DNA of 60,814 nt, taken from the NCBI GenBank assembly GCA_944384585.1, contig CALWTY010000006.1, forward strand, positions 1-60,814, written 5' to 3'. Numbering within the stretch: position 1 is the first letter of the stretch; each line of letters starts with the position of its first letter. The translations under genes were made by a program, and so were the position numbers. Below are positions 1 to 60,814 of the stretch, in pieces. The stretch comes from an uncultured Clostridia bacterium. Its GTDB lineage: Bacteria > Bacillota > Clostridia > Oscillospirales > CAG-272. The notes beneath the pieces are model-generated. The model made no database searches. It saw nothing but the letters and a program-made list of their open reading frames with translations, and had not been told where the DNA came from.

Positions 1-1
1 G

Positions 2-115
2 ATGGATATTGTCGAGATGCTACAAGAACAGGCGGCCGTTAAGAATTCTCAAGTGAAGTATAATTTTAATATAAAACGGTATGATTTCGTTCTTGATGAG
101 AAAAACCGGATATGA
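2..115 (+). CDS. Probable 3' end of an upstream gene (partial; ...NIKRYDFVLDEKNRI*)
   Basis: Frame is open from the window edge to TGA at 113-115; product not recognisable. Confidence 0.4.
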   Translation: MDIVEMLQEQAAVKNSQVKYNFNIKRYDFVLDEKNRI

Positions 116-121
116 TATGAT
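93..121 (+). promoter_or_regulatory. Putative sigmaA promoter for the accessory cluster
   Basis: TTGATG-N17-TATGAT with extended -10 TG. Confidence 0.45.
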
Positions 122-176
122 TATATTCAGAAAAGGCAGATTCCCCAAAATCAGTCGAGAAAAAAGGAGAGAAGGT

Positions 177-1346
177 ATGTATTACAACATTCGGGAAACC
201 GAGGAACGAATCGAAAAGGTCAGAGGAATTCTGCGCCGGAACGGACTTGATGCCGCGCTGGTATACTTTGACGAGCTGAATGTGGCAAACGGATGGTATT
301 TGAGCGGTTGGTGCGGTCAGTTTGAAAAGGGAGCGGTGCTTGTCCCGCTCAAGGGAGAGCCTTGGTTGCTGGGAGGCCCGGAAAGCGAACATTTTGCCAG
401 GCAATCGTCTGCGATCGGGAATACCAGGAGCTTCCCGGTCTTTATGGTACCGGAGGAGGAATATCCCAATGCCGAGATCATCACTTTTTCCATGCTCGCC
501 GAGGAGCTGCGCTCCGGAGGAACGATAATACAACGGCTCGGGCTTGTGGGAACTAACGCTGTACCGCTTCAAGTCTATCGTGATCTGACAGAGGGGTTCA
601 AGGGTGCGGAAATACTCGATATTACCTCGGAATATGAAAAACTGCGCGCGGAAAAAAGCGAGTGGGAGCGGGAAAATATGCTGACGGCGGTCGGGTTCTG
701 CGATCTTGCATACCGGGAAATGAAGAATAAAATCGCGCCCGGAGTCTATGAATATGAGGTTGCGGCGGTCGGAGAGGCTGTGTGTCGGGCAAGAGGATGC
801 AACTCCTTTGCATACAGCACGATTGTCGGATCCGGGGAACGGGCGATGGCGGTCGTTCCGACTGCAACCGACAAGCGGATGGATGCGGGAGAGCTGGTGA
901 TGATCGGAATCGCCCCCAGATTCAAGGGATATGCCGGCACCATGGGCGATACGCTTCCCGTGTCCGGCGAGTATACGGCGGTTCAGCGCGATTGCATGAA
1001 TCATCTCAGGGAAGTCATGCGGTTGACGAAAGAGATGCTCCGTCCCGGCGTTTCGGGAAGGGAAATCGATATGCCGGGGAGACGGTATTTTGAAAAGCAC
1101 GGATTGTTTGAATACCTTGTCTGCCCGTTTGCCCATACGATCGGCTTAATGGAGGCGGAAGCACCGTTTTATGGACCGAACAGCGACGATATTTTGATCC
1201 CCGGTATGACGGTTATGGTGGATGTCAGCTTTTTCGGCCATCCGAAGCTCTATGGCGCAAGGATCGAGACGGGCTATATTATTACGGAAACCGGCTGTCG
1301 TCCGATGTCCCCGATGATGGACGAGCTGTTCTCCCGTGAATTGTGA
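177..1346 (+). CDS. M24 (Xaa-Pro peptidase/creatinase) fold protein with a degenerate metal site
   Basis: Creatinase_N-like N-terminus plus pita-bread motifs (LRAEKSEWE, AHTIGL, GARIE); start moved to ATG177 after AAGGAGAGAAGG. Confidence 0.8.
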   Translation: MYYNIRETEERIEKVRGILRRNGLDAALVYFDELNVANGWYLSGWCGQFEKGAVLVPLKGEPWLLGGPESEHFARQSSAIGNTRSFPVFMVPEEEYPNAEIITFSMLAEELRSGGTIIQRLGLVGTNAVPLQVYRDLTEGFKGAEILDITSEYEKLRAEKSEWERENMLTAVGFCDLAYREMKNKIAPGVYEYEVAAVGEAVCRARGCNSFAYSTIVGSGERAMAVVPTATDKRMDAGELVMIGIAPRFKGYAGTMGDTLPVSGEYTAVQRDCMNHLREVMRLTKEMLRPGVSGREIDMPGRRYFEKHGLFEYLVCPFAHTIGLMEAEAPFYGPNSDDILIPGMTVMVDVSFFGHPKLYGARIETGYIITETGCRPMSPMMDELFSREL

Positions 1347-1396
1347 TCAAAGAAAATCAAAATCCGACAGGTCTCTGTGAGACGGAAAGGAAAACA

Positions 1397-1756
1397 ATGA
1401 ACATAGGAAAAAAGCTGTGGGTCTTCCCAGACGGAGATCTTCCTCCGCAGGGAGACAGCGAGCCTTTCGGCCATGAAGCATTGATGATCGTCAATGCAGG
1501 AAATGAAGAGGCGGAAATATCCATGACGCTGCTGTTCGAAGAAAAAGAGCCGAAAACCGGAATTCGCTTATCTGTCCCCGCACGGAGAGTGAAGTGTTTT
1601 CGCATGGATCTGCCGTTGGGGAAAGAGGGATATCGTGTTCCCTTCGGCCAGTTTGCGGTGCTTTTGGAAAGCAGTACCGAGATCGTGGCGGTTTACGGCC
1701 GGCTTGATCGGAGAAAGGATATGGCATATTATCCCGTGCAGGGCTATTCGGTGTGA
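1397..1756 (+). CDS. Sensory rhodopsin transducer (ASRT) family protein
   Basis: GKKLWVFPDGDLPP...GHEALMIVN...VPARR...RLDRR matches the ASRT pattern; ATG1397 after AAAGGA. Confidence 0.8.
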   Translation: MNIGKKLWVFPDGDLPPQGDSEPFGHEALMIVNAGNEEAEISMTLLFEEKEPKTGIRLSVPARRVKCFRMDLPLGKEGYRVPFGQFAVLLESSTEIVAVYGRLDRRKDMAYYPVQGYSV

Positions 1757-1799
1757 TGAATCTGCTGTCGACGGTAAAGTGTGGAAAGGAGAATGGAAG

Positions 1800-3302
1800 A
1801 TGAAGCATAGAGCAGCAGGAACAGTCGGATTTTTTCTCGTCATAGTGCTTTTAGTCAGTATTTTTGTTTCTTGTGCGGGGGGAAGAGAAAACGGGAAAGC
1901 GACGGGAGACGGAACCGACCTCCCCGGCTCCGGCGGATATGATGATCCCGACAATTACGACAGCCTTGAGGCCCGGAAATTGGTTCCCGACGATCTTCCC
2001 GGGATGGATTTTGAGGGAAGCACTTTCGTCATGGTAGCGCAAACAATGCATAAGGATGATCTGCTTGTTGAGGAGCAGTCGTCAAATCAGGTAATGAGCG
2101 CCGTCTATTCCCGTAATCGCATGATAGAGGATCGGTATCATGTCTCCTTCGAATTGATCGACTTCCCGTATGAGGACATGAATGCCTTTGTACAACAATG
2201 CTCCAGAGCGGGAGAGCAGGCGTTTGAGCTTCTCTTTGGGCAGGCAGTGGCAAACGGTTATCTTCTGATGGATGATTGCCTGATGAACTGGTATGAAATC
2301 CCGTATATCAATTTCAATAAACCGTGGTGGTCGGAATGTAATATAACCGATCTGACATATGAAGGAAAAGCGTTCAGCGTGGTGGGAGCGGTCTGTCTCT
2401 CGGCGCTGTACACCGATCAGTGCATCTTTTATGACAAAACGCTTGCCGCTTCCTATGAGCTCGGGGATCTGTATGAAATCGTCGACGCGGGAGATTGGAC
2501 GTTGGATAAGCTCGAGGAGCTGACTAAGTCGATTTACATCGACGTCAATAAAAGCGGCGGGCGGGATCTTGAGGATTTCTACGGCCTGGTTATGGATCCG
2601 CATGGCGATTTGGATGCGTTTATGTGGTCCTGCGGAAACAAGATCATGGATATGAGCTCGGGGAAACCGGAACTCGTGCTGCGGAGCGAACGCATTATTG
2701 ATCTCTGTGATCGGTTGAAAGAAATGTGCTATGCCACGGAAGGGATCTATACCGATGTGAACTATGTCGGAGAATACGGATATGCCGAGGGATTGGGACG
2801 CGATATGTTCCGGAACGGGAAATGCGTTTTTTGCACGACGACTCTGAATTCTTCTCTGCAATATTTCGCAGATATCGAAAACTACGGGATCATTCCATAT
2901 CCCAAATGGAACGAAGCGCAGGATAATTACCAGACCCTGGTCGGCGGAAGCCACGACGTGCTGTCGGTTCTCCGGTGCGCGGTGGATACCGAGATGATCG
3001 GGATTATTACGGAGGTTCTCTGCGCCGAGACATGGAAGACTGTCGAGCCGGTTTATTATGATGTTGCGCTTAAAGTGAGGGGCGTCCGGGATGAGGACGC
3101 GGTCCGCATGATTGATTTGATTGTGGACGGCCGGATGTTTGACTTCGGCTATCTGTATGATATGTGGTATGGTTGGTCGTTCTGCTTCGAGAGGATCATC
3201 AATGACGAGCGTCTCAGCTTTGAAGTGTATTATGCTGCAAAGAGCGAGGAGGTGGAGCGTCACTATCAGTCGATCATCGATAAGTTTGAAGAGTATTTTT
3301 AA
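1800..3302 (+). CDS. Extracellular solute-binding lipoprotein (carbohydrate-type)
   Basis: Lipobox FVSC; WTLDKL and YGIIPYPKWNEAQDNY motifs typical of clostridial SBPs; RBS AAAGGAG. Confidence 0.8.
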   Translation: MKHRAAGTVGFFLVIVLLVSIFVSCAGGRENGKATGDGTDLPGSGGYDDPDNYDSLEARKLVPDDLPGMDFEGSTFVMVAQTMHKDDLLVEEQSSNQVMSAVYSRNRMIEDRYHVSFELIDFPYEDMNAFVQQCSRAGEQAFELLFGQAVANGYLLMDDCLMNWYEIPYINFNKPWWSECNITDLTYEGKAFSVVGAVCLSALYTDQCIFYDKTLAASYELGDLYEIVDAGDWTLDKLEELTKSIYIDVNKSGGRDLEDFYGLVMDPHGDLDAFMWSCGNKIMDMSSGKPELVLRSERIIDLCDRLKEMCYATEGIYTDVNYVGEYGYAEGLGRDMFRNGKCVFCTTTLNSSLQYFADIENYGIIPYPKWNEAQDNYQTLVGGSHDVLSVLRCAVDTEMIGIITEVLCAETWKTVEPVYYDVALKVRGVRDEDAVRMIDLIVDGRMFDFGYLYDMWYGWSFCFERIINDERLSFEVYYAAKSEEVERHYQSIIDKFEEYF

Positions 3303-3311
3303 GGAGGACAG

Positions 3312-6065
3312 ATGATGACTAAACATTTGCGGTATGTCTTTTCGGTCCTGTTGTGCTGTTTTCTCGGAGTGCTCACATCCTGCGGAAACGGTGAGAAGAG
3401 GCCGGAACCCGATACCACAAAAGAGGAAGGTTCCATTATGATGACGGATGAGCAAATTGTTTTTTCCAACCGCTATGTTTCATTGACCCTCAACCGAAAA
3501 GGGAAAATCACCTCCCTGACGGATGTCGCGTCAGGTGAGGAGCTTCTGATATCCGGGCGTCCCAACGCCGCCGCTTATCTTACCGGAAAAGGGAACGACA
3601 ACAGAATTTATCCCGAAAGAGCCGAATGGGATGAAAACGGGAAAATCACGGTTACTTTCCGGAACGGCAGCCGGGCTGCGCTGTCCGTCAGCGTGTACCC
3701 CGAAATCATGGTGATCGCCGCGGAGGAGGTGCCGCAAGACTGCTATGGCATGACCTATTTTGAGCTTTCGCTGAATCCGGAAAACGCGGATCGGTTCCGC
3801 GCCTTTGGATACGCCATGAAGACAAATACGGACACGGTTTATTTTCCGAGCGATTTCGGAATGATCACGGCAAGATGCTATCCCGAAATCGGGACAGATG
3901 GCTCAAGGTTTGCCCTTGTCTGCACGCCGGTTAAAGAATTTGAAGAAACTCTTCGGATTGTGAATCAGTATATTGAACCGGGAGAAATGAACGTATCGGA
4001 AACGGGAGGCGCTTGGGCAAAAACGGCGGAGATCAATCGCAAAACCTATTCGATCCTGACGGATATCAATGCGGAGGATGTTCTGACGATCGCAAAGGAT
4101 TTCCAAAGCAAAGGGATTGGTCTTGTTAACTTTCATTACGGAACCGTTTTCGTTCAGGGGGATATGACCTTTCATGAGAAATACGGCGGGGTGACGGGCT
4201 TTCGGAACAAGATCACCAATGTATTCCGGGCTTACGGTATTGACGTCGGGATGCATACCTACACCTCCTATCTTCAGCAGAGCAGCCGTTATGTTTCGGA
4301 TCCCGAGTGGCAAAAGGATCTTGATATTCTCGGAAGGTATACTCTGGAGCGGGCGCTGGACAGTAGTGACAAAGTCGTGATTCTGAAGGAAGGATATGAC
4401 TCCTTTTCCACGACCGTCGGATATTCGATCGAAAACAGCAGGTATCTTTTGATCGACTCCGAGATTATCGAATTCAGACGCGTATCCGACTCCGGACTGA
4501 CGCTGTGCATCCGCGGGGCGCTTGGTACGAAGCCTGCTGCGCATCGGGAAGGCGCTGAGGTGCGCCATCTCGTGATGCTGTTTGACTGTCTCCGCGCAGC
4601 GCAGGGCAGTGAGCTGTTCTATCAGATTGCAAGGGATACGGCGGAGGCATATAATGCGGGGGGCTTCAGCGCGATATACTTCGATGCCATGTTCGGTACG
4701 CCGGGATATGGCTATCATGACATGGAGTACAACTTCTATTACACGGCAGAGTTTATCCGCGAGGTGTTGGCACACTGTGAAAAAGCGCCGCGTATTGAGT
4801 ATTCCGTTATGCTGCCGTCTCTGTGGTATTCCCGTTCTTGTATGGGAGCGTGGGATTTTGCCACAAGAGGCTATAAGGATTATATCGGATTTCATTGCGA
4901 GGTAAATGAAGATAACGACGGCTCCTATTATCTTCCCACGACGCTTGGATGGTATAATATGTTCCCGTCCGCTTCATATTATAAGGATCCTCTTCCCGAT
5001 TATCAGATCCATTATATGTTCGAGGATGATGTTGACTATCTCGGAAAAAGCATGATCGCAACCGATTCCTCACTGGCATACTGGATCAATTCGGACGGAG
5101 GGAAATATCCTGCTCTGACGAAAAACCATGACAGAATCGCGCTGTATGACAGGCTGCGTCTTGAGAACTGTTTTTCAGAGGAAATTCGCCGGCGGCTCGG
5201 AGAGGGCGAGTGGAAGCTCATTGAGAAGAACGGAAAATACGGTTTTCGACAGATGCAGTATCATCGGTCGGTGATTACTTCCGAGGAAAGCAATCGGGTC
5301 AGCGGGAGCAACCCTTTTGAGGAATCTGCTCCGGAATATATCCGTATTGAGGGGTTGTATGCCGCAAAGCCGGGCGGGCGGGAACAGCTTTTGGCAGATT
5401 TTGATGAGAACCTGCCACTCGGTGAAAATCCCCCGGCTGCCGTTGCCTTCCAAACTCCGCTTGACATTTCCGAGATTCCGGCGCTGAAGGTAAGAGTATA
5501 CGGGGACGGTTCCGGCGATTATATTTCGATCCAGCTGAAGAGCGCGGTCGAAACGATCCCGGGAACGGTGGATCATCTGATCTGTCTCGATTTTACCGGA
5601 TGGAGGGAAATGACGCTGGCGGAAGCCATGACGGGGATATATCCCGGCACAAGATGGTCGGAGGACTGGACGACCTATGTGCATGAGTACCGCGAGCTTT
5701 GTGCGCACGAGAAGTTGGTTTGTCTCAATGTTCGGCTGATCGGAGAATGCAAGAATGTCAGACTGGATTGGATCAAGGCTGTCGAGGCTTCCGATAATAT
5801 CATTTTCAACCCTTCTCTGATCCTGAACGGAAGCAAATTGACCTTTTACTGCGAGTTGACCGCCGCTTCTTTTATTGAATTGACGGATGGTAAAGCGATG
5901 CTGTATGATGCTTACGGAAACAGTCGGGAGATTTCCTTAAGCGGAACACTCCCTGAAGTGAAGGGGGAGTACACGGGAGAACTGAACTGCAGCAGCACAA
6001 CGACCGGCGAACTGCGGGCGTATGTCACGGTAGGGTTCGGAGGTGAGGAATTGTTTGATCCCTGA
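3312..6065 (+). CDS. Large lipoprotein, putative glycoside-hydrolase-like TIM-barrel enzyme with a CBM11-like C-terminal domain
   Basis: Lipobox LTSC; GMHTY and GGFSAIYFD motifs; VRVYGDGSG...LDFTGW; paralogous to 9207-11906; function is inference. Confidence 0.55.
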   Translation: MMTKHLRYVFSVLLCCFLGVLTSCGNGEKRPEPDTTKEEGSIMMTDEQIVFSNRYVSLTLNRKGKITSLTDVASGEELLISGRPNAAAYLTGKGNDNRIYPERAEWDENGKITVTFRNGSRAALSVSVYPEIMVIAAEEVPQDCYGMTYFELSLNPENADRFRAFGYAMKTNTDTVYFPSDFGMITARCYPEIGTDGSRFALVCTPVKEFEETLRIVNQYIEPGEMNVSETGGAWAKTAEINRKTYSILTDINAEDVLTIAKDFQSKGIGLVNFHYGTVFVQGDMTFHEKYGGVTGFRNKITNVFRAYGIDVGMHTYTSYLQQSSRYVSDPEWQKDLDILGRYTLERALDSSDKVVILKEGYDSFSTTVGYSIENSRYLLIDSEIIEFRRVSDSGLTLCIRGALGTKPAAHREGAEVRHLVMLFDCLRAAQGSELFYQIARDTAEAYNAGGFSAIYFDAMFGTPGYGYHDMEYNFYYTAEFIREVLAHCEKAPRIEYSVMLPSLWYSRSCMGAWDFATRGYKDYIGFHCEVNEDNDGSYYLPTTLGWYNMFPSASYYKDPLPDYQIHYMFEDDVDYLGKSMIATDSSLAYWINSDGGKYPALTKNHDRIALYDRLRLENCFSEEIRRRLGEGEWKLIEKNGKYGFRQMQYHRSVITSEESNRVSGSNPFEESAPEYIRIEGLYAAKPGGREQLLADFDENLPLGENPPAAVAFQTPLDISEIPALKVRVYGDGSGDYISIQLKSAVETIPGTVDHLICLDFTGWREMTLAEAMTGIYPGTRWSEDWTTYVHEYRELCAHEKLVCLNVRLIGECKNVRLDWIKAVEASDNIIFNPSLILNGSKLTFYCELTAASFIELTDGKAMLYDAYGNSREISLSGTLPEVKGEYTGELNCSSTTTGELRAYVTVGFGGEELFDP

Positions 6066-6066
6066 A

Positions 6067-6102
6067 CAGCAGGTTCTCCCCGGAGGGGAGGATCGCTTGC
6101 TG
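6067..6102 (+). other. Intergenic stem-loop without a U-tract
   Basis: CAGCAGG-TTCTCCCC-GGA-GGGGAGGA..CTTGCTG. Confidence 0.5.
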
Positions 6103-6151
6103 ACGATCGAAATACGCGATATCCCATTTAACCACAAAAGGAGGAGTTATC

Positions 6152-7003
6152 ATGAGAAAACTGTCAGTTCTGTTGATTGCCGCATTAACGGTGAGCCTTC
6201 TGTTGATCCCTGCCTCGGCAGCCGATGATATCAAGCTGGATTTTTCATCGGAATCTGCGGATATCAGTATGCTGACGACAGGAGAATTTCATTATTCATG
6301 GATGCTTACCGGCGCAACGAATGCACAGGGAAGTTATCATTTTGCCAGCACCAACAACCCTGCGGCCACAGTCGATTTCTGTATTTCCGTGCTGACCGAT
6401 CGCTTTTCCCCCGATCTTACGCCCTATAATACGTTGCGGATCAAATGGCTGACGAGTGCAAAGGTGGGGCTGACAAACGTGCTGGAGATTGCAGGGGAAA
6501 GCGGAGATCTGACCTTCGAGTTTGAAATCACGGATCAAAGCTATGTCTACGACCCCACTGCATTCGATGAAATCGGAAACGACGGGTTTACGGTGACCGA
6601 TTTCGATATCAGCTCACTCGGCGGAAAGCTCACGGAATTCGAGCTCTTCCCCTATTATGACGATATCAATCTTCACGCATATTATTTCTATATTGAATCC
6701 ATCGAATTTCTTTCCGAAACCTCCGAAAACGCCGTAACGGTTCCACCGCCGACTGCAACCGTGCCTGAGTCCGATTCCGCGGAACAGACCGAGGAACTGA
6801 CGGTTCAGGAGACAACGGAGAATGAAATCCCTTCACAGACTCACGCCGGCTCCTCTGTGCCTCAAACGGGTTCCGAAAGCAGCGAAGAGGAGAAAGATGA
6901 TAAAACGTTCTTTCCTCATCTTCTTCTGATCGCTGCGGGCGTGCTTGTTATCGCCGTCATTGTTGTCGTTGTGATCAAAACAAAGAAAACCGAAAAGGAG
7001 TAA
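6152..7003 (+). CDS. Secreted, C-terminally anchored beta-rich protein
   Basis: Signal peptide ending ASA; S/T/E-rich linker; VPQTG; C-terminal TM helix and basic tail; RBS AGGAGG. Confidence 0.7.
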   Translation: MRKLSVLLIAALTVSLLLIPASAADDIKLDFSSESADISMLTTGEFHYSWMLTGATNAQGSYHFASTNNPAATVDFCISVLTDRFSPDLTPYNTLRIKWLTSAKVGLTNVLEIAGESGDLTFEFEITDQSYVYDPTAFDEIGNDGFTVTDFDISSLGGKLTEFELFPYYDDINLHAYYFYIESIEFLSETSENAVTVPPPTATVPESDSAEQTEELTVQETTENEIPSQTHAGSSVPQTGSESSEEEKDDKTFFPHLLLIAAGVLVIAVIVVVVIKTKKTEKE

Positions 7004-7007
7004 TGGT

Positions 7008-7757
7008 ATGAAAAAAACCGCATTTTTATTGACAGTATTCATGTTTTTCGCAGCGTTTTCCCTGACCGCTTTCGCAGAGAATGTCGTGTTTGATTTCACG
7101 TATAATGCCGAAACCCCGAACTATTTTATTGATACTACGGGGTTAACCGGGTCGATAGCCGCTACAGCCTACGGAGATGCCGTGTCAAACTCCTATCTGA
7201 TGCGGGTCGATGACAATGTTCTTGCCTACCTCCGCTGCAATCCCACAGGAGATTTCGGGTACAAGCAGCCGTCCTTCCGGATTGATCCGAACGTGGTCAA
7301 TCAGGATCTGACCGGTTACCGGGAAATTGAAATCAAGTGGGCGGCGGATGACGCCTCTCTTCTGGGCAAAAAGACCGTTGTGACGATTACGACGAATCGT
7401 TCATCACAAAAAACTTTTGAACTGACGTTAAACGAGGAGCATCTTTGCGACAAGGACTTTGAAATCAGTAAAACGGCGCAGAGCTTTTCCGCCACGACTC
7501 TTGATATCTCCGATCTTGAAGGCACAATAACCGAATTTACGATCATGCCTTTTCGTGAGCTTTATGATGCGGGAGGGAACTGCGGCGCGGCAAAGTTTTA
7601 TTTGCAAAGCATTGAATTGATTGAGGGGAATGCAGCGTCATCCGAACAGGAGGACGGAAGCGCGGGGGCTCCTGAAACTTCCGCTCCGCTTCTTGCCGCG
7701 GTCACGGCAGCCGTGATCGCCGGTACAGCGGCAGTTTATTTGAAGAAACGGAGATAA
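7008..7757 (+). CDS. Secreted cell-surface protein with a sortase-like sorting signal
   Basis: Signal peptide ending AFA; APETS followed by hydrophobic stretch and KKRR; resembles 6152-7003. Confidence 0.7.
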   Translation: MKKTAFLLTVFMFFAAFSLTAFAENVVFDFTYNAETPNYFIDTTGLTGSIAATAYGDAVSNSYLMRVDDNVLAYLRCNPTGDFGYKQPSFRIDPNVVNQDLTGYREIEIKWAADDASLLGKKTVVTITTNRSSQKTFELTLNEEHLCDKDFEISKTAQSFSATTLDISDLEGTITEFTIMPFRELYDAGGNCGAAKFYLQSIELIEGNAASSEQEDGSAGAPETSAPLLAAVTAAVIAGTAAVYLKKRR

Positions 7758-7800
7758 TCGAAAGATTCCGTTTTGAAAGCAATGTTGAACGGAAAGGAAG

Positions 7801-7830
7801 AGGCTTTGCGGCGAAAATGCCGCAAAGCCT
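7801..7830 (+). other. Perfect 12-bp stem-loop upstream of the MlrC-family gene
   Basis: AGGCTTTGCGGC-GAAAAT-GCCGCAAAGCCT. Confidence 0.65.
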
Positions 7831-7843
7831 TTGCGGGAAAGAT

Positions 7844-9205
7844 ATGAGAATATTTGTGGGGTCACTGCAGCAGGAAACCAATACCTTCAGTACGGTTGGA
7901 TGCCGGCCGGAGGATTTTGACATCGTCAGAGGCGAGGCGATGGCGGAACGAACGCCGGCAATCGGAATCTTTCGGGAGAAGGGCGCGGAGGTCATCCCGT
8001 CATATTATGCCATTGCTGTCCCATCCGGCAGAATGAAAAAGGGCGATTTTCTGATGATGGTGCGCGAAATGGAGGAGGCTCTTCGTGACGCCGGCAAGGT
8101 CGATGCCGTCTGGTTATATCTTCACGGAGCGATGGATGTGGAGGAGCTTGGCTCCGGAGAATTATATTTGCTGAAAACCCTGAGGGCTGTTACGGGAATG
8201 TCGATTCCCTATGCCGTCGCGCTTGATTTTCATGCGAATCTCTCTCCTGAAATCGTGCGATACGCAAACGTGATTCGGGGATATCGAACCGCTCCGCATC
8301 GTGATATGAAACAGACTCAGGAGCAGACAGCGAGGCTTTTGATTGCCTGTGTGGAGGGGAGGTGCCTTCCGACCCCCTGCATGGAGGTGATTCCCGTGAT
8401 TCTGCCGGGAGACAGGGTGCTGACCGACTGTGAACCGTTTGCCTCTGTGAACCGGCTGATGGATGAGATGGAACAAAGGCGCGAGGTGATGAGTGTATCG
8501 GTTTTTATCGGTCAGAATTGGGCGGATACACCGAATAATCATATCAGCATCGTCGCGATCGGGGAGGAGGAGAACGCCTCCCGCTGCGTCGGACTTCTGC
8601 GAGAGAAATTGTATAAGATCCTTCCGCACTACCGAACGAATCAGGAGGGGGCGAGTCCGGCGGAGGCCCTGGAAAAAGCGAGAAAGATCAAGGGGAAGAC
8701 GGTTTTTCTCAGCGATTCCGGTGATAATACGACTGCGGGCGCAAGAGGGAATCGCACCGATATGCTGTCTCTCTGCGTATCGATGGACGTGGATCATACC
8801 CTTGTTGCGGGAATTTGCCTTCCCGATCTCTGCCGTGAGGCAATGACGGAAGGAAACGGAAGCATTGAGATCGGGGGATGCGGAAAGTTTACCGTGATGA
8901 AATCCACGGAGCAGTTGCGAGGATGGGATGGCGAAAATTGCGGGAATGCAGTTTTGATTTCTGACGGGAAACGTGATGTCATTCTGACAGAGAGGAGATG
9001 CGCTTTCGTGTCGCCGGCGCAGTTTGCTTCGCTTGGGGTTGACTGTAAGAATTATGAAATTGTTGTGGTGAAGCTCGGTTATCTCTGGCCTGAGCTTTCT
9101 CAAACCGGCGGTCTGTCGATCATTGCCGTAAGCGACGGAGAAAGCTGTACCGATCTGCACAGACTTCCTTATCGCGAACTGGCAGAAGGGACGGTGTTGC
9201 TTTGA
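7844..9205 (+). CDS. MlrC/M81 family metallopeptidase or deacylase
   Basis: QETNTFS, LHGAM, DFHAN, YRTAPHRD, DSGDN and VVVKLGY motifs. Confidence 0.85.
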   Translation: MRIFVGSLQQETNTFSTVGCRPEDFDIVRGEAMAERTPAIGIFREKGAEVIPSYYAIAVPSGRMKKGDFLMMVREMEEALRDAGKVDAVWLYLHGAMDVEELGSGELYLLKTLRAVTGMSIPYAVALDFHANLSPEIVRYANVIRGYRTAPHRDMKQTQEQTARLLIACVEGRCLPTPCMEVIPVILPGDRVLTDCEPFASVNRLMDEMEQRREVMSVSVFIGQNWADTPNNHISIVAIGEEENASRCVGLLREKLYKILPHYRTNQEGASPAEALEKARKIKGKTVFLSDSGDNTTAGARGNRTDMLSLCVSMDVDHTLVAGICLPDLCREAMTEGNGSIEIGGCGKFTVMKSTEQLRGWDGENCGNAVLISDGKRDVILTERRCAFVSPAQFASLGVDCKNYEIVVVKLGYLWPELSQTGGLSIIAVSDGESCTDLHRLPYRELAEGTVLL

Positions 9206-9206
9206 T

Positions 9207-11906
9207 ATGAAACTGCAATTCGATAATACAGGATATCTGACGGGCATCCTGCGCGACGACGGTATCAATCTTCTCGACAGAATCGCGCCTTTTGCCATTG
9301 TGACAGATGAAGAGGGAAGGGAGCTTTTCCCGATTGACTGCACATCAGGTCCGGGCGGTGCGGAAATTCGCTTTGAGGACGGTTCGTCCGTTGAGTTTTC
9401 TTTCACGTCGTTCCGGCGATATACCGTGATCCGGGTGCAGTCGGTTACCGGGAGACTCCGTCGTCTTCGTTTCGTCAACGCCGTGACGTCCGGGCGTGGG
9501 GGGACGGTTTTGGCAGGAATGGCGTTGACTGCGGAGACCAAGGCGTCAGCGCTTCCCGGATGTTCTGATGAGCTTTGGGCGGAGGGGTGTGCCCGGTTCG
9601 GGATGACGGGGTGCGCCTACGCACTGTTTGTCTGCCTCCGTCCCGAGATGAAAGAGATTATGCAGGAAATCACGACGACGCAGCTTGTCAATATTCCGTA
9701 TTCTCCGATCGGCGGCGCATTTGCCGCAGATAATCCTGCCGTTCGGGGCTCTTATATTTTCAACTACGATGGCGTTACCGAGACGACCGCCGATCGCTGG
9801 ATCCGGGCTGCCGAGGCAATCGGAGCGACCCAGATCGATTATCATATCGGGCAGAGTCTGCGCTTCGGGGATTGCGCACCGTCTCCCGCATGCTATCCGG
9901 ATGGATATGCTTCCCTGAAGGGAGGGGTCGATCGGTTGCATGAAGCAGGTTTGTCGGCAGGACTCCATACATATGCTTTTTTTGTGGCACCTGATTCCGG
10001 ATTCGTAACGCCGGTTCCCGACAAGGGGCTGGGGGCGGCTCATTTGTTTACGCTGCTTGAAGAAATAAATGAGGAACAGACGGATTTTCAGGTGGAAGAA
10101 TCCACGAAGGATATCAGTACGATCACGGGCTTCTGCGTTCGGAATACCGTATATCTGAATATTGATGACGAAATTATTCGCTTCGGTGCGGTCGGGGAAA
10201 ACGGCTTCAGCGCCTGCGAACGAGGGGCGCTCGGTACGCAGAAGACGTTTCACAAAAAAGGCAGCACCGTCAAGCATATCAAGGGGTGCTTCGGACTTTT
10301 CGCTCCGGATCCCGATACCGAACTGTTTGTCAAGGTGGCGGAGTCGACGGCAAATGCTTTTCGGCTCGGTGGCTTTGATATGATCTATCTTGATGCGCTG
10401 GATGGGGCGGATTTGCTGGCGGGAGAGGAATACGCATGGTATTATGCGGCAAAATTCGTCTTCGAATTGGTGAAACGGTTGGATAGACCTGCCATACTCG
10501 AAATGAGCATCATGTATCATAATCTTTGGTATCTTCGCTCACGGATGGGTGCGTGGGATCATGCGACCAGAGGATATAAAAGATTGATCGATGCCCATAA
10601 CCGCAACAATCGACGGATGGAGGAGGAATGTCTGCTTCCGCATACTCTTGGTTGGTATCATTTCGGCAGCATATCTGCCGAAACCTGTTGTATTGAGGAA
10701 CGAGGCTTTTCTGACGATTATGAATATCTCTGCAAAACCGCGCTGATCAGCGGAGATTCGCTGGCATTCACCGATTTTTCGCCGTCGATGTTTGAAACTG
10801 TCGATGAGGCTCGTCGCAACGCGGAGATCATCCGGCGGTATGAACGGCTGCGCCTGTCCGGGAAATTTCCAAAGGAGTCGGCGCCGAGCGGAGAATGCAT
10901 TCTATGCGGAGACGCGCTTGTTCCGGTTGAATACCGATCGATTGTGCTGGAGGAGGGACAGCACACCATTTTGCTTGATAATCGGGAGCTGATGCTCCTG
11001 CGCGCAGAAAACCGCCCGATAGCCGATGTGAGCCGGGAGGAGATCGAAGTGCTGACTGCGGAACAGATCCCCGGAATGCGGGTGTTTTCCTCGCTGAATG
11101 TCAAAACAGAGGTGACGGAGGACGATGATCCGATGACCGGAAGATGTATGCGGATGCGGCTGGAGCGCAAATCGGGACGGTGCGGCTACGGCAGAGCAGA
11201 GCTGCGATATCCGACACCGAAGGATTTGAAGGGAAGGCCCGCTCTGACCTTTATGCTGAAGGGCGATGGGAAGGGGGAACTTCTGAATGTCCAGCTTCGG
11301 AGCCCGCGTCATACGAACAGCGGGACCTTTGACCGCACCGTTTTGATCGATTTTTCGGGGTGGAAGCGCATTGTTCTGACCGAGACAAATGCGGCAACGC
11401 TGTATGACTATGAATGGCCCTTCAGCGGCGGAGGACATTATGTCAAACCGGAGGTCGATCCGCTGTTTGACATCTCCCCCGCCCGAGATGCGGAAACTGA
11501 GGCGGAAATTGATTGGTATGATTCCATGAAAAACGCCGGGATCTATCAAATTCTGCGTGAAAAGGTCGACTTTTCCCAAATTGAGAGTTTGTCATTTTGG
11601 GTCAACGGCATGAAGCCGGGGGAATCCTACGATCTTTGTGTTGCGGACGTTAAAGCGTGCCCGATTCTTCTTCCGGTATGCAAAGAGCTCACGATCATGG
11701 GGGACGGTATCCGGATTATGTCCGCCGGTCTTCCCCCTCTCTCCTACGCCGAGTGGCGAAACGGTGCGCTCTTCGTCTTCGACGGGGAGGGGAAGGCGAT
11801 CCCGACAAGCGCCCCGGTGCTTCCGATGGCGGCGGCGCTCTCTTCCGTTACCGCAGAGGTGCCGAAGGGCTGTCGGATCAAGCTGACCTACGGTCTGAAA
11901 CGCTGA
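9207..11906 (+). CDS. Large putative glycoside-hydrolase-like protein without a signal peptide, paralog of 3312-6065
   Basis: GLHTY, GGFDMIYLD, RSRMGAWD.ATRGYK and KGDGKG...IDFSGW are shared with the paralog. Confidence 0.55.
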   Translation: MKLQFDNTGYLTGILRDDGINLLDRIAPFAIVTDEEGRELFPIDCTSGPGGAEIRFEDGSSVEFSFTSFRRYTVIRVQSVTGRLRRLRFVNAVTSGRGGTVLAGMALTAETKASALPGCSDELWAEGCARFGMTGCAYALFVCLRPEMKEIMQEITTTQLVNIPYSPIGGAFAADNPAVRGSYIFNYDGVTETTADRWIRAAEAIGATQIDYHIGQSLRFGDCAPSPACYPDGYASLKGGVDRLHEAGLSAGLHTYAFFVAPDSGFVTPVPDKGLGAAHLFTLLEEINEEQTDFQVEESTKDISTITGFCVRNTVYLNIDDEIIRFGAVGENGFSACERGALGTQKTFHKKGSTVKHIKGCFGLFAPDPDTELFVKVAESTANAFRLGGFDMIYLDALDGADLLAGEEYAWYYAAKFVFELVKRLDRPAILEMSIMYHNLWYLRSRMGAWDHATRGYKRLIDAHNRNNRRMEEECLLPHTLGWYHFGSISAETCCIEERGFSDDYEYLCKTALISGDSLAFTDFSPSMFETVDEARRNAEIIRRYERLRLSGKFPKESAPSGECILCGDALVPVEYRSIVLEEGQHTILLDNRELMLLRAENRPIADVSREEIEVLTAEQIPGMRVFSSLNVKTEVTEDDDPMTGRCMRMRLERKSGRCGYGRAELRYPTPKDLKGRPALTFMLKGDGKGELLNVQLRSPRHTNSGTFDRTVLIDFSGWKRIVLTETNAATLYDYEWPFSGGGHYVKPEVDPLFDISPARDAETEAEIDWYDSMKNAGIYQILREKVDFSQIESLSFWVNGMKPGESYDLCVADVKACPILLPVCKELTIMGDGIRIMSAGLPPLSYAEWRNGALFVFDGEGKAIPTSAPVLPMAAALSSVTAEVPKGCRIKLTYGLKR

Positions 11907-11920
11907 ATGGAATCGAGCGG

Positions 11921-11942
11921 CTGCCCGCCGTGCGGCGGGCAG
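11921..11942 (+). terminator. GC-rich hairpin closing the accessory cluster
   Basis: CTGCCCGCCG-TG-CGGCGGGCAG; weak U-tract. Confidence 0.5.
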
Positions 11943-11982
11943 GCGCTTTGCGCTTAATTCTCCGATTATTTTCGAAAACGGA

Positions 11983-12012
11983 TTGACTTTTGGCCGCCTT
12001 GTGTGCTATAAT
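11983..12012 (+). promoter_or_regulatory. sigmaA promoter of the pur operon
   Basis: TTGACT-N18-TATAAT with extended -10 TG. Confidence 0.8.
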
Positions 12013-12025
12013 AGGACAAGTAGAG

Positions 12026-12131
12026 GTTTTCCGCAACTGACGGAGGGGTGGGCTACCACCGGGGAACGGGAAATAATATTGCCGACCGTCTGGGCAGTTT
12101 TGCACATACCGCAAGACTGCCCGCTTTTTTT
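12026..12131 (+). ncRNA. ZMP/ZTP (pfl) riboswitch with intrinsic terminator
   Basis: AACTGACGG...GGTGG-GCTA-CCACC-GGGGA...GCCGACCGTCTGGGCA; pseudoknot GACGG/CCGTC; overlapping terminator GGGCAGTTTTGC...GCAAGACTGCCC followed by a T-run; upstream of purE. Confidence 0.93.
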
Positions 12132-12179
12132 GTTCGCGGACAAGCCTCACAGCGCAATTTATTTCGAAGGAGCTCGGTC

Positions 12180-12680
12180 ATGAAAAAGAAAGTCGGAATT
12201 CTGATGGGGAGCGACAGTGATCTTCCCGTCGCGGAAAAAGCGGTCCATGTGCTGAAGGAATACGGCATCCCCTTTGAGGTGCATGTCTACTCGGCGCACA
12301 GAACGCCTGCGGAAGCAAAGGAATTTGCGGAAAAAGCCCGTGAAAGGGGCTTCGGAGCGATTATCGCGGCGGCGGGGATGGCGGCGCATCTGGCAGGCGC
12401 GATCGCGGCGAATACCACCCTCCCCGTGATCGGGATTCCGATCAAAGCAAAGAATCTGGACGGTCTTGACGCGCTGCTGTCGACGGTGCAGATGCCGACC
12501 GGTATGCCGGTGGCGACGGTGGCGATCGACGGCGCGGCCAATGCGGCACTGCTTGCCGTGCAGATTCTTGCGATCTCGGACGAGTCGCTCGCTGCCCGTC
12601 TTGACGAGGCCAGAAAGGCGGGCGCCGCCGCCGTGCTTGAGAAAAACCGCGCGGTCGAGGCGCGCTTCGCCGCCGAATAA
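12180..12680 (+). CDS. purE: N5-CAIR mutase
   Basis: [27 protein letters not shown]. Confidence 0.97.
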
Positions 12681-12768
12681 AGCCCCCCCTGCGGGGCGCA
12701 GTGCGGCGCTTTGACGCCGCCTTAACGGGAATACCGAATCCAACAGAGAAAACGGAAGGAACAGGATC

Positions 12769-13482
12769 ATGGAAAAAAGAGAACAGATTTACGAGGGAAA
12801 AGCCAAGAAGGTCTTTGCCACGGATGACGCGGAGCTGGTGATCGTCTCCTACAAAGACGACGCGACGGCCCTTGACGGCCTGAAGAAGGGGACCATTGCG
12901 GGAAAGGGCGCGGTCAATAACCGGATGTCCAACTTTCTGATGCAGATCCTTGAGAAGGAAGGCGTCCCGACTCATTTCGTCAAGGAGCTTTCCGATCGGG
13001 AAACGGTGGTGAAAAAGGTCTCGATCGTCCCTCTCGAGGTGATTATCCGCAATATTTCGGCAGGCTCCTTTGCCAAGCGCTACGGCGTGGAGGAGGGCAT
13101 CGTCTTTGACGCGCCGACCATCGAGTTTTCCTATAAGAACGATGAGCTGCATGATCCGCTGATCAATTCCTACCATGCCGTTGCGCTGAAGCTGGCGACC
13201 TCCGCGGAGATCGATCGGATCAAGGAGATGGCCTTCAAGGTGAATTCGGTGCTGCGGGAATACTTCCTCCGCCTCGGTGTCAAGCTGGTCGATTTCAAGC
13301 TCGAGTTCGGCCGTCTTCCCGACGGTACGATCGTGCTGGCCGATGAAATTTCGCCCGACACCTGCCGCTTCTGGGACAGCAAGACCAACGAGAAGCTCGA
13401 TAAGGATCGCTTCAGACGGGATATGGGCGGCGTAGAAGACGCCTACCGCGAAATGATGAAGCGTGTCTTCGGCAGCTGCTGA
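12769..13482 (+). CDS. purC: SAICAR synthetase
   Basis: YEGKAK, DFKLEFG, ADEISPDTCRFWD. Confidence 0.97.
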   Translation: MEKREQIYEGKAKKVFATDDAELVIVSYKDDATALDGLKKGTIAGKGAVNNRMSNFLMQILEKEGVPTHFVKELSDRETVVKKVSIVPLEVIIRNISAGSFAKRYGVEEGIVFDAPTIEFSYKNDELHDPLINSYHAVALKLATSAEIDRIKEMAFKVNSVLREYFLRLGVKLVDFKLEFGRLPDGTIVLADEISPDTCRFWDSKTNEKLDKDRFRRDMGGVEDAYREMMKRVFGSC

Positions 13483-13543
13483 CCGGAGACGCAAAGGACA
13501 GCAACGGACAGAAATCTATATACGGGGTTCGGGATAGCGTGCT

Positions 13544-14974
13544 ATGAGTAATTTGAAGGAAGAATGCGGCGTATTCGGAATATATGCGGGAGAGACCTGC
13601 GATCTGGCCTCCGACGTCTACTGCGGACTGTTTTCGCTTCAGCACCGCGGGCAGGAGAGCTGCGGAATCGTGATCAATGACGACGGGCTCTTTACCGCCT
13701 ACAAGGACAACGGGCTGGTGAACGACGTCTTTTCCCCCGATCGGCTTGCGGCGCTCGGCAACGGAAATATTGCGGTCGGACACGTCCGCTACGGGACGAC
13801 GGGAGGCAATGCCAGAGAAAATGTGCAGCCGATCGTGGTCAATCACATCAAGGGCAGAATGGCGCTGGCGCACAACGGCAATCTCGTCAATTCCTATGAG
13901 CTGCGCTCGGCGCTTGAGTTGGATGGCTCCATCTTCCATACCACAAGCGATACCGAGGTGATCTCTTATATCATCACAAAGGAGCGCCTCAGCGCGCCGA
14001 CCATCGAGGAGGCGGTCAACCGTGCGATGAACCGCATTGCCGGCGCCTATTCCCTTGTGATGATGTCGCCGCAGAAGCTGATTGCCGTGCGGGACGAAAA
14101 CGGCTTCCGCCCCCTCTGCTACGGCAAGACCCCCGACGGCAAATACGTCGTCGCCTCCGAGAGCTGCGCGCTTGACGCGGTGGGAGCGACGATGATCCGG
14201 GACGTCGAGCCGGGGGAGATCGTTATCTTCGACCGCAGCGGTGTCAGGAGCATCCGCGATCATTGCGGGAAGCGCAAGCCCTCCCTCTGCGTCTTCGAAT
14301 ATATCTATTTTGCGCGCCCCGATTCTGTCATCGACGGCTGCAACGTTCATGCCGCACGCTCAAGGGCCGGGGCGTTTCTGGCGCTGGAGCATCCGGTTCA
14401 GGCCGATATCGTCGTCGGCGTGCCCGATTCCGGCATCGACGCCGCCATCGGCTATTCCAAGCAGTCGGGCATTCCGTATGAAATGGGCTTTGTCAAGAGC
14501 AAGTATATTGCCCGCACCTTTATTGCGCCGGGACAGAAATCGCGGGAGAGCAAGGTCAAGCTGAAGCTCAACCCGATCTCCGAGACGGTAAGGGGCAAGC
14601 GGGTGGTGCTGATCGACGACTCGATTGTGAGAGGGACGACCAGCGCCCGCATCGTCCGGCTTCTGCGGGAGGCCGGCGCGAAGGAGGTCCATATGCGGAT
14701 CTCCGCGCCCCCCTTCCTCAACCCCTGCTATTACGGGACAGACATCGATTCCCGAGAGAATCTGATCGCCTGCAGTCATACCGTGAAGGAGACGGCTGAG
14801 ATCATCGGCGCAGACAGCCTCGGCTACCTCAGCGTCGAGAGCGTGCGGAAGATCGCCAGGGGCATGGAGGAGGGCGGCTACTGTACCGCCTGCTTCAGCG
14901 GGGAATACCCCACCGAGATCCCGAAGGAAACCAACAAAAACCGCTTCGAGAGAAAGATTTCGGACTCTCAATGA
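13544..14974 (+). CDS. purF: Amidophosphoribosyltransferase
   Basis: EECGVFG, QHRGQE, DDSIVRGTT, Fe-S cysteines. Confidence 0.97.
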   Translation: MSNLKEECGVFGIYAGETCDLASDVYCGLFSLQHRGQESCGIVINDDGLFTAYKDNGLVNDVFSPDRLAALGNGNIAVGHVRYGTTGGNARENVQPIVVNHIKGRMALAHNGNLVNSYELRSALELDGSIFHTTSDTEVISYIITKERLSAPTIEEAVNRAMNRIAGAYSLVMMSPQKLIAVRDENGFRPLCYGKTPDGKYVVASESCALDAVGATMIRDVEPGEIVIFDRSGVRSIRDHCGKRKPSLCVFEYIYFARPDSVIDGCNVHAARSRAGAFLALEHPVQADIVVGVPDSGIDAAIGYSKQSGIPYEMGFVKSKYIARTFIAPGQKSRESKVKLKLNPISETVRGKRVVLIDDSIVRGTTSARIVRLLREAGAKEVHMRISAPPFLNPCYYGTDIDSRENLIACSHTVKETAEIIGADSLGYLSVESVRKIARGMEEGGYCTACFSGEYPTEIPKETNKNRFERKISDSQ

Positions 14975-14992
14975 GCGAAAGGAAAGGGAACA

Positions 14993-16039
14993 ATGATGAA
15001 AAGCTACAGCGAGAGCTATAAAAACGCCGGCGTGGATATTACGGCCGGATACCGCGCGGTCGAGCTGATGAAGAAGCATATCGCGCGCACCAGAACCGAG
15101 GGCTGCCTTGACGATATCGGCGGATTCGGCGGCTGCTTCGGGCTTCCGGTCAAGGGCATGGAGGAGCCTGTCCTGGTTTCGGGGACCGACGGCTGCGGCA
15201 CGAAGGTCAAGCTGGCGATCCTGACCGACCGTCACGATACCATCGGCATCGACGCGGTGGCAATGTGCGTCAACGATATCATCTGCGTCGGCGCAAGACC
15301 GCTGTTTTTCCTTGACTACATCGCCTGCGGAAAGAATATCCCCGAAAAGATCGCCGCAATCGTATCGGGCGTGGCGGAGGGCTGCGTGCAGGCCGGCGCA
15401 GCGCTCATCGGCGGCGAGACGGCGGAGCATCCCGGACTGATGCCGCCGGAGGACTACGATCTGGCGGGCTTTGCCGTCGGGATTGTCGATCGGAAGAAAA
15501 TCCTCGACAAGAACGCGGCAAGAGCGGGCGATGCGGTGCTGGCGCTTCCCTCGTCCGGGATTCACAGCAACGGCTTCTCCCTCTGCCGCAAGGTCTTCGA
15601 TATCGACGGCAACAGCCCTGCGCTTTATCAGTCGAGGGAGGAGCTTGGCGGCAAAACGGTGGCGCAGACCCTCCTTACCCCGACCAAAATCTATGTCAAG
15701 CCGGTGCTGGCGCTGCTTGAAAAGGTCACGGTACACGGCATCTCCCACATCACGGGAGGCGGCTTCTATGAGAACATCCCGCGCAGCATCCCCGACGGGC
15801 TGGGCGCGGTGATCGATCGCGCCGCGGTGCGGGTGCTGCCGATCTTCGATCTGATCGCGAAGACGGGCGGCATCCCGGAGCGCGATATGTTCAACACCTT
15901 CAATATGGGAGTCGGAATGTGTCTGACCGTGCCGAAGGACGAGGCGGATACCGCCCTTGCGGTGTTGAGAGAGCAGGGGGAGGACCCCTACGTCATCGGA
16001 GAGCTTGCCGTCTCCGACGAGAAGCTCACGATCCGCTGA
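14993..16039 (+). CDS. purM: AIR synthetase
   Basis: YKNAGVD, GTDGCGTK, GGETAEHPG, HITGGG. Confidence 0.97.
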   Translation: MMKSYSESYKNAGVDITAGYRAVELMKKHIARTRTEGCLDDIGGFGGCFGLPVKGMEEPVLVSGTDGCGTKVKLAILTDRHDTIGIDAVAMCVNDIICVGARPLFFLDYIACGKNIPEKIAAIVSGVAEGCVQAGAALIGGETAEHPGLMPPEDYDLAGFAVGIVDRKKILDKNAARAGDAVLALPSSGIHSNGFSLCRKVFDIDGNSPALYQSREELGGKTVAQTLLTPTKIYVKPVLALLEKVTVHGISHITGGGFYENIPRSIPDGLGAVIDRAAVRVLPIFDLIAKTGGIPERDMFNTFNMGVGMCLTVPKDEADTALAVLREQGEDPYVIGELAVSDEKLTIR

Positions 16040-16050
16040 GAGGTGATGAT

Positions 16051-16668
16051 ATGAACAAGACCGGAATCGTCGTCCTGATCTCGGGCGGGGGCACCAATCT
16101 GCAGGCGCTGATCGACGCCGAGCGGAGCGGACGTCTCCCGGCGGGACAGATCGTGGGAGTGATTTCCTCCTCCCCCGCCGCATACGGCCTGGAGCGCGCC
16201 AAGCTCGCGGGGATTCCCTCCGCGGTGGTCGACCGCCGGGCAGTCGGCACGCAGGAGGCGTTTGAAGCGCGGCTGCTGTCGCTGATCGAATGCTTCGGCG
16301 GGGAGCTGATCGTGCTGGCGGGCTTTATGTCGATCCTCAGCGGAGACTTTACCGCTCGGTATCCCGAACGGATCATCAATGTCCATCCCTCCCTGATCCC
16401 CTCCTTCTGCGGGAAGGGATATTACGGACTGAAGGTACACGAGGCGGCGCTGGCCTACGGCGTCAAGGTGACCGGCGCGACGGTTCACTTCGTCAACGAG
16501 GTGACCGACGGCGGCAGAATTCTGCTCCAGAAGGCGGTCTGCGTTGAGGAGGGCGATACCCCGCAGATCCTTCAGCAGCGCGTGATGCGGGAGGCGGAAT
16601 GGATCATTCTGCCGCAGGCGGTGCAGATGGTTGCAAATGAAATCATGCTTCAAAAGGAGAACGGCTGA
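16051..16668 (+). CDS. purN: GAR formyltransferase
   Basis: ISGGGTNLQA, NVHPSLIP, GATVHFV. Confidence 0.96.
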   Translation: MNKTGIVVLISGGGTNLQALIDAERSGRLPAGQIVGVISSSPAAYGLERAKLAGIPSAVVDRRAVGTQEAFEARLLSLIECFGGELIVLAGFMSILSGDFTARYPERIINVHPSLIPSFCGKGYYGLKVHEAALAYGVKVTGATVHFVNEVTDGGRILLQKAVCVEEGDTPQILQQRVMREAEWIILPQAVQMVANEIMLQKENG

Positions 16669-16669
16669 C

Positions 16670-17386
16670 ATGGCAGCATATGAGATAGAACGGCTTCTGA
16701 AAGAGAATTCCTACCCCGGCCGCGGGATCATCATCGGACAGTCCCCCGACGGGAAAAAGGCGATGATCGCCTATTTTATCATGGGGCGAAGCGAAAACAG
16801 CCGCAATCGGGTGTTCGAGTGCTTTGAGGACGGGATGAGGACCCGCGCCTTTGACGAATCGAAGCTCTCCGACCCCAGTCTTATCATCTATAATCCCTTC
16901 CGTCATACCGTCTGCACCGACATCATCACAAACGGCGATCAGACCGACACGATCTATGACGCATTGAAGGAGGGACGCAGCTTCGAGGACGCCCTCAGAT
17001 TGCGGGAATTCGAGCCGGATGCGCCGAACTATACGCCGAGGATCTCCGGCATCGCCTACTATTCCTTCAAGCGGCAGGTCTTCACCTATAAGCTCTCGAT
17101 CCTCAAGAGCGCAGACGGAAACCCCGCCTCCTGCCGCCGCTTTTTCTATGAGTATCCCCCTCTGCCCGGCGTCGGACATTTTATCCACACCTATCGCTGC
17201 GACGGAAATCCCATCCCCTCCTTCTGCGGAGAGCCGGAGGAAATCGCCCTTCCCGATACCGCGGAGGAGCTGGCGAAGACGCTGTGGGGCAGCCTCAACG
17301 AGAGCAATAAGGTCTCGCTTTACGTCCGGTCCGTCCCGCTTGACGGAAGCAAGCCCACCGAGCTTGTGATCAACAAGAATTCCTGA
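16670..17386 (+). CDS. Stand-alone IMP cyclohydrolase (PurO-like)
   Basis: YPGRGII, YFIMGRSENSRNR, TNGDQTD, EPDAPNYTPRISG. Confidence 0.85.
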   Translation: MAAYEIERLLKENSYPGRGIIIGQSPDGKKAMIAYFIMGRSENSRNRVFECFEDGMRTRAFDESKLSDPSLIIYNPFRHTVCTDIITNGDQTDTIYDALKEGRSFEDALRLREFEPDAPNYTPRISGIAYYSFKRQVFTYKLSILKSADGNPASCRRFFYEYPPLPGVGHFIHTYRCDGNPIPSFCGEPEEIALPDTAEELAKTLWGSLNESNKVSLYVRSVPLDGSKPTELVINKNS

Positions 17387-17412
17387 TTATTTCGGAGCAA
17401 GGAGTAGTGCCA

Positions 17413-18597
17413 ATGAACGAATTTCAGCTGAAATACGGGTGCAATCCCAACCAGAAGCCCTCCCGCATCTATATGGACAACGGGGAGGAGCTGCCGATCG
17501 AGGTGCTGTCCGGCCGACCCGGCTACATCAATTTTCTTGACGCCTTCAATTCCTGGCAGCTCGTGCGGGAGCTGAAGGAGGCGACGGGGCTTCCCTCCGC
17601 GACCTCCTTCAAGCACGTCAGCCCCACCTCCGGCGCCGTCGCCGTTCCGCTCTCCGCGGAACTGAAGCGGGCCTGCTTCGTCGACGATATCGAGGGGCTG
17701 GACGACTCCCCCCTGGCCTGCGCCTATGCCCGTGCAAGAGGCACGGACAGAATGTCCTCCTTCGGGGACTGGATCGCGCTCTCCGACGTCTGCGACGCTG
17801 TCACCGCCTCCCTGATCAAGCGGGAGGTCTCCGACGGAATCATTGCGCCGGGCTATACCCCCGAGGCGCTGGAGCTTTTGCGGAGCAAGCGCAAGGGAAG
17901 CTACAATATCGTGAAGATCGATCCCTCCTATCGCCCCGCTCCCATCGAGCGGAAGCAGGTCTTCGGCATCACCTTTGAACAGGGACGGAACGACTTTCGG
18001 ATCAACGAAGCGCTGCTCTCCGAAATCGTGACGAAGAACAAGACGCTGCCGACCGACGCGGTGCGGGATCTGATCGTCTCGCTTATCACCCTGAAATACA
18101 CCCAGTCGAACTCGGTCTGCTATGCCCGCGACGGACAGGCGATCGGGGTGGGCGCAGGCCAGCAGTCGCGGATTCACTGTACCCGTCTGGCGGGCGGGAA
18201 GGCCGATACATGGCATCTGAGACAGTATGAGAAGGTGCTTTCGCTCCCCTTCCGCTCCGATCTCGGCCGCGCCGACCGCGACAACGTCATAGACGGCTAT
18301 ATCAATCGGAACGAGGAGGATGTCTGCGCCGACGGCGTATGGCAGCGCTATTTTGAGCGCCGCCCCGAGCCGCTGACCGAGCGGGAGGCGGCGGATTATC
18401 TCTCCTCCATCCGCGGCGTATCCCTCGGCTCCGACGCCTTCTTCCCGTTCAGCGACAACATCGAGCGGGCAAGGCGCAGCGGCGTTTCCTATATCGCCGA
18501 GCCGGGCGGCTCGATCCGCGACGACGCCGTCATCGCGTGCTGCGACCGCTACGATATGGTCATGGCCTTCACCGGCATGAGACTGTTCCATCACTGA
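17413..18597 (+). CDS. purH: AICAR formyltransferase (PurH C-terminal domain only)
   Basis: LKYGCNPNQ, SFKHVSP, GAGQQSRIHC, GSDAFFPF, TGMRLFHH; no N-terminal cyclohydrolase domain. Confidence 0.9.
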   Translation: MNEFQLKYGCNPNQKPSRIYMDNGEELPIEVLSGRPGYINFLDAFNSWQLVRELKEATGLPSATSFKHVSPTSGAVAVPLSAELKRACFVDDIEGLDDSPLACAYARARGTDRMSSFGDWIALSDVCDAVTASLIKREVSDGIIAPGYTPEALELLRSKRKGSYNIVKIDPSYRPAPIERKQVFGITFEQGRNDFRINEALLSEIVTKNKTLPTDAVRDLIVSLITLKYTQSNSVCYARDGQAIGVGAGQQSRIHCTRLAGGKADTWHLRQYEKVLSLPFRSDLGRADRDNVIDGYINRNEEDVCADGVWQRYFERRPEPLTEREAADYLSSIRGVSLGSDAFFPFSDNIERARRSGVSYIAEPGGSIRDDAVIACCDRYDMVMAFTGMRLFHH

Positions 18598-18616
18598 TCG
18601 GGTCGGGAGGGAAGCC

Positions 18617-19888
18617 ATGGATATTCTGGTAATCGGCGGAGGCGGCCGTGAACACGCCATCATTAAAAAACTGAAGGGCTGCGACGGGGTCGATACTGTG
18701 TATGCTCTGCCGGGCAACGCCGGTATGGAGGGGGACGCGGTCTGCGTCCCGATCGGCGCGAAGGATCTTGACGGGATCGTCGCCTTTGCGCTGGAAAAGA
18801 AGATCGGATACGCAGTGGTCGCTCCCGATGATCCCCTTGTGCTGGGGGCGGTCGACCGCCTTTCCGATGCCGGCGTGAAGTGCTTCGGCCCGAATGCCGC
18901 CGCCGCGCAGATCGAGGGAAGCAAAATCTTTGCCAAGAATCTGATGAAGAAATACGGCATTCCGACGGCGGCCTATGAGACGTTTGACAACGAGGCGGAG
19001 GCGGAGGCCTATCTGAACACCGTCTCATATCCGGCGGTCATCAAGGCCGACGGGCTGGCGCTCGGCAAGGGCGTGACTATTGCCGCTTCGAAGGAAGAGG
19101 CGGTGTCGGCGCTCCGCTCGATGATGGAGGACAAGGTCTTCGGGGAGAGCGGCTCGCGCGTGGTCATCGAGGAGTTTCTGACAGGCCCTGAGGTATCGGT
19201 GCTGGCTTTTACCGACGGGAAAACCATTAAGCCGATGGTCTCCTCGATGGATCATAAAAGAGCCCATGACGGGGACGAAGGGCCGAATACCGGCGGAATG
19301 GGAACCGTCGCGCCGAATCCCTATTATACCGAAGAGATCGCGGAGCGCTGTATGCAGACCATCTTCCTGCCCACCGTGAAGGCGATGAACAGCGAGGGAC
19401 GGTGCTTTAAGGGTTGCCTTTATTTCGGGCTGATGCTTACCCCGGACGGCCCGAAGGTCATCGAGTACAACTGCCGCTTCGGTGATCCCGAGACCCAGGT
19501 GGTGCTGCCGCTGCTTAAGAGCGATCTCTTTGCGATCATGCGGGCCACCACCGACGGCACGCTCGACCGCACCGAGGTGCTGTTCTCGAAGGAGTCGGCC
19601 TGCTGCGTGATCGTTGCTTCCGAGGGTTATCCGAGGAAATATGAAAGCGGCTTTCCGCTGACCCTTCCCGCCGATACCGGGAGGGATTTCACCTTTGTCG
19701 CAGGCGCGAAGCGGAACGAGGCGGCAGAGCTGGTCAGCGCGGGGGGGCGTGTCGTCGGCGTGACGTCGGTCAGACCGACGCTGTCCGAGGCGATTGACGC
19801 CGCGTACCGAAGGACGGAACAGGTCGGTCTTGCAAACGGTTATTTCCGACGCGATATCGGAAAACGGGCGCTGGAAGCCAAAGAATAA
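18617..19888 (+). CDS. purD: Phosphoribosylamine-glycine ligase
   Basis: GGGGREHA, KADGLALGKGV, GPNTGGMG, RFGDPETQ. Confidence 0.97.
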   Translation: MDILVIGGGGREHAIIKKLKGCDGVDTVYALPGNAGMEGDAVCVPIGAKDLDGIVAFALEKKIGYAVVAPDDPLVLGAVDRLSDAGVKCFGPNAAAAQIEGSKIFAKNLMKKYGIPTAAYETFDNEAEAEAYLNTVSYPAVIKADGLALGKGVTIAASKEEAVSALRSMMEDKVFGESGSRVVIEEFLTGPEVSVLAFTDGKTIKPMVSSMDHKRAHDGDEGPNTGGMGTVAPNPYYTEEIAERCMQTIFLPTVKAMNSEGRCFKGCLYFGLMLTPDGPKVIEYNCRFGDPETQVVLPLLKSDLFAIMRATTDGTLDRTEVLFSKESACCVIVASEGYPRKYESGFPLTLPADTGRDFTFVAGAKRNEAAELVSAGGRVVGVTSVRPTLSEAIDAAYRRTEQVGLANGYFRRDIGKRALEAKE

Positions 19889-19906
19889 ACGATACGGAGA
19901 GAGTTC

Positions 19907-22900
19907 ATGGTCTACAGATTATATGTTGAGAAAAAGCCGGGGCTGGACAACGAGGCCGCGGCGCTGGCGGAGGATATCCGCTCCTTCCTCGGAATCGGAT
20001 CGCTGACAAAGCTGCGCCTCTTCAACCGCTACGATGTGGAGAATATTTCGGAGGAGCTGCTACTTTCCTGCCGCGATACCGTTTTTTCCGAGCCGCAGCT
20101 TGATACCGTGACGGAATCGCTTCCGGAGGAGGAGGCGGCGGTGATCGCCGTCGAATATCTGCCGGGTCAGTTCGACGCCAGAGCCGATTCCGCGGCACAG
20201 TGCATCCAGATCATCTCCAAGGCGGACCGCCCGGAGGTCAGAACCGCCAGGATCTATCTCCTGTACGGCGCGCTGACCGCCGAGGAGATCGACGCCGTCA
20301 GAAAATATGTCATCAACCCCGTCGAGAGCCGCGAGGCATCCCTTGCGCTGCCTGCCACCCTCAAGGCTGAGTACGCCGTTCCGACCGAGGTGCAGACCCT
20401 GACCGGCTTCACCTCCCTTGACGACCGGCAGCTTGCCGATTTCGTCGCGGAAAAAGGGCTGGCAATGGATCTTGACGATATCCGCTTCTGCCGTGATTAT
20501 TTCAGAACCGAGCGGCGCGACCCCACCATTACCGAGATCCGCATGATCGATACCTATTGGTCGGATCACTGCCGTCATACCACCTTTCTCACGACCATTG
20601 ACCGTGTCTGCTTTGATGATCCGATGATCGAGAAGGCCTATCTCGATTATCTGTCGGTGCGGCGGGAGCTTGGCAGGACAAAGCCGGTCAACCTGATGGA
20701 CGTGGCGACGCTGGCGGTGCGCTGGCTGAAGAAGAACGGGAAGCTCGATCGCCTCGACGAGTCGGAGGAGATCAACGCCTGCACCGTCAGGATCACCGTG
20801 ACGGTCGACGGCAAGGAAGAGCCGTGGCTGCTTCTCTTCAAGAACGAGACCCATAATCACCCTACTGAGATCGAGCCGTTCGGCGGCGCCGCCACCTGTA
20901 TCGGCGGCGCGATCCGCGATCCCTTGTCCGGACGTGCCTATGTCTACGGCGCGATGCGTCTGACCGGCGCCGCCGATCCGCTGACGCCGGTCGAAAAGAC
21001 CCTCCCCGGCAAGCTGCCGCAGAGGAAGATCGTGACCACCGCTGCCGCCGGCTATTCCTCCTACGGAAACCAGATCGGTCTTGCGACGGGACAGGTGGAC
21101 GAGCTGTATCATGAAGGCTACGCCGCCAAGCGGATGGAGATCGGCGCAGTTATCGCCGCCGCTCCCGCCGAAAATGTGCGTCGGGAGCGCCCCGCGCCGG
21201 GAGACGCCGTCATTCTGCTCGGCGGACGGACGGGTCGTGACGGCTGCGGCGGCGCGACAGGCTCCTCGAAATCCCATAATCTCCGGTCCCTCGAAAGCTG
21301 TGGCGCGGAGGTGCAGAAGGGCAACGCGCCGGTCGAGCGCAAGCTCCAGCGCCTTTTCCGCGATCCCGAAGCCTCCCGCCTGATCAAGCGCTGCAATGAT
21401 TTCGGCGCGGGCGGTGTTTCGGTGGCGATCGGAGAGCTTGCCGACGGACTTTTCATCGATCTCAATACCGTCCCCAAAAAATACGAGGGGCTTGACGGCA
21501 CCGAGCTTGCCATCAGCGAATCGCAGGAGAGAATGGCGGTCGTGGTGGACGCGAAGGATGTCTCACGCTTCCTTGAGCTTGCCGATCGGGAGAACCTTGA
21601 GGCGACCGTGGTGGCGGAGGTCACCGCCGCTCCCCGCCTTGTGATGGAATGGAACGGCAAGCGTATTGTCGATCTGTCGCGGGAATTTCTCAACTCCAAC
21701 GGCGCGGAAAAGCATATTGAGATTGCCGTCGCCGCCCCGCAGGATTATCGGAAGGAGATCCCCTCCGATTTTGCCGACGGAATGAGGGCGCTGGCCTCCG
21801 ATCTCAACGTCTGCTCCAAGCGCGGGCTTTCGGAGCGCTTCGATTCGACCATCGGCGCGGGCACGGTCATGATGCCCTTCGGCGGAAAGCATCAGCTGAC
21901 CCCGTCGCAGGCCATGGTCACCCTGATCTCGGTCGAACAGGGGCATACTGACGACTGTTCGCTGATGGCATGGGGCTTCAACCCTTACATTTCCGAAAAG
22001 AGCCCCTATCACGGCGCGTATCTGGCCGTGGTGGAGTCGGTCTCCAGGCTGATCGCCGCCGGCGCTTCCTTCTCGGAGGTCTATCTGACCTTCCAGGAGT
22101 ATTTTGAAAAGCCGATGAAGGATCCCGGGCGCTGGGGCAAGCCGCTTGCCGCTCTGCTCGGCGCGTTCGAGGCGCAGAAGGAGCTCGGCATCGGTGCGAT
22201 CGGCGGAAAGGACTCCATGAGCGGCAGCTTCGAGAAGCTCGATGTGCCGCCGACGCTGGTTTCCTTTGCCGTGACCACCGCTGTCACCGACGATATCCGG
22301 TCAAACTGCTTCCAGAAAGCGGGAAGCACCGTCTGGTTGCTGACCCCCGCCCTTGATGAGCGCGGGCTGCCCGATCCGGAATCGCTGATCTCGCTCTTCC
22401 GACAGGTCAGGAAACTTTCGGAGGAGGGCGCGGTGCTGTCTGCCTACACCCCCGGCTACGGCGGTGTGGCGGAGGCGGTCATGAAGATGTGCTTCGGGGA
22501 GGGACTGTCCTTCACCTTCGACGAGTCGATCCGGGCGGAGGAACTGTTTGGCTATTGCTACGGCAGCTTCCTGCTGGAGCTGCGGGACGGCTTCTCTGCG
22601 GGACGACGGCTCGGACGGGTGGAAAACGACGGGCTTCTCCGCTTCGGGGACTCCGTCATCTCCTTTGACGAGCTGCTTCCGCTCTATGAAAATAAGCTCG
22701 AGCCGGTCTTCCCCTGCAATATCCCGACGCAGGCGGAAAAGCCGCCGCGCTATACCTATACCGGAGGGCGCAAAGCCTACTGCTCGCAGACCTTTGCCAA
22801 GCCCCGCGTGCTGATCCCGGTCTTCCCGGGCACCAACTGCGAATACGATTCCGCCAAGGTCTTTGCCGACGCGGGCGCCGTTCCGGAAATTTTCGTGATC

Positions 22901-23599
22901 AATAACCTCACCTCCGGTGGGATCACCGAATCGGTCTCTGCTTTTGCCGAAAAGACGGCTGCCTCCCAGATCGTCTTTATCCCCGGCGGTTTTTCGGGCG
23001 GAGACGAGCCCGACGGCTCCGGCAAGTTCATCACCGCCTTCTTCCGCAATCGCGAGGTGAAGAACGCCGTGACCGAGCTGCTCGATTCCCGCATGGGTCT
23101 GATGGCGGGGATCTGCAACGGCTTCCAGGCGCTGATCAAGCTGGGGCTTGTTCCCTACGGTCGGATCATCGATCCCGATGAAAGCTGCCCGACCCTCACC
23201 TACAATACCATCGGACGGCATCAGTCAAGGCTGGTCCGCACCCGCATCGCCTCCAATCTTTCCCCGTGGCTGTCGGAGGTGGAGCCCGGCGACATCATCA
23301 CCGTTCCGATCTCCCACGGAGAGGGGCGCTTCATCGCGCCGGACGGCATGATCGCGGCGCTTGCGGAGGCGGGACAGATCGCCACGCAGTATGTCGATCT
23401 CGACGGGGAGCCGACCTATGACATCCGCTTCAACCCGAACGGCTCTTTCGACGCGGTGGAGGGAATCACCAGCCCGGACGGCCGGGTATTCGGAAAGATG
23501 GGACATTCCGAGCGCATCGGACGCGGACTTTACCGCAACGTGGCGGGGAATTTCGAAATCGGAATGTTCCGCAGCGCAGTCAGATATTTCAGTCTCTGA
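19907..23599 (+). CDS. purL: Large single-chain FGAM synthase
   Basis: WSDHCRH, ETHNHPT, DFGAGG, GICNGFQ, KMGHSER. Confidence 0.97.
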
Positions 23600-23618
23600 A
23601 ACAGCAAGGGGGTATTCT

Positions 23619-25295
23619 ATGGCATACTTATCGGATATTGAGATCGCACAGTCGGTCACGCCGAAGCCGATTGCCGAGATCGCAAAGGCGCTGGGCATCG
23701 ATCCCGAAGGGATCGAGCCTTACGGAAAATATAAAGCGAAGCTCCCTCTGTCGCTCCTCGGCGGAGCGGGGAAGCGGGGCAAGCTGATCCTGGTCACCGC
23801 CATTACTCCGACGCCGGCGGGGGAGGGGAAGACCACCACTACGATCGGACTGGCCGACGGGCTGCGCCGTATCGGGAAGAAATCGGTCGTTGCTCTCCGC
23901 GAGCCCTCCCTCGGGCCTGTGTTCGGCGTGAAGGGCGGGGCAGCGGGCGGCGGCTACGCACAGGTCATCCCGATGGAAGATATCAATCTCCATTTTACGG
24001 GGGACTTCCATGCGATCTCGGCGGCGAACAACCTGCTGGCCGCTATGATCGATAATCACATCTATCAGGGCAATGCCTTCGGCCTCGATCCGCGGCGGAT
24101 TACCTGGCGCCGCTGCGTCGATATGAACGACAGGCAGCTTCGCTTCGTCGTCGACGGCCTCGGCGGACGGGTCAACGGCGTTCCGCGGGAGGACGGCTAC
24201 GATATTTCGGTCGCCTCCGAGATCATGGCGGTGCTTTGCCTGTCTCGATCGCTTGCCGATCTGAAGGAGCGCCTCCGCGCGATCATCGTCGGCTATACCT
24301 ATGACGAAAAGCCGGTCACGGCGGGCGATCTCAAGGCGGCGGGCGCGATGGCGGCGCTGCTCAAGGACGCAATCAAGCCGAATCTCGTGCAGACGCTGGA
24401 GGGAACGCCCGCCATCGTCCACGGCGGACCGTTTGCCAATATCGCCCACGGCTGCAATTCGATTCTTGCGACGGAGGCGGCGCTGAAATTCGGGGATTAC
24501 GCCGTTACCGAGGCCGGCTTCGGCGCGGATCTCGGCGCGGAGAAATTCTTCGATATCAAATGCCGCACCGCGGGGCTCGTTCCCGACGCGGTGGTGGTGG
24601 TGGCGACGGTGCGGGCGCTGAAGATGCACGGCGGTGCACTGAAGTCGGAGCTGGGGGAGGAAAACCTCGAAGCGCTGGAAAAGGGGCTTCCCAACCTGCT
24701 CCGTCACGTTTCCAATATCCAAAACGTCTATCATCTGCCGGCCGTGGTGGCGATCAACCGCTTCCCGACCGATACCGACCGGGAGCTGAAGCTCGTCAAG
24801 GATCGTTGCGACGCGCTCGGCGTCAACGCCGTTCTCTCCGATGTGTGGGGGAAGGGCGGAGAGGGCGGAATTGCGCTGGCGGAAGCCGTCGCTGCGCTCT
24901 GCGACACCGACGCCCCGCCCCCCTTCTCCTTCAGCTATCCCCTTGAGCTTGGGATCGCGGAGAAAATTGAGGCGGTCGTCCGCCGGGTTTACGGCGGTGA
25001 GGGGATCAATCTCCTGCTGGCGGCAGCCAAGCAGATCGAACGCCTGACCGGGCTCGGCTTCGACAGGCTTCCGGTCTGTATCGCCAAGACGCAGTATTCC
25101 TTCTCCGATGACATGACGCGGCTCGGCGCGCCGAGCGGCTTTACGGTTACCGTCAAGAATGTCCGTGTTTCGGCGGGTGCAGGCTTCCTTGTCGTTCTGA
25201 CGGGCGATATCATGACCATGCCGGGGCTGCCGAAGACGCCTGCCGCCGAGCGGATCGATATCGACGAAAACGGCAGGATCACCGGCCTGTTCTGA
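23619..25295 (+). CDS. fhs: Formate-tetrahydrofolate ligase
   Basis: [38 protein letters not shown]. Confidence 0.97.
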
Positions 25296-25312
25296 TTCCG
25301 AAGGAGATCGAT

Positions 25313-26113
25313 ATGGAGAAGCTGTATCTTTGGGAAAAGGGAAAAACTCCGTATTTCCGGGAGGAGTACGGGCAGGAGGAGCCGAATCTTGCGCCCTTTT
25401 TGCTCAACAACGGCAAGAAGAACGGCTGCGTGATCGTATGCCCCGGCGGAGCATACTGCATGAAAGGGCTTCATGAGGGGGATCCTGTCAGCCGGCGGCT
25501 CAATACCCTCGGGGTAAGCGCCTTTACCCTGGAATATCGGATCGCCCCTTATCGCTACCCTGCCGTGACGGGAGATCTGCTGCGGGCGATCCGCTACCTC
25601 CGCTATCACGCCGATGCGCTGGGGATCGACCCCGAAAAGATCGCGGTCCTCGGATTTTCGGCAGGGGGACATCTTGCCGTCTCCTCGCTCTGTACCTTTG
25701 ACTACGGACGGGAGGACGGCGACGAGATCGACCGGGTCAGCGCAAGGCCGGACGCGGCGATCCTCTGCTATCCCGTCGTCACCCTCGGCCGCTATACCAA
25801 CCGTCCCTCGCGGGACAACCTGATCGGAGGACTGCCCGACGAGGAGGAGCTGGAGCGCCGTCTGTCAGGGGAGCTGGCGGTGCGGGAGGATACTCCGCCC
25901 TGCTTCCTCTGGCACACCCAGAACGATGCAGGCGTGCCGGTGTACAATTCGCTGCAGCTGTATCAGGCGCTTTGCGAGAAGAATATACCCTCGGAGCTGC
26001 ACGTCTTTCCCTTCGGTCCGCACGGCATGGGGCTGGCGGAGGAGGATAAAAGCGTGTCGCAATGGGTAGCGCTGCTCGGTAGATGGCTTGATTTGATGGG
26101 ATTTGTGAAATAA
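25313..26113 (+). CDS. Alpha/beta hydrolase (esterase-like)
   Basis: CPGGAY, GFSAGGHLA nucleophile elbow, D..V, HG.GL. Confidence 0.85.
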   Translation: MEKLYLWEKGKTPYFREEYGQEEPNLAPFLLNNGKKNGCVIVCPGGAYCMKGLHEGDPVSRRLNTLGVSAFTLEYRIAPYRYPAVTGDLLRAIRYLRYHADALGIDPEKIAVLGFSAGGHLAVSSLCTFDYGREDGDEIDRVSARPDAAILCYPVVTLGRYTNRPSRDNLIGGLPDEEELERRLSGELAVREDTPPCFLWHTQNDAGVPVYNSLQLYQALCEKNIPSELHVFPFGPHGMGLAEEDKSVSQWVALLGRWLDLMGFVK

Positions 26114-26139
26114 AATCCGAAAAAAACATGAAAAAGCTA

Positions 26140-26168
26140 TTGCATTATCGGAAAAAGTATGCTATAAT
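26140..26168 (+). promoter_or_regulatory. sigmaA promoter of the rimP operon
   Basis: TTGCAT-N17-TATAAT, extended -10, A-rich upstream region. Confidence 0.8.
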
Positions 26169-26188
26169 AGCAATAGAATAAGATTAGG

Positions 26189-26226
26189 AGTTTAAGAGTA
26201 GGTTCGTGCCTGCTCTTAAACTTTTG
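26189..26226 (+). promoter_or_regulatory. rimP-leader-like attenuator hairpin
   Basis: AGTTTAAGAGTAGG-TTCGTG-CCTGCTCTTAAACT-TTTG between the promoter and rimP. Confidence 0.65.
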
Positions 26227-26263
26227 TTCGGGACAATTTTCCCCGGGCGGAAAGGACGAGCGG

Positions 26264-26737
26264 ATGGCAAATTCTCATAAGAATATCGCCGAGACGGTGG
26301 CGGACGGAATCCGGGCCTGCGTCGAGGAACAGGGCTGCATCCTCTGGGACGTCGAGTATCTCAAGGAGGGCGCAAGGCAGATCCTCCGGGTCACGATCGA
26401 TCGGGAGGACGGGGTGGATATCGACCGCTGCGAAGCAGTCCACCGTGCGATCGATCCCCTTCTTGACGAGCTTGACCCGATTCCGGTTGCCTATTATCTC
26501 GAGGTCTCCTCGCCGGGGCTGGAGCGGGAGCTGCGGCTGCCCTTTCATTACGCCTATGCCGTCGGGAAGCGGGTGGATCTGAAATTCTATACTGCCCTTG
26601 ACGGAGCAAAGCAGCTGACGGGTGTTCTGTCCGACTGCAGCGAGGAGGGCGTAGTGGTGGACGGCAAGCGGATTCCCTTTGATAAAATCGCCAAAGCCAA
26701 TATCCATTTTGATTTTCAGGATGAAGAAAGAAACTGA
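26264..26737 (+). CDS. rimP: Ribosome maturation factor RimP
   Basis: YYLEVSSPGLER; synteny with nusA. Confidence 0.95.
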   Translation: MANSHKNIAETVADGIRACVEEQGCILWDVEYLKEGARQILRVTIDREDGVDIDRCEAVHRAIDPLLDELDPIPVAYYLEVSSPGLERELRLPFHYAYAVGKRVDLKFYTALDGAKQLTGVLSDCSEEGVVVDGKRIPFDKIAKANIHFDFQDEERN

Positions 26738-26760
26738 ATCGGAGGAAACGAAAAAATAAA

Positions 26761-27789
26761 ATGAATACCGAATTTTTTGAAGCACTCGATCTGCTGGAAA
26801 AGCAGAAGGGAATCCCCAAGGAATATATGATGGAAAGAGTGGAGGCGGCGCTTCTGAGCGCGTTCAAGCGCGATCAGGGCGGAACGGGGAACGTCAGAAT
26901 CCTGCTCGATCCCGTGAAGAAGGACGTGAAGATGTTCCGTCAGTATGACATTGTCGAGGAGGTCGAGGATCCTGAGACTCAGATCACGCTGGAGGACGCA
27001 CGGAAGCTCAACAAGCATTATAAGCTCGGCGGCGTGGCGGAGGAGGAGCTGAAGATGAAGAACTTCAGACGCCTCAGCGCGCAGACCGCCAAGCAGGTCA
27101 TCATTCAGGGGATCCGGGAAGCGGAGCGCGGTATGATGATCAAGGAATATGAGGAAAAGAAGGAAGAGATCATCACCGCCACCGTCATGCGGACCGATGA
27201 GCTGACGGGGAATGTCACCGTCGATACCGGAACCAGTATCGCAACGTTGCTGAAGAACGAACAGATTCCCGGTGAGCACTTCCGTGATAACGATAAGATC
27301 AAGGTTTTCGTCACGGAAGTCAAAAAGGAGACCAAGGGTCCCCTCGTCACCCTGTCCAGGACCCATCCCGGGCTGGTGAAGCGCCTCTTTGAGCTTGAAA
27401 TTCCCGAGATCCGGGATGAGACCGTCGTGATCAAGGCGGTGACCAGAGAGGCCGGCTCCCGAAGCAAGGTGGCGGTGGCCTCCGTCGACGAGAGCGTCGA
27501 TCCCGTCGGCGCCTGCATCGGGGCGCGCAGTATGCGCATCGGCAATATTCTGAAGGAGCTCGGAGGGGAGAAGATCGATATCATCAAATACAGCGATGTG
27601 CCGGAGGAATATATCAGCGCCGCACTCTCTCCCGCCAAAATCAGGGAGGTTGTGATCGAAGAGGACCGTATCTGCCGCGTCTTCGTCGACGCAGACCAGC
27701 TTTCCCTTGCGATCGGGAAGGAAGGGCAGAATGCCCGCCTCGCCGCAAGGCTGACCGGCTATAAGATCGATATCAAGGTAAGCCCGTAA
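26761..27789 (+). CDS. nusA: Transcription factor NusA
   Basis: AQTAKQVI, REAGSRSK, AIGKEGQNARLA. Confidence 0.97.
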   Translation: MNTEFFEALDLLEKQKGIPKEYMMERVEAALLSAFKRDQGGTGNVRILLDPVKKDVKMFRQYDIVEEVEDPETQITLEDARKLNKHYKLGGVAEEELKMKNFRRLSAQTAKQVIIQGIREAERGMMIKEYEEKKEEIITATVMRTDELTGNVTVDTGTSIATLLKNEQIPGEHFRDNDKIKVFVTEVKKETKGPLVTLSRTHPGLVKRLFELEIPEIRDETVVIKAVTREAGSRSKVAVASVDESVDPVGACIGARSMRIGNILKELGGEKIDIIKYSDVPEEYISAALSPAKIREVVIEEDRICRVFVDADQLSLAIGKEGQNARLAARLTGYKIDIKVSP

Positions 27790-27802
27790 GGAGTGAGACC
27801 GG

Positions 27803-28081
27803 ATGGCGGAAAAAAAGATACCGGAGCGCCGATGCGTCGGCTGCGGGGTCTCCTTTCCGAAGAAAACGCTGATCCGTGTGGTCAGACTTCCGGAGGGGAG
27901 CGTCGAGCTGGATTTCACCGGGAAAAAGCCGGGCAGAGGCGCATACCTATGTAAAAATACCGAATGTCTGAAAAAGGCAAGAAAGGCAAAGAGGCTGGAG
28001 CGCAATCTTGAGGTCGACATCCCCGGAACGGTCTACGACGCGCTGGAAGCCGGGCTTCGTAACGATGTCGGAACAATATAA
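27803..28081 (+). CDS. ylxR: YlxR/RnpM family RNA-binding protein
   Basis: PERRCVGC, GRGAYLC. Confidence 0.9.
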   Translation: MAEKKIPERRCVGCGVSFPKKTLIRVVRLPEGSVELDFTGKKPGRGAYLCKNTECLKKARKAKRLERNLEVDIPGTVYDALEAGLRNDVGTI

Positions 28082-28499
28082 TCAAAACGGCCCGACATCC
28101 CCTGCTGAGGAGGAGGCCGTGAAAAACAAGAAGCTGCTTTCAATGCTCGGCTTTGCCATGAGGGCGGGAAGGCTCAGCTGCGGAACGGATAAGGTCTGCG
28201 ACGAGATCCGTCGGCACGGCCGTCCGAACGAGCAGGGCATGGAACAAGCAAAAAAGCCCGTCGGGATCGTCATCATCGCGCAGGACGCCTCCGCAAACAC
28301 CAGAAAACGGGTCGTCAACGCCTGTCACTATTACCGCGTCGGCTGTTTGGAAAGCACCGTATCCTCCGAGGAACTCGGAGATCGGATCGGAAAAAGCTCG
28401 CTGACAGCGGTATGCGCGACATTCGATCGGAGTTTTGTCGACGGAATTCTGAAGGCCGTCGGGAGCCCGATGCGGAACAGACCGAAGAGGTCTGAATGA
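28065..28499 (+). CDS. L7Ae/YlxQ family RNA-binding protein (start may be GTG28119)
   Basis: [25 protein letters not shown]; synteny. Confidence 0.8.
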
Positions 28500-28521
28500 T
28501 CGTGAAAGGATTGGTTACAGA

Positions 28522-31146
28522 ATGATCAACAATCAAAAATATAAAATCAGTACCCTGGCCAAAGATCTGAATATGAAGAACAAGGATCTTCTGGATCTCT
28601 TCACAAGCCTCGGCATAGCAAACAGAAAATATTCCTCCGTGGTGGAGGCCGAGGAATTCAACGTGGTGTTGGAGGCCCTCACCGCGGCAAAGCAGGTCGA
28701 GAATTTTGATGATTATATGAGCGGCAAAGCCGCCATTGAAAGAAAAAAGGAAGAGATTCCCGTCAAGCCGCAGCCGGAGGAAGCCAAGCCCGCGCCGGAA
28801 GCCGCAGAGGAAAAGCGGCAGATCGCCGCGGAGCAGAAAAAGCCGGAAGCGCCGCAGCCCGCGCCCCGGAAGGATGGGGATCAGCACCCCTCCTCCCCCA
28901 CAGGAAAGCCGCAGGAGCAGAGAGAAAAACGGAAGGAGGGCGCGTCTGCCGCCGCATCGGATGCAGGCCGCAGAACGCCGGATAGCCGCGCCGCCTCCAA
29001 GTCCGCTTCCCGCTTTGACAAGAAGCCGGAGTTCAATCAGCAGAAGGATCGCAAAAACCGCGAGAAGGAGACGAGAAAGCAGGGACAGCCGCAGCAGCCC
29101 GCTTTCCGGATCGGGAGCGCGGCGGAGCAGACCGGCCCCGTGATCGTGTCGGGAGGAGACAGCCGTGTCGGCAAGACCAGAACCGTCGATACCCGCGTGA
29201 ACGACGTCGATCTGTCCAAATATGACGAAAAGCTTGAGACATTCGTTTCGACCGATTCCAAGCGCAATAACTATTCCCCCGAAAAGCAGAAGCTGAAAAA
29301 GCAGAACAATCAGCGCCCGCAGCGGCAGGGACGGAACGATCGGGATCGCCGTGCGATGGATCGCGCCAAGCAGCTCGAGCTGGAAAAGGCACGCAAGCAG
29401 CAGCTTGTCGTTTCGATTCCCGATGAGATCACCGTCGGGGAGCTTGCCTCCCGGCTGAAGGTCACGGTCTCCGAGGTCATCAAGAAGCTGATGCTGCTCG
29501 GCGTGATGGCCAACGTCAATCAGATCGTCGATTACGATACCGCCTATCTCATTGCCGACGAGCTGGGCGCGAAGGTCAACCATGAGGTCACCGTGTCGAT
29601 CGAGGATAAGCTCTTCGACGAGGCGGAGGACAGCGAGGACAGCCTCCTGCCCAGGGCGCCTGTCGTGGTGGTGATGGGGCATGTCGACCACGGCAAGACC
29701 TCCATCCTCGACGCGATCCGCCATGCCAACGTCACGGCAGGGGAAGCGGGCGGCATTACGCAGCACATCGGCGCCTATCGCGTGAATATCGACGGACAGC
29801 CGATCACGTTCCTTGATACTCCCGGCCATGAGGCCTTTACCGCCATGCGCGCAAGAGGCGCGCAGGCGACCGATATCGCGATCCTGGTGGTCGCCGCAGA
29901 CGACGGCATTATGCCGCAGACCGTCGAGGCGATCAATCACGCCAAGGCTGCCGGCCTTGATATCGTGGTCGCGATCAATAAGATGGATAAGCAGGGCGCA
30001 AATCCCGATACCGTCAAGCAGGAGCTGACCAAATACGATCTTGTTCCGGAGGAATGGGGCGGCGACGTCATCTGCGTGCCGGTCTCCGCGCTTCGGAAGC
30101 AGGGAATCGATAAGCTGCTGGAGAGCGTGCTGATCGTGGCGGAGATGAAGGAGCTGAAGGCCAATCCCAACCGCAGAGCGAAGGGAATTGTCATTGAGGC
30201 GAAGCTCGACAAGGGCAGAGGCCCTGTCGCAACGGTTCTGGTCCAGAACGGAACGCTCCGGAACGGCGATACCATCATCGCCGGCACCGCGGTCGGACGA
30301 GTGCGCGCTATGAAGGACGACACCGGCGCTGCCGTGCAGGAGGCCGGCCCGTCTGTTCCGGTCGAGATCATCGGTCTTTCGGATGTTCCGACCGCAGGCG
30401 ACGAATTCAATGCCGTCTCCGACGAGAGAATGGCAAGGGAACTTGCCGACAAGAGACGTCAGAAGCTGCGTGACGAGGAATTCAGCGCGAATGCGAAGGT
30501 CAGCCTCGACGATCTCTTTGCCCAGATTTCCGACGGCGCGAAGGAGCTGAATATTATCGTCAAAGCCGACGTCGTCGGCTCTGCGGAAGCGGTCAAGAGC
30601 TCGCTTCTGAAGCTCTCCAACAGCGATGTCAAGGTGAAGATCATCCACTCAGCCGTCGGCGGAATCAACGAGGGCGATGTGATGCTGGCCTCGGCCTCCA
30701 ACGCCATTATCGTCGGCTTCAATGTCCGTCCCGATAAGAACGCGCTGGATACCGCCGAGCGGCATAAGGTCGATATCCGTACCTACCGTATCATTTACCA
30801 GTGCATCGAGGAGATCACCGCCGCGATGAAGGGCATGCTGGCGCCCGTCTTCAAGGAAGAGCTTCTCGGTCATGCCGAGGTCAGACAGACCATCCGCGTC
30901 CCGAACGTCGGAACGATCGCAGGCTGTTATATCCTGGACGGAAAGGTCACGAGAAAGGGAATGCTCCGCGTACTGCGGGACAGCGTCGTGATCTTCGAGG
31001 ATAAGATCGCCTCCCTGCGCCGCTTCAAGGACGACGTGAAGGAGGTCGCGGAGGGCTACGAGTGCGGAATCGGGCTCGAGAAATTCAACGACATCAAGGA
31101 GGGTGACATCCTCGAAGTGTACGAAATGGTGGAACAGAAGGTCTGA
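28522..31146 (+). CDS. infB: Translation initiation factor IF-2
   Basis: [20 protein letters not shown]. Confidence 0.98.
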
Positions 31147-31158
31147 GCAGGGGAACAG

Positions 31159-31190
31159 GGGGAGACCGAGCGGTCGGCGCTCCCCTTCTT
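31159..31190 (+). terminator. Probable terminator after infB
   Basis: GGGGAGACCGA-GCGG-TCGGCGCTCCCC-TTCTT. Confidence 0.5.
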
Positions 31191-31268
31191 CCGCCGGCCC
31201 GGCCGAAGGATTATCCTGACGTAAGACGGCAGGAATCACGGCGGAATGCCGGAAAGAAAGGAGACCGA

Positions 31269-33359
31269 ATGGAAGGGAAGGCTTTTTTGCCGGTCAGCCG
31301 GGAGGAGATATCGGAGCGGGGCTGGGATGCGCCGGATTTTATCTATGTCTCGGGGGACGCCTATGTGGATCATCCCTCCTTCGGCCCTGCGATTATCTCC
31401 AGAGTGCTGGAGGACGCCGGCTTCCGTGTGGCAATGCTGGCGCAGCCCGAGTATAAAAGCGCCGATGCCTTCCGTTCGCTGGGGAAGCCGCGGCTCGGCT
31501 TTCTGGTCTCAAGCGGCAACATCGATTCGATGGTGGCGCACTATACCGTCTCCAAAAAAAGACGCAATTACGATTACTATTCCCCCGGCGGCAAGCCCGG
31601 CCAGCGCCCCGACCGTGCGGTGATTGTCTATTGCAACCGCATCCGGGAGGCCTACGGCGACATTCCGATCGTCATCGGGGGACTGGAGGCATCCCTCCGC
31701 CGCTTTGCCCATTACGACTATTGGGACAATAAGGTCAGGAGGAGTATTCTGGTCGACAGCCGCGCCGATCTCCTGTCCTACGGAATGGGGGAGAAGGTGA
31801 TCCTCCGGATCGCGCAGCTTCTGGACAAGGGCGTGCCGATCCGGAAAATCCGTGACGTCCGCGGGACAGTTTATCTGGCGCCCCTTGACGAACCGCTCCA
31901 CTATGAGAGCGTAGGGGACTGGAGCTACGACGATCTCAAGACCGATAAGGCGCTCTATGCCGACGCCTATCGCGTGCAGTATCTCAATCAGGATTCCATC
32001 ACCGGCAAGGCCGTTACCGAGCGATACGACAACAAGCGGCTCGTGCAGAACCCGCCGATGCCGCCCCTTGAGCGGGAGGAGCTGGACAGGGTCTACGCCC
32101 TCCCCTACTGCCGTACCTTCCATCCGGGTTATCAAAAGGACGGCGGCGTCCCCGCAATTGAGGAGGTTCGCTTCTCGATCACCCATAACAGAGGCTGCTT
32201 CGGAGGCTGCAATTTCTGTGCGCTGACCTTTCATCAGGGGCGGAGCGTCCGCTCCAGAAGCATCGAATCCTGCGTGGAGGAGGCGGAAAAGATTGCCGCC
32301 ATGCCGGATTTCAAGGGCTATATCCACGATGTGGGAGGTCCGACCGCCAATTTCCGATACCCGGCCTGCGATAAGCAGCGCGAGCATGGGGTCTGCCTCA
32401 ACCGCCGCTGCCTTGCGCCGCAGCCCTGCCGCAATCTCAAGGTCGATCACAGCGAATATATCCGCCTGCTCGACGCCGTCGCGGCGGTTCCGGGGGTGAA
32501 AAAGGTCTTTATCCGCTCCGGCATCCGCTACGACTATATGCTGGCGGATAAAAGCGACGCCTTTTTCAAAAAGCTGGTGCGGGATCATGTCAGCGGACAA
32601 CTCAAGGTCGCGCCGGAGCATATCTGCGATCCGGTGCTGACGCTGATGGGGAAGCCGCCTGTCGAGCGGTATGAGGAATTCCGCGAACGCTATTTCCGCT
32701 ATTCGGCAGAGTGCGGCAAGGAGCAGTATATCGTGCCGTATCTGATGTCAAGCCACCCGGGAAGCCGTCTTCGGGAGGCGGTGGAGCTGGCGCTCTATCT
32801 CAAGAAAAACGGCATCCGCCCGGAGCAGGTGCAGGATTTCTATCCCACCCCGGGAACGGTCTCGACGGTGATGTATTATACGGGGATCGATCCCTTGACG
32901 GGCAAAAAGGTCTATTGTACCGACGATTATCGGGAGAAGCTGATGCAGCGGGCGCTCCTGCAGTATAACCGCCGGGAAAATGCGCCGCTGATCCGGGAGG
33001 CGCTCCACCGCTGCGGACGGGAGGATCTGATCGGCTTCGGTAAGGACTGTCTGGTCGTGCCGGCGGAAGCGGAAGGCCGGCGCGGGATGCGAAGCGGGGA
33101 CAGAGCGTCCGCGCATGACAAGGCGCGGGGCAGCGCCGCTCGGAAGCGGAGCAATGGCAAGGAAACCGAAAATATCGGAAAAACATTCGGAAAAGCCCGA
33201 AACGGAAGCAATCCCTCCGACGGGAAGCGTGCCGCCGGAAAAGAGGCGGGCAGGAAGCAGAACGCTGCGATCCGCGGGCAGGGAGGCAGAGTCTCCTCCG
33301 CTCCTGCCGCAAAGGGGAATGGAACTGCAGGACGTCCCGGCGGGAAACCGAAACGATAA
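31269..33359 (+). CDS. YgiQ family radical SAM protein
   Basis: [28 protein letters not shown]; low-complexity basic tail. Confidence 0.92.
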
Positions 33360-33377
33360 ATCAAGAGGATAAGAGGA

Positions 33378-34091
33378 ATGGACATGGACGCGAATGATTC
33401 AAAAACAATGCTGAGATTCAGAGAGTCCTTCAGAGGATATAATAAGGACGATGTCAACGCCTATATCGAACAGGCCAATATGAGATTTTCCCGGAAGGAG
33501 TCGGAGCTTCGCGCACAGCTTGCCGAGGTCTGCCGCCGGAATTCCTCGGAAAGCGATCCCAAAACGGCGGAAAAGGAGGCGGCGCTCGGCGCGATGCGCT
33601 CTAAACTGGAGGCGGCAGAAACGGAAAACGCAAGGCTGCGCTCCGAGCTTGAGACGCTGAAGCAGAATGCCGTTTCCGACAGCGAGCGGGAGGAAAAATC
33701 AAGACTCTATGATTCCATGAGCTCCCAGGTCGGGAACATCCTGATCGTCGCCAACAGCAATGCCGATAAAATCATTGCCGACGCACAGGGAGAAGCGGCG
33801 CGGATCAGGGCGGAGGCGGAGCTGGAAGCCGAAAAGATCCGGCTGACGGCAGAGGAAAGAATGAATGCCATGCTTCTGAAGATGGACGAGAAATTGAGAG
33901 CCGTCTCCGATTCCTACCTCAGCGGCTGTTCTCTTCTGATCGCGGAGGCGCAGAGTAAGTTTTCCGATATCACCGAGACGATGAAAAAGCGCTCCGACCA
34001 GCTCAGAATCGACGCCGATCAGGTCGGCCGGGACATCGAGCGGCAGATCGCGGAGGGCTACTGCCGCCCGGAAGCGGCAAATGAAGGCTGA
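33378..34091 (+). CDS. DivIVA-domain coiled-coil protein
   Basis: FRGYNKDDVNAYI followed by a coiled coil. Confidence 0.75.
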   Translation: MDMDANDSKTMLRFRESFRGYNKDDVNAYIEQANMRFSRKESELRAQLAEVCRRNSSESDPKTAEKEAALGAMRSKLEAAETENARLRSELETLKQNAVSDSEREEKSRLYDSMSSQVGNILIVANSNADKIIADAQGEAARIRAEAELEAEKIRLTAEERMNAMLLKMDEKLRAVSDSYLSGCSLLIAEAQSKFSDITETMKKRSDQLRIDADQVGRDIERQIAEGYCRPEAANEG

Positions 34092-34998
34092 TATGAGCTA
34101 TTCCGAATTGGGAAAAAAGCTGCGGACGGCCAGAATCGAGCAGGGGATGACGCAGAGCGAGCTTTGCGGCGATTTCCTGACCCGCAATATGCTCAGCCGC
34201 ATTGAAAACGGGAGCGCGTCCCCCTCGATCCCGACGCTCTGTTATCTGGCGGATCGGCTCGGCCTCCCTGCCGGCTATTTCCTTGATGACAGGGATAACG
34301 GCGATACGCTGCAGAACAGAAGGCTGAAGCAGATGATCAAGGAGGAGTATGCCGCAGGGAATTACGCCCTTTGCCTGGACTACTGCCGGGGACTTCGGGA
34401 GGCGGACGACGAGCTGGCGCTGATCACCCTGGTCTGCTCCTACCATTGCGGGAAGGAAGCGATGACGGACGGGCAGCTCAGGCGAGCGGCGGAATTCTTC
34501 GACCGCGTGATTGCCGTCCCGGTCGATGCGGCGCAGGCCTTCCCCGGGCTGAAAAAGGAAGCGGAGGTCTACCGCCGATATATCCGGGCGTTTCTGACGC
34601 AATATGAATCGGGGCAGGAGGAGGAAGCGCTTTTTTCGGTGCTTGGACTGCCCGATTGCGGCGCGGACCTCGCGGCAATCGCGCGGATTGTGTCCCTGCT
34701 TCGCAGAACGGGGCTGAAAAACGCCGAGGCGTTGGCGGAAATCACGGTCTTTTCCGAGAAGCAGAACCGATTCTTCACCGAGTCGCTGCTTGCATTCGAG
34801 GAGGGCAATTATTTTGCCGCCAAAGCCCGTCTGATCGAGACGGTGAGCTATCCGTTGATCCCGATGCTGACCTGCTGGGCGATGACCCTGCTTGAAAAAT
34901 GCTGCGCATCGCTCAAGGACTATGAAAACGCATACGCCTATTCCGTAAGACGCAGGGAAATGATCGATCGGCTTCTGCTCAGGCAGCGATCGACCTGA
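34081..34998 (+). CDS. XRE-family HTH regulator with helical (TPR-like) C-terminus
   Basis: GKKLRTAR..GMTQSEL...LSRIENG. Confidence 0.8.
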   Translation: MKADMSYSELGKKLRTARIEQGMTQSELCGDFLTRNMLSRIENGSASPSIPTLCYLADRLGLPAGYFLDDRDNGDTLQNRRLKQMIKEEYAAGNYALCLDYCRGLREADDELALITLVCSYHCGKEAMTDGQLRRAAEFFDRVIAVPVDAAQAFPGLKKEAEVYRRYIRAFLTQYESGQEEEALFSVLGLPDCGADLAAIARIVSLLRRTGLKNAEALAEITVFSEKQNRFFTESLLAFEEGNYFAAKARLIETVSYPLIPMLTCWAMTLLEKCCASLKDYENAYAYSVRRREMIDRLLLRQRST

Positions 34999-35027
34999 TC
35001 CTCCGCCGGACGGTCGGCGTCCCGATA

Positions 35028-35054
35028 AAGGCAGTCGGAGGGCTGTCTTTTTTT
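35028..35054 (+). terminator. Intrinsic terminator
   Basis: AGGCAGTC-GGAG-GGCTGTCT followed by a T-run. Confidence 0.55.
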
Positions 35055-35084
35055 CGGCTTCCGAGGGGAAAATTCCTCCGGCGA

Positions 35085-35113
35085 TTGATTTTCCGACGGG
35101 TAAATGGTATAAT
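35085..35113 (+). promoter_or_regulatory. sigmaA promoter of the topoisomerase gene
   Basis: TTGATT-N17-TATAAT, extended -10. Confidence 0.7.
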
Positions 35114-35142
35114 GATGATATTACGAGGATGGGAAGAAAAGC

Positions 35143-37353
35143 ATGATACTGATTATTGCGGAAAAACCGAGTCTGGCGAGAAACATCACGGCGGGGATCG
35201 GGAAGATGAAGCAGAATAATGGCTATTTCGAGGGCTGCGGCTATATCGTAAGCTGGGCGTTCGGTCATCTGTTTTCCCTGGCCGACATCGAGGCGTATCA
35301 GCCGAATCCCGAAGGCGTCGGATTCTGGACGATGGATAATATCCCCTGCTTCCCCGAAAAATTCCGCTTCGAGCTTCGCAAGGACTCGGGAAGGAAGGGA
35401 GACGACGGGGTTCTGCGACAGTTTCGGATCCTGGAATCGCTTTGCAACCGTGCGGATGTTGATACCGTCGTCAACGCGGGAGACGCCGATCGGGAGGGGG
35501 AGATCATCGTCCGCCTCTGCATCGAAAAGGCGCTCCGCACAGAGAAGCGCAGGCTCCGCCTCTGGCTGCCCGATCAGACTCCCGAAACGGTGGCGGCCGC
35601 TCTTTCCTCGATGAAATCCGAGACGGAATACGAGAATCTTGCGAACGAGGGCTTCGCCAGAACCTATATCGACTGGCTCTACGGGGTGAATCTCACCCGC
35701 TATGCGACGCTCCGGACCGGCACGCTGCTCCGCGTCGGGAGGGTCATCGTTCCGATTGTCAAGGCGATCTACGATCGCGACATGGCGATCCGGAATTTCA
35801 AGCCCGATCTCTACTATGCGTTGGTCAGCCGGGAAAAAACCGGGGGAGAGACGGTGGAGCTGCAGAGCAAGCAGAAGTTCGATCGGAATCAGAAGCAGAA
35901 GGCGCAGGCGCTCTGCGATGCCTACAATGAGGCGGGGGCGGTTGTCACCTCCGTCAAGCAGAAGAAGGATACCATGGCGGCGGGGAAGCTCTATTCCCTC
36001 TCGAAGCTCCAGAATGTGCTGGGCAAGAAATATAAGATGTCGATGGCGGAGAGCCTGGAGATCGTTCAGAAGCTCTATGAGGAGGGCTATCTCACCTATC
36101 CGAGAACCAACTCGGAATATCTGGCGACGGCAGAAAAGGATAAAATCCGAAAGATCATCGAAAACGCCAAAAACCTCGGCTATCCCCTGACCTTCAAGGA
36201 TTCCAAGACCATCTTTGACGACAGTAAGATCGAATCGCATTCCGCCCTTACCCCGACCTATCGCATTCCCGATAAAAACCGCCTCACCGAACGGGAAATG
36301 CAGGTCTATTCTACGGTATTCCGGCGCTTTGCCGCCGTGTTCTGCGCCGAGGATTGCCTCGTCAACCGTACCGAGATCCGTATCAGAGTGGGGGAGTATG
36401 AGGAATTCACGCTGAAGGGAACCGTCATGCTCGAAAAGGGCTGGACGAAATACGATGATTTCAATCAGAAGGACAAGCTGCTTCCGCCGCTCAGAAAGGG
36501 GGATCGGGTGGAGATCCGCTTTGTGCCCACCGAAAAGGAGACCTCCCCGCCGAAGCATTATACCATCGAGACGCTGAATAACTACCTGAAGAATCCCTTC
36601 AGATCCGACAAGGCGCAGGCGGAGGAAAACGGCGGGGACGAGGAGGAGTATCGGGCGATCTTCGAAGGGCTGGAGCTTGGAACGGAGGCGACCAGGACCG
36701 GCATCATCGACAATGCCCGCAAGAGCGAGTACATCCGCCTGAACAAAGATGTCTACACCATCCTGCCCGGCGGCATTTATCTGATCGAATCGCTGGCGAG
36801 GCTGAATATCAGCATGGATAAATACAAGACATCGCAGCTCGGACAGGCGCTGAAGAAGGTGTTCCGCGGTGAGATCCGGGTGGAGGACAGCGTGGCGCTG
36901 GCGCGGGCGGAGATCGAGGCGGTTTTTCAGGGACAGACGGCCTCCCCGGAGGCCGATACCGATATCGGCTTTTTCAAGGAGGAGGTCGGGCTTTGCCCGC
37001 TTTGCGGAAGTCGGGTGATCCGCTCGAAATTCGGATATTCCTGCACCGGCTATCGGGAGAAGGGCTGCCGCTTCTCGGTGAATCTCTCGATCTGCGGCAG
37101 GACGATCCCGATCGCGGCGGTCAGACGGCTGCTGTCAGAGGGAACCACCGGCAAGCTCAACGGCTTTATCTCGAAAAACGGGAAGAGCTTTGATGCGGCG
37201 CTCCGCCTTGAGAACGGACGGGCGGTCTTTGATTTCCCCGACCGCCCAACATCGGCAGAACGGCTTGTCCCGCCCGTTCCGCCCGACAAATTCCGCCCCG
37301 ATGAGGGGCCCGCCGCGGCGGGAAAAGCATTTGACAAAGCCTTCGTCAAATGA
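35143..37353 (+). CDS. topB: Type IA DNA topoisomerase (Topo III-like)
   Basis: IAEKPS, DADREGE, LTYPRT, LGTEATR, C-terminal Zn ribbon and repeat. Confidence 0.85.
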   Translation: MILIIAEKPSLARNITAGIGKMKQNNGYFEGCGYIVSWAFGHLFSLADIEAYQPNPEGVGFWTMDNIPCFPEKFRFELRKDSGRKGDDGVLRQFRILESLCNRADVDTVVNAGDADREGEIIVRLCIEKALRTEKRRLRLWLPDQTPETVAAALSSMKSETEYENLANEGFARTYIDWLYGVNLTRYATLRTGTLLRVGRVIVPIVKAIYDRDMAIRNFKPDLYYALVSREKTGGETVELQSKQKFDRNQKQKAQALCDAYNEAGAVVTSVKQKKDTMAAGKLYSLSKLQNVLGKKYKMSMAESLEIVQKLYEEGYLTYPRTNSEYLATAEKDKIRKIIENAKNLGYPLTFKDSKTIFDDSKIESHSALTPTYRIPDKNRLTEREMQVYSTVFRRFAAVFCAEDCLVNRTEIRIRVGEYEEFTLKGTVMLEKGWTKYDDFNQKDKLLPPLRKGDRVEIRFVPTEKETSPPKHYTIETLNNYLKNPFRSDKAQAEENGGDEEEYRAIFEGLELGTEATRTGIIDNARKSEYIRLNKDVYTILPGGIYLIESLARLNISMDKYKTSQLGQALKKVFRGEIRVEDSVALARAEIEAVFQGQTASPEADTDIGFFKEEVGLCPLCGSRVIRSKFGYSCTGYREKGCRFSVNLSICGRTIPIAAVRRLLSEGTTGKLNGFISKNGKSFDAALRLENGRAVFDFPDRPTSAERLVPPVPPDKFRPDEGPAAAGKAFDKAFVK

Positions 37354-37359
37354 TATAAT
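37328..37359 (+). promoter_or_regulatory. Consensus sigmaA promoter for dusB with an overlapping inverted repeat
   Basis: TTGACA(37331)-N17-TATAAT; CATTTGAC-N9-GTCAAATG. Confidence 0.8.
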
Positions 37360-37448
37360 GGTATCAATCAAACCGCCGAAGCGGCAAAGGATCATTTGCG
37401 CCGCCGAAGCGCTTGTCATCCCGCGTGCGGGGAAGGAAAGAGGATATT

Positions 37449-38435
37449 TTGGGCTTCAGACTGGGAAATACCGAATTCAGATACGGCTTGCTGCTTGCGC
37501 CGATGGCGGGAGTCAGCGACAGAGCATTCCGTCAGACCTGCGTCGATTGCGGCGCGGAATATACCGTTACCGAAATGGTTTCAGCGAAGGCACTCTGTTA
37601 TCGGGACGCAGGGTCGGAACGTCTGGCAGCCCTGTCGGAGGGAGAGCTGCCCTGCGCCGTTCAGATTTTCGGACATGAGCCGGAGATCATGGCGGAGGCT
37701 GTGCAGCGCATCTGTCGGGAGATCGATCCCGGCGCGTCGATGCCGACGGCGATCGATCTCAATATGGGATGTCCCGTCAGAAAGATCGTGTCGAACGGGG
37801 AAGGCTCTGCCTTGATGAAGAACCCCGCGCTGGCGGGGGAGATCATCCGGGCCGTCTGCGCGGTCAGTCCGATCCCGGTGACGGTCAAAATCCGGACGGG
37901 CTGGAACGACAGCTCCAGGAATGCGGTGGCCTTGGCCGGGATTGCGGAGGAGAACGGCGCTGCGATGATCTGCGTTCACGGGAGGACGCGGGAAGAGATG
38001 TACGCCCCGCCGGTCGATCCCGAAACCATCGCCGCCGTCAAGCGTGCGGTGTCGATCCCGGTGGTGGCAAACGGCGGGATCTTCAGCGCGGACGATGCAT
38101 TGAGGATGCTGGAGCAGACGAACTGCGACGGGCTGATGATCGCACGGGGCGCAATGGGGAATCCATGGCTCTTCGGACAGATCCGTGCGGCGCTCGACGG
38201 CCGCTCTTTTGAACTTCCCCCGCTTGAAAAACGACTTGAGACCGCAATGAGACAGGTGGAGCGCATGATTCTGGACAAGGGGGAGCGGGTCGCGCTGCCG
38301 GAGGCGCGCCGACAGCTATCATATTACATCAAAGGGGAGCGGGGCTCCGCCGAAACCAGGGACCGTCTCAATCGTTCCCTCACCATGGAGGAATTCCGAA
38401 GCATCGTTGCGGATTTCCTGCGACGGGGAGAATAG
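37449..38435 (+). CDS. dusB: tRNA-dihydrouridine synthase
   Basis: LAPMAGVSD, IDLNMGCP, VHGRT, ANGGI; TTG start inferred. Confidence 0.9.
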   Translation: MGFRLGNTEFRYGLLLAPMAGVSDRAFRQTCVDCGAEYTVTEMVSAKALCYRDAGSERLAALSEGELPCAVQIFGHEPEIMAEAVQRICREIDPGASMPTAIDLNMGCPVRKIVSNGEGSALMKNPALAGEIIRAVCAVSPIPVTVKIRTGWNDSSRNAVALAGIAEENGAAMICVHGRTREEMYAPPVDPETIAAVKRAVSIPVVANGGIFSADDALRMLEQTNCDGLMIARGAMGNPWLFGQIRAALDGRSFELPPLEKRLETAMRQVERMILDKGERVALPEARRQLSYYIKGERGSAETRDRLNRSLTMEEFRSIVADFLRRGE

Positions 38436-38464
38436 GGGGCGGATTTTAGGAAAGGGGGATCGGG

Positions 38465-39034
38465 ATGTACGATAATCTTCCGGATGACGTGATTCGGAGC
38501 GCTGCCGCCGGAAATCCGTCGGCCATGAACGAGATCGTTTCCTTCTATGAAAGATTTGTGTATCAGATCGCCTATTCCGCTCTCCTTGATCGCGAAGACG
38601 CCCTGGATGTGACGCAGGAGGTCTTCCTCAAAATTTTTCGCTTTATCGGGCGCTTCCATTTTGAATGCGCCTTCTCGACTTGGGTCTATACGATTACGAA
38701 GAATACCGTTTCGGATTTTTTCCGCTCCCGGAAGCGTCACGGCAGCGTCAGTCTGAATGAAGCGGAGGCGGCCGGGGAGGGCTGGGGAGCGGCGGAGAGA
38801 ACCGGTGATGTCGACGAAAGGATCATCGAAAAGGAGCGGAAGCGGCAGCTCTACAGGGCAATCGGACAGCTGTCGGAGCATCACCGGGAGGTCATCGTGC
38901 TGTATCACTTCGGCGGGATGTCCTATGATCAGATCGCGGAGCTGCTGGGGGTGCAGCCCGGCACCGTCAAGAGCCGGCTCCATCGTGCGAAGGCCGAGCT
39001 GAAAAAAATCCTGACCGAACGGAACTTTTTATAA
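38465..39034 (+). CDS. ECF RNA polymerase sigma factor
   Basis: DVTQEVF, FSTWVY, SYDQIAELLG..GTVKSRLHRA. Confidence 0.93.
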   Translation: MYDNLPDDVIRSAAAGNPSAMNEIVSFYERFVYQIAYSALLDREDALDVTQEVFLKIFRFIGRFHFECAFSTWVYTITKNTVSDFFRSRKRHGSVSLNEAEAAGEGWGAAERTGDVDERIIEKERKRQLYRAIGQLSEHHREVIVLYHFGGMSYDQIAELLGVQPGTVKSRLHRAKAELKKILTERNFL

Positions 39035-39048
39035 AAGAGATCGTCAAA
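39021..39048 (+). promoter_or_regulatory. ECF-type promoter overlapping the 3' end of the sigma gene
   Basis: GGAACTT-N16-TCAAA. Confidence 0.7.
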
Positions 39049-39083
39049 CGGGATGGTCAAAATAAAGGAAAGGAGGCAAGCAG

Positions 39084-39944
39084 ATGCAGGAAAAAAATCG
39101 GAAGCCGAAGGAAGTCCCGACGGAAGAGAGTCCATGTCGGACAGGGGAGAAGCCCTGCGCCGAGGCCTCGGAGCGCCCCTCCTCCACCCAACCGACCGAT
39201 GCGTATTCCTCCCTTCCTCCTCAAGAGGGGCAGTGCGTCGGACCGGAGGCAGCTTCCGGGGAATCCGACGGCTTTACCGCCCTTGACGCGCTTTTGCGCG
39301 AAGCCGCCCCCGAAGTGCCGCGCGGGCTGCACGATCGGGTGATGCGGACGATCCGACGGGACCGTCGGCGGAGGGGAGTTCTTCGCGTCATGAAGAGCGG
39401 ATTTCCCGCTGCGGTCATCGTCCTTGTGCTGCTTCTGGCGGTCTATCCGCGCCTTGCCGTCTCGACTCCGCCGATCGACGAAGACGGAAAAACAGAGGCA
39501 TGGGAAAACCAGATGCCCGACGCTCCCTCCGATCAGATTGACGCTGCCGAGGAGGACAAGATCGCGCTCGAAGCGTTCTTCGACTCGCGCGGCTTTCTTC
39601 TCGGAAGCAGACTTCCCTCCGGCAGCGGGGACAGCGGCGTTCCTTCAGGCTCTGCGACAGCGCCCTTCGAGGAAACTCCTGCGCCGGACGCCGCCGCTCC
39701 TCTGCCCGACAAAAACGATCCGCCGGCCGGGGACAGCCTGCCTGCCGAGGATTCTGTCCGTATCGGGGATATCAGGGAATTTCTTGTGGCAGACCGGCTT
39801 CCGCCGCATCTCGGTGAGCCGTGCGTTGTCTATTTCCATCAGGGATTTTATCTTTGCCTGTTCGATGCCGAGGACGTCGTGCTGCCCAATGGTACGGCGA
39901 GAAACGAGGAGGGAATCTATTCCCTTGTCATCATAATGCCATAA
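39084..39944 (+). CDS. Putative single-pass anti-sigma factor
   Basis: Follows the ECF gene; PEVPRGLHDRVM, Arg cluster, one TM helix. Confidence 0.6.
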   Translation: MQEKNRKPKEVPTEESPCRTGEKPCAEASERPSSTQPTDAYSSLPPQEGQCVGPEAASGESDGFTALDALLREAAPEVPRGLHDRVMRTIRRDRRRRGVLRVMKSGFPAAVIVLVLLLAVYPRLAVSTPPIDEDGKTEAWENQMPDAPSDQIDAAEEDKIALEAFFDSRGFLLGSRLPSGSGDSGVPSGSATAPFEETPAPDAAAPLPDKNDPPAGDSLPAEDSVRIGDIREFLVADRLPPHLGEPCVVYFHQGFYLCLFDAEDVVLPNGTARNEEGIYSLVIIMP

Positions 39945-39972
39945 CCGGCGGGGAGCATCCCCCTGCCCGTTA

Positions 39973-40011
39973 AAAAGCAAGGCATAACCGTGACGGTTAT
40001 GCCTTGCTTTT
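39973..40011. terminator. Bidirectional terminator between convergent genes
   Basis: AAAAGCAAGGCATAACCG-TGA-CGGTTATGCCTTGCTTTT. Confidence 0.85.
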
Positions 40012-40013
40012 GT

Positions 40014-41915
40014 TTACAGCCCCTCGGCAGCATCAAGCGCTTCATAGAGGGAAAGCAGCTGCTCCTCCAGGCGGGTCAGCTCTTGCTCCAGCGCGGCGAG
40101 ACGGACGTGATCGTAGGGGTCGGCGTTTTGCATCTCGTCGTTTATCTCCGTGATGCGGCGTTCTGTCGCTTCGACATCGGATTTCAGGGCTTTGAGCCGC
40201 CGCTCCGAGCGGCGCTGCTCGGCGGATTCCCGCTTTGCGGCGAGATACTGCTCCTTGGAAGCGGTGACGACCGTCTCCTTTTTCTCCGGCTCGGCAGGGA
40301 GCAGGTATTTTTTCTTGTAGTCAAGGAATTCCCGATAGCTTCCCTCAAAGGCGAACAGCTCCCCCTCCCGCTCCGTTCCGAATTCGAGAATGCGGGTCGC
40401 CAGCTTATTGATGAAGTAGCGGTCGTGCGAGACGGCGATCAGCGTGCCGCCGAACTGCATCAGCGCCTCCTCCAGCACCTCCCGTGAATGAATGTCGAGA
40501 TGATTGGTCGGCTCGTCGAGGATCAGTAGGTTCATGCGGGAGAGCATCAGCCGCGCCAGCGTCAGCCGCGCTTTTTCGCCTCCGCTCAGGACTGCGACCT
40601 TCTTATATATATCGTCTCCCTTGAAGAGGAAAAGGGCGAGGGTGCTTCTGACCGCTGTCTCGGTCATGGCCGGATAGGCGTTCCACAGCTCGTCGAGAAC
40701 GGTGTTTGACGGATGGAGATCCTGATTTTCCTGATCATAGTAGCCGAGTCTGACATTGTAGCCCCTCGCGGCGAAGCCCTTGTCGGCATGGAGCCGTCCC
40801 GCGAGGATCTTGATCAGCGTCGACTTGCCGCAGCCGTTCGGACCGCAGATGAAGAGGCGATCGTGCTTTTTGACCTCGAAGGAGAGGGAATGGAAGAGAG
40901 GACGGGAGGGATAGCTTTTGGCGAGGCCGCTGACGGTCATCACGTCGTTACCGCTTTCCTCGGCCTTTGCGAAGCTCATGCGGATCTTATCGGGCAGCGC
41001 CTCCGGCCGTTCGACGCGCTCCATCTTGTCAAGGAGCTTCTGACGGCTTTCGGCGGCGATGATGTTACGTTCGCGGTTCCAGCGGCGCTGCTGCTCGATA
41101 TAGGCCTCGATCCGCTTGATCTCCTTCTGCTGGTTGTTGTAGTGCCGTTCCATGATATCGCGGTCGATCGCCTTCTGCCGGACATAGGCGGTATAGTTTC
41201 CGTCAAAGAGGCGGGATTTGCCGTTCTCGATCTCCAGGATCCTGTCGGTCACGGAATCGAGAAAATAGCGGTCGTGGGAGATGACGAGGACGGTCTTCCG
41301 ACTCGCCTTGAGATAGCCCTCCAGCCAGAACAGCGCGTCGGTGTCGAGATGATTGGTCGGCTCGTCGAGGAGGATGACGTCGGGATCGCGGAGCAGCAGA
41401 CAGGCCAGCGACAGACGGGTCTTCTGCCCCCCGCTGAGGGAGGAGACCGGCTTGTCCCAGAGAGCCTCCGGCAGATTGAGGCTTTTCAGAATGCCTTTGG
41501 CGCGTCCGCGGAATTCATAGCCCCCTGCGGCGGTGAAGCGCTCCTGACAGGCAGAGAAGCGCCGCGCGTCCTCCTCGCTTCCGCTCCGCTCGGAGAGCCG
41601 CCGGAGGGCTTCCAGCTCCTGCTCCATGGCAAGAAGATCGGAGAAGGTATGAAAGGCCTCCTCCAGAATCGAGCCGGAGGCTTCGTATTCCGGATTTTGC
41701 TCCAGAATGCCGATGCTTTTGTTTTTGGCGATGAAAATCTCACCGGAGGAAGGGGAATACTTCCCGGTGATCATCGCGAAGAGAGAGGATTTTCCCGCGC
41801 CGTTGACGCCGATAATTCCCAGCTTATCTCCCTCGTTGAGAGAAAAAGAGACCTTTTCGAGAATGGTGTCTGCGCCGAAGGAAAGGCTTACGTTTTCACA
41901 GTTGACTGCAATCAT
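40014..41915 (-). CDS. ABC-F family ATPase
   Basis: Two NBDs (GVNGAGKS, GPNGCGKS, LSGG, DEPTNHLD), no TM domain. Confidence 0.93.
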   Translation of the reverse strand: MIAVNCENVSLSFGADTILEKVSFSLNEGDKLGIIGVNGAGKSSLFAMITGKYSPSSGEIFIAKNKSIGILEQNPEYEASGSILEEAFHTFSDLLAMEQELEALRRLSERSGSEEDARRFSACQERFTAAGGYEFRGRAKGILKSLNLPEALWDKPVSSLSGGQKTRLSLACLLLRDPDVILLDEPTNHLDTDALFWLEGYLKASRKTVLVISHDRYFLDSVTDRILEIENGKSRLFDGNYTAYVRQKAIDRDIMERHYNNQQKEIKRIEAYIEQQRRWNRERNIIAAESRQKLLDKMERVERPEALPDKIRMSFAKAEESGNDVMTVSGLAKSYPSRPLFHSLSFEVKKHDRLFICGPNGCGKSTLIKILAGRLHADKGFAARGYNVRLGYYDQENQDLHPSNTVLDELWNAYPAMTETAVRSTLALFLFKGDDIYKKVAVLSGGEKARLTLARLMLSRMNLLILDEPTNHLDIHSREVLEEALMQFGGTLIAVSHDRYFINKLATRILEFGTEREGELFAFEGSYREFLDYKKKYLLPAEPEKKETVVTASKEQYLAAKRESAEQRRSERRLKALKSDVEATERRITEINDEMQNADPYDHVRLAALEQELTRLEEQLLSLYEALDAAEGL

Positions 41916-41945
41916 GATAGCGAAGATCCGTTTCGGTGAGAGGTT

Positions 41946-42317
41946 TTATTTTTGATCCTGATTGAGCTTTTCGCCGCATTTGGGACAAAAGGACATTCCC
42001 CGCTGCACACGGCAGCCGCAGAGCGGGCAGGTGATGCAGTCCCGAAGCGCATCGAGCTGCTTCTCCAGCGCTTTTTTCTCGGCGTTGAGCTTGTCGGCCT
42101 GCGAGAAGAGCCCCGTATAGCTTGCGTCGGGAACCGCTTCCCCACGATGCTCGGCGTATTTCAGCTCCCCGATGCTCCGATAGCAGAGATCCAGCTTGGA
42201 GCGGAGCACGGAGAGCTTGTATTTGACCTTGGCGATCCCGGTCAGCTTTTCGGTCTCCTTGACGGTCTGATCGGCGGCGGTATAAATGGTTTTGGAAAGA
42301 TCGTTCCAGAAATCCAC
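41946..42317 (-). CDS. Coiled-coil plus zinc-ribbon protein
   Basis: CPLCG...FCPKCG; GTG start after AAAGGAG. Confidence 0.75.
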   Translation of the reverse strand: MDFWNDLSKTIYTAADQTVKETEKLTGIAKVKYKLSVLRSKLDLCYRSIGELKYAEHRGEAVPDASYTGLFSQADKLNAEKKALEKQLDALRDCITCPLCGCRVQRGMSFCPKCGEKLNQDQK

Positions 42318-42330
42318 GGCAGTACTCCTT

Positions 42331-43500
42331 TCAGCCTGCATAGGCTTTGTCGATGTTGATGACGACTCGGAATTCCGGGGAAATGACCTTGACAAGGCGT
42401 GCCATCTCCTCCTTTACCTCATCGTCCGTGAGGCGGAAATCATAGGGGATTTCCATGTCAAAGACCAGGTTGGTGTGGGTCGGCCCGACGACCATCCGGA
42501 AGTCGTGGATGGTGACGGAGGGATCGAGGGCGCGGGCGAGAGCCGCGACCTTTTCGCGGGTGGCATTTGTTGTTTCATCGCTTGTGGCGATCGGATCCAT
42601 ATGGATGACGGCGTCGCAGCTCAGCTCGGTGGCAAGGTGATGCTCGATGTTGTCGATGGTGTCGTGGATCTGAAGGATATCGACGTTCTGCGGCACTTCA
42701 GCGTGGAGCGAGATCATCATGCGATCCGGGCCGTAGTTGTGGACGACCAGATCGTGCATTCCGCTGATTTCGGGATAGGACATGACGATGGAATGTATTT
42801 TTTCGACAAGCTCCCCGTCAGGGACGGTGCCGAGCAGGGGATTGATGGTCTCCCTCGCCGCGTTGATGCCGGAATAGAGGATAAAGAGGGATACTGCCGC
42901 GCCGCACCATCCGTCAAGGGGGAAGGGGAGGAATTTCGCTGAAACGGTGCAGAGCAGAACGACACCGGTCGCAAGGCAGTCGCTGAAGCTGTCGGCGGCG
43001 GTCGCCTTCATGGCGGAGGAGCCGATTTTCCCGGCGATCGAGGCGTTATAAAAATACATATAGAGCTTGACGAGGATCGCCGCGCTGAGGATGAGAACCG
43101 AGACGGTGCTGTATTCCGAGGGCGTCCCCGCGATGATTTTGCTAACCGAGGATTTCCCCAGCTCAAATCCCATCAGAATAATGATGACCGAGACGATAAA
43201 GCCGGAAACATACTCGATCCGACCGTGTCCGAAGGGGTGGGAGGGATCCGGCTTCTGACCCGCGAGGCGAAAGCCGATCAGCGTGACGACGGATGACCCG
43301 GCGTCGGAGAGATTGTTCATCGCGTCGGCGGCGATCGAGACGGAGCCGGTGATCGAGGCGGCGACCAGCTTCAGGGCGGTGAGCAGAAGATTGAGAAAAA
43401 TGCCGACCGCGCCGCAAAGCATCCCGTAAGCGTGTCGGACGGCGGGAGAGCCGAAGTCCTCCCGGTTTTTGATCCAGAGCTTTGAAAGAAGCGTGATCAT
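42331..43500 (-). CDS. Cation diffusion facilitator transporter
   Basis: ADAMNNLSD, HPFGHGRIEY, HDLVVHNYGP. Confidence 0.92.
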   Translation of the reverse strand: MITLLSKLWIKNREDFGSPAVRHAYGMLCGAVGIFLNLLLTALKLVAASITGSVSIAADAMNNLSDAGSSVVTLIGFRLAGQKPDPSHPFGHGRIEYVSGFIVSVIIILMGFELGKSSVSKIIAGTPSEYSTVSVLILSAAILVKLYMYFYNASIAGKIGSSAMKATAADSFSDCLATGVVLLCTVSAKFLPFPLDGWCGAAVSLFILYSGINAARETINPLLGTVPDGELVEKIHSIVMSYPEISGMHDLVVHNYGPDRMMISLHAEVPQNVDILQIHDTIDNIEHHLATELSCDAVIHMDPIATSDETTNATREKVAALARALDPSVTIHDFRMVVGPTHTNLVFDMEIPYDFRLTDDEVKEEMARLVKVISPEFRVVINIDKAYAG

Positions 43501-43509
43501 GAGCGGCAG

Positions 43510-44358
43510 TCAACCCCCGTATCGTTCATAGTAAAAGAGATATTGCTGAGCAATGCCGGCATGCCGTCCGAGCGTCCCGGGATCAAACCCGTCGGGATAG
43601 TGGCGGGCCAGCGCCCGCTTCATCCAGACATCGACGGGAAAGGCATCGGTTCTGCCGAAGCCGAAGAGCGCAATGCAGGAGGCAACCTTCGGCCCGATTC
43701 CCCGAACGGACATCAGCGTCTGTAAAAGCGATCGGGTCGGGAGGTCGTCGTCAAAGCGGAGCGGCAGCTCGCCGCTCACCGCCCTCCGGGCAGCGTCGTA
43801 AAGATAGCCGGCGCGGAAGCCGGTTCTGCACGCAAAGATGGCGGATTCCCCCGCTTCCGCCAGCGCTTCGGCGGTCGGGAAGGCATATCGGATTCCGTCC
43901 CCGCAGTCAATCGGCATCCCGAAGCTCTCCGAGAGGGAGGAGATGAGTCGGCGGATGCGGGGAATGTTGTTGTTTTGGGAGAGAATGAAGGAGCAGATCG
44001 TTTCCCACGGCTCCTGGCGGAGGATTCGGATGCCCCGTCCCCGCTCCATTGCCGCTGCCAAAACGGCATCGTCGGGACGGCTTTGGCGGAGGGTCAGGCG
44101 GATCAGATCATAGCGCTCGTCGAGCGCGAAATAGTGCCGCCAGATCTCCTCGAAGCCGGCGGCGTCCGTCCCGTGAAGGGTGACGGATGCGTCGGTCTGG
44201 GTGAGGCGCAGGAATTTCCCGCAGGCGATCCCTTCATAGCGGGAAACGCCGTCCTCCCCGCCGATCCGTTCAAAGCGGAAGCACTGCCCGCAGTCGAAAA
44301 TCTGATTGAGATCGAAGCAATCGGGGCGGCTGAAGGTATAGCTGACGTCCTCCGCCAT
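43510..44358 (-). CDS. 8-oxoguanine DNA glycosylase (OGG family)
   Basis: FDCGQCFR, SFILSQNNNIPRI, HhH GIGPKVA, FPVDVW. Confidence 0.9.
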   Translation of the reverse strand: MAEDVSYTFSRPDCFDLNQIFDCGQCFRFERIGGEDGVSRYEGIACGKFLRLTQTDASVTLHGTDAAGFEEIWRHYFALDERYDLIRLTLRQSRPDDAVLAAAMERGRGIRILRQEPWETICSFILSQNNNIPRIRRLISSLSESFGMPIDCGDGIRYAFPTAEALAEAGESAIFACRTGFRAGYLYDAARRAVSGELPLRFDDDLPTRSLLQTLMSVRGIGPKVASCIALFGFGRTDAFPVDVWMKRALARHYPDGFDPGTLGRHAGIAQQYLFYYERYGG

Positions 44359-44407
44359 GATCACACCGCCTTTCGTGCGGCACGCGGCCGCAGTTTCCAT
44401 CTCATAT

Positions 44408-44436
44408 ATTATAGTATATCTTTTCCCCGCCGTCAA
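44408..44436 (-). promoter_or_regulatory. sigmaA promoter for the OGG-CDF-ABC-F operon
   Basis: TTGACG-N17-TATAAT on the minus strand. Confidence 0.75.
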
Positions 44437-44459
44437 TATCGGAGAGGAAAGTTTTGCCT

Positions 44460-44509
44460 CCGACGCGCCGCAAGACGCCGCGGTCGGGCGGCGTCTTGCG
44501 GCGCGTCGG
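44460..44509. repeat. Perfect 22-bp inverted repeat after the deoD stop codon
   Basis: CCGACGCGCCGCAAGACGCCGC-GGTCGG-GCGGCGTCTTGCGGCGCGTCGG. Confidence 0.85.
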
Positions 44510-44510
44510 G

Positions 44511-45236
44511 TCAAAGGCGGCAGGCGGTGTCGAGCGCGAGGGTGAGCATATCGGTGAAGGTGGAGCGTCTCTCCTCCGCCGTCGTATTCTCCCCCGTGAT
44601 CAGATGATCGGAAATGGTGAGGATGGCGAGGGCGTTCTTTCCCGACCGTGCCGCGTTCATATACAGCGCAGCGGTTTCCATCTCCACCGCCAGCACACCG
44701 AGCCTGCTCCATTTTGCGTTGGCGTCGGGGTCATCGTCATAGAAGGTGTCGGAGGAAAGCACGTTTCCGACATGAGGAGAGAGCCCGGCGGCCAGTGCCG
44801 TCTCCTCCGCCGTTTTAAGCAGGGAATAGGAAGCAATCGGCGCGAAGCTCCCCGGCAGACGGTACTGGGCGGCATAGGCGGAATTGGTGCAGGCGCCCAT
44901 CGCGAGGACGATGTCGCGCAGGCGGAGCTTCTCGGTCATTGCGCCGGCAGAGCCTATTCTTATTATATTGTCGACACCGAAAAAGTTGAACAGCTCATGG
45001 CTGTAGATGGCGATGGAGGGCATCCCCATGCCGCTTGCCATGACCGAAACGCGGGTGTTTTTCCAATAGCCGGTGTAGCCCTGCACGCCCCGGACATTGT
45101 TGAAGAGGCGGGCATCGGTGAGAAATTCCCCGGCGACAAAGGCGGCGCGCTGCGGATCGCCGGGCATCAGCACCGTTTGCGCGATCTCCTCCGGAGCAGC
45201 GTTGATATGAGGGGTCGGATACTTCGCTTCAGACAT
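44511..45236 (-). CDS. deoD: Purine nucleoside phosphorylase
   Basis: PTPHI, MPGDPQRA, GMGMPS, VEMETA. Confidence 0.95.
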   Translation of the reverse strand: MSEAKYPTPHINAAPEEIAQTVLMPGDPQRAAFVAGEFLTDARLFNNVRGVQGYTGYWKNTRVSVMASGMGMPSIAIYSHELFNFFGVDNIIRIGSAGAMTEKLRLRDIVLAMGACTNSAYAAQYRLPGSFAPIASYSLLKTAEETALAAGLSPHVGNVLSSDTFYDDDPDANAKWSRLGVLAVEMETAALYMNAARSGKNALAILTISDHLITGENTTAEERRSTFTDMLTLALDTACRL

Positions 45237-45253
45237 AAGAATTCCTTTCTGCG

Positions 45254-45280
45254 TCAGCACACGAAAGCGTTGAGTGCTGA
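45254..45280. promoter_or_regulatory. Degenerate second CIRCE-like inverted repeat
   Basis: TCAGCACAC-N9-GAGTGCTGA. Confidence 0.45.
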
Positions 45281-45425
45281 CACCTGACGTGCGGATTCCC
45301 GGAACGAAGGGCGGGAGGAGGCAGCGGGAGCGTCTTCCTTCTTTCCCGAAGGGGGAGAGAAAAGAGAAACCACGGGTGCATCCGACGCCGATCGGAAGGG
45401 AGGCAGGCGATTCCTGTACCCTTAG

Positions 45426-45454
45426 ATTATAGCACAAACGGAGAAAAAAGTCTA
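45426..45454 (-). promoter_or_regulatory. sigmaA promoter for deoD
   Basis: TAGACT-N17-TATAAT, extended -10. Confidence 0.65.
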
Positions 45455-45475
45455 TGGGGCGTTTGTAAATTATAT

Positions 45476-45502
45476 TTAGCACTCAAGCGGTTAGAGTGCT
45501 AA
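45476..45502. promoter_or_regulatory. CIRCE element (HrcA operator)
   Basis: Perfect TTAGCACTC-N9-GAGTGCTAA upstream of clpB. Confidence 0.95.
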
Positions 45503-45593
45503 TATTTACAGTTCATTCACATATCATGGGCTATGAGTTCACAGACAGGGTGTATGATAGGAGCAGAGATCGGAAGGAAAGGTGATGATACGC

Positions 45594-48206
45594 ATGAATA
45601 TAGAAAAATATACACAGAAGAGCGCGGAGGCGGTGCGCGATGCACGGACGATTGCGCTGGAAAACGGGAATCAGCGTCTGGAACAGGCTCATCTGCTGCT
45701 GTCTCTTCTCAGCGCCGAGGACGGCCTGATCCCCAGCCTGCTTTCGGCGATGAATCTCGATGCCGGGGCGCTGAAGAGCGCGGCCGGGGAAGCAGTTTCC
45801 TCCTGCCGCAAAGTCAGCCGCGGGGGGGGAATGTATCTGTCGAACGAGCGGGACGCCGCGCTGAACGCGGCGGAGCGAAAGGCATCCGAAATGAAGGACG
45901 CCTTTATCTCGGTGGAGCATTTGATGCTGGGGCTGATCAACAAGGCCGACCGGCAGATGCGGGAGCTGTTCGGACGCTTCGGCGTGGAGGAGCAGGGCTT
46001 CCTTTCGGCGCTCCGAAGCGTCAGGGGCAACCGCACCGTCAACAGCGAAAATCCCGAGCAGACCTACGACGTGCTGAAAAAGTACGGACAGAATCTGGTG
46101 CAGCTTGCGGCGACGCAGAAGCTCGATCCCGTCATCGGACGGGACGAAGAAATCCGCAACGTCATCCGCATCCTGTCGCGTAAGACCAAGAACAACCCCT
46201 GCCTGATCGGGGAGCCGGGTGTCGGCAAGACGGCGATTGCCGAGGGGCTGGCGCAGAGGATCGTCAAGGGCGACGTGCCGGAAAATCTGCGGGACAGAGA
46301 AATCTTTTCCCTCGATATGGGCGCGCTGATCGCCGGCGCAAAGTACCGCGGCGAGTTTGAGGAGCGTCTGAAGGCGGTTCTGAACGAAATCCGCTCAAGC
46401 GACGGCAAAATCATCCTGTTCATCGACGAGCTTCATACCATCGTCGGAGCGGGGAAGACGGAGGGCGCCATGGACGCCGGCAACCTGCTGAAGCCAATGC
46501 TGGCGCGGGGGGAGCTTCATTGTATCGGCGCGACGACGCTGAACGAATACCGTCAGTATATCGAAAAGGATGCGGCGCTGGAGCGGCGCTTCCAGCCGGT
46601 GATGGTGCCGGAGCCGACCGTGGAGGATACCGTGACGATCCTGCGCGGACTGAAGGAGAAATATGAGGTCTATCACGGAGTCAAAATCCATGACCAGGCG
46701 CTGATCTCGGCGGCGCTGCTCTCCAACCGCTATATTTCCGATCGTTTTCTTCCCGACAAGGCGATCGATCTCGTTGACGAGGCCTGCGCGATGATCAAGA
46801 CCGAGATGAATTCGATGCCGACCGAGATGGATGAGATTTCCCGCCGGATCATGCAGCTTGAGATCGAGGAGGCGGCGCTGTCCAAGGAGACCGACAAGCT
46901 TTCGGCAGAGCGGCTTGCCAAGGTTCGGGAGGAGCTTGCCAATATGCGGGAGAGCTTCAACGCCATGAAAGCAAGGCTGGATCTTGAGAAGAATGCCATC
47001 GGAAAGGTGCAGCGCCTGCGCGAGGAGATCGACAGGACCAATGCCGAGATCGAGCGCGCGCAAAACGCGTATGATCTGGCAAAGGCTGCCGAGCTGAAGT
47101 TCGGAAAACTCCCCTCCCTCACCAAGGAGCTGGAGCAAGAAGAGAAAAAGGCGGCGGAGGGCGGCAGCGCCGCGACGCTGCTGCGGGACACCGTAACGGA
47201 GGAGGAGATCGCCAAGATCGTGGCGCGTTGGACCGGCATTCCGATCTCAAAGCTGATGGAGGGGGAGCGGGAAAAGCTGCTCCATCTGGACAGCACCCTC
47301 CATCGCCGCGTGATCGGACAGGACGAGGCGGTGCAGAAGGTCTGCGATGCGATCCTGCGCTCCCGGGCGGGAATTCAGGATCCCCGCCGTCCCATCGGCT
47401 CCTTCCTCTTCCTCGGGCCGACCGGCGTCGGCAAGACCGAGCTTGCCAAGGCGCTGGCAGAGGCGCTGTTTGATGACGAGAAGAATCTGATCCGGATCGA
47501 TATGAGCGAATATATGGAGAAATTCTCCGTCTCCCGTCTCATCGGAGCCCCTCCCGGCTACGTCGGCTACGACGAGGGAGGCCAGCTGACCGAGGCAGTG
47601 CGGCGCAAGCCCTATTCGGTTATCCTCTTTGACGAGGTGGAAAAAGCGCATCCCGACGTCTTCAACGTGCTGCTCCAGGTGCTGGACGACGGGCGGATTA
47701 CCGACAGTCAGGGGCGGACGGTCGATTTCAAGAATACCATCCTGATCCTCACCTCCAATCTCGGCTCTGAGTATATCCTCGAGGGGATCGATCAAAACGG
47801 CGACCTGTCGGAGGAGGCAAGGGAGCAGGTATCGCAGCTTCTCAAGCGGAGCTTCCGCCCCGAATTCCTCAACCGCCTTGACGAGATCGTCTTCTACAAG
47901 CCCCTGTCCCGTGATAACATCGGCGGCATTGTCGGACTGCTGCTTGCCGATCTTGCCAAGCGGCTGGAGGATCGCCGCATCGGCCTTGAGGTGACCGACG
48001 CCGCGAAGGAGTGCATCATAGCAGAAGGATACGATCCGGTCTACGGGGCGCGTCCTCTCAAGCGGTATATTCAGTCGGCTGTGGAGACGCTGGTCGCAAG
48101 AAAGATCATCTCGGAGGATGTGCCCCCCGATTCGGTGATCCGGGTTGACAGTCAGAATAATACTCTGACCGCGGAGATGGTCATCCTCCCCGCCGTGACG
48201 GAATAA
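45594..48206 (+). CDS. clpB: Chaperone ClpB
   Basis: Two AAA+ domains ([16 protein letters not shown]), long coiled-coil M domain. Confidence 0.96.
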
Positions 48207-48291
48207 CCCGCAATCCCGGTATCCCTTTTGCATACCCGCCGCCTCCCCGGAATATATATGGAAGCAGAGTACGGTGCAAAGGGGAAAGAAC

Positions 48292-49458
48292 ATGAAAAAA
48301 TGCATACTGCGGCTGATGGCATGGCTGACGGCTGTGATTCTGATGTCGGGAGGCGGGTTGACCGGCTACGCGGCAAGCGAGACGACCGTTCCGCCTTCCC
48401 TTGCGGGAGAGGCCGAGAGTGTGATTCTGATGGAGGCGGAGACCGGCAAAATCCTCTATGAATACGAGGCGGATCGGCGGCTTGCCCCCGCCTCGGTGAC
48501 CAAGATCATGACGATTTTGCTGGTCGCGGAGGAGATTGCCAAGGGGACGATGAAGCTCACCGATATCGTGCAGGTCAGTCAGAACGCCGCCTCCATGGGA
48601 GGCTCGCAGGTGTATCTGAAGACGGGGGAGCAGATGAGCGTGGAGGATCTGCTGAAATCGGTGGTGGTCGCCTCTGCCAACGATGCGGCGACGGCGCTGG
48701 CGGAACAGGTGTCGGGCAGCGTCGAGGGCTTCGTTTCCCGTATGAACGATCGCGCGAGGGAGCTTGGGATGACCGGTACCGTCTTTGAGAATCCGACGGG
48801 GCTTGACGACAGCACGACTGATCACAAAACGACGGCGCGGGATATTGCCTTGATGTCGCGGGAGCTGTTGAAGCACCGATTCATCCTCCGCTATACCACG
48901 ATCTGGATGGATACGATACGGGACGGCGCCTTCGGGCTGACCAATACCAATCGCCTCATTCGGTTTTACAGCGGAGCAAACGGTCTGAAGACAGGGTCGA
49001 CCTCCAAGGCGGGCTTCTGTATCAGCGCAACGGCGCTGCGGGACGGAATGCAGCTCATTGCCGTGATTATGGGCGCGCCGAACCGTGATTCCAGAAACGA
49101 AACCGCAAAAAAGCTCCTCGATTACGGCTTTGCCAACTATCGCTACCTCTGCATGGAGGCGGGAGAGCTTGAACCGATCCGCGTGCTGGGGGGAACTGAG
49201 CCCTCCTGCCGCCTCCTCTACGGAAAATTCGACGCGGTGCTTGACAAAGCGGCGGCAGCCAAAGGCGTAGAAAGGCTCGTGAAGCTGCCGGAATCGATCC
49301 CCGCGCCGGTAGAGCCGGGGCAGATCGTCGGGAGCATTGAGTACACGATCGACGGCGAGACGATCGGCAGCGTCGATATTGTCGCGGGAGAATCGGTCGG
49401 ACGGATCGGCTACGGAGGGCTTCTCAAGCGGCTTTTTATGCACTTTTTTCTGAAATAA
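48292..49458 (+). CDS. D-alanyl-D-alanine carboxypeptidase (S11, DacF-like)
   Basis: SVTK, SAN and KTG motifs; AASMGGSQVYL; signal peptide. Confidence 0.9.
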   Translation: MKKCILRLMAWLTAVILMSGGGLTGYAASETTVPPSLAGEAESVILMEAETGKILYEYEADRRLAPASVTKIMTILLVAEEIAKGTMKLTDIVQVSQNAASMGGSQVYLKTGEQMSVEDLLKSVVVASANDAATALAEQVSGSVEGFVSRMNDRARELGMTGTVFENPTGLDDSTTDHKTTARDIALMSRELLKHRFILRYTTIWMDTIRDGAFGLTNTNRLIRFYSGANGLKTGSTSKAGFCISATALRDGMQLIAVIMGAPNRDSRNETAKKLLDYGFANYRYLCMEAGELEPIRVLGGTEPSCRLLYGKFDAVLDKAAAAKGVERLVKLPESIPAPVEPGQIVGSIEYTIDGETIGSVDIVAGESVGRIGYGGLLKRLFMHFFLK

Positions 49459-49650
49459 ACGCCTTTGACCGATCGGAAGAAGGCAACAGTCGATGGCGGG
49501 GCAGAGATGCGCCGCTTTTCGCCGTTCGGTAAAAATTGACGCTGATATTTTTCCGTTGTCGGTTCATCCTAATTCCGAGGTGAACCTCAGACGGTAATGC
49601 CGACGAAACGCCGCGCGTTTCCGTTTCATGAAAGAAAGGTGATAGGAATC

Positions 49651-50010
49651 ATGATAAAAGCAGTCACGGCCATTCTGCTCGCGTTACTGATCGTTTGCGG
49701 ATTTTCGGGATGCGTTGACGGCGGAAACGTCGGGGAGGATACGACGGAAGGGGCGCTGATCGATCCCATTGTGACCGACGCTCCCACCGTCGGGGACGAT
49801 CCGGCGATCAGCGACGACCCGGCGATCAGCGATGATCCGGCGATCAGTGACGATCCGGCGATCAGCGATGATCCGGCGATCAGTGACGATCCGGCGATCA
49901 GCGACGACCCGACAGGGTCGCGTATCGGCGGCAGACGGCGGGAGATCGCTCCCGATAACCGCAGCGGCAGCGGAAATCTGAACGGAAGCGGCAACGGCGC
50001 TGTGCGCTGA
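49651..50010 (+). CDS. Small lipoprotein with DDPAIS tandem repeats
   Basis: Lipobox FSGC; RBS AAAGGTGA; in-frame repeats. Confidence 0.7.
   Translation: MIKAVTAILLALLIVCGFSGCVDGGNVGEDTTEGALIDPIVTDAPTVGDDPAISDDPAISDDPAISDDPAISDDPAISDDPAISDDPTGSRIGGRRREIAPDNRSGSGNLNGSGNGAVR
49795..49911 (+). repeat. 18-bp tandem repeat, about 6.5 copies
   Basis: GAYGAYCCGGCGATCAGY units that vary only at third codon positions. Confidence 0.92.
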
Positions 50011-50029
50011 CGCATTCCGGGAGGCAATG

Positions 50030-50074
50030 TCAGGCGCTTCCTCCCCGATCGGCGGGCGGAGCGCCTGCTTTTTT
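50030..50074 (+). terminator. Intrinsic terminator
   Basis: CAGGCGCTT...GAGCGCCTG followed by a T-run. Confidence 0.6.
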
Positions 50075-50105
50075 GATCTCCTTCCCGTACAACCTTCCGC
50101 CGCCC

Positions 50106-50135
50106 TTGACAAAGGGACGGAAAAAGAGGTATAAT
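50106..50135 (+). promoter_or_regulatory. sigmaA promoter for the aminopeptidase-mtaB unit
   Basis: TTGACA-N18-TATAAT. Confidence 0.8.
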
Positions 50136-50183
50136 GATAGAAAAGATTCTGCGCCTTCGGCGCTTATCGATACGGAGGAGAAT

Positions 50184-51419
50184 ATGAAAAAAACAGTTTT
50201 GAAAAAATATGCCGAGCTGATCGTGAAAAAGGGCGCCAACGTCCGGAAGGGACAGAGAGTGGTGATTCGCGCCGACCTCGATCAGCCGGAATTCGTGCGC
50301 ATGGTGGCGGACTGCGCCTATAAGGCGGGCGCATCGGAGGTGACGGTCGAATGGGAATACCAGCCGCTGACCAAGCTGCATCTGCAAAGACGCTCCCTTG
50401 CCGTTTTGTCGGAGGTGGAGGAATGGGAGAGAATGAAGCTGGAGCGCCGCGTCGAGCTGCTTCCCGCGATGATCTACCTCGAATCCTCCGATCCCGACGG
50501 CCTTGCGGGGGTCAATCAGACCAAATACGCCAAATCGCTGCAGAATCGGATGAAGGTCATCAAGCCGATCCGCGATAAGATGGAGAACCGCTATCAATGG
50601 GTGATCGCCGCCGTCCCCGGCAAGGCGTGGGCAAAGAAGGTTTTCCCCGACGAGCGTCCTTCCGCTGCGATGGAGCATCTCTGGAAGGCGATCCTGAAGG
50701 CATCCCGTGCCGACGGGGATTCCCCGATGGAGGAATGGGATCGCCACAATGCCGCGCTGGCGGAGCGCTGCCGCTATTTAAACAGCCTCTCTCTGCGCAG
50801 CCTTGAGATCCGCTCCTCAAACGGCACCGATATCCGGATCGGTCTGATGCCGAATTCGATGTTCCTCGGCGGAGCGGAGGAAACCCTCGGCAAAGGGGTG
50901 GTCTTTAATCCCAATATTCCGAGCGAGGAGGTCTTTATCACGCCGAAAAAAGGGGAGGCGGAGGGGGTGGTTTATTCCTCCAAGCCCTTCTCCTACCGCG
51001 GCCGGCTGATCCGCAGCTTCAGCATCACCTTCCGGGAGGGACGCGCCGTTTCCGTCAAGGCGGAAAGCAAGGAGGAGACTGAGATCCTGCGGCAGATGAT
51101 CGATATGGACGAGGGCGCGGCCTGCCTCGGAGAGGTGGCGCTCGTTCCCTATACCTCCCCGATCCGGCAGACCGGCATTCTCTTCTTCAATACGCTCTTC
51201 GACGAAAACGCAGCCTGCCACCTGGCGCTGGGAAGAGGCTTTGATAACTGTCTGAAGGACTATGACAGCTATTCCGACGAGGAAAGGAAGATGCTTGGAA
51301 TCAACGATTCGGTCATCCACGAGGATTTCATGATCGGAACGGCCGACACCTCGATTGTCGGGGTCTGCGAGGACGGAAGGCGTGTTGAAATCTTCCGGGA
51401 CGGCGAATGGGCGTTCTGA
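50184..51419 (+). CDS. M29 family aminopeptidase
   Basis: NIPSEEVF, LGEVALV, FDENAACHLALG, HEDFMIG. Confidence 0.93.
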   Translation: MKKTVLKKYAELIVKKGANVRKGQRVVIRADLDQPEFVRMVADCAYKAGASEVTVEWEYQPLTKLHLQRRSLAVLSEVEEWERMKLERRVELLPAMIYLESSDPDGLAGVNQTKYAKSLQNRMKVIKPIRDKMENRYQWVIAAVPGKAWAKKVFPDERPSAAMEHLWKAILKASRADGDSPMEEWDRHNAALAERCRYLNSLSLRSLEIRSSNGTDIRIGLMPNSMFLGGAEETLGKGVVFNPNIPSEEVFITPKKGEAEGVVYSSKPFSYRGRLIRSFSITFREGRAVSVKAESKEETEILRQMIDMDEGAACLGEVALVPYTSPIRQTGILFFNTLFDENAACHLALGRGFDNCLKDYDSYSDEERKMLGINDSVIHEDFMIGTADTSIVGVCEDGRRVEIFRDGEWAF

Positions 51420-51462
51420 TCCTCCCCCGCCGGAAGAAGGAACGGGAGGGGAGGAGATCGGT

Positions 51463-52782
51463 ATGAAGGCGGGCTTCATGACGCTCGGCTGTCGGGTGAA
51501 TCAATATGAGACCGAGGCGCTGGCCGAGCGGCTTGAGTCGATGGGCGTTACCCGCGGGGAATTCACCGATTTCTGTGATATTTATGTCATCAATACCTGC
51601 GCCGTGACGGAGGAGAGCGTTCGGAAATCGCGGCAAATGGTCCGCAGGACAAAAAAAAGAAACCCCTCCGCCTTTGTCGGCGTAATGGGCTGTGCCTCTC
51701 AGCTGGATACCGCCGCTTTTTCCGCCATGGAGGGGATCGCGTTCGTCTGCGGCACAAGAAACAAGGAGGAAATGGAGAAGGCGATCGCGGCGTTTTGCAG
51801 CGGGCTTTCCGATTCCCGATGCTCCGTCTCCGTCCGTGAGCCGGAGGGGGCGCTTCTCCCCACCTGCGCCGCACATTTCGAGCGTGCAAGAGCCTACGTC
51901 AAGATCGAGGACGGCTGTAACGGCCGGTGCAGCTACTGTGTGATCCCCTCCCTCCGCGGACGCGTTGTCATCCGGGAGGAGGAGGAGATTCTGCGGGAGG
52001 TGGAGCGGATTGCCGCAAACGGCTGTCGGGAGGTGGTGCTGACCGGAATCGAGACGGCGGCCTACGGGAAGGGACTGCCCCGTCTGATCGAACGGATCGA
52101 CGGGATCGACGGGATCTGCCGGATCCGCATGGGATCGCTCGAACCGTCCTTCCTCCGGGAGGAGCTGATCGACGGGCTTGCCGCGAGCCGCGCCCTTTGC
52201 CGGCATTTTCATCTGTCGGTGCAGAGCGGCTCCGACAGCGTTCTTTCGCGGATGCGCCGCAAGTACAATACCGCGACGATGGAGCGGAACATTGCCTGCA
52301 TCAGACAGAAGCTGCCCGGTGTCAATTTTTCCGCCGACGTGATCGTGGGATTTCCCGGCGAAAGCGAGGAAGAATTTGAACAGACCTGTCGCTTTGTCAG
52401 ACGGGTGGGATTTCTCCACCTTCATATCTTTCCTTATTCCCGACGCCTCGGTACGGAGGCGGCGCAGATGCCGGATCAGATCCCCGATTCCGTCAAAAGC
52501 GAAAGACTCCACCGCCTGGAGACCATCGCGGCGGAGGAAAAACATCGGATTCTCACGCGGATGCTCGAGGAGGGGGAGTCGGTCGAGGTGTTGATCGAAA
52601 GCTGCGAACGCGGGGAAATGACGGGGCATACCGGGAATTTTGCGGAATGCCGCATTCCGGTTTCCGATTCCGACAAGGGGGCTGCCTGCAGGGGAACGCT
52701 GCTGCGCGTCAAGCCGGAGCGGATTGACGGCGGGCTAATGATCTGCCGGATCGCGGAGGAAGCCGGGCGTTACCGCGGATGA
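51463..52782 (+). CDS. mtaB: tRNA methylthiotransferase MtaB
   Basis: TLGCRVNQYET, NTCAVT, CNGRCSYC, HIFPYSRR. Confidence 0.9.
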   Translation: MKAGFMTLGCRVNQYETEALAERLESMGVTRGEFTDFCDIYVINTCAVTEESVRKSRQMVRRTKKRNPSAFVGVMGCASQLDTAAFSAMEGIAFVCGTRNKEEMEKAIAAFCSGLSDSRCSVSVREPEGALLPTCAAHFERARAYVKIEDGCNGRCSYCVIPSLRGRVVIREEEEILREVERIAANGCREVVLTGIETAAYGKGLPRLIERIDGIDGICRIRMGSLEPSFLREELIDGLAASRALCRHFHLSVQSGSDSVLSRMRRKYNTATMERNIACIRQKLPGVNFSADVIVGFPGESEEEFEQTCRFVRRVGFLHLHIFPYSRRLGTEAAQMPDQIPDSVKSERLHRLETIAAEEKHRILTRMLEEGESVEVLIESCERGEMTGHTGNFAECRIPVSDSDKGAACRGTLLRVKPERIDGGLMICRIAEEAGRYRG

Positions 52783-52800
52783 AAACGAGCGGAGATCAGG

Positions 52801-53547
52801 TCAGTCGAATCTTGAACGGCGGGCTTCGATCTCCGCTTCCTGTTTGATCCGCTTGACCGTGAGGGCATAGCTTCTGATCCTGTTGTGACGGATCAGATAG
52901 AGGATGCCGTAGGCGAGAAGATAGAGCAGGCAGAAATAGATCGGGACGCTCATGAAGACCGGCGGGATGATGACAAGACCGATCGGGATCAGATAGTAGA
53001 GAACCGAGCTGCAGGGCGCAAACAGGAGATCGTCCGGGATGAACCAGAGCAGGGCGGGGAAATAGGCGGTCACAAAGCCCGACAGGGCGGCGACGATCTC
53101 ATAGACCCTCCCCTTGGCGCGGGCAGAGGTCTCGTGAACCACCGAATGAAAATAGAACTGACGGACGGCGCAGGCGGCAAGGAAGAAGATGACCGCCGCG
53201 GCAAGGGCGAAGAGTAGCGCAAGCAGGGTCTTTCGGAGACGGATATAGCCGCGGATCGATCTATCGGGATCGTAGCGGGGCTTTTCGAATTTCTGAAGCC
53301 TTGCGCCGATACGCTGGATCCGGTAGCCGAGGAAGAAGAGCAGCGCGGCGGTCAGCGCCGTACAGAGTAGAAGCAGGAAGGGGAGGAATTTCCCGTATGA
53401 CAGGGAGTCGATCAGCGCGGCGTCGTCCAGATATCCGACGAAAGCGCCGTACTGGATCGGCATGAAAATAACGCAGACCATGGAGAGAATCAATTTGCCG
53501 TCGGCTTTGGTGTTGTATTCCGGGATATCAAGTTCAATATCTTTCAT
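52801..53547 (-). CDS. Hypothetical multi-pass membrane protein
   Basis: About 6 hydrophobic segments; RBS AAGGAG; upstream TTGTAA-N17-TATAAT (53629-53601). Confidence 0.7.
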   Translation of the reverse strand: MKDIELDIPEYNTKADGKLILSMVCVIFMPIQYGAFVGYLDDAALIDSLSYGKFLPFLLLLCTALTAALLFFLGYRIQRIGARLQKFEKPRYDPDRSIRGYIRLRKTLLALLFALAAAVIFFLAACAVRQFYFHSVVHETSARAKGRVYEIVAALSGFVTAYFPALLWFIPDDLLFAPCSSVLYYLIPIGLVIIPPVFMSVPIYFCLLYLLAYGILYLIRHNRIRSYALTVKRIKQEAEIEARRSRFD

Positions 53548-53662
53548 GGCAAGCTCCTTCGGCGGGCAGAGTGTTTCCGACCGCTCCTTGATTTTTGTCC
53601 ATTATATCACAGCAAGTCAAGAATTACAAGAGGGCGATGAAAGAAAACGAGCAAATTGCAGG

Positions 53663-54394
53663 TCAGCGGCTCCGATGTCCGCGCCGCCCCGCGGGGAGCG
53701 CCTCCGCCGTCTTCCCGATGGGATTGCCGTCGAGCCTGAGCAGCAGGAATCGGTTCTTCTCGAAGCGGAGGAGCCCCTCTGCCTGCATGTGCCCCAGCTC
53801 GGAGGACATGGCGCTGCGATCCACCGAAAGGTAATCGGCAAGCTGCTGGCGGTTGTAGGGAATTGAGAATTCATTGCTCTTGTTGACCGTCGACTGTTCC
53901 GACAGAAAGGAGAGCAGTTTTTCCCGCGTCGTCCGCCGCGACAGATGCTCGCATTTGCGCTCGTAGGTCAGATTCCGGTCGGCCACGGCGGAGAGAAGAT
54001 TCTCGATCACCTTCTGATGGCAGCCGCAGTTTTCCGAGCAGGTGTGGCGAAGCCTTGCCACCGGCAGGAAGAGCGCTACGGTCGGCTCTTTGGCGACGGC
54101 GCCGAAGAGCAGCGCCTGCTCCCCCGCAATGGCGGAGGCTTCCGCAAAGGTATAGCCGGGCTTTACGTCGGTCAGAATGAAGTTGTTGCCCCAGAAGTCT
54201 TCCTTGACGATATGGACCTCTCCCGAGACCACAAGCCCGATCGAGGTGGGCTTTTCCCCCGCCCTCATCAGAAACTCCCCTTTGGAAAAGCAGCGGATGC
54301 TTGCGTTCATGCAGGTCAGCATTTTCTTGGTACAATCCGCCGGAATTCCGCAGAACAGCTCGGTGTTTTGCAGGTTTTCAAAAATTATTTTCAC
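53663..54394 (-). CDS. Crp/Fnr family transcriptional regulator
   Basis: cNMP-like domain; RQQLADYLSVDRSAMSSEL HTH; several Cys; GTG start inferred from GAGGG RBS. Confidence 0.88.
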   Translation of the reverse strand: MKIIFENLQNTELFCGIPADCTKKMLTCMNASIRCFSKGEFLMRAGEKPTSIGLVVSGEVHIVKEDFWGNNFILTDVKPGYTFAEASAIAGEQALLFGAVAKEPTVALFLPVARLRHTCSENCGCHQKVIENLLSAVADRNLTYERKCEHLSRRTTREKLLSFLSEQSTVNKSNEFSIPYNRQQLADYLSVDRSAMSSELGHMQAEGLLRFEKNRFLLLRLDGNPIGKTAEALPAGRRGHRSR

Positions 54395-54406
54395 TTTCGA
54401 TCCCTC

Positions 54407-54465
54407 TGTTGTATTTACAACATACATTTGTTTCCTATTATACTATAATAATAACAAAAAGTCAA
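54407..54465 (-). promoter_or_regulatory. Promoter plus palindromic operator of the Crp/Fnr gene
   Basis: TTGACT-N17-TATAAT (54465-54437); TGTTGTA-TT-TACAACA at 54407-54422. Confidence 0.65.
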
Positions 54466-54499
54466 TCCTTCTCCGTCGGATCGGAAGGGAAGCCCGCCG

Positions 54500-54961
54500 T
54501 TAGTTCTCCTCTTCCGTGGGATCGAATTCAACGTACATCTGGCGATAGGCCAGCGGCTTGAAGCCGTAGGAGGCGTACAGCGCGGCGGCGCGCGTGTTTT
54601 CCTCCTCTACCTCCAGGCGGAGTCTGGCCGCGCTTTTGCCGTAGCGCCCGATCAGGAACTCGAGAAAGCTTTTTCCGAGTCCCTTTCCGCGGAAGGCTTC
54701 ACGGATGTAGATTTCATCCAGCCAGACGACGCTGCCTCCCGCTTCCTGGGAGAAACTCTTGGTCAGCAGCGCATAGCCTGCCGGTTTTCCCTCGCACTCG
54801 ATGAGATACCCCTCAAGATACCGATCGGAGGAGGTCAGCTCCTCAAAGGCGCGGTCGATATAGCCGTCGGGAATAGGGTGCAGAACGGCGGGGGAATGAT
54901 AGAATTCCCCGGCCAGCGTTTTGTAGATGCTCTCATCGGTTTTTTTGATTTTTCTGATCAT
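54500..54961 (-). CDS. GNAT family N-acetyltransferase
   Basis: FRGKGLG, N.RA..LY...GF. Confidence 0.88.
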   Translation of the reverse strand: MIRKIKKTDESIYKTLAGEFYHSPAVLHPIPDGYIDRAFEELTSSDRYLEGYLIECEGKPAGYALLTKSFSQEAGGSVVWLDEIYIREAFRGKGLGKSFLEFLIGRYGKSAARLRLEVEEENTRAAALYASYGFKPLAYRQMYVEFDPTEEEN

Positions 54962-55161
54962 AATGTTTCCTTTCGGGAATAAAATGTGGCTGCCAATACT
55001 GTACCATATATTTGTTAACAAATCAAATCCTTTTTCCGCTTCCGTGTCGAATTTTGCCGGAATCGGAGGGACGGGAGCGAGGCGGAGAATTCGGCCGGGC
55101 GCGGTCGGGAGACAGGAGCGGCGGAAGCCGGTTCCGGGATATTGCGAAGGAGGAGTCTGGA

Positions 55162-55860
55162 ATGAAGGATGCAGAAAACGGCGGCAATTGCCATGCGGGT
55201 CACAGAAAACGGCTGAAGAAACGGTTTCTTGATGAGGGGCTTGAGAACTTTCAGGATCACAATATTCTGGAGCTGCTGTTGTTTTATGGCATTCCGCGTA
55301 AAGACACTAACGAGCTGGCGCATACGCTGCTCCGACGGTTCGGCTCTCTGTCGGGGGTCTTCGACGCGGATTTTGATATTCTGACCTCGGTCAACGGGGT
55401 GAGCGAGAATACGGCGGTGCTGCTCAAGCTGATTCCGCGGCTGGCAAGAGCGTATCTGTTGGATCATCACACACGGACCACGCAGTTCGGCAGCATCGGC
55501 AAGCTCGGCCATTATCTTGTGAACTACTATGTCGGGGAACAGAAGGAAAAGCTGACGGCGCTGTATTTCAACAGCCGCATGGAGCTGCTGGATATGGTCA
55601 CAATCAGCGTCGGGACGGTGATCTCAACCGAGATCCCGGTGAGGAGGATCGCGGAGGTCGGGTTCGCCAAGAACGCCGCCTATCTGATCCTGGCGCATAA
55701 CCATCCCGACGGGAATCCCTATCCGTCCCAGGAGGATATCCTGCTGACAGAGCAGGTCGGGGAGCTGTTTTCCAATCTCGGAATGCCGCTGCTTGAGCAT
55801 TTTGTCATCGGAGACGGCGGCTATCGCACCATTTGCTCCGGCGCGATTCCCGAGTTTTGA
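55162..55860 (+). CDS. radC: RadC/JAB-domain protein
   Basis: GHRKRL, ELLLFYGIPRKDTN, AHNHPDG. Confidence 0.88.
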   Translation: MKDAENGGNCHAGHRKRLKKRFLDEGLENFQDHNILELLLFYGIPRKDTNELAHTLLRRFGSLSGVFDADFDILTSVNGVSENTAVLLKLIPRLARAYLLDHHTRTTQFGSIGKLGHYLVNYYVGEQKEKLTALYFNSRMELLDMVTISVGTVISTEIPVRRIAEVGFAKNAAYLILAHNHPDGNPYPSQEDILLTEQVGELFSNLGMPLLEHFVIGDGGYRTICSGAIPEF

Positions 55861-55890
55861 GATCGCTTGAACGCCCTTCCGCCCGGTTGG

Positions 55891-56742
55891 TCAGAGGGGA
55901 CGGAGATTTTTGAGGGACAGATCGAGGATATGAGCGGAATGGGTGAGCGCGCCGCTTGAAATATAGTCCACCCCGACGGCGGCAAGGGACGCGAGGCTTT
56001 CGACGGTGATATTGCCGCTGCACTCCAGCTCCGCTCGTCCCGCCGTAACCGCAACGGCCTGCCTGATCTCGTCCGGGCTCATGTTGTCGAGCATGATGAT
56101 GTCGGCGCCGGCCTCCAGCGCCTCCTTCAGCATCGGCAGGCTTTCTACCTCGATCTCGATCCGATGAACGTGCGGCGCATATTCCCTTGCCAGACGGATT
56201 GCCTCTGCCACTCCGCCCGCGGCGGCGATGTGGTTGTCCTTCAGCAGGATGCCGTCGCTCAGATTGAAGCGGTGGTTGTGCCCGCCGCCCATTCTGACGG
56301 CGTACTTTTCAAGAAGGCGGAGCCCCGGCGTGGTTTTGCGGGTGTCGAGCAGACGGGTACAGCTGCCCTGCAGGATCGATACGGCGGCAGCCGTGCAGGT
56401 TGCGATGCCGCTCATCCGCTGCAGAAAATTCAGCGCCGTGCGCTCTCCCGAAAGCAGGATGCGGATATCCCCGCGCACCGTACCGAGGCGCTGACCCTTC
56501 CCGACCCGATCCCCGTCGCGGCAGGTGAAGTCCGCCTCTGTTTCGGGATCAAGCAGCCGGAAGACTCTTGCAAAGACGGAAAGCCCTGCAATCACGCCCT
56601 CCCCCTTGCAGATCAGATCGGCTTGTCCGGGGCGTCGGCAGGGCATGACGGCGTTGGTGCTGATATCCTCGCCCGGAATGTCTTCCCGCAGGGCGCGCAG
56701 AATCAGATCGTCAATATGAAGCTTTTCGGAAACGGGATCCAT
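55891..56742 (-). CDS. nadC: Quinolinate phosphoribosyltransferase
   Basis: DTRKTTPG, LKDNH, IMLDNM, ISSGALTHS. Confidence 0.95.
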   Translation of the reverse strand: MDPVSEKLHIDDLILRALREDIPGEDISTNAVMPCRRPGQADLICKGEGVIAGLSVFARVFRLLDPETEADFTCRDGDRVGKGQRLGTVRGDIRILLSGERTALNFLQRMSGIATCTAAAVSILQGSCTRLLDTRKTTPGLRLLEKYAVRMGGGHNHRFNLSDGILLKDNHIAAAGGVAEAIRLAREYAPHVHRIEIEVESLPMLKEALEAGADIIMLDNMSPDEIRQAVAVTAGRAELECSGNITVESLASLAAVGVDYISSGALTHSAHILDLSLKNLRPL

Positions 56743-56796
56743 AGTGCGTTCTCCTTTTCGGTACGGCTCCGCCGCCTTCCGGCAGCGGGGCATTTT

Positions 56797-56903
56797 GCTG
56801 TCTCCGCCGAAGGCGGGGGATTTTCGTTGTTCGCCGATGGCGGGGGGTTCGTTGTCTCCGCCGAAGGCGGGGGTTCGTTGTCTCCGCCGAAGCTGGCGGG
56901 GTC
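56797..56903. repeat. Tandem array of four 25-29 bp mini-hairpin repeats
   Basis: Consensus GTTGTCTCCGCC-GAA-GGCGGGGGTTC; no spacers. Confidence 0.85.
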
Positions 56904-56907
56904 TTGT

Positions 56908-58035
56908 TCAGGAAATACTGATCTCGACGCCGTTGACCTCCACGACGCCGTCGGCGCGGATGAGAATGAATTTCTGCCCGTCGATCACCCGTGTCTCGAT
57001 CAGCCCGGAGGCTTCGGGGGAGAGGCGGATGCAGACGTCGGGCGTTTTGACCTCAAGGCGGCGGGGATCGATGAGGTTTGAGGGATGGATCTCCGCCTTG
57101 CTGCCGAAGGCCCGGTCAAAATTTTCTTCAAACGCCTCGATCCGTCCCTCGTCGACGCCGCAGCTCTGAAGAACCTCCCCGACCGTGGTCTTGGAGATGA
57201 CGACAGGCTCTGGATCCTTCAGGGCCTTGTGTTCTTCCATGATCCCGGTGAGCTTTTCCTGCACCGAGCAGACCACCTCCAGGCTGCATTCGTCGGAGAC
57301 GGCGTCGCGGAGCAGTGTGCCGAAGCTGTGCTTCTGCTCGGCGGCAGGCATCGGCGGGGCAACCTTGAACAGCGCTTCGATCAGCTCGGCGTGATTGTCG
57401 GCGGTGTTTTTGGAATAGTAGAGAGCATTGTAGATGTTGGAGGTTCTTCCGTCAAAGGCGGGGAAAATAAAGCCAAGCTCCGGCGGTGCGATCACCCAAT
57501 CGGGCGTGACGTTCCGGAAGCGGTTTTCCGGGATGTAATAGCCGAGCGCGGCGCGGGTCATGCGGATCGGGCAGATGCAGCAGAGAAAATAGGAATAAAC
57601 CGAGGAGGAATCCTCCGCCTTGCTGCCGTCGGAGGAATAGGAGGGGACATCGTAGCGGTCGGCAGCCAGCAGGATCAGATAGCTGCCCTCGATCACAAGC
57701 GATTCTCTGATGATGTCGAACAGCTTGCCGACGGCTTCATCGTCCGAGAGGGCGGAGTTTTTCAGCGCCGTGAGCAGCCGATGCTCGTCGCTGTCCAGCA
57801 CCTGATTGTTGGTGAAGGGGATGTCGAGGAGGTTTTTGCCGGCTGTGCCCGACAGGGTCTTTTTGAGGACGGCGAAAATTTCCTCCGTCTCCTCTGCCGA
57901 CATCAGCGCGACCGATTGGTCAAATCGGGAGAGAATTTCCTTTTTTTCGTTGATATAACAGCCTCGGATTCTTGTGATATTGCTCTTATCGACGCGAAAG
58001 CGTCTTTTGATCTCGGATATTTCTTTTTCGTTCAT
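56908..58035 (-). CDS. DUF4317 family protein
   Basis: MNEKEISEIKRRF, KKTLSG..GKNL, GFIFPAF..R...I, VEVNG; promoter TTGAGT-N17-TATAAT (58125-58097). Confidence 0.82.
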   Translation of the reverse strand: MNEKEISEIKRRFRVDKSNITRIRGCYINEKKEILSRFDQSVALMSAEETEEIFAVLKKTLSGTAGKNLLDIPFTNNQVLDSDEHRLLTALKNSALSDDEAVGKLFDIIRESLVIEGSYLILLAADRYDVPSYSSDGSKAEDSSSVYSYFLCCICPIRMTRAALGYYIPENRFRNVTPDWVIAPPELGFIFPAFDGRTSNIYNALYYSKNTADNHAELIEALFKVAPPMPAAEQKHSFGTLLRDAVSDECSLEVVCSVQEKLTGIMEEHKALKDPEPVVISKTTVGEVLQSCGVDEGRIEAFEENFDRAFGSKAEIHPSNLIDPRRLEVKTPDVCIRLSPEASGLIETRVIDGQKFILIRADGVVEVNGVEISIS

Positions 58036-58171
58036 GGCATTTCCGTCCTGCCGGAATACAGGACATCCTTTCTGAGAAGTGTGACGATACTCTGCTATTA
58101 TACCATTTCCGCAGGAGGAACTCAAGTCTTTTTTTGTCGGAGGGCAGGATAGAAAAATTTCCGAAAACCTA

Positions 58172-58200
58172 TTGACAAAGCGCCGCGGTTGTGATATAAT
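58172..58200 (+). promoter_or_regulatory. Consensus sigmaA promoter of the tRNA pair
   Basis: TTGACA-N17-TATAAT, extended -10. Confidence 0.88.
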
Positions 58201-58220
58201 ATCCTCCGTTGCAGGGAAAT

Positions 58221-58309
58221 GCCGGAGTGGCGGAACAGGCAGACGCCCGGGACTTAAAATCCTGTGATACGAAAGTATCGTACCGGTTCGAGCCCGGTTT
58301 CCGGCACCA
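58221..58309 (+). tRNA. tRNA-Leu (TAA)
   Basis: Cloverleaf, anticodon loop CTTAAAA, long variable arm, GTTCGA, encoded CCA. Confidence 0.95.
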
Positions 58310-58337
58310 GATTTTTTCTTTTGTTTCAATATCATAT

Positions 58338-58414
<77 letters not shown>

Positions 58415-58445
58415 ACAAGTAGCACCGAAAAAGATATCGGGGCTG

Positions 58446-58682
58446 AAAACCCAGAAACCACAACGGTTTCTGGGTTTTTTCATGCCGATTTTTAAGGTGG
58501 AATTCAAAAGATATCATTTCCCCAAATCGACCTTTGGGGAGGACTTGAACTAAATTCATAGGGTTTTAGGGGCAGATTTTACGATTGATTTCGTAAGGTC
58601 TGCCCCTTTTTTCGTTTTTCTAATTGTTAAATGTTTGTGTTCTCGGAGGTTGCGCATAAATTGTATGCGCAACCTCTTTTTT
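58446..58682 (+). terminator. Cluster of four hairpins, three followed by T-runs
   Basis: Stems at 58446-58478, 58519-58540, 58568-58607 and 58646-58676. Confidence 0.75.
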
Positions 58683-58845
58683 CGTATATAGCGCATTTTG
58701 AGCGTTGATATAAATCTGATAACGAAAGACTAACTATTAAAAGTCAAGTCCCAATTTCGAGATGAAGCAGAAAAGCTCCTGCCGCAAAATAGCATGACAA
58801 GTAGAGCGTCGCTGGCGGCGCTCTGAAAAAAGATTGTCGTGGTTG

Positions 58846-60021
58846 TTAAGCTGACTGTCTATATGGTTGTTGGGACTTCTCCATGGCATAGATCAATCGC
58901 AAAAGTTTCTTGGCAGCATGAGATATGGCAACGTTGTAATGTTTCCCCTCGGTTCTCTTTTTGGCGAGATAGGCAGCGAAAGACGGATCCCAATGGCAGA
59001 CATACTTGGTTGCATTAAAAATGGCATAGCGCAGGTATTTGGAACCACGTTTCTCCATGTGGGAATAGCAGTTTGTAAGCTGTCCTGACTGGTAGGTAGA
59101 CGGTGACATGCCGGCATAAGCCAGAATCTTATCGGCAGAATCGAAGTTGGAGAAGTCACCAACCTCAGCCAGAATCATAGCTCCCATTCGGGTGCTGATG
59201 CCAGGAATTGTAGTAATAGGAGAGTGAATTTCATCCATTATGGAATTGATTTCTTTCTCAATTTCTTCAATCTCCCCATCTAACTCCCGGATGAGCCGAA
59301 TGGTATGCTTCAACTCCAGGGATTTGGCGGGCATTCTGGAGCCGATGGAGTTTCTGGCAGCATCCCGAATCTGAACTGCTTTCTCCCGGTCATAGCGGCC
59401 TTTAGAAGCATCTGACAGCACGGACTTCAAGTGAGTCAAGTGTGCGGTAGAAATCTGATGTGCTCCGGGAAACTCGCTGAGAAGTGCATAAACAGAAGCC
59501 ATATGAAGTGTTGGCACCAACTTTTCCAGCTCTGGAAACAAAATACAGACCAGCCGGGAAACAGAGCATTTCAGCTTTGCCCGCTCACGAATTTTGTCAA
59601 ATCTATATCTTGTTAGTGACTTTAGCTCTTCGTTGTGATATGATGTATCTGTGTAGGGCTTGAGGTCCACATCAGACATGAGCATAGTTGCGATGGTTCG
59701 TGCATCGATCCGGTCGGTCTTGGTTTTGCGAAGGCTCAGACTTTTCCGGTACAGGTTGGTGTGCAATGGGTTTATGACATAGGTTGGCAGGCCACAGTCA
59801 AGAAGGAACCCAAGAATGTTGTAGCTGTAATGTCCGGTAGCCTCAAGGCCTACTTTTATTTTATCTGCCGGACGAGTACAGCGGCGAATGGTTTGCAGCA
59901 GGATGCCAAAGCCTTCTGCGTTGTTAGGAATGGTGAAGACATCTGCCAGGACTTCACCTTCCGAGCTGAGGATGAAGCAGTCGTGCTTGTCCTTAGCAAC
60001 ATCGATACCCACACAAATCAT
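58846..60021 (-). CDS. IS110 family recombinase/transposase
   Basis: DEDD RuvC-like motifs GIDVAK, LEATG, KTDRID; C-terminal domain TIPGI, YQSG, KRGSKYLR; RBS GGAGG. Confidence 0.96.
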   Translation of the reverse strand: MICVGIDVAKDKHDCFILSSEGEVLADVFTIPNNAEGFGILLQTIRRCTRPADKIKVGLEATGHYSYNILGFLLDCGLPTYVINPLHTNLYRKSLSLRKTKTDRIDARTIATMLMSDVDLKPYTDTSYHNEELKSLTRYRFDKIRERAKLKCSVSRLVCILFPELEKLVPTLHMASVYALLSEFPGAHQISTAHLTHLKSVLSDASKGRYDREKAVQIRDAARNSIGSRMPAKSLELKHTIRLIRELDGEIEEIEKEINSIMDEIHSPITTIPGISTRMGAMILAEVGDFSNFDSADKILAYAGMSPSTYQSGQLTNCYSHMEKRGSKYLRYAIFNATKYVCHWDPSFAAYLAKKRTEGKHYNVAISHAAKKLLRLIYAMEKSQQPYRQSA

Positions 60022-60044
60022 AAGGAATACCTCCGGTATGTTTA

Positions 60045-60246
60045 TTTGATGCTGGTTCCACAGGACACTTTACTCTTGTAACCTTGTTCCACATAAACCG
60101 TCTGGCGGTATCTAACTGATTAACAATACTGTAAAGGGCTGTGGTTGGAGCCTTTCGTAAACCATCTTGTGGTAGGAGGAATGAACCAATCCACAGCATC
60201 CCTTACAGTGTAGCACATGTCCTTGGAGAGGGACAATAAAAACTAC
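60045..60246 (-). ncRNA. Putative IS110 bridge RNA (ends approximate)
   Basis: Long stem (60128-60148 with 60186-60209) enclosing an internal loop whose strands match the insertion site; a second region matches the element-end junction. Confidence 0.75.
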
Positions 60247-60273
60247 TACTCTATAATACAAGGAGTGGTGTAT

Positions 60274-60330
60274 ATGATTGTGGCGCAGCTCAGCAATTCA
60301 AAACAAAATTCAGGAGGTAAAGAAAGATGA
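60274..60330 (+). CDS. Putative 18-aa micro-ORF overlapping the DUF4314 start
   Basis: AAGGAG 8 nt before ATG; MIVAQLSNSKQNSGGKER*; ATGA overlap. Confidence 0.35.
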   Translation: MIVAQLSNSKQNSGGKER

Positions 60331-60623
60331 ATGATTGGGAACGATTACACAGACAAGCCGAGAGATATAAACAGTCATATCCCCCGGGAACAAGAGTAAT
60401 GCTGCTTAATATGAACGACCCATATTCTCCCGTTGAAAGCGGTATGCGCGGAACGGTTCAGAGTGTGGATGATATCGGTCAACTCCTAATGAAATGGGAT
60501 AATGGCAGAGCGCTTGCGCTGATCCCCGGCGAAGACTCATTCCGTCGATTGACACAGGAAGAAATCGACCGGGAGTTACAGGAACAAGCTCAGGAACAGA
60601 CTATCAGCGAACAATCTATGTAA
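60327..60623 (+). CDS. DUF4314 domain protein
   Basis: YPPGTRV..MNDPY..GTV..VDDIGQ..WDNG..L.LIPGEDSF; RBS AGGAGG. Confidence 0.85.
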   Translation: MNDWERLHRQAERYKQSYPPGTRVMLLNMNDPYSPVESGMRGTVQSVDDIGQLLMKWDNGRALALIPGEDSFRRLTQEEIDRELQEQAQEQTISEQSM

Positions 60624-60659
60624 ATGTGAGGTGAAGCAGAAAAGCAGGACGGATGCCCT

Positions 60660-60814
60660 ATGGCAATCCCATTCATTGATTTGTGTTCGGGTATCGGCGG
60701 CTTTCATTCCGGACTCGTAAATACAGGTCATTACAGATGCGTCGGTCATGCAGAAATTGATAAGAACGCAGAAAAAGCGTATAACGCCATTTACGGAGAA
60801 GAAGGAGGTTTGAA
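60660..60814 (+). CDS. DNA cytosine-5 methyltransferase (N-terminal part, cut by the window edge)
   Basis: MAIPFIDLCSGIGGF...AEIDKNA matches motifs I and II; not in the supplied ORF track. Confidence 0.8.
   Translation, partial: MAIPFIDLCSGIGGFHSGLVNTGHYRCVGHAEIDKNAEKAYNAIYGEEGGL

Follow-up and report, generated by a model that had tools for sequence, protein, structure and literature searches.

The minus strand of the window, a 60,814-nucleotide stretch of DNA from an uncultured Clostridia bacterium, very probably carries at positions 58729–60262 a single intact insertion sequence of the IS110 group that resembles IS621 in its operation. This IS110-type element is complete and probably still mobile. 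Its boundaries, recombinase gene, predicted junction promoter, bridge RNA and guides are listed in Table 1.

Table 1 Parts of the IS110-group element and of its target site, with the basis of each assignment
Feature	Position	Strand	Basis
Whole IS110-group element	58729–60262	−	Empty site in contig C14 of genome G027; homology to 70 relatives
CT core copy, right-end side (AG on plus)	58727–58728	−	AG once in empty site, twice in occupied site
CT core copy, left-end side	60261–60262	−	Sequence, empty site, relatives
Right end (RE), non-coding, 117 nt	58729–58845	−	From ORF stop codon to boundary
Recombinase/transposase gene, 391 aa; catalytic D7, E60, D103, D106, S312	58846–60021	−	PF01548, PF02371; alignment to IS621 (8wt6_A)
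GGAGG ribosome-binding site of recombinase gene	60030–60034	−	Sequence, relatives
−35 hexamer TTGACT of predicted junction promoter	58742–58747	−	Sequence; relatives
−10 hexamer TATTAT of predicted junction promoter	60253–60258	−	Sequence; 71 left ends
Predicted bridge RNA, left-end positions about 17–195	60068–60246	−	RNAalifold consensus, 68 sequences
5′ stem-loop of predicted bridge RNA	60210–60246	−	RNAalifold consensus
Target-binding loop module (TBL)	60138–60197	−	RNAalifold consensus; hypervariable loops
Donor-binding loop module (DBL)	60068–60136	−	RNAalifold consensus; double changes in basal stem
Left target guide (LTG), AUUCCUC-CU	60174–60182	−	Match to LT + core; family test
Right target guide (RTG), ACGAA-AG (60152–60158), then handshake GC (60150–60151)	60150–60158	−	Complementarity
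Left donor guide (LDG), AGUUAGAU	60110–60117	−	First 6 nt = LD positions 1–6
Right donor guide core (RDG), ACAAG (60083–60087), then GU (60081–60082)	60081–60087	−	Complementary to CT-TGT
Left target half (LT), ACCACTC on minus	60263–60269	−	Shine-Dalgarno region of flanking plus-strand small ORF
Right target half (RT), TTCGTTA on minus	58720–58726	−	First 5 nt + core complementary to RTG
Left donor half (LD), AGTTAGT, terminal 7 nt	58729–58735	−	Covaries with LDG and target-loop handshake base
Right donor half (RD), TGTATTA	60254–60260	−	Sequence; positions 10–14 identical to IS621 donor

Boundaries, recombinase gene and copies of the element

The element measures 1534 bp including the left-end copy of the CT core, or 1532 bp from core to core. 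Its left end (60022–60262) is 241 nt long, or 239 nt minus the core copy, and thus longer than the right end, matching the criterion by which the IS110 group is told from the IS1111 group, where the right end is the longer one (PMC11208160). A short core dinucleotide, occurring once in the empty site, flanks the element, as is also characteristic of the group, whose members lack long terminal inverted repeats. This orthologous empty site was found in a related genome (G027, contig C14), where nothing separates the two flanks, which overlap by 3 nt: the match to the left flank (98% identity) extends to window position 58728, and that to the right flank (94% identity) begins at 60260. The aligned empty site reads ...GATAAC-T-AAAG-GAGTGGTGTATATG..., which is the empty allele foreseen in the original prediction apart from a sole substitution, T for G at window position 58724, which makes RT position 3 an A where the window has C. 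The boundaries given there also recur in other copies: the left-end alignment begins at base 1 in 70 of the 77 related loci having a left-end match, and the right-end alignment stops at the last base in 50 of the 51 having a right-end match, although the flanks of the related copies are mutually unrelated. CT was present at both element ends in the relatives listed.

Both domains of an IS110-type recombinase were recognized in the encoded protein, the N-terminal DEDD RuvC-like domain PF01548 at 5e-42 (143.8 bits, cut-off 29) and the C-terminal Tnp domain PF02371 at 1.4e-21 (77.1 bits, cut-off 21.3). Relatives match residues 1–391, indicating that the recombinase is full length. The catalytic motifs had been called intact from the sequence, and indeed all five IS621 catalytic residues found a counterpart, with D7, E60, D103, D106 and S312-G313 aligning to D11, E60, D102, D105 and S241-G242 of IS621 (chain 8wt6_A); the roles of the latter residues were described by Hiraizumi et al. 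2024 (PMC11208158).

The genome that carries the element (a 2.29-Mb, 95%-complete assembly) contains one copy only, which gives no sign of recent activity in this host and leaves no second copy for a comparison within the genome. Four sequencing runs were compared, all as contigs. In the metagenome runs X1, X3 and X6, contigs with 0–1 differences over ~1,120 nt enter different flanks, the divergence of the flanks setting in at 58722–58724 and 60263–60265. That these three runs hold near-identical copies with other surroundings suggests, at the level of sequence, that the element was recently mobile. No back-joint of the kind expected from a circle was listed among the run contigs, which would rarely show one. 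Run X6 also contained three skip joints with sides of just 21–23 nt, probably derived from other family members, and the RNA-library run X15, which may contain DNA, covers only 58724–59635 and short pieces. The plasmid collection yielded one distant match (69.9% identity), annotated as ‘IS110 family transposase’ with no element name.

It is unlikely that the element, although correctly delimited and intact by sequence, is an immobile relic in this genome that no longer excises or transposes, with conserved end motifs that reflect past function. The single copy in the genome, the lack of a circle joint among the run contigs and the imperfect fit of LTG to its own target (just 4/7 identity at the non-core positions) point in that direction. 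However, the full-length ORF with its five catalytic residues, the agreement of guides, stems and the two hexamers with the family consensus, and the near-identical copies at other sites in the three runs argue against a relic, and zero to two mismatches to the guides are common in natural IS110 targets (Durrant et al. 2024, PMC11208160).

Predicted promoter across the joined ends

Joining of the two ends at CT would align TTGACT, a 17-nt spacer and TATTAT, a σ70-type promoter-like arrangement that arises only once the ends are joined. The spacer would consist of 13 nt of the right end (58741–58729), the CT core and TG of the left end (60260–60259). The original prediction had read the hexamers on the minus strand (TTGACT at 58747–58742 and TATTAT at 60258–60253) and had given the spacer as exactly 17 nt; both hexamers are present in the sequence, and the base count and the conservation in the family agree with the predicted spacer. 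Of 50 relatives, 49 had TTGACT as their −35 hexamer and one had TTGACA, the −10 hexamer was TATTAT in 64/71 left ends and TATAAT in 7/71 (window included), and no spacer indels were found among the relatives aligned.

The junction hexamers score 10/12. In shuffled sequences, the promoter scan returned ~3.5 sites with at least 9/12 matches when both strands of 2,051 bp were counted, from which we infer a chance of ~2% for a 10/12 site across one given junction. In the integrated state, the scan found no minus-strand promoter-like site across the left-end boundary. That a promoter driving the bridge RNA is rebuilt in IS110 circles, as the original prediction also held, is stated by Durrant et al. 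2024 (PMC11208160), where RNA-seq of IS621 is reported to show transcription from the reconstituted promoter and removal of the −35 to abolish cis function.

We regard it as very unlikely that TTGACT and TATTAT are kept mainly for recognition of the donor ends by the recombinase or the bridge RNA, the junction promoter being incidental or weak and transcription coming from elsewhere. Such a role would accommodate the overlap of TATTAT with the right donor half TGTATTA, whose conservation is required by RDG pairing, as well as the near invariance of all 19 nt at the right-end terminus rather than of the hexamer alone (the 13-nt spacer part being identical in 42/50 relatives) and the short inverted repeats that are reported to lie sub-terminally next to the programmable bases in IS110-group donors (PMC11208160). 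However, the −35 sits 14–19 nt from the core, beyond the 7-nt left donor half read by LDG, and the sequence immediately upstream of it varies freely. In the seven relatives with an altered −10, the change is to the better consensus TATAAT with the register retained. For the integrated copy, the promoter scan detected nothing promoter-like on the minus strand upstream of the RNA that could serve instead, and the IS621 data on reconstituted-promoter transcription and −35 removal likewise argue for a junction promoter.

Predicted bridge RNA in the left end

From the alignment of relatives, the left end is predicted to encode an IS621-type bridge RNA composed of a 5′ stem-loop followed by target- and donor-binding loops. 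Its 5′ end was placed by the −10 hexamer and its 3′ end by the last conserved stem. Identical left ends were dereplicated before alignment (67/69 kept), and one relative with an insertion interrupting the left end (L052) was excluded from both this alignment and the donor counts. RNAalifold placed 38 pairs in the consensus of 68 sequences, and compensatory changes were present at 7 of these. In the 5′ stem-loop, the inner pair at columns 108/121 was CG in 36 sequences, UA in 15 and AU in 15, and the distal TBL pair at columns 177/185 alternated between AU (35) and GC (33), with loop sequences in this module hypervariable among relatives. Double changes numbered 17 and 30 at two pairs of the basal DBL stem CUUUAC/GUAAAG.

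Folded as a single sequence, the left end was no more stable than its shuffles (z = −1.42). In that fold, CCCUUUACAG was paired with sequence lying 5′ to the target loop, a pairing that was dropped because the covariation-supported partner of CCCUUUACAG in the family alignment is GUAAAG, in the basal stem of the donor loop. An Rfam 15 scan of 58200–60814 at E ≤ 1 matched no bridge RNA family, its hits being two tRNAs and a chance match to rli40, so that the structure rests on our own alignment. This RNA had not been noticed in the earlier note on the window.

Donor guides, handshake bases and the core

The donor read in the window copy is AGTTAGT-CT-TGTAT. Its positions 8–14 are identical to CT-TGTAT of IS621, given as dC8, dT9, dT10, dG11, dT12, dA13 and dT14 by Hiraizumi et al. 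2024 (PMC11208158), so that the right donor half cited in the original prediction was accurate. Sub-terminal ATA...TAT inverted triplets have been described for IS110 donors (PMC11208160).

Within the family, guide bases change together with the donor. The A/G of RDG tracks T/C at donor position 10 in 70/70 elements, and LD position 6, the LDG base (G/A) and the handshake base are concordant in 56/59. Of 59 elements, 37 combine handshake GC with donor G6-T7 and 19 combine GU with A6-T7, the other 3 being exceptions. It is the second handshake base after RTG that covaries with donor position 6, and the published handshake-base concept involves pairing with donor positions 7 and 6 (PMC11208158). 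LDG is left without canonical pairing at donor position 7 (A against T) and at the core C (U against C), unlike that of IS621, for which the core is described as joining in every guide pairing (PMC11208160). UUACAAG (left-end 183–189), tried as an alternative RDG, was rejected: it is unchanged in the 14 elements that begin with CT-C, whereas AACAAG/AACGAG changes, and it forms the 3′ strand of a donor-loop stem.

Sequence comparison identifies the duplicated unit as the 2-nt core CT (AG on plus). AAG does occur at 58726–58728 and 60260–60262, as had been noticed, and its extra A is coincidental, because 14 relatives start with CT-C while the flank past their right end reads CT-T. The CT core itself, already proposed in the original prediction, is borne out by the empty site and by conservation in the family. 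The probability that the core and duplication are instead the 3-nt CTT (AAG on plus) is close to negligible: AAG stands at each of the two junctions but occurs a single time in the empty site, and T comes first in 94% of right target halves, but among the 14 relatives with a CT-C left end, the right-end flanks that were recovered read CT-T or CT-C, which leaves the third base unduplicated, the RDG base opposite the third position follows the element's own base in 70/70, and cleavage by IS621 falls directly after CT (PMC11208158).

Target guides and insertion into ribosome-binding sites

In the window copy, TBL would read the target ACCACTC-CT-TTCGT. RTG is complementary to the core and RT positions 1–5 at 7/7 bases, and LTG matches LT and the core at 6/9 positions, or 8/9 counting U-G wobble. 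With the relatedness of the elements ignored, LTG fits its own LT at a mean of 5.18/7 positions in the family compared to 3.46 in shuffles, and RTG fits RT at a mean of 4.67 compared to 3.31, the observed value being reached in 0/10,000 shuffles in both cases. The flank of one relative (L039) was taken at a partial upstream left-end copy in these tests and counts as a poor match. The word ‘programmable’ in the original prediction therefore holds at the level of natural guide-target covariation only.

An X3 contig carries four changes in or near LTG (60178 and 60181–60183) that would fit the X3 flank better (6/7). The variant and this flank lie on separate contigs, and the observation was not counted as evidence.

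The guide bases invariant in the clade, ...CUC-CU in LTG and GAA-AG in RTG, correspond to the complement and the upstream part of the Gram-positive ribosome-binding site. Because the invariant bases spell a ribosome-binding site, copies land in GAA-AG-GAG just 5′ of start codons, their left end adjoining the gene and their recombinase gene pointing away from it, and the choice among such sites falls to the variable distal guide bases. The start codon of an ORF of at least 50 codons lies 8–18 nt from the core in 43/61 insertions, compared to 232/831 AGGAG sites and 6,599/46,678 AG sites in the same loci. By these counts, the clade inserts into Shine-Dalgarno sequences just 5′ of start codons.

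More tentatively, and with considerable doubt, we raise the reading that a Clostridia-wide IS110 clade homes to ribosome-binding sites through RNA guidance, rewiring transcription rather than disrupting genes. Every member would then be sent to GAA-AG-GAG by the invariant target-loop bases, of which LTG ...CUC-CU resembles an anti-Shine-Dalgarno sequence, with its left end always adjoining the target gene, and the variable distal guide bases would pick the gene. AAGGAG would be rebuilt from the element's end, so that the gene would retain a ribosome-binding site and lose its promoter. In this copy, the left end contains a promoter-like site directed outward (GGGACA, 16 nt, TATAAT; 60230–60257, plus strand), which the flanking gene would then face. 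As a family feature this outward site was ruled out, since its −35 sits in a stem with compensatory variation among relatives. No paper linking the IS110 bridge RNA to Shine-Dalgarno sequences or ribosome binding sites was found in the literature searched.

Discussion

By analogy with the IS621 literature, the element would excise as a circle, and its junction promoter would then drive transcription of the bridge RNA, with the recombinase gene probably transcribed from it too. Recombinase tetramers would hold the target through LTG and RTG and the donor junction through LDG and RDG, with strand exchange at CT.

IS621 of Escherichia coli, likewise of the IS110 group (structures 8wt6 to 8wt9), shares with this element a two-domain recombinase (DEDD and Tnp) and its five catalytic residues, the CT core and right donor half (PMC11208158), a −35/−10 promoter split over the joined ends, and a bridge RNA with a 5′ stem-loop, target loop and donor loop in a long left end (PMC11208160). 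Handshake bases after RTG and RDG are also described for IS621 and found here. The relationship between the two proteins is distant (E = 1.8e-19, with two blocks aligned), with 391 aa here compared to the 326-residue IS621 domain map, and RTG reads 5 target bases and the core, whereas that of IS621 has 4 bases in total (PMC11208158). The left donor half also differs, and the hosts are Clostridia-type gut anaerobes instead of E. coli. The targets here are ribosome-binding sites, whereas IS621 targets REP elements.

The best match among solved structures was the ISCro4 transposase (PDB 9t56; E = 9.9e-20), in which the same two domains align; it is as distant as IS621 and is likened to the element by protein sequence only. 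Much closer are the relatives L015–L094 from Oscillospiraceae, Lachnospiraceae and other Clostridia, together with H1, a Monoglobus pectinilyticus record of 1,563 bp that carries an ‘IS110 family transposase’. Their proteins are 76–91% identical to that of the window element, and they have the same terminal sequences, promoter hexamers and RNA structure, with their own distal LTG/RTG bases and flanks in each case. The closest protein in this collection has 91% identity, and near-identical DNA is found in the metagenome contigs.

The mycobacterial IS110 elements of the IS900/IS901/IS902 type are reported to insert in one orientation between the ribosome-binding site and the start codon. Their hed ORF, which lacks a ribosome-binding site and start codon of its own, is described as host-expression-dependent (PMC8141618). 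These elements come from a different phylum and are likened to the one studied here by description, not by sequence; a bridge RNA guide reading of their preference for ribosome-binding sites was not found in the literature searched.

Taken together, the element, though well built, is an ordinary representative of a family whose way of working is already established, and the known mechanism is left unchanged. To the natural bridge recombinases it adds one that is fully annotated and comes from Gram-positive, strictly anaerobic bacteria of the gut, with ends, core, donor, target, four guides and handshake bases placed to the base and thus ready for a standard two-plasmid recombination assay. The natural variation among its relatives independently backs the pairing of guides with target and donor and also the handshake bases, both of them ideas already published. 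The clade as a whole has guides fixed on ribosome-binding sites, which provides a simple RNA-level explanation for the insertion preference that has long been noted for some IS110 elements.

Ends, core and copies of the element

On sequence evidence, the IS110 element is placed at 58729-60262 (minus strand) with CT on either side, because an empty site exists in a related genome and because its relatives have common ends. The orthologous site on contig C14 of genome G027, from the same family and a different genus, lacks the element and matches the window over 58600-58728 at 98% and over 60260-60400 at 94%, the two matches overlapping by 3 nt. The empty allele called for by the original prediction was thus seen, with a single substitution. 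The assembly's own genome holds only one copy. A protein-guided scan for relatives of the recombinase, using one genome per species, gave 80 loci, whose proteins share 76-91% identity with it and come for the most part from Oscillospiraceae and other Clostridia. Among the 77 loci whose left end matched, 70 begin to align at left-end base 1, and among the 51 whose right end matched, 50 stop aligning at its final base; the DNA beyond the ends differs in every related locus. The AAG expected at both boundaries was present at 58726-58728 and 60260-60262. By this comparison its third common base is a coincidence, since 14 relatives start with CT-C at the left end and have CT-T or otherwise on the target side past the right end.

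The empty site (C14, ~13938-13945) has A where the occupied site has C (window 58724), at right-target position 3, a base read by the right target guide (RTG). This difference may make the empty site a less suitable target; alternatively, the element may never have had access to it.

A sample of 31-mers from the stretch had matches in 22 public runs belonging to 12 studies, chiefly metagenomes of animal gut or faeces; four of these runs were compared with the window, at the level of contigs only. One contig was identical across 58722-59847 (run X1) and another covered 58724-59845 with one substitution and one indel (X3). In X1, X3 and X6 the match ended at 58722-58724 and 60263-60265 and gave way to different sequences, indicating that nearly base-for-base the same element lies at other sites elsewhere, which points to its recent movement.

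Features of the element and its surroundings
Feature	Position	Strand	Support
DUF4317 protein gene	56908-58023	-	5.2e-126
tRNA-Leu	58221-58309
tRNA-Met	58338-58414
Terminator-like hairpin, strong	58568-58607	+	17 pairs
Terminator-like hairpin, strong	58645-58677	+	14 pairs
Recombinase ORF, 391 aa	58846-60021	-	PF01548 5e-42, PF02371 1.4e-21
5' stem-loop	left-end positions 17-53	-	consensus fold
Stem-loop with large internal loop (first)	left-end positions 66-125	-	consensus fold
Second stem-loop module with internal loop	left-end positions 127-195	-	consensus fold
DUF4314 protein gene	60327-60623	+	6.5e-31
C5 cytosine DNA methylase, start only	60660-60812	+	4e-09

Predicted junction promoter

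When an IS110 element excises, a sigma-70-like promoter is re-formed over its joined ends and drives a ~177-nt left-end RNA, and deletion of the -35 abolishes function in cis (Durrant et al. 2024, PMC11208160). Both hexamers proposed for such a promoter were found on the minus strand (TTGACT, 58747-58742; TATTAT, 60258-60253), and joining the ends at one CT yields the proposed 17-nt spacer from 13 nt of the right end, CT and TG. Within the family, the -35 hexamer was TTGACT in 49 and TTGACA in one of 50 BLAST-defined right ends, and the following 13 nt were the same as the window's in 42 of these. The 71 left ends had one of two -10 hexamers, TATTAT (64) or TATAAT (7). No indels occurred among the ends compared, and the sequence directly upstream of the -35 varied freely. 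A promoter scan of the integrated copy detected no minus-strand promoter-like site across the left boundary. Shuffles gave ~3.5 sites per 2 x 2,051 nt, so a chance site across one given junction would be roughly a 2% event.

The region's best promoter-like match lies at 60230-60257 (+) (GGGACA, 16 nt, TATAAT; 10/12) and is directed out of the left end toward the flanking gene. It is probably specific to the window copy, or accidental, because its -35 sits inside a bridge RNA stem that is variable among relatives.

Recombinase and predicted bridge RNA

Relatives match residues 1-391 of the recombinase, indicating a full-length protein. Its closest solved structures are the ISCro4 (9t56, 9.9e-20) and IS621 (8wt6, 1.8e-19) transposases. 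Allowing for a chain numbering shifted by 2, D7, E60, D103, D106 and S312-G313 aligned on D11, E60, D102, D105 and S241-G242, the residues named as catalytic in IS621 by Hiraizumi et al. 2024 (PMC11208158); the catalytic motifs originally described as intact all have aligned counterparts among the residues named there.

Folding the window left end with 67 non-identical related left ends gave a consensus of 38 pairs, 7 of them with changes on both sides (for example CG 36/UA 15/AU 15, AU 35/GC 33 and GC 35/AU 30), in the three-module shape described for IS110-group bridge RNAs. In related locus L052, unrelated GC-rich sequence replaces or interrupts the donor-binding loop region past ~base 137, and the remainder of the left end lies ~1.6 kb away; this is probably a disrupted copy.

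Proposed donor and target reading by the guides

Guide-donor matching and covariation argue that the second internal loop reads the donor. It carries AGUUAG, equal to left-donor positions 1-6, and ACAAG, the complement of CT-TGT. Where donor position 6 is A instead of G, the left donor guide (LDG) is likewise A and the second base past the RTG, the handshake position, shifts from C to U; the three agree in 56 of 59 elements. Where the left end is CT-C instead of CT-T, the right donor guide has G instead of A (70/70 elements). Unlike IS621, the two core-nearest LDG bases here (A, U) lack canonical pairing to donor T7 and C8. The IS621 donor bases named in PMC11208158 (dA6, dT7, dC8, dT9, dT10, dG11, dT12, dA13, dT14) give a right half of CT-TGTAT, as originally proposed; this half is identical in the window element, whereas the left half differs.

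Hypervariability in the left end is confined to the first internal loop. The left target guide (LTG) of the window, AUUCCUC-CU, is identical to the top strand of left target and core (ACCACTC-CT) at 6 of 9 positions, or 8 of 9 if U opposite bottom-strand G is taken as wobble, and the RTG, ACGAA-AG, is the exact complement of CT-TTCGT (7/7). Across relatives, the LTG agreed with its own flank at 5.18 of 7 non-core positions versus a shuffled mean of 3.46 (maximum 3.95; 61 pairs, of which 60 unique), and the RTG at 4.67 of 7 versus 3.31 (maximum 3.82; 49 pairs); in either test, none of 10,000 shuffles reached the observed agreement. Right positions 6-7 agreed at chance level, indicating that RTG reading extends over the core and 5 further bases. 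Guide reading and flank clearly coincide at L045 (CT-GTCGGG) and L034 (CT-TAATC); poor right-side fits also exist, such as L019 and L037.

The near-identical X3 copy has four base differences in or beside the LTG (window 60178-60183). The altered LTG, which lies on a different contig from the X3 flank, would fit that flank at 6 of 7 positions and may represent natural retargeting. In L039 (2674-2760), a complete copy is joined head-to-tail to a partial left end (bases 1-78), which stops precisely after the LTG and CT. Because the LTG-coding DNA resembles a left target half, one copy may have inserted into, or undergone half-site recombination with, the guide region of another.

Insertion into ribosome-binding sites

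The family target, CTC-CT-TTC, reads GAA-AG-GAG on the opposite strand. Reading away from the element, a start codon (ATG/GTG/TTG) of an ORF of at least 50 codons lay 8-18 nt past the core on the left-end side in 43 of the 61 insertions with enough flank; the same criterion in the same loci held for 232 of the 831 AGGAG pentamers and for 6,599 of the 46,678 AG dinucleotides. Three further flanks from metagenome contigs likewise showed a ribosome-binding site, spacer and ATG. The clade, here the window copy (60263-60277) and loci L015-L094, inserts into ribosome-binding sites directly 5' of start codons, and its left end adjoins the gene. Those LTG bases that do not vary look like an anti-Shine-Dalgarno sequence, and in the window the left-end terminus plus core restores AAGGAG. 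A similar preference is known for IS900-type elements; our literature search found no paper tying such a preference to bridge RNA guides.

In the window, the element sits where an 18-codon ORF has its ribosome-binding site, and this ORF is followed by the DUF4314 and C5 methylase genes. Two tandem hairpins come after the tRNA genes, just before the insertion site, and the element comes next. Judging from the DUF4314-methylase pair, a mobile element or prophage may start next to the tRNA genes.

The original reconstruction holds, and it can be carried further to annotate the whole element base by base. The element belongs to a well-understood kind, and we infer its function from homology and covariation; what it adds is one further member of a kind of system already known.

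What the first reader, a model, noticed from the sequence alone, without database searches (positions are those of the whole stretch)
60128..60209. IS110 bridge-RNA target loop appears programmed against a Shine-Dalgarno sequence
Seen: on the minus strand, the non-coding end upstream of the transposase forms a long stem (ACUGUAAGGG-AU-GCUGUGG-A-UUGG pairing with CCAA-CCACAGC-CCUUUACAGU). It encloses an internal loop capped by ACCA-CAAGA-UGGU. One loop strand, UUACGAAAGG (plus 60160-60151), is complementary at 9/10 nt to the reconstructed empty site CCTTTCGTTA. The other, AUUCCUCCU (60182-60174), matches the left target ACCACTCCT at 6/9 with two more positions compatible with G-U wobble. Established: IS110 elements such as IS621 use a bridge RNA whose loops base-pair with target and donor around a short core. 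Inference: together the guides spell ACGAAAGGAGGAAT on the plus strand, a strong Firmicute RBS. The element would then be RNA-guided to ribosome-binding sites, an abundant intergenic target class. I do not know of this being described but cannot check.
Basis: partly seen in the sequence, partly recalled or inferred. Interest (0 to 1): 0.92.

Follow-up and report, generated by a model that had tools for sequence, protein, structure and literature searches.

The report
Jumping gene aimed at ribosome-binding sites
This is an ordinary-looking IS110 jumping gene whose guide RNA is set to recognise the ribosome-binding sequence in front of genes, a real and neat habit that was already seen in a mycobacterial relative.

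Summary
Window 58727-60260 (minus strand) is a 1534-bp IS110-family element. It has a DEDD/Tnp recombinase and a 239-nt 5' non-coding end that folds into a bridge RNA with two internal loops.

The loop at 60197-60138 is the target-binding loop. In two independent sets of relatives (55 and 63-67 usable loci), its two variable strands match each element's own flanks far better than other elements' flanks (0 of 5000 permutations each).

Eight of the 14 guided positions are nearly constant across 114 distinct guides and spell GAAAGGAG on the target gene's strand. In 78 of 116 loci an ORF of at least 50 codons (or running off the contig end) starts 6-21 nt downstream on the opposite strand, against about 20% at random positions. 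A near-identical copy in another sample sits at a different AGGAG-N6-ATG site.

Caveats:
- The window's own left guide matches only 6 of 9.
- Its site precedes only an 18-codon ORF.
- No expression or activity data exist.

Novelty is modest. The mechanism is the published bridge-RNA one, and IS900 has a published target motif, CATGNNNNNNTCTCCTT, of the same kind.

The parts
58727..60260 (-). IS110-family insertion sequence, 1534 bp, counted from the first LE base (60260) to the CT core at the RE (58728-58727)
   Evidence: Similarity to 60+ relatives stops exactly at TGTATTA... (LE) and ...TAGTTAGTCT (RE). Contigs of other samples leave the window at 58722/58724 and 60263/60265.
58846..60021 (-). 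Recombinase/transposase gene, 391 aa
   Evidence: PF01548 5e-42 and PF02371 1.4e-21. NF033542 'IS110 family RNA-guided transposase' scores 215 bits against a cut-off of 140. It matches the IS621 (8wt6, 1.8e-19) and ISCro4 (9t56, 9.9e-20) structures.
60022..60260 (-). Left non-coding end that encodes the bridge RNA
60210..60246 (-). 5' hairpin of the bridge RNA
   Evidence: RNAalifold pairs at columns 15-19/48-52 and 27-30/39-42. Pair 28-41 reads CG:35, UA:15, AU:13.
60138..60197 (-). Target-binding loop: stem GCUGUGG-A-UUGG / CCAA-CCACAGC around an internal loop, capped by ACCA-CAAGA-UGGU (60173-60161)
   Evidence: The stem is 96% paired. The cap pair at columns 95-103 reads AU:33, GC:30.
60174..60182 (-). 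Left target guide AUUCCUCCU (same sense as the left flank plus core)
   Evidence: It matches the window flank at 6/9, plus 2 G-U-compatible positions. Across loci, positions -9 to -4 match the own flank at 0.53-0.85 against 0.28-0.65 for other pairings, and this was replicated.
60151..60158 (-). Right target guide ACGAAAGG (complementary to C + core CT + TTCGT)
   Evidence: All 7 guided positions match in the window. Positions +5 to +7 match at 0.67-0.95 against 0.30-0.69 expected, and this was replicated.
60068..60136 (-). Donor-binding loop. Basal stem 60136-60131 with 60073-60068. Left donor guide about 60118-60110. Cap ACCG-CCAGA-CGGU 60109-60097. Right donor guide about 60090-60082.
   Evidence: helices 3-5. 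The guides covary with the element ends: 43 G/G, 24 A/A and 1 exception of 68; and 54 A-T plus 13 G-C of 67.
60261..60269 (-). Left half of the target kept in the flank: ACCACTC + core CT. On the plus strand this reads AGGAGTGGT.
58720..58726 (-). Right half of the target kept in the flank: TTCGTTA (plus strand TAACGAA)
58742..58747 (-). -35 hexamer TTGACT in the RE. Together with TATTAT at 60258-60253 it forms a promoter only when the ends are joined in a circle.
   Evidence: TTGACT, 17 nt, TATTAT in the window. A hexamer pair of this kind with 17-nt spacing is present in 60 of 61 relatives. The principle is in PMC11208160.
60274..60330 (+). 18-codon ORF (MIVAQLSNSKQNSGGKER) that starts 8 nt after the retained AGGAG. 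Its stop overlaps the ATG of the DUF4314 gene.
   Evidence: It is not known whether it is a real gene.
60327..60623 (+). DUF4314 gene downstream of the insertion site
   Evidence: PF14192 6.5e-31.

Best explanation

How it works:
- After excision, the joined ends create a promoter (TTGACT, 17 nt, TATTAT) that should transcribe the left end.
- The resulting RNA carries two internal loops. The second loop reads the element's own joined ends.
- The first loop reads a 14-nt genomic target: 7 nt, the CT core, then 5 nt. The 5' strand pairs with the bottom strand left of the core. The 3' strand pairs with the top strand right of the core.

In this clade of clostridial elements, eight of the 14 guide positions are held nearly constant. 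They read GAAAGGAG on the target gene's strand, which is the Shine-Dalgarno sequence. The outer positions drift, and they bias which ribosome-binding site is hit.

The element therefore lands inside ribosome-binding sites in one orientation. The recombinase gene diverges from the target gene. AGGAG and the start codon stay intact next to the left end.

Shown here: anatomy, guide-flank covariation, target consensus, start-codon context, and movement of a near-identical copy.

Inferred by homology with IS621: that the RNA is made, that it binds the recombinase, and that it directs recombination.
For: Element and recombinase:
- The recombinase domains and family models match.
- The element ends are set by 60+ relatives and by where contigs from other samples diverge from the window.

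Structure:
- The inner stem is 96% paired. The cap pair reads AU:33, GC:30. The base of the donor loop shows double-sided changes in 15 and 29 rows.

Target guides against their own flanks, genome-collection set:
- Left guide: 4.20 of 7 variable positions match, against 2.50 for permuted pairings (sd 0.145; 0 of 5000 reach it; n = 55).
- Right guide: 4.76 of 7 against 3.50 (0 of 5000; n = 55).

Same test, metagenome set:
- Left guide: 3.90 against 2.31 (n = 67).
- Right guide: 4.33 of 5 against 3.24 (n = 63).
- 0 of 5000 permutations reach either value.

Donor guides:
- They covary with the element ends: 67 of 68 and 67 of 67.

Guide consensus, 114 distinct guide pairs:
- Left guide, positions -5 to -1: C93, T99, C112, C113, T114.
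- Right guide: G95, A108, A105, A114, G114, G112.

Target sites:
- The consensus in 45 loci is GAAAGGAG. The exact word is present in 26 of 61 metagenome sites.
- An ORF of at least 50 codons (or running off the contig end) starts 6-21 nt after the core on the opposite strand in 40 of 56 loci and 38 of 60. Random positions in the same flanks give 22% and 19%. The commonest offset is 11-14 nt.
- In the host genome GAAAGGAG occurs 227 times, and 109 of these are followed by such an ORF.

Movement:
- The same guide sits at several different sites: L087/L090/L093; L101/103/104/106, L117/119/120/121 and L131/133/138/164.
- Run X1 holds the identical element and loop next to AGGAG-CATTTT-ATG.
- Run X3 has four changes, all inside the left guide. 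The changed guide matches the X3 flank at 10 of 11.

The circle-junction promoter is present in 60 of 61 relatives.
Against: - The window copy is a weak example. Its left guide matches 6 of 9. The host genome holds 23 unoccupied sites that fit the guide better (1 with one mismatch, 22 with two). The genome has only one copy.
- The window's site is followed only by an 18-codon ORF.
- In 38 of 116 loci there is no long ORF at the expected spacing.
- No empty site was found for the window.
- No circle junction was seen in the four runs laid.
- Contigs from RNA libraries cover the element, but they cannot show transcription.
- No Rfam family matches the RNA.
- The loci are relatives of one another, so the permutation tests overstate independence.
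- In X3 the guide and the flank lie on separate short contigs that overlap by 27 nt, so their linkage is likely but not proven.
Confidence: 0.84

Rival explanations
1. The guide mechanism is real, but the likeness to a ribosome-binding site is a by-product. On this reading the constant guide positions are fixed by the needs of the RNA fold or of the recombinase around the CT core. The element then lands at ribosome-binding sites only because GAAAGGAG in a Firmicute genome is usually one. It was not selected for that target class.
For: - Three of the eight constant letters come from the core CT plus one neighbouring base, which the donor guide shares (both right guides end in AGG).
- 48% of all GAAAGGAG words in the host genome precede an ORF anyway.
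- 38 of 116 sites have no long ORF.
Against: - The donor half-sites share nothing with the target beyond the core.
- IS621 guides are reprogrammable at all non-core positions (PMC11208160). No mechanical need for GAA or for the two conserved bases before the core is known.
- Rare relatives do carry other letters there, and their flanks follow (L021, L032, L060, L061).
Confidence: 0.12
2. The direction of cause is reversed. The 'left guide' would be a copy of flanking DNA carried into the element by recombination, not a guide that chose the flank.
For: - L026 carries a duplicated left end that stops exactly at the end of the left-guide DNA. So the guide DNA itself does take part in recombination.
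- In X3, four changes cluster in 6 nt of an otherwise near-identical element.
Against: - Identical guides are found at three or four different sites with only partial peripheral matches. Those guides existed before the insertions.
- The right guide is complementary to its flank, not identical to it, and it covaries as well.
Confidence: 0.03
3. The complementarity in the window is chance, and the loop has no targeting role.
For: The single-sequence fold is not significant (z = -1.42). The left guide matches only 6 of 9.
Against: Covariation is seen in two independent sets. The donor loop covaries too. The recombinase is homologous to IS621.
Confidence: 0.01

Closest known systems
IS621 / ISCro4 bridge recombinase systems (IS110 group; Durrant et al. 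2024, PMC11208160)
   Same: - A DEDD plus Tnp recombinase.
- A CT core.
- A 5' non-coding RNA with a target loop and a donor loop.
- The 5' strand of each loop pairs with the bottom strand, and the 3' strand with the top strand.
- A target of 7 + 2 + 5 nt.
- A promoter rebuilt across the joined ends.
   Different: - The proteins match only at about 1e-19.
- IS621 targets REP elements (ATCAGGCCTAC).
- Here the guide is anchored on GAAAGGAG, and only the outer positions vary between relatives.
- This RNA has not been tested.
IS900 of Mycobacterium avium subsp. paratuberculosis (IS110 family)
   Same: - Its published target motif is CATGNNNNNNTCTCCTT (PMC8141618, passage read). Read on the other strand, this is a ribosome-binding sequence followed by a start codon.
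- From recall rather than from any call, older papers describe it as inserting in one orientation between the ribosome-binding site and the start codon.
   Different: - The host is an actinobacterium.
- IS900 has a long ORF (hed) on the complementary strand. Nothing like it is present here: the longest plus-strand ORF inside the element is 106 aa.
- I found no paper that links the IS900 motif to a bridge-RNA loop.
- Relatedness of the two recombinases was not tested.
IS1111-group elements with seekRNA (PMC11187229)
   Same: A DEDD recombinase with RNA-guided site choice.
   Different: From recall, the guide RNA of IS1111-type elements is encoded after the transposase gene and the ends carry subterminal inverted repeats. 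Here the RNA lies before the gene (239 nt against 119 nt of non-coding end).

Membership tests
IS110-group bridge-RNA insertion sequences (IS621 type) | Recombinase with a DEDD RuvC-like domain and a Tnp domain | tested here: met
   PF01548 and PF02371. NF033542 is above its cut-off. The protein aligns to IS621 and ISCro4 chains over both domains.
IS110-group bridge-RNA insertion sequences (IS621 type) | Ends without inverted repeats, with the same core dinucleotide at both junctions | tested here: met
   CT lies at 60262-60261 and at 58728-58727. The first and last 20 nt are not inverted copies of each other (read). Conservation among relatives ends at these points.
IS110-group bridge-RNA insertion sequences (IS621 type) | Structured RNA in the left end with two internal loops | tested here: met
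   98.4% of cells are paired, against 29-49% when the partners are slid.
IS110-group bridge-RNA insertion sequences (IS621 type) | The first loop covaries with the target: the 5' strand with the bottom strand, the 3' strand with the top strand | tested here: met
   (0 of 5000 permutations each).
IS110-group bridge-RNA insertion sequences (IS621 type) | The second loop covaries with the element's joined ends | tested here: met
   This rests on two variable positions only, and probably on few independent events.
IS110-group bridge-RNA insertion sequences (IS621 type) | A sigma-70 promoter rebuilt across the RE-LE junction | tested here: met
   TTGACT, 17 nt, TATTAT in the window, and a like pair in 60 of 61 relatives. 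This is a sequence match only.
IS110-group bridge-RNA insertion sequences (IS621 type) | The RNA is expressed, binds the recombinase and directs recombination | not testable with these tools
   RNA-library contigs cover the region but cannot show transcription. No circle junction was seen.
IS900-type IS110 elements that insert at ribosome-binding sites | Target made of a ribosome-binding sequence with a start codon a few bases away, hit in one orientation | tested here: met
   78 of 116 loci. The consensus is GAAAGGAG. Compare CATGNNNNNNTCTCCTT.
IS900-type IS110 elements that insert at ribosome-binding sites | An element-spanning ORF on the complementary strand (hed) | tested here: not met
   No plus-strand ORF spans the element. 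The longest is 106 aa, at 59761-60081.
IS900-type IS110 elements that insert at ribosome-binding sites | Close relatedness of the recombinase to that of IS900 | not tested
   No IS900 sequence was fetched.
IS1111 group (seekRNA) | Guide RNA encoded downstream of the transposase gene | tested here: not met
   Both loops lie upstream of the gene, at 60197-60068.

The most novel reading that the evidence does not exclude
This clade may use a two-tier guide. One tier is a fixed anchor that copies the ribosome's own anti-Shine-Dalgarno logic. The other is a drifting periphery. Together they would let the element find a landing site in front of a gene in any Firmicute host.

The cut leaves AGGAG and the start codon intact. 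The scan of 58600-60400 found no terminator-like site on the antisense strand inside the element. The target gene could therefore still be read from its own promoter through the element. The same transcript, antisense to the recombinase gene, would hold transposition down. That would make it a low-cost, self-limiting way of settling in 5' untranslated regions.
Probability: 0.2. Interest if true: 0.65.

Novelty: new member of a known kind. Interest (0 to 1): 0.45.

Why it matters
- It links an insertion habit seen in the IS900 target motif to the bridge-RNA mechanism published in 2024.
- It shows a natural guide design in which part of the guide is frozen on a universal cellular signal and the rest is free to vary.
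- It gives an abundant, host-independent target class for bridge recombinases from gut Clostridia.
- It provides a family of more than 100 natural guide variants with known sites. These could inform mismatch rules for bridge RNAs.
- It is not a new mechanism.

Tried and rejected
- **Rfam.** No bridge-RNA family matched 58300-60814. Only a tRNA and a sub-threshold rli40 hit came back.
- **Empty site for the window copy.** The flank 60263-60814 was found in 2 of 41 genomes searched: the window's own and one weak 94-nt match. It matched nothing in phages or plasmids. The exact pre-insertion sequence therefore rests on the element ends defined by relatives.
- **Host anti-Shine-Dalgarno sequence.** No 16S rRNA gene was found in the draft host genome. 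It could not be read, so I used the motif's link to ORF starts instead.
- **Outward promoter at the left end.** GGGACA, 16 nt, TATAAT on the plus strand at 60230-60257. I rejected it as a family feature because the -35 part lies in a variable hairpin.
- **hed-like ORF.** Absent.
- **Circle junction.** No joint was reported in the four runs laid.
- **RNA-library contigs (X15, X16).** They cover parts of the element, but the tool states they cannot show transcription.
- **The search of earlier findings.** Closed.
- **Literature searches for ribosome-binding-site targeting by bridge RNAs.** Searches found nothing on the point. Searches looked for the older IS900 statements. Only PMC8141618 gave a target motif. 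The older IS900 papers are recalled, not seen.
- **Supplements.** They are closed. The supplementary target tables of PMC11208160 may already list this clade.

Papers, and what I saw of each:
- Passages only: PMC11208160, PMC8141618, PMC11187229, 10.64898/2026.10.21.760802 (20, 57), 10.64898/2026.08.14.744561 (29), PMC4607514, PMC7563442 and PMC7288454.
- Abstract and outline only: 10.64898/2026.08.31.748434 (58).

Rows dropped:
- **Genome set.** Of 80 loci plus the window, 55 had a left flank of at least 11 nt together with a recognisable guide, and 55 had a right flank of at least 9 nt together with a guide. The rest end at contig edges or failed my pattern. L026 was left out as a special case.
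- **Metagenome set.** My pattern found the loop in 73 of 80 loci. Three were dropped because their 14-nt left flank duplicated another locus. That left 67 (left guide), 63 (right guide) and 60 (ORF test).
- **Right-guide test.** It used 7 positions and 5.

Full report
**What is there.** The minus strand of 58727-60260 is a 1534-bp insertion sequence.
- Its one gene (58846-60021, 391 aa) carries the two Pfam domains of IS110 transposases.
- The gene passes NCBI's model 'IS110 family RNA-guided transposase' at 215 bits against a cut-off of 140.
- It aligns over both domains with the solved IS621 and ISCro4 recombinases.
- The draft host genome (90 contigs, 95% complete) holds one copy.
- To the right on the plus strand lie an 18-codon ORF and a DUF4314 gene.
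- To the left lie a tRNA gene and a terminator-like hairpin.

**Ends of the element.**
- I fetched 80 relatives from a genome collection (76-91% protein identity; 367 relatives were found and the best 80 kept).
- Aligned with the window, similarity begins at TGTATTATAG and ends at AATAGTTAGTCT in nearly all of them. Unrelated sequence lies outside.
- In the window, CT sits on both junctions (60262-60261 and 58728-58727).
- Contigs from four public runs were laid on 58650-60350. They leave the window at 58722 or 58724 and at 60263 or 60265. That is the element ends plus the few target bases that all sites share.

**The observation.**
- The minimum-energy fold is the one described. By itself it is no better than 18 of 200 shuffles.
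- The comparative picture is clearer. I aligned 65 left ends (A1).
- The inner stem GCUGUGG-A-UUGG / CCAA-CCACAGC is 96% paired.
- The cap stem switches cleanly between A-U (33 rows) and G-C (30 rows).
Its outer pairs are unpaired in 18-22 of 63 rows, and its changes are mostly one-sided.
- Its 3' strand pairs instead with 60073-60068 in 99.7% of cells, with double-sided changes in 15 and 29 rows. That pairing is the base of a second internal loop.
- The RNA therefore has a 5' hairpin, a first loop (60197-60138) and a second loop (60136-60068). This is the layout published for IS621 (PMC11208160, passages).

**Which loop reads what.**
- In the second loop, one variable base of the 5' strand is G when the right end reads ...TTAGTCT and A when it reads ...TTAATCT: 43 and 24 loci, with 1 exception, of 68.
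- One base of the 3' strand is A when the left end starts with T and G when it starts with C: 54 and 13 of 67. The second loop therefore reads the element's own joined ends.
- In the first loop, the two strands are the only hypervariable stretches of the whole left end.
- I compared each locus's loop strands with its own flanks and then with the flanks of other loci.
- Left strand, seven variable positions: 4.20 matches against 2.50 (sd 0.145). None of 5000 permutations reached it (n = 55).
- Right strand: 4.76 against 3.50, again 0 of 5000 (n = 55).
- The informative positions are -9 to -1 and +1 to +7. That gives a target of 7 nt, the CT core and 5 nt, as in IS621.
- The left strand has the same sense as the flank. 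The right strand is complementary to it. This is as published.

**Replication.** A second, independent set of 80 metagenome loci gave the same result.
- Left strand: 3.90 against 2.31 (n = 67).
- Right strand: 4.33 of 5 against 3.24 (n = 63).
- 0 of 5000 permutations reached either value.

**The ribosome-binding-site claim.**
- Among 114 distinct guide pairs, the last five letters of the left guide are C93, T99, C112, C113, T114. The last six letters of the right guide are G95, A108, A105, A114, G114, G112. The remaining guided letters carry 0.01-0.31 bits.
- Read on the opposite strand, the constant part is GAAAGGAG. The flanks agree: the consensus of 45 sites is (a)(a)(a)GAA-AG-GAG. The exact word is present in 26 of 61 metagenome sites, and most of the rest differ by one letter.
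- On that opposite strand, an ORF of at least 50 codons (or one running off the contig end) begins 6-21 nt after the core in 40 of 56 loci and in 38 of 60. Random positions in the same flanks give 22% and 19%.
- The start codon is most often 11-14 nt from the core. That is 6-9 nt after AGGAG.
- In the host genome GAAAGGAG occurs 227 times, and 109 of these are followed by such an ORF.
- The element is therefore aimed at ribosome-binding sites. It always sits with its left end next to the target gene and with the recombinase gene pointing away from it.
- The cut falls within the motif (GAAAG | AGGAG after insertion), so AGGAG and the start codon stay with the gene.

**Movement.**
- Identical guides occur at several sites. 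There are three copies in one complete genome (L087, L090, L093). There are groups of four in the metagenome set (L101/103/104/106, L117/119/120/121, L131/133/138/164).
- All of these sites share the anchor and match the outer positions only in part.
- Run X1 holds an element with no differences over 1126 nt and an identical first loop. Its flanks differ from the window's. On the gene strand they read AGGAG, six bases, then ATG. The right flank matches all seven guided positions.
- Run X3 holds an element with about five differences outside the loop and four inside the left guide (60178, 60181, 60182, 60183). The changed guide matches the X3 flank at 10 of 11. There the guide and the flank lie on separate overlapping contigs, so the link is likely but not certain.

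**Where the window copy falls short.**
- Its right guide is perfect at all seven guided positions.
- Its left guide matches 6 of 9, with two more positions able to form G-U pairs.
- The host genome holds one site with a single mismatch to the predicted 14-mer and 22 sites with two. All are unoccupied.
- The site is followed only by an 18-codon ORF whose stop overlaps the start of the DUF4314 gene. I cannot tell whether that ORF is real.
- The copy may have arrived with the surrounding mobile-looking DNA, or it may be an off-target hit. A recent preprint reports that substrates matching only half of the IS621 bridge RNA are enough for recombination (abstract of 10.64898/2026.08.31.748434).

**What is shown and what is inferred.**
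- Shown: the anatomy, the two kinds of covariation, the target consensus, the gene context, and different sites for the same or nearly the same element.
- Inferred from homology with IS621: that the RNA is transcribed from the promoter rebuilt on the circle (TTGACT, 17 nt, TATTAT; a like pair in 60 of 61 relatives). Also inferred: that it binds the recombinase and that pairing directs strand exchange.
- No circle junction and no proof of transcription were obtained.

**Comparison with what is known.**
- The mechanism is that of Durrant et al. 2024.
- Targeting of ribosome-binding sites by an IS110-family element has a precedent. A 2021 analysis of IS900 reports the target motif CATGNNNNNNTCTCCTT (PMC8141618). 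On the other strand this is a ribosome-binding sequence followed by a start codon.
- From recall, 1990s papers already described IS900 as inserting between the ribosome-binding site and the start codon in one orientation.
- Four searches that combined bridge RNA or IS110 with Shine-Dalgarno or RBS terms found no paper connecting a bridge-RNA loop to this target class. Supplements are closed, so the large target tables of the 2024 paper could hold it.
- I therefore file this as a new member of a known kind. Its useful addition is the frozen anchor with a free periphery.

**Verdict.** Interest is moderate, not high. The boldest reading still open is that this design allows low-cost settlement in 5' untranslated regions, with read-through expression of the target gene and antisense control of the recombinase.

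Noticed in passing
L026:1176-1262: The first 87 nt of the left end are present twice. The first copy stops exactly at the end of the left-guide DNA, and a complete element follows. This looks like an insertion into the guide-coding DNA of an earlier copy (which mimics the left half of the target), followed by recombination between the two copies.
   Followed up: partly
L178 (NZ_OY725734.1, whole record): A 1563-bp circular record filed as a plasmid consists only of a relative of this element. Its right and left ends are joined through 5 extra bases (CACCT) that equal the end of its own left guide. It is either an excised circle or an assembly artefact.
   Followed up: partly
L179:1498-3153 (Faecalibacterium phage Roos, PP479939.1): A relative sits inside a phage genome, directly in front of orf26. 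Its right guide matches the flank at 9 of 9. The annotated GTG start of orf26 lies inside the retained ribosome-binding sequence.
   Followed up: partly
window 60195-60200 with 60048-60053 (minus strand): RNAalifold prefers to pair GAUGCU with AGCAUC about 150 nt downstream, just before the recombinase start. One pair has double-sided changes in 6 rows. This could be an alternative fold that closes the whole RNA.
   Followed up: no
window 60230-60257 (plus strand): The best promoter-like match of the region (GGGACA, 16 nt, TATAAT; 10 of 12) points out of the left end into the target gene. The -35 part is not conserved in relatives.
   Followed up: partly
run X3 on window 60178-60183: Four substitutions are packed into 6 nt of the left guide of an element that is otherwise nearly identical to the window's. 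This suggests that guide segments are swapped as cassettes between relatives rather than built up by single mutations.
   Followed up: no
L085:1250-3340: Two copies with different guides lie about 290 nt apart in one genome (G045). Each sits at its own AGG-type site. A third copy lies 15 kb away.
   Followed up: partly
L011, L013, L018, L042, L066, L076 (titles): Short contigs that carry the element are binned into genomes labelled Bacteroidaceae, Bacteroidales, Prevotella, Saccharibacteria, Sodaliphilus and Treponemataceae. This is either mis-binning of a repeat or transfer beyond Clostridia.
   Followed up: no
window 60660-60812 (plus strand): The contig ends inside an ORF that begins MAIPFIDLCSGIGGF. 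From recall, this looks like the first motif of a cytosine-5 DNA methyltransferase. Together with DUF4314 it suggests that the insertion site lies in mobile DNA.
   Followed up: no
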